Assembly: GCF_006345805.1 (NCBI RefSeq)
Contig: NW_021828179.1
Location: 1 to 9,030 of the forward strand
Direction: 5' to 3'
Source of the DNA: Octopus sinensis
Taxonomy: Eukaryota
DNA: 9,030 bases
Made by a program: the position numbers and the translations under genes. This document shows, one piece after another, positions 1 through 9,030 of the stretch; position 1 is the first letter of the stretch, and the number at the start of each line of letters is the position of its first letter. The notes under the pieces were generated by a model. The model did not search any database and was not told where the DNA came from. It was given only the letters and a program-made list of their open reading frames with translations.

Positions 1-128
1 ATACATACATATATATGTGTGTGTCTCTGTGTGTATGTAAGTATGTATGCGTTTGTGTTTATATAACATATCACTACATACGCATACATATATGTATTTA
101 TATATATATATGCATATATGTATATATG

Positions 129-181
<53 letters not shown>

Positions 182-385
182 GTATACACATTCATGCAAT
201 CACACATGCATGCATGTATGCATAAATAAATGCTTATATGCATATACATTCATGTATATATTACGTGAGTATGCCTACAATATATCTTATGCATATACAT
301 ACATACACACAAATACGTACATAAGCACATATATATGCATATATATAATGATATATGTATGCATATATATATACATACATATATG

Positions 386-447
<62 letters not shown>

Positions 448-600
448 ATAATATTATAGATATATATATATAATGCAATAGTTACGTGCCACGCGTAATT
501 TACTCCTTTATATATATATATAAGCACATGTTTATCATTTGAATGCTTATACATTCACATATATACGCACAGGTATTCATTCTCACATACATGCATATGT
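1..600. repeat. Compound low-complexity microsatellite tract, (TA)n/(TATG)n/(CATA)n
   Basis: Directly visible TA, TATG and CA repeats; the overlapping Y/I/M/C-rich ORFs are repeat translations. Confidence 0.95.
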
Positions 601-849
601 GTATATCTGAATAATTGCATATAAAAAAAATAGCTGCTTCTTCATTCACCTTTCTGTGAATGTAACTTTGATCATGAGGAATTTGGTGCCCTCAGATGTT
701 TTCCAATAATGAATGGATGTTTCGACGCTGAACTCCCAATCTCTCATGATGGATAGCGAGCAGTGGTCGTCAAATCATTGACCACCTTTTCCTCCTGTTT
801 TCTATCGTAACTGCACTCTTTTGCTCCACTACTAGCAAAACTCTCTCTC

Positions 850-1460
850 TCTGCTGCCCACATCAGCCTGTTATCGCCTGTCTTTGTTTCTCCTCGTGAT
901 ACCCCGCGGGGTGTGAATAACCTCCATACCGTCGGTGCATCTAATCTTCCACAACTCATCTTGACTAGGAAACGTCATGTTTGTTCCCCCTCGAGCCATC
1001 CCTGGCTCATAAGGGCCGGTTTCCCGGTTTCCTTGGCGCATAGGTTCCCCACCTGGACGAGACGCCGGTCCATCGCAGGTGAGCTACAAGATGCAGGAGG
1101 AAAGAGTGAGAGAAAGTTGTGGTGAAAGAGTCAGCAGAAGCTCGCCATTACCTTCAGCCGGAGCCACTTGGAGCTTAGGTGTTTCGCTCATAAACCCACA
1201 CATCACCCGGTCTGAGATTCGAACCTGCGATCCCTCGACCGCGAGTCCGCTGCTCTAACCACTAGGCCATGCGCCTCCACGTGAAACGTCATGCCTGAAA
1301 AACGGTTCCGGATTTGGTATTCTTCTACAGAAAGTCGTGATCGGACAGTAAATTCATTCAATGTTATCTTCTTCGCCTTCTTGGATAAAAGAACGACATG
1401 GTTGTCTAAAGAACTTGGGGTTGCCGCAACCTTTCTTCCATGTCTATCTTCATATCTCAT
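850..1460 (-). pseudogene. Highly decayed non-LTR retrotransposon reverse-transcriptase fragment (R2/Hero-like), split by the SINE at 980-1282
   Basis: After removing the SINE and one TSD copy, the minus strand gives, across frameshifts, VVLLSKKAKKITLNEF..(YCPIT)LSVEEYQI...FS then GMEVIHT and RGETKTGDNRLMW. This resembles, from memory, the RT N-terminal motif order of RLE-type non-LTR elements (lipK...qfRpIsLlsvegKIf ... gcleHt ... kgdlavlwlD). Manual motif recognition only. Confidence 0.4.
980..1282 (-). mobile_element. Full-length tRNA-derived SINE with 11-bp TSD
   Basis: Minus strand begins GTGGAGGCGCATGGCCTAGTGGTTAGAGC (A box, 1259-1269) and has GGTTCGAATC (B box, 1216-1225). It is flanked by the direct repeat GAAACGTCATG at 969-979 and 1283-1293. 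Confidence 0.92.
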
Positions 1461-1482
1461 GACCGGGTCTTTGAGGCAAGTT

Positions 1483-1623
1483 CTCTTTTACTCTTTTATT
1501 TGTTTCATTCATTTTGACTGTGGCCATGCTGGAGCACCGCCTTTAGTCGAGCAAATAGGACTATTAATTATTCTGTCGGTCTCTTTTACCGAACCGCTAA
1601 GTTACGGGGACGTAAACACACCA
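1483..1623 (-). mobile_element. 3' fragment of an abundant octopus-type SINE ('family B')
   Basis: Homologous within the window to 2446-2605 (+) and 4822-4930 (-), sharing TTTGACTG(T/C)GGCCATGCTGGAGCACCGCCTTTAG and a (TCTTTTAC)-type tail. Carries an internal deletion. Confidence 0.85.
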
Positions 1624-1672
1624 TATATTAATATAGATATATATAATATATATATTATATATATATATATAT

Positions 1673-1866
1673 ACTTTATTTAAAGCAGCAGAAAATTCAG
1701 CAAAACCTGTTATTTGAGTTTCCACGTTGCCGTTCATCGGACAGAGTTACTCAGAGTAACAGGTTTTGTTGAATTTCTGCTGCTTTAATAAGCATATTAC
1801 TCTACCACTGGTATTTGCACTCTTTTTTCTACCTTGTTTCACACTCACATTATGCGTTTATTCCGG
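1673..1866. mobile_element. Penelope-like element terminal remnant with inverted partial copy, embedded in (TA)n
   Basis: Inverted arms 1674-1719 and 1749-1792 surround a minimal hammerhead-like core, and TA tracts lie on both sides. An inverted 5'-truncated terminal copy plus a minimal HHR is the known PLE signature. Confidence 0.6.
1707..1744 (-). ncRNA. Minimal type I hammerhead-like motif (degenerate)
   Basis: Minus strand: CUGU-CCGAUGA-ACG(GCAA)CGU-G-GAAA-CUCAAA-UA-ACAG. Stem I is CUGU/ACAG and stem II has a GNRA loop. Stem III is decayed here but intact (CUC-A-GAG-UA-ACAG) in the inverted half-copy at 1750-1762. Confidence 0.55.
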
Positions 1867-1922
<56 letters not shown>

Positions 1923-1950
1923 TATATATATTATACATATATAATATATA
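1867..1950. repeat. (TA)n microsatellite
   Basis: Directly visible. Confidence 0.95.
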
Positions 1951-2136
1951 TCGGGAGAGTTCACGAAAAAAACAAAAACGAAGACAAGGTGGTGTACAAA
2001 ACAAACAGATGTATTAGTATAACGCTCAGGAATAGAAAATGTCTTTTACGTTTCTAGCCTCGCTCTTCTTCAGGAAGGGACACAGGAAAAACAAGAAGAG
2101 ATAAAAATGTGTGTAGTGGCTAACGATCTAATCATG
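1951..2136 (-). mobile_element. Short Penelope-like terminal-repeat remnant containing a minimal HHR-like core at 2043-2077
   Basis: Minus strand: CUUC-CUGAAGA-A-GAGC(GAG)GCUA-GAAA-CG-UA-AAAG, with both conserved boxes and a palindromic ACGU stem III. The module is bounded by TA/TATG microsatellite. Confidence 0.5.
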
Positions 2137-2151
2137 TATGTATATATCTAC

Positions 2152-2605
2152 GTGTGTTTGTCTCACTACCATCGCTTGACAACCGGTATTGGTGCATTAA
2201 GGCGGCGGGCTAGCAGAATCGTTAGCACGTCGGGCGAAATGCTTAGCGGTATTTCGGCTGCCGTTACGTTGTGAGTTCAAATTCCGCCGAGGTCGACTTT
2301 GCCTTTCATCCTTTCGGGGTCGATAAATTAAGTACCAGTTAAGCACTGGGTTCGATGTAACCGACTTAATACCTATGTCTGTCCATGTTTGTCCCATCTA
2401 TGTTCAGCCCCTTGTGGGTAATAAAGAAATAGGTATTGGTGCATTTAAGTGTCCGTAACTTAGCGAATCGGCAAAAGAAACTGACAGCATAAGTACTAGG
2501 CTTAGAAAATACGTCGTGGAGTCGATTTGTTCGACTAAACACCCTTCAAGGCAGTGCTCTAGCATGGCCGCAGTCAAATGACTGAAACAAATAAAAGAAT
2601 AAATG
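2152..2605 (+). mobile_element. 3' half of SINE family B, interrupted by a nested SINE
   Basis: 2152-2198 and 2446-2605 join into one continuous element (...CTTGACAACCGGTATTGGTGCATT-TAAGTGTCCGTAACTTAGCG...GCAGTCAAATGACTGAAACAAATAAAAGA), homologous to the reverse complement of 1483-1623. Confidence 0.8.
2199..2431 (+). mobile_element. Full-length tRNA-derived SINE ('family A') with 14-bp TSD
   Basis: Starts GGCGGCGGGCTAGCAGAATCGTTAGCAC, has a B-box-like GAGTTCAAATTCC at 2273-2285 and an A-rich tail. TSD GGTATTGGTGCATT at 2185-2198 and 2432-2445. Paralogs at 4378-4580 and 7996-8201. Confidence 0.92.
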
Positions 2606-3436
2606 ATTATATATATAAACATATAACACACACAATCATACATATGCATGCATGATATTGAGCATACCCTGAACATTTGTATACACACATGCAGAGCATT
2701 ACATGCACTTGTAGAAATGAATATATTCGTGAGATATACTTACAACAATGTAGAGGATGCTTTCTCCTTATAGCCATGTTATGTAACAAAGTATTTCACC
2801 TACAATCTAGAATTTCTTTTATTCTAAACGAAATAAAAGAACTAACTCTCCATTATTGTTCAGACAATGGATGGAAATGTACCGATATTGTATTCATCTT
2901 CAAGGGGAACAAATGAAATCATAAAATTTTCTAAAGCTCTTTCTAAAACCGCAATTTATAAGTTCCATGCTATCATACATGCCTTCTGACACATACACAT
3001 TATATACAAATATTAAATATAGACACGGGTTGTTTCTATTGTAAACAATAAAACTACTCGTATTTGTAAATAGAAGTTACATATAAGTATTCATATATAA
3101 TGCTACATGATGTCCATGCATTCGCAAGTATATAGAGGTTTGCATTTCACACGTGATTTATGGGAATCCTGAGGTAATGATCTCTGAAGAATCTTAATAA
3201 ATGCGAATCATTTCGGCTTGATACTCACTCCTATATACCGAGTCCTGTTATTTAATTAACCACGGGGCATAATTTTGCAAGAATAAAAATTTATACATAT
3301 TGTGTATACATAATGTATATATTGTTAATATGTCAACCCTTGGCGGACAGACCATTTAATGTAGGGAGAAATAGTTTCAACCAAAAATGGTGATACGACG
3401 TCAATAGCGATATATCAGGTAGCTAAAAGTTTATAT

Positions 3437-3699
3437 GTGGAGGCACGTGGCTTAGTGGTTAAGGTGTCAGCACCATGATCGTAAGATTGTGGTTTCGATT
3501 CCTGGACCAGGCGACTCGTTGTGTTCTTGAGCAAAACACTTCATTTCACGTTGCTCCAGTCCACTCAGCTGGCAAAAATGAGTAACGCTGCGATGGACTG
3601 GCGTCTCGTTCAGCTGGGGAACACATACGCCATAGAAACTGGGAAACCGGGCACATGAGCCTGGGTAGTCTTTAACAGGGCGCCTTTATTTTATTTAAA
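3437..3699 (+). mobile_element. Full-length tRNA-derived SINE with CORE-like central domain and 13-bp TSD
   Basis: A box TGGCTTAGTGG (3448-3458), B-box-like GGTTTCGATTCC (3491-3502), central GTGTTCTTGAGCAAAACACTT...CAGCTGGCAAAAATGAGTA, TTTA-type tail. TSD AAAAGTTTATATG at 3425-3437 and 3700-3712. Confidence 0.92.
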
Positions 3700-3772
3700 A
3701 AAAGTTTATATGGGAAAGCCAATGCTTGTTTATTAAATGTACTTTTGTACGGATTCATACATTCTATAAATC

Positions 3773-3871
3773 AGAAAGCTGATTCGAAGACTACATCACT
3801 GGAACAATAAACCTAGGGGCTCGGGAGGGAGACCAATAAAATAAGTACAAGGCTTAGAGAGAGTAAGTCCT
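3773..3871 (+). repeat. Inverted duplicate of 4888-4997
   Basis: Reverse complement of 4888-4997 apart from one 11-nt deletion and one substitution. Confidence 0.93.
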
Positions 3872-4012
3872 ATTGATAAAATGAATAACACTTAAGCCTG
3901 GTGGCCGCTTGCGTGGACTGTGTTTCTCATGAAATTTTTCCACTGAATAATCATTTGTAAATTCACTGGTTGAAGTCGGCTCAACTATTACTAGTGTGCA
4001 CCGAGACGCATG

Positions 4013-4014
<2 letters not shown>

Positions 4015-4054
<40 letters not shown>

Positions 4055-4070
4055 ATATATTATATATAAT
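4015..4070. repeat. (TA)n microsatellite
   Basis: Directly visible. Confidence 0.95.
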
Positions 4071-4278
4071 AAAACGAAGGGTTTCACACCTGGTAGCTTA
4101 CTGGTAAAGCACGGTCATTTTTACAATTACTTTAGCGAGTTGTATCTATTCATTACCCGATGAGATACATCGCACCACCGGATGCTCCTGAACCAGTTGT
4201 TGAGTGTCCCACACGTGAGGGATCGATGCTAGATGTGTCGAAACAAATTCTCGTATATTCCATCTTCCGTCTTTCATT

Positions 4279-4282
<4 letters not shown>
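4071..4282 (+). mobile_element. Short TA-embedded module with a hammerhead-like core and very long stem II (putative Penelope-like terminus)
   Basis: CCGATGA (4157-4163), then GATACATC (4164-4171) pairing with GATGTGTC (4232-4239), immediately followed by GAAAC (4240-4244) and GTA (4253-4255). Stem I could not be identified. Confidence 0.35.
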
Positions 4283-4346
<64 letters not shown>

Positions 4347-4360
4347 TATATATAATATAT
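4283..4360. repeat. (TA)n microsatellite
   Basis: Directly visible. Confidence 0.95.
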
Positions 4361-4377
4361 GTGTGTTTTGGACAATA

Positions 4378-4580
4378 GCGCGGTGGCTGGCAGAACCGTT
4401 AGCACGCCCTACGAAATGTATAGCAGCATTTCGTCCGCCATTACGTTCTAGGTTCAAATTCCGCCGAGGAGTCGACTTTGCCTGTTCTCCTATCGGGGCC
4501 GATAAAACACGTACCAGGCGATGTAATCGATTTACTTCTTTCCCTGAAATTGTTGGTCTTCTGTCAAAATCTAAAACTAA
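4378..4580 (+). mobile_element. Diverged copy of SINE family A
   Basis: GCTGGCAGAACCGTTAGCACG...GTTCAAATTCCGCCGAGGAGTCGACTTTGCCT aligns with 2209-2305; no clear TSD. Confidence 0.85.
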
Positions 4581-4617
4581 CGTAAACGAGACCAATTTTC
4601 ATTTAAACGAACACATC

Positions 4618-4770
4618 ACAGGCGCGGCTATAAGAGATAAAGAAATTTCCTCCGCAACTGGGTAATCTTGGATCGAAGTTAACCGTGGGTCACCTTGGAC
4701 ATGTGTCTTCTTTCTTTACTCTGTGGAGCACCGAATTTCGTAGTCAGAAACTGTGGGTGTCTGTGTGGCA
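4618..4770 (+). mobile_element. Possible old, decayed SINE 5' portion (tRNA head plus CORE-like start)
   Basis: CACCTTGGACATGTGTCTTCT resembles the CORE-like CACCTTGGGCAAGTGTCTTCT motif recalled from octopus SINE heads; promoter boxes are eroded. Confidence 0.35.
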
Positions 4771-4773
4771 GCA

Positions 4774-4776
<3 letters not shown>

Positions 4777-4819
<43 letters not shown>

Positions 4820-4821
4820 TA
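4777..4821. repeat. (TA)n microsatellite
   Basis: Directly visible. Confidence 0.95.
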
Positions 4822-4930
4822 TTCTTTTACATCTCATTTGACTGCGGCCATGCTGGAGCACCGCCTTTAGTTGAAGAAATCGACATCAGGACTTACTCTC
4901 TCTAAGCCTTGTACTTATTTTATCGGTCTC
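4822..4930 (-). mobile_element. 3' fragment of SINE family B
   Basis: TCATTTGACTGCGGCCATGCTGGAGCACCGCCTTTAG...GTACTTATTTTATCGGTCTC is homologous to 1483-1623 and 2470-2600. Confidence 0.88.
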
Positions 4931-4945
4931 CCTCCCGAGCCCCTA

Positions 4946-5098
4946 GGTTTATTGTTCCAGTGATGGATTGGATCTGTAGTCTTCGAATCAGCTTTCTCCT
5001 TTCTGGTTTTGAGGTGCCTAATTTCTCAAGATTTGTATTTAGGTAGTGCGTTACATATTCTCAGCGCCCCATTAATTACAGGTATCACATTTGGAACT
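4946..5098 (-). pseudogene. C-terminal fragment of a restriction-like-endonuclease non-LTR retrotransposon ORF (R4/Dong-like)
   Basis: With one 1-nt frameshift the minus strand reads VIPVINGAL/YVTHYLNTNLEKLGTSKPERRKLIRRLQIQSITGTI. This matches the generic 'ipviiGalG.....l..lg......i..lQ...l.gt..i' tail of RLE elements. Confidence 0.6.
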
Positions 5099-5102
5099 TG
5101 AG

Positions 5103-5776
5103 ATGCATGCATGTATGCATGTATGTATGTATGTATGTATGTATGTATATATGTATGTATGTATGTATGCATGCATGCATGCATGTATGTATGTATGTAT
5201 GTATGTATGTATGCATGCATGCATGCATGTATGTATGTATGTATGTATGCATGTATGTATGTATGTATGTATGTATGTATGTATGTATGTATGTATGTAT
5301 GTATGCATGCATGTATGCATGTATGTATGCATGTATGTATGTATGTATGTATGCATGCATGTATGTATGTATGTATGTATGTTTGTTTGTATGTATGTAT
5401 GTATGTATGCATGTATGTATGTATGTATGTATGTATGTATTTTGTATGTATGTATGTATGTATGTATGCATGTATGTATGTATGTATGCATGCATGTATG
5501 TATGTATGTATGTATGTTTGTTTGTATGTATGTATGTATGCATGTATGTATGTATGTATGTATGTATGTATGTTTGTATGTATGTATGTATGTATGTATG
5601 CATGTATGTATGTATGTATGCATGCATGTATGTATGTATGTATGTATGTTTGTTTGTATGTATGTATGTATGTATGCATGCATGCATGTATGTATGTATG
5701 TATGTATGTATGTATGATGTATGTATGTATGTTGTATGTATGTATGTATGTATGTATGTATGTATGTTTGTATGTA
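5103..5776. repeat. ~670-bp (TATG)n tetranucleotide array with CATG/TTTG variants
   Basis: Directly visible; explains all six 208-294 aa ORFs, since the unit encodes no stop codon. Confidence 0.98.
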
Positions 5777-6167
5777 CCAATGCTTAGGCATGATTGTACG
5801 AATGCATATATGTTGTAGGATACTGTTTTGTACCCTGCCAACCGAACTTTTGTAGATAAGGGTACATATTCAAAGATAAGGTTATACGCTATGTGACGTC
5901 TCATACACATTACCTGTGTTTACAAACACAGGTAAGACCGAATACATTAGTAACCTTGGTTATTCTCCTTTCTCTCCATCTTTGTTTAACTGTCTCTTAG
6001 TTTGTCTGTCTGTATCTCACTTGTATACAGAGCGTATCAAATAGAACTTGGTTAATTAATTAAGGTGCGTGCATGAGTAACCTGGACTAGACAGATTCCA
6101 AATTCCAGGTGATTCAACTGATCAGTAGAGCGGTCAATACCGATTTCAACCCTTGGAAAGTTCCTGG

Positions 6168-6706
<539 letters not shown>

Positions 6707-6924
6707 GAAATTACGCCACCCTCTCTCTGCACGCTGTGCACCAATTCCAGTCCATTTTGCTGCTGCTACATATTCCAGAATTCCTTTGCCAATATCGTCA
6801 GCCGCATGTCTGCATTGTCTAGAATCTGAGATACGTGAACCGATCTGAATGGAGAATCTCTACGGTGGAAGTAATTCTCGCAGGTATGCAACCAGCTGAG
6901 GCAAATTCGAAGACAACGGTTGGA

Positions 6925-7040
6925 AACAACAACAACCACTGTCGACAACAATAACAACGACAACAGCAAGAACTGCGGCAGCAGCAGCAGCAGCAGCAAC
7001 AACAACAACGATAACGAGAAGAACATTAGTGGCAACAACA
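6925..7040. repeat. Imperfect (CAA)/(CAG)n trinucleotide tract
   Basis: Directly visible. Confidence 0.85.
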
Positions 7041-7113
7041 AGGTTTATCTGAAACAACAGCAGAAGAAAGCCGTGTTGAAATCAAACGGCCATCATATAT
7101 CTCTTCGCCCGTT

Positions 7114-7114
7114 G

Positions 7115-7191
<77 letters not shown>

Positions 7192-7326
7192 GAATTATGA
7201 TAATAATGATGATGATGAGGATGATGGTGATGAGGTTGCTGACGACGATTATGATGATGAGAAACAAGACTGATACTACTGCTAATAATGATGATAATAA
7301 TAACAATAATGATAATAATAATAATA
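7114..7326. repeat. (TAA)n grading into (TGA)n trinucleotide tract
   Basis: Directly visible; source of the poly-N/D/I/Y ORFs. Confidence 0.96.
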
Positions 7327-7339
7327 TATGAATACATTA

Positions 7340-7422
7340 ATACATGTATACATACACACAATACACACACTCACACACGCGCATACACACATTCACACTT
7401 ACGTTTCTGTGTGTGTGTGTGT

Positions 7423-7488
<66 letters not shown>

Positions 7489-7535
7489 TATATATATGTA
7501 TATGTATATGTATGTATTATGTATGTATACACACA
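7340..7535. repeat. (CA)n/(TG)n/(TA)n/(TATG)n compound microsatellite
   Basis: Directly visible. Confidence 0.93.
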
Positions 7536-7980
7536 ACCCTTTTCCTTCAGTCTGTCCCACAGACCAGACGCATTCCTATCTGTCTCCTCGTCTATCTTTT
7601 CTCTTGTCAAAGAATATTTCCCCACCGTTCGCTACATTACCTCATCTGGCCTGACGGCCCTCCATGTTTGTTTTCGTTTGGTTTGTTGTATGTCTGTCTC
7701 CATTATCCTGCTTTTGTTACCGACCTCGACCCTCCGCAAAATACCAAATTTTACTCTTGGTTCGCGGGAGCAACTGTCTTTCGAAGCCTCATAATATCGT
7801 CAACTGCTCAAAATGTGGAGTAGATGAACAGCCGACAACTGAAGAAGGGTCGTCCGTCATGTTACTTGTCTTGTTTTCTATTTGTTTCTCTCGTTGTTCG
7901 CATACTCAAGTTTGACTTCGTATCTCCTGTTGTTTTCATATTTCATGTGGTTTTACGTTTTGTGACGTCCTGTACCCGTA
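7536..7980 (+). mobile_element. Possible decayed non-autonomous Penelope-like element
   Basis: The frame at 7772-7819 encodes NCLSKPHNIVNCSKCG, similar to the C.s.nviY.i.C..Cg entry to PLE GIY-YIG endonucleases. It is followed by GACAA-CTGAAGA...TTGTC (7834-7870), an HHR-like stem I plus first box but no GAAA box. Flanked by TA microsatellite. Confidence 0.35.
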
Positions 7981-7995
7981 TATGTATATATATAT

Positions 7996-8201
7996 ATTTC
8001 TTTACTACCCACAAGAAGCTAAACACAGAGGAGACAAACAAGGACAGACAAAGGGATCGACCCCAGTGCGTAACTGGTACTTCATTTATCGACCCCGGAA
8101 GGATGAAAGGCTAAGCCGACCTCGGCGGAATTTGAACTCAGAACGTAACGGCAGACGAAATACGGCAACGCATTTCGCCCAGCGTGCTAACGTTTCTGCC
8201 A
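7996..8201 (-). mobile_element. SINE family A copy lacking its first ~10 nt
   Basis: Reverse complement aligns to 2211-2431 (TGGCAGAAACGTTAGCACG...GAGTTCAAATTCCGCCGAGGTCG...CTTGTGGGTAGTAAAGAAAT). Confidence 0.9.
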
Positions 8202-8334
8202 TTTCAATATGGCTAACCCCTAAGGGTGGATGCTACTGTAGTTTTTAGCCCCAGGAGGACACACTCCTCCAGCTGGCCATAGACACACTTTCTGTGTCCT
8301 GTCAGTATTTGCAAAGGGAATCCCTACCCGTCTT

Positions 8335-8405
8335 CAACTTATGATAACACACGGACTCGAGTTTCGAGGTATTGACCTCTCGTCAGCGTGTGACAATCAT
8401 AGTTG
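8335..8405 (-). ncRNA. Type I hammerhead ribozyme (core 8348-8392, extended stem I)
   Basis: 5'-CAACU AUGAU UGU CACACG CUGACGA GAGGU(CAAU)ACCUC GAAA CUCGAG UC^CGUGUG UU AUCAU A AGUUG-3'. All conserved core nucleotides are present; GUC cleavage is predicted between 8354 and 8353. Confidence 0.95.
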
Positions 8406-8699
8406 TCGCCAGAATTAGATTTCCTTCACAAATACTTATACTTTTTCCACAGCGCCCACTGTCGCTGATATTGAAAAAGTGAAATCAAACAATGATAAAT
8501 ATCAAAGTGAGTTATATACAGTAGCGTAACACATCGTGACGTATTTTTGCCATTTCAATATGGCTAACCCCTAAGGGTGGATGCTACTGTAGTTTTTAGC
8601 CAGGAGGACACACCCTCCAGCTGGCCCTAGACACACTTTCTCTGTGTCCTGTCAGTATTTGCAAAGGGAATTCATCCTTCCCGTCTTCAACTTATGATA

Positions 8700-8744
8700 C
8701 ACACGGACTCGAGTTTCGAGGTATTGACCTCTCGTCAGCGTGTG
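8700..8744 (-). ncRNA. Type I hammerhead ribozyme (second copy; distal stem I truncated by (AAT)n)
   Basis: 45-nt core identical to 8348-8392; predicted cleavage between 8706 and 8705. Confidence 0.93.
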
Positions 8745-8746
8745 AC

Positions 8747-8768
8747 AATAATAATAATAATAATGATA
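8747..8768. repeat. (AAT)n microsatellite
   Basis: Directly visible. Confidence 0.9.
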
Positions 8769-8894
8769 AAGAGTAAATGAAAGAATATAATTTTCTTAAA
8801 AAGCAATTCTTTAAATGACAAGGAAAATGGAGAAAGTAAGAAAATGGTGTGGTTATAAGACAGCGAATAGAGTACGCTTGGAATGAGTGATGTG

Positions 8895-9000
8895 GAGGGA
8901 CAGAGAGGCAGAGAGAAAGAGAGAGAGAGAGAGAGAGAGGAGGGGAGGAAGATAATGGGAATATAGTGAGAGGAGGAATGATTGTGTGTGGAGAGAGGAG
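8895..9000. repeat. GA-rich/(GA)n polypurine tract
   Basis: Directly visible. Confidence 0.85.
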
Positions 9001-9030
9001 CAAAGTAAATAAAAATGAGTTAGAAATGAT

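Follow-up and report, generated by a model that had tools for sequence, protein, structure and literature searches.

A young hammerhead retrozyme family of Octopus sinensis with the insertion signature of Penelope-like elements

The window analysed here, 9,030 nucleotides of Octopus sinensis DNA that form an entire small contig from base 1 to the contig end (assembly GCF_006345805.1, contig NW_021828179.1, positions 1 to 9,030 of the forward strand), carries one copy of a young retrozyme family, a non-coding tandem repeat in which every unit contains a type I hammerhead ribozyme motif. We consider it moderately likely that this retrozyme is copied by the reverse transcriptase (RT) and GIY-YIG endonuclease of a Penelope-like element (PLE), probably from a circular RNA of 352 nt. 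The case is built on the ends, arms and targets of insertions throughout the genome, to which the window copy provided the entry point. Unit positions are numbered from the predicted ribozyme cut site, 8705 being unit position 1, and the features of the window element are as follows.

8197..8749, minus strand: retrozyme insertion of about 1.6 units, one-armed, GC 44.5%
8197..8749, minus strand: order of parts within the insertion, unit ~305-352, then 1-352, then 1-158/162
8700..8744, minus strand: type I hammerhead 1 (RF00163), predicted cut between 8706 and 8705
8348..8392, minus strand: type I hammerhead 2 (RF00163), identical to hammerhead 1, predicted cut between 8354 and 8353
8354..8705, minus strand: 352-nt unit bounded by the two predicted cut sites, without an ORF and strongly self-paired
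8536, minus strand: position of the short (S) 3´ end of other family copies, unit position 170, putative first RT start
8488..8492, minus strand: position of the long (L, tailed) 3´ end of other copies, unit 214-218, putative second RT start
8193..8201, minus strand: junction where the truncated 3´ end of the retrozyme meets a SINE in a microhomology of 5 exact nt, or of 9 nt if one mismatch is allowed
7997..8201, minus strand: SINE-like repeat, very abundant and separate from the retrozyme, 90% identical to an inverted copy at 2213-2356
8750..8765, no strand assigned: (ATT)n/(TAA)n microsatellite at the 5´ junction of the retrozyme, with about 4 nt of microhomology

The initial annotation of this DNA, made from the sequence alone, had described two identical minus-strand type I hammerheads delimiting a 352-nt unit. 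Both are where it placed them: the full RF00163 (Hammerhead_1) model matches at 8744-8700 and 8392-8348 with 32.2 bits and an E value of 5.9e-05, slightly missing the gathering score of 34, and C17 of the two motifs falls at 8706 and 8354, so that the predicted cut sites enclose a unit running from 8705 to 8354. The annotation had also counted roughly six differences between the repeated parts, none in the ribozyme, and this count stands, with 2 substitutions and about 5-6 indels distinguishing the ~200-nt repeated parts, all outside the 45-nt core. Since the chance that 7 events miss 45 of 202 nt is 0.17, the untouched core is no evidence of selection; several of the differences are indels and may be assembly errors.

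The window copy is an atypical one-armed insertion fused to the SINE. Its 3´ end (unit 158-162) stops about 10 nt short of the S position and lies off both sites at which other copies end, and the SINE at the junction lacks its own first ~10 nt. On the simplest reading, a deletion at a microhomology probably removed the original 3´ end after insertion and fused the retrozyme to the SINE; the proposal that the 1.6-mer is what rolling reverse transcription left behind was thus too simple, as the copy is not a clean product of that kind. The SINE-like repeat occurs three times in the window (2202-2430, 4378-4560 and 7997-8201), and a MITE-like inverted-repeat element of about 130 nt was noted by eye between TA tracts at 1670-1800. 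The remaining Rfam matches in the window were dismissed as microsatellite artefacts, and no tRNA gene was found in it.

Each window hammerhead consists of a helix I of 6 bp, the core CUGACGA, a helix II of 5 bp, GAAA and a helix III of 2 bp whose UCGA loop lies within an 8-nt palindrome. A 2-bp helix III with a tetraloop matches the invertebrate motifs described in the accessible text of PMC7229834, and dimeric action of such motifs has been published (PMC4209133). The octamer is a perfect palindrome in 248 of the 261 helix III regions in the fetched loci, with several different sequences. Co-folding of two copies is predicted to give the active double-hammerhead arrangement at -33.9 kcal/mol, compared with -14.5 kcal/mol for each misfolded single copy, and in the natural 1.6-mer the active hammerhead fold lies about 13 kcal/mol above the predicted minimum, with the single and double forms within 1 kcal/mol of each other. 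The monomer folds more stably than shuffled sequences (z -5.7 as a linear molecule; -5.5 and -6.1 as a circle). Two-sided changes were seen in 9 of 45 consensus pairs among 22 diverse copies, helices I and II included, a count that is inflated by the relatedness of the copies. The lower variation of the ribozyme (0.2-0.5%) relative to the rest of the unit (1.2-5.3%) was set aside as biased, because most loci had been chosen by an exact match to the core.

The family is dispersed and not due to chance, since a 33-nt core has 654 exact matches genome-wide and its reversed control has 0; a looser motif has 2,667. The unit is therefore not the single-copy local duplication that the initial annotation had named as an alternative, and its assignment to the non-LTR retrozymes, as a dispersed, non-coding and multimeric type I hammerhead repeat, agrees with the number of exact cores and with the lack of an ORF both in the 352-nt unit and inside any of 61 insertions. 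A search with the unit returned 951 candidates, and the best 40 of these 951, which were scored, include full-length matches at 91-97%. The 86 full units measured are 342-358 nt long (mode 353), with a mean identity of 97.9% between loci, which indicates a young family, and of 98.2% within a locus. GC content of the unit is 42%.

Related subfamilies are older. Subfamily B has a 353-nt unit that is about 70% identical over its whole length, further older subfamilies exist, and subfamilies at 70% identity retain the 352-353 nt unit and both 3´ ends, and in them the sequences on either side of the cut site still pair with each other. Among 28 distinct subfamily B cores listed and counted by eye, CUGANGA is found in 5 and CCGAAGA in 13; CCGAAGA is the commonest (L081-L110), comes with a weakened helix II and is common to many copies. 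A master with this variant core appears to have amplified, and because subfamily B spread with it, we suggest that cleavage may be dispensable. In a more distant subfamily (L182, L203 and L206; 67-74% identity) the 3´ half with the hammerhead is shared and the body seems to be a different and shorter one. In a comparison with window 8100-8850, contigs under three other organism labels (runs X5, X6 and X17) match the unit at 97-99% identity, and to judge by these sequences the young family occurs beyond one labelled species. Twenty sequencing runs under eight organism labels, none of them recorded as RNA, contain 35-53% of the sampled words, and all four runs examined as contigs have contigs matching the unit. 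In runs X5 and X6, which we guessed to be RNA, 383-nt contigs cover the unit, fitting a circle, a tandem transcript or DNA alike; joints going back 351-352 nt in runs X6 and X1 are likewise a pattern that all three would give.

Insertion ends were mapped in all 59 loci behind the first 100 of the 654 core matches, which gave 61 insertions and 92 3´ ends. Two sites account for nearly all of these ends: 52 are S ends (unit 170-173), 34 are L ends (214-218) and 6 lie elsewhere. The true S end is at about 170, the remainder of the 170-173 range being overlap with the TA target, and a separate pattern search found 313 exact junctions of an S end with TA. The S and L ends are thus ~45 nt apart, giving the retrozyme a tail of 42-48 nt. 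The initial annotation had expected dispersed multimers with permuted endpoints; the dispersal and the multimers are there and the 5´ ends do vary among copies, but the 3´ ends are fixed at the two internal sites in 86 of 92 cases. Between the flanks there is only unit sequence, with no LTR-flanked central region, and arms reach 7-10 units (~10 in L080), most being shorter than 2 units.

Roughly half of the insertions (31/61) are two-armed, with the arms head-to-head and the 3´ ends outward, and 30/61 are one-armed. One S and one L end were found in 27 of the 31 two-armed insertions, S+S or L+L in 0, and one end was unresolved in the other 4; two of the 27, both at locus L059, have a junction in common and could stem from a single event. 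An S end was found in 24/30 of the one-armed insertions and an L end in 4/30. The same rule was seen in a second sample of 40 older-subfamily loci (C1 matches of the looser motif, none from the main sample; 43 groups), with S+L in 13 of 17 two-armed cases and S+S or L+L in 0. TA tracts border 47 of the 61 insertions on both flanks, compared with a 4.8% background, and eight two-armed insertions with non-TA targets have target duplications of 12-14 bp; in the second sample no target duplication was found in 3 of 13 S+L cases. Six one-armed insertions (L030, L031, L038, L051, L063 and L066) share a 5´ end at unit 145, where ATAT matches the TA target, a recurrent joining by microhomology. A conserved hairpin at the S site was not found across the subfamilies.

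These features are those of PLEs. As described in the accessible text of two studies, PLEs leave an inverted 5´-truncated copy, a tail of 30-40 bp at one end and a (TA)n bias (Craig et al., 2021, PMC8557442), and the same signature with duplications of 8-10 bp (Arkhipova et al., 2013, PMC3846280). In an in vitro study, the length of the PLE tail corresponds to the spacing of two internal RT starts, cleavage and extension take place on both strands of the target, the protein is a predicted dimer, and completion of second-strand integration was left unvalidated (Frangieh et al., 2024, PMC11167929). On the match of the S and L ends, the one-end tail, the inverted arms and the TA targets to such insertions, we assign the PLE signature to the retrozyme and regard its mobilisation by PLEs as very probable, which supports the link to Penelope-like machinery drawn in the initial annotation.

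The variant bases of the unit bear on which RNA is copied. At polymorphic site 161 both arms have the same base in 40 of 40 two-armed insertions (29 A/A and 11 T/T, T being the minor base), and arms agree at other polymorphic sites in 37/39, 17/18 and 20/23 cases; adjacent units agree at site 161 in 128/128. Because the arms share variant bases, both arms of an insertion are taken to be fed by one RNA variant. Arm length was assessed in the 47 S arms of C1 and of C2 up to 182 Mb, which had been selected solely by their 3´ end. Of the 46 that could be measured, 36 continue beyond the cut site, 29 are longer than one unit and 2 end at a cut site. Copying through the ribozyme cut site leaves no scar, the junction being exact in 105 of 115 instances and having small changes in the other 10. 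Since 36 of the 46 arms pass the cut site, the usual template is not a cut linear monomer; the arm data are compatible with a circle and with an uncut multimer alike. A stall after one turn had been considered as proof of a circle, given that S arms stop at unit 104-142 in 7/20 second passes and 3/46 first passes (p 0.006), but the argument was rejected as position-dependent because L arms stop in that region on both passes.

We searched the genome for a possible partner. A GIY-YIG search gave 5,029 candidates, and among the best 150 of the 5,029, which were scored, are intact frames of 781 aa and 775 aa that combine an RT with a C-terminal GIY-YIG domain, intact proteins being encoded for example at L145:1921-4263 and at L148:2245-4569 (minus strand); copies of the young PLE family with the 781-aa frame, which we take to be Neptune-like from the cysteine motif before the nuclease rather than from a tree, are 96-99% identical. 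At 30 loci the family has TA targets, and each of its 3 two-armed insertions has a tail on exactly one arm; the tail is ~31-39 nt long, compared with 42-48 nt for the retrozyme. The unit showed no similarity to 15 PLE 3´ regions, a sample from ~5,000 candidates (30 comparisons; best z 3.0, the rest at most 1.5). PLE coding matches are present in 11 of 150 retrozyme loci and 10 of 59 young-family loci. Retrozyme insertions often have a PLE copy as neighbour in or alongside one TA tract (L032, L033, L043, L047, L056 and L067), a proximity consistent with shared insertion hot spots. Retrozyme-PLE chimeras at L032 and L067 were rejected as proof of a partner because in neither is the remainder of the PLE present and in one most of a retrozyme arm is missing; a nested insertion into TA tracts used by both elements, followed by deletion, accounts for them.

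Some features of the PLEs were noted in passing. Many copies of the young PLE family (L145:4400-5240; L161-L180) measure only 390-420 nt and begin within a zone of 30 nt; the sample was skewed towards matches of 361 nt or more. This zone lies directly downstream of a TATA-like box that itself follows repeated boxes, presumably CCAAT- and CRE-like, which suggests that a short transcript from an internal promoter of the PLE was itself retrotransposed. A minimal hammerhead-like motif was recognised by eye in at least two PLE families (L145:5145-5180; 3´ regions of L033 and L118), with a core of UUGAUAA or UUGAAAA rather than CUGANGA and with helix II, GAAA and the palindromic helix III kept, and the PLE family at L114 has a canonical hammerhead core.

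One alternative concerns the form of the template. The same PLE machinery might copy a linear, uncut multimeric or read-through transcript, with a ribozyme that is slow or dispensable and any circles by-products. In the accessible part of the in vitro study, the main substrate of the PLE RT is uncut, unprocessed RNA, and ribozyme mutants left insertion unreduced (PMC11167929); only one of nine Xenopus retrozyme dimers was cleaved according to the available text of a preprint (10.64898/2026.07.22.740005). The amplification of subfamily B with its variant core, the prediction that the active fold is not the minimum and the existence of long source arrays such as that at L080 point the same way. 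A daughter copied from a linear template would never be longer than its parent, however, so that arrays should shrink, yet arms of 7-10 units occur in a family in which most are below 2 units; unit length and end-to-end pairing have been kept over 30% divergence, and comparable mussel units are described as mostly circles (PMC7229834). As linear templates would only shorten arrays and as these two properties are retained across subfamilies, we favour the circle: granted mobilisation by PLEs, a circular template seems rather probable, and we judge the linear transcript unlikely, though deserving of serious attention.

Three further readings fare less well. Local DNA amplification by unequal crossover of an orphan PLE pseudo-LTR, one of the scenarios in the available text of the same preprint (10.64898/2026.07.22.740005), would suit the homogeneity of units within an arm and the two L059 insertions with their identical junction, but it sits badly with hundreds of dispersed young loci that each have their own 5´ breakpoint and target, with the different overlaps of the 29 of 46 arms that exceed one unit, and with within-locus identity close to that between loci, and we hold it to be very improbable. 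The unit might instead be the terminal repeat of a coding PLE outside our sample and the non-coding copies its truncated products. About 180 loci of the family group were covered, compared with 2,667 motif matches, and the insertions at L032 and L067 abut PLE coding sequence, which leaves this reading some room; against it, what lies upstream of each hammerhead is the previous unit and not the end of an ORF, the ATG frames of a natural 4-unit array reach 38 codons at most, none of 50 GIY-YIG loci has the unit as a terminal repeat (two unit copies there are separate insertions), and L032 and L067 look like deletions. As the unit is not such a repeat in any of the 61 insertions either, the alternative raised in the initial annotation is in our view quite improbable. 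LINEs too give 5´ truncation, microhomology joins and microsatellite targets, all seen in the retrozyme, and the window copy adjoins a SINE, so that a SINE-like mobilisation by LINEs through ordinary target-primed reverse transcription with twin priming may be entertained. LINE twin priming leaves outer ends of which one is fixed and one variable, whereas the inverted retrozyme insertions have both outer ends at fixed internal sites under the one-S-one-L rule, and a single 3´ end with a tail of poly(A) or simple repeats is missing; we give a LINE origin hardly any weight.

Returning to copying of the retrozyme by a PLE, we propose the following course of events. A multimeric transcript would be cut by its hammerheads, probably with the help of base pairing between the palindromes of two helix III regions; the monomer would then be circularised by a host ligase. 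The PLE protein, to judge from the insertion footprint, would make a staggered cut of ~12-13 nt in AT-rich DNA, mostly (TA)n. RT would then begin at an internal position of the RNA, either unit 170 (S) or unit 214-218 (L), where the DNA ends are observed, with one target strand using S and the other L on the same RNA variant. Copying, which demonstrably crosses the cut site scarlessly and can extend over as many as 7-10 units, would stop at the variable 5´ ends that are seen among copies, and two cDNAs would join head-to-head or a single arm would join the target by microhomology. The specific model of a dimeric PLE RT that acts on one small circular ribozyme RNA from two fixed internal starts, one per cut strand, and produces two head-to-head multimeric arms by rolling is tentative, and we put it a little short of an even chance.

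With a young family of high copy number whose junctions show PLE signatures at base level, the question of the mobiliser becomes directly testable, as one small RNA, two predicted starts and intact candidate proteins are available from the same genome. The one-S-one-L rule and the variant shared by both arms constrain the second-strand integration of PLEs. If the dimeric model on a circle is true, these insertions would, through their footprints, be direct evidence for the circles of animal retrozymes as the transposition intermediate, PLEs would mobilise retrozymes in trans through RNA structure without sequence kinship, and the 352-nt unit would be a defined substrate for the biochemistry of PLE integration. 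No host function of the retrozyme is implied.

From the newt repeats onwards, animal retrozymes have been described as hammerhead satellites. The class itself is established, molluscs included, and its link to PLEs was proposed in 2020 and argued in a 2026 preprint. In the accessible text of the 2020 study, the non-LTR retrozymes of the mussel Mytilus galloprovincialis have units of 350-390 bp, the nearest in size to the octopus unit, PLEs are named as a strong candidate mobiliser and the choice of "LINEs or PLEs" is left open (Cervera and de la Peña, 2020, PMC7229834), an account repeated in a review (PMC7761336). As here, metazoan non-LTR retrozymes are described there as non-coding tandem units of 150-450 bp with one type I hammerhead each and GC below 50%, dispersed as dimers to multimers, with self-paired RNA and duplications of more than 4 bp; fixed internal 3´ ends, a tail, inverted arms and TA targeting, known here from DNA alone, are not reported in that text. 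Its main text has no mention of octopus or cephalopods, which its supplement may list, and the main text of a 2026 Octopus vulgaris repeat annotation has no mention of hammerhead, ribozyme or retrozyme. Subscription papers, Repbase/Dfam and some supplements apart, we found neither a cephalopod retrozyme nor a junction analysis of retrozyme tails or inverted arms in the literature.

The preprint reaches the same conclusion, that PLEs mobilise retrozymes, presenting retrozymes as non-autonomous PLE derivatives on the basis of co-occurrence in 35 genomes and of pseudo-LTR homology in Xenopus (Li, Clavereau and Pollet, 10.64898/2026.07.22.740005). Its available text states the mechanism to be unresolved, describes a sample without molluscs and has no use of "tail" or "initiation". 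The evidence given here is of a different kind, namely insertion junctions without homology to local PLE ends, in place of co-occurrence and homology.

Plant LTR retrozymes have type III hammerheads in LTRs, a unique central region and a 4-bp duplication; with its type I motif, pure tandem structure and duplications of 12-14 bp the octopus family is not one of them. Nor is it an autonomous EN+ PLE, an RT/GIY-YIG ORF being absent from the unit and from the 61 insertions. The non-autonomous Chlamys PLEs (MRC1 of Chlamydomonas, PMC8557442) are, like the retrozyme, non-coding PLE passengers with multicopy head-to-tail insertions; as described in the accessible text of that study they resemble their autonomous partners at the 3´ ends and belong to a clade without canonical hammerheads, whereas the retrozyme has a hammerhead and showed no similarity to the 15 PLE 3´ regions compared. 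With EN+ PLEs as published it shares partial tandems, an inverted 5´-truncated arm, a one-end tail, AT-rich or (TA)n targets, duplications of ~8-14 bp and a type I hammerhead upstream of the 3´ end. It differs from them in having no ORF, a canonical instead of a minimal hammerhead and a tail of 42-48 nt rather than the published 30-40 bp, and in that the entire element is one repeating unit.

Follow-up and report, generated by a model that had tools for sequence, protein, structure and literature searches.

Anatomy of the hammerhead motif

The window, i.e. the whole 9,030-nt stretch of Octopus sinensis contig NW_021828179.1 analyzed here, is microsatellite-rich DNA of animal type; it contains several SINE-like repeats, and no gene was recognised in it. 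The hammerhead that an earlier sequence-only reading had placed at 8335–8405 is borne out on the minus strand, where an Rfam RF00163 match and a full catalytic core identify a canonical, extended type I hammerhead with predicted self-cleavage. The core of this copy (copy A, 8348–8392, minus strand) is organized as follows: stem I, 6 bp (8392–8387 with 8353–8348); the catalytic CUGACGA (8386–8380); stem II, 4 bp, all Watson-Crick (8379–8376 with 8369–8366), capped by loop II, UCAAUA (8370–8375); GAA (8365–8363); the helix III segment (8362–8355); and C17 (8354) of the GUC cleavage triplet. The cut is predicted between 8354 and 8353. The helix III segment, ACUCGAGU, is indeed the perfect palindrome claimed in that reading; its 8 nt would form 2 bp and a 4-nt loop in the monomer, and 8 bp in a double hammerhead.

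Outward from the core, stem I is interrupted by an internal loop with UGU (8393–8395) on the 5' side and UU (8346–8347) on the 3' side, and resumes by pairing of a distal 5' arm (8396–8405) with a distal 3' arm (8345–8335, minus strand) that carries a single bulged A at 8340. These distal helices, also foreseen from the letters, are present in the MFE structure of the 71-mer. Loop II had been read as CAAU closed by a U-A pair; the bases stand, while the closing pair is better read, from the RF00163 alignment, as part of a 6-nt loop ending in A, the L6 position of a tertiary A-U pair to judge from PMC2553840.

The RF00163 matches (8348–8392 and 8700–8744; 32.2 bits, E 5e-6) span the full model length and contain every core base, although at 32.2 bits they stay below the gathering score of 34, which is a curation threshold. 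The sequence features of a type I hammerhead are all found: the CUGANGA / GAAA / UH core, three helices, and an open end at helix I. A degenerate hammerhead pattern has two matches in the window and none in 200 shuffles. The 71-mer (8335–8405) folds with a z of -3.64, and 1 of 200 shuffles folds equally well. Because the plus strand of the 71-mer folds as well (z -3.13), the strand assignment comes from the catalytic core, not from folding. The features of an extended hammerhead like Sm-alpha are likewise seen, namely a 6-bp helix I, a 4-bp helix II, a stem I internal loop, U1.7 and a terminal loop II A.

A tandem element of 352-nt units and its family

A second core (copy B, 8700–8744, minus strand; predicted cut between 8706 and 8705) is identical to that of copy A and sits 352 nt away, and hence the locus represents ~1.6 retrozyme units. 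The insertion occupies 8197–8753 (minus strand) in tandem units of 351–352 nt: the direct repeat 8193–8401 / 8544–8753 has 93.5% identity, contigs of the family begin matching at 8197, and the distal 5' arm of copy B is lost at the element end. The predicted monomer RNA between both cleavage sites (8705 to 8354, minus strand) is 352 nt long with a GC of 0.423 (42%); folded as the predicted circle it reaches an MFE of -113.2 kcal/mol and a z of -5.58, a level attained by 0 of 100 shuffles, and 62% of its bases are paired. The ORF list holds no frame of at least 60 aa within 8354–8705, and by inspection of this list no RT or GIY-YIG ORF was recognised in the window. Non-LTR retrozymes are defined in PMC7229834 and bioRxiv 10.64898/2026.07.22.740005 by properties that are seen in the element: tandem units of 150–450 bp, at least two consecutive type I hammerheads, non-coding sequence, GC below 50%, a self-paired predicted circle and multiple copies. 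The element is a high-copy non-LTR retrozyme, with activity and circle as predictions.

One end of the element adjoins an (AAT)n tract (8747–8766, plus strand), with a few bases of microhomology. The other is joined to a 5'-clipped SINE-like repeat (7995–8201, minus strand) via a 5-nt overlap at 8197–8201. A check for a target-site duplication gave a longest common word of 4 nt between the flanks, one end being fused to the SINE-like repeat. The overlap joins the two in the same orientation; a template switch or a small deletion at microhomology may account for it. In each of three large sequencing runs, 44–50 contigs extend ~17 nt past 8197 and then pass into an AT-rich consensus (agreement 0.63–0.68). 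These contig ends, with the (AAT)n flank, hint at a preferred insertion end and at microsatellite targeting, as is reported for some clades of Penelope-like elements (PLEs; 10.1101/2021.04.23.441226).

The SINE-like family has three copies in the window, 79–83% alike, at 2208–2431 (+), 4385–4517 (+) and 7995–8201 (-), with A-box-like and B-box-like words; the copy at the element is 82.6% identical to 2213–2431 and 79% to 4388–4517. Presumably they resemble octopus tRNA-derived SINEs. ARAGORN found no tRNA genes, and an octopus CORE-SINE exists (PMC4758252). Other dispersed repeats lie at 1000–1078 / 3588–3665, at 1484–1623 / 2437–2625 / 4794–4918 and at 3773–3871 / 4888–4997, and a self-inverted segment at 1680–1788. 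Rfam microRNA matches in the window were rejected as microsatellite artefacts.

Parts of the stretch are present in 20 of 24 listed sequencing runs (11 studies, 8 organism labels), none of them on record as RNA; in the other four the share is 0.00. One unit was aligned to the contigs of 4 of the 20 runs, giving 2926, 1509 and 1034 contigs in the three large runs, under three organism labels, and 34 in the fourth; these are contig counts, not copy numbers. Units joined head to tail are seen in runs X15 and X1, one of which is a DNA-size run. In X1, which is only guessed to be RNA, contigs run through both the tandem joint and the cleavage site; uncleaved RNA, circles and DNA would all give this, and X1 is not counted as a sign of expression. 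In X15, the summed depth over 8218–8241 is ~3x the depth over the ribozyme. A sister family (35–56 contigs per large run) is alike over 8197–8320; beyond that point it departs from the unit and has another 3' arm of the distal stem I.

These data bear on whether the 352-nt unit could be a pseudo-LTR or other terminal fragment of a longer PLE, or an inert satellite, an explanation that partly overlaps the other readings and that we judge very improbable. The combination of a full unit, a 5'-truncated copy and a microsatellite flank resembles PLE insertions (10.1101/2021.04.23.441226), and the sister family, alike over one part of the unit and divergent beyond it, is in keeping with such an origin. 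Against this stand the head-to-tail unit joints in X15 and X1, a motif that is canonical and not of the minimal PLE type (PMC4209133) and, by inspection, the lack of a recognisable coding ORF in or beside the unit.

The alignments also separate family-typical from private bases. The U at 8346 is missing in 97.6%, 99.4%, 99.1% and 100% of the depth in the four runs, and its equivalent is missing in copy B. The UGU/UU internal loop of the sequence-only reading is thus correct for copy A, where the extra U is a private insertion; the loop typical of the family is UGU/U. No variant of at least 3% is listed in the four runs for the palindrome, loop II or the catalytic bases. The two core variants listed, at 8366 and 8378, reach 3.5–7.5% in the large runs, and each gives a G-U pair in stem II. 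Frequent variants at 8242–8301 may stem from the sister family, whose matches leave the core uncovered. Low core variation as proof of selection was accordingly downgraded, as the sister family may inflate variation elsewhere. Copies A and B differ at 0 of 45 core positions and 13 of 168 alignment columns outside the core, a weak contrast. The genomic copy has private indels, and may be decayed.

The helix III palindrome across loci and in folding models

A pattern scan for hammerheads left the four inner bases of helix III free and fixed the two outer pairs. With these pairs fixed, chance yields a palindrome at 1 in 16 per independent word, and for this reason the palindrome of the present copy says little by itself. 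The pattern matched 39 loci in metagenomes and 2 in genome contigs, with 0 matches in viral contigs. Of the 42 matches in the 39 metagenome loci, 40 have a palindromic helix III; most of the 42 come from one family in one assembly. Three of the 42 lay too near a contig end and were dropped; the remaining 39 formed 10 clusters, reduced by BLAST to 8 (L001 merged with L005; L032 with L011 and L035), and one representative of each was aligned, gap-free, with the window copy.

In this alignment helix III is palindromic in 9/9 representatives, with four different inner words, and both strands of the helix vary at the inner positions: AU 7 / GC 1 / UA 1 for one pair and CG 5 / GC 4 for the other. 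Pairing holds in 92.1% of the cells when the whole structure is counted; slid controls reach 42.7% at most, and 0 of 500 shuffles do as well, in a test that relatedness inflates. Since the two innermost columns lie next to each other, no pair can form between them in cis, and pairing between copies is the simplest cause of their covariation. On this comparison, the palindrome looks selected. Outside its core, the unit has no similarity to any of 41 loci fetched.

Several of the loci deserve a remark of their own. L040 and L041 carry an identical repeat, on 367-nt and 476-nt scaffolds of two bacterial assemblies, with a core that fits the Rfam Hammerhead_1 consensus and a disrupted stem I; this repeat is likely animal DNA contamination. 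In L002, L021, L024 and L037, all from one metagenome assembly, hammerhead repeats lie inverted a few hundred bases apart, in a Penelope-like manner.

The same matches bear on the tertiary contact of loop II with stem I. In Sm-alpha, the last A of loop II (L6) forms a conserved Hoogsteen pair with the U next to residue 1.6 (PMC2553840), and U1.7 is described likewise in PMC11875169. Both bases are present here: loop II A at 8370, and U1.7 at 8347, next to the extra U at 8346. Position 1.7 was free in the pattern; it carries a U in 36 of the 39 matches and in 6 of the 8 representatives, and the opposite 3-nt loop strand reads U-purine-pyrimidine in 6 of the 8 other representatives; the conservation of AAUA in loop II arises by construction, as these bases were fixed in the pattern. 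From base identity we infer that the Schistosoma-type contact is present, and the earlier proposal of such a contact is supported to this extent.

We also modelled the folding of one and two copies. The energy model gives the palindrome -10.7 kcal/mol as a self-duplex and +2.9 kcal/mol as a hairpin. An isolated 71-mer prefers an inactive fold, with the active monomer 6.4 kcal/mol above the ensemble. The model, however, lacks terms for tertiary contacts and Mg2+, and the active monomer incurs a penalty in all 9 comparison loci (2.8–14.1 kcal/mol), so absolute energies say little. Two copies co-fold, at the energy minimum, into the double hammerhead, in which all 8 pairs of helix III are formed; together with the covarying palindrome of the family, this bears out the dimer competence ascribed to the palindrome. 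The double hammerhead is the co-fold minimum in only 5 of 9 comparison motifs, and not for the truncated copy B. Association in trans is weak (modelled Kd ~0.9 mM), and a trans dimer was rejected as the probable route in vivo.

For the natural two-ribozyme transcript (8760 to 8330), the cost relative to the ensemble is 2.11 kcal/mol for the cis double hammerhead and 10.3 and 11.5 kcal/mol for the single folds. The active fold in the circle costs 6.55 kcal/mol, which puts the modelled cis double form ~4.4 kcal/mol nearer its active state than the circle monomer. We then replaced the inner word of the palindrome by all 16 palindromic words and by 40 random words of the 240 non-palindromic ones. 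The double form averages 2.84 kcal/mol with the palindromes and 11.82 kcal/mol with the non-palindromes, and 0 of the 40 non-palindromic words match the natural word. The circle monomer is indifferent to the inner word (5.70 versus 5.64 kcal/mol, palindromic versus non-palindromic). Within the double fold, the helix by which each unit is closed is stem I, just as in the circle, and the two ends of the product would thus be juxtaposed.

These results can be set against a ribozyme that works only as a monomer, in which the palindrome was inherited as a by-product or is a loop of a favourable kind, and in which dimers have no role. Invertebrate motifs are active as monomers (PMC7229834, PMC7761336), the weak trans dimer fits such a view, and the 16-bp stem I, its distal part included, might close co-transcriptionally long before transcription reaches the next copy. 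Against it stand the four different inner words across families, all palindromic where chance gives 1 in 16 for each independent word, and the covariation of adjacent innermost columns that are unable to pair in cis. A monomer-only ribozyme seems to us highly unlikely.

Dimer dependence, processing and relation to known systems

That short palindromic helices III serve dimeric cleavage is not a new idea, and the accessible parts of the literature differ on how strictly it applies. Canonical metazoan hammerheads, with a 6-bp helix I, a 4-bp helix II, a 1–2 bp helix III and a palindromic loop, are described in PMC4209133 as the architecture of most metazoan hammerheads and as activated by dimerization, such that cleavage is permitted in multimers and avoided in circles. 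Thus, the proposal of the sequence-only reading on dimer activation and circle protection is already in print there nearly word for word. Widespread palindromes had been noted in PMC3088659, and the dimer mechanism is reviewed in PMC6155905 and PMC6765202. In PMC7229834, 2 bp plus a tetraloop is the invertebrate type, a strict need for dimers is tied to amphibian motifs, and retrozyme circles are probably blocked by a mechanism other than self-pairing. Dimer elements of Xenopus showed no cleavage in 8 of 9 cases (bioRxiv 10.64898/2026.07.22.740005).

Two claims on the window motif have to be qualified in this light. That 2 bp with a UCGA loop are too short to function alone is not established, given that invertebrate motifs with a 2-bp helix III cleave as monomers (PMC7229834), nor is protection of the circular monomer by the palindrome, circles probably being blocked otherwise according to the same source. 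Because invertebrate retrozymes with a 2-bp helix III cleave as monomers (PMC7229834, PMC7761336), the use of the dimer is probably facultative.

An obligate double hammerhead, in which a single motif is nearly inactive, this inactivity keeps the circle intact and, in the circle, stem II and the core would be mispaired with the palindrome, is the stricter alternative, and we consider it possible but rather unlikely. In the models, the MFE structures of both monomer and circle are inactive, with G5-A6-C7 paired with the GUC triplet and the GAG of stem II paired with the CUC of the palindrome, and helix III pairs have a probability of ~0.0. The palindrome halves CUC/GAG repeat the stem II words (8355–8386) and therefore displace stem II in the single-copy model. 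The penalty from this mispairing is nevertheless unexceptional, as the 6.55 kcal/mol for the circle falls within the range for other palindromic words (4.27–8.12 kcal/mol). The covariation of the palindrome across families would be expected of an obligate dimer, the model is the one stated for canonical metazoan motifs in PMC4209133, and the axolotl Amex2 motif, which has the same 2 bp and tetraloop with a weak helix II, is dimer-enhanced (monomer 22% in 1 h, dimer much better; PMC7229834). In the window motif, however, stem II is fully Watson-Crick and the tertiary-contact bases are in place. Monomers of coral and mussel retrozymes cleave at ~0.8/min and ~0.1/min, respectively (PMC7229834), and monomer cleavage is efficient for most invertebrate type I motifs (PMC7761336).

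Based on these observations, we propose as the probable reading that the motif is a facultative cis double hammerhead, the processing ribozyme of a non-LTR retrozyme, with cleavage as a prediction. In a multimer, two neighbouring copies would fold in cis into a double hammerhead with an 8-bp helix III and swapped stem I strands; this would be the better-folded active state, and stem I would hold the ends of the released monomer together. A host ligase of the RtcB type, the enzyme mostly responsible for retrozyme ligation (PMC7229834), would then circularise the monomers, and a PLE reverse transcriptase, in line with the PLE link of retrozymes (bioRxiv 10.64898/2026.07.22.740005), would copy the RNA back as inserts of more than unit length. 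A single copy, aided by the contact of loop II with stem I, would still cleave, more slowly. Since the double form folds better and a single copy would still cleave, the palindrome would bias cleavage to multimers without alone making the circle safe.

A bolder version can be formulated, although we regard it as unlikely: in an undescribed retrozyme family, probably of cephalopods, the palindrome would be a true switch for a 2-bp helix III of the invertebrate type, such that (i) in multimers, cleavage at both ends by the cis double hammerhead yields a monomer closed by stem I and ready for ligation, and (ii) in the circle, stem II and the core become mispaired with the palindrome, now free, and the ribozyme falls silent; the family might in addition insert into (AAT)n tracts by a preferred end. 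Such a switch, if true, would answer how invertebrate retrozyme circles survive. The motif itself is ordinary, and the value of the locus lies in one more high-copy retrozyme family common to several related organism labels. The family offers a clean test case between the view of 2014, in which a short palindromic helix III needs the dimer and spares the circle, and that of 2020, in which invertebrate monomers cleave and circles are blocked otherwise; the sister family, more abundant and with a different distal stem I arm, provides a natural comparison.

Finally, we compared the element with known systems. No octopus or cephalopod retrozyme or hammerhead family is described among the literature matches listed, whose scope excluded most subscription papers and the repeat databases, and in the accessible text of a 2026 octopus transposon review (PMC12988792) the terms ribozyme, retrozyme and Penelope occur 0 times. 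Motif and mechanism are known, and the family is probably new.

The minimal PLE hammerheads (PMC4209133) share with the element the type I topology, a palindromic helix III, a partial-tandem layout and microsatellite flanks, but differ by a longer helix II and by the absence of helix III and of the tertiary contacts, whereas the window motif is canonical; judging by this motif and by inspection of the ORF list, the hammerhead of a PLE pLTR, a minimal motif beside an RT or GIY-YIG ORF, is not what the window contains. The double hammerheads of newt and axolotl satellites and of ASBVd have a palindromic helix III that extends between tandem copies, as would that of the window motif. The window motif, with its 2 bp and 4-nt loop and its Watson-Crick stem II, differs from the newt/Amex1 type, in which helix III has a single bp and the monomer cleaves poorly (6% in 1 h; PMC7229834).

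The closest likeness in the motif itself is to Schistosoma Sm-alpha (RF00163; PMC2553840), with a 6-bp stem I, a 4-bp stem II, a hexaloop ending in AAUA and a U next to 1.6. The Rfam RF00163 consensus also has an 8-nt palindromic helix III. Differences are found in the stem sequences, in the palindrome word and in the start of loop II, which is UC here and CA in the consensus. As an element, the unit compares best with the metazoan non-LTR retrozymes (Cervera and de la Pena 2020, PMC7229834), notably the 350–390 bp family of mussels: both have a tandem unit of 150–450 bp, GC below 50%, no ORF, one canonical type I hammerhead per unit and a strongly self-paired predicted circle. The window unit differs in being known from its DNA alone and in being unrelated, outside the core, to the loci compared. 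The mussel motif is without most of the tertiary-contact bases (PMC7229834), whereas the window motif has them.
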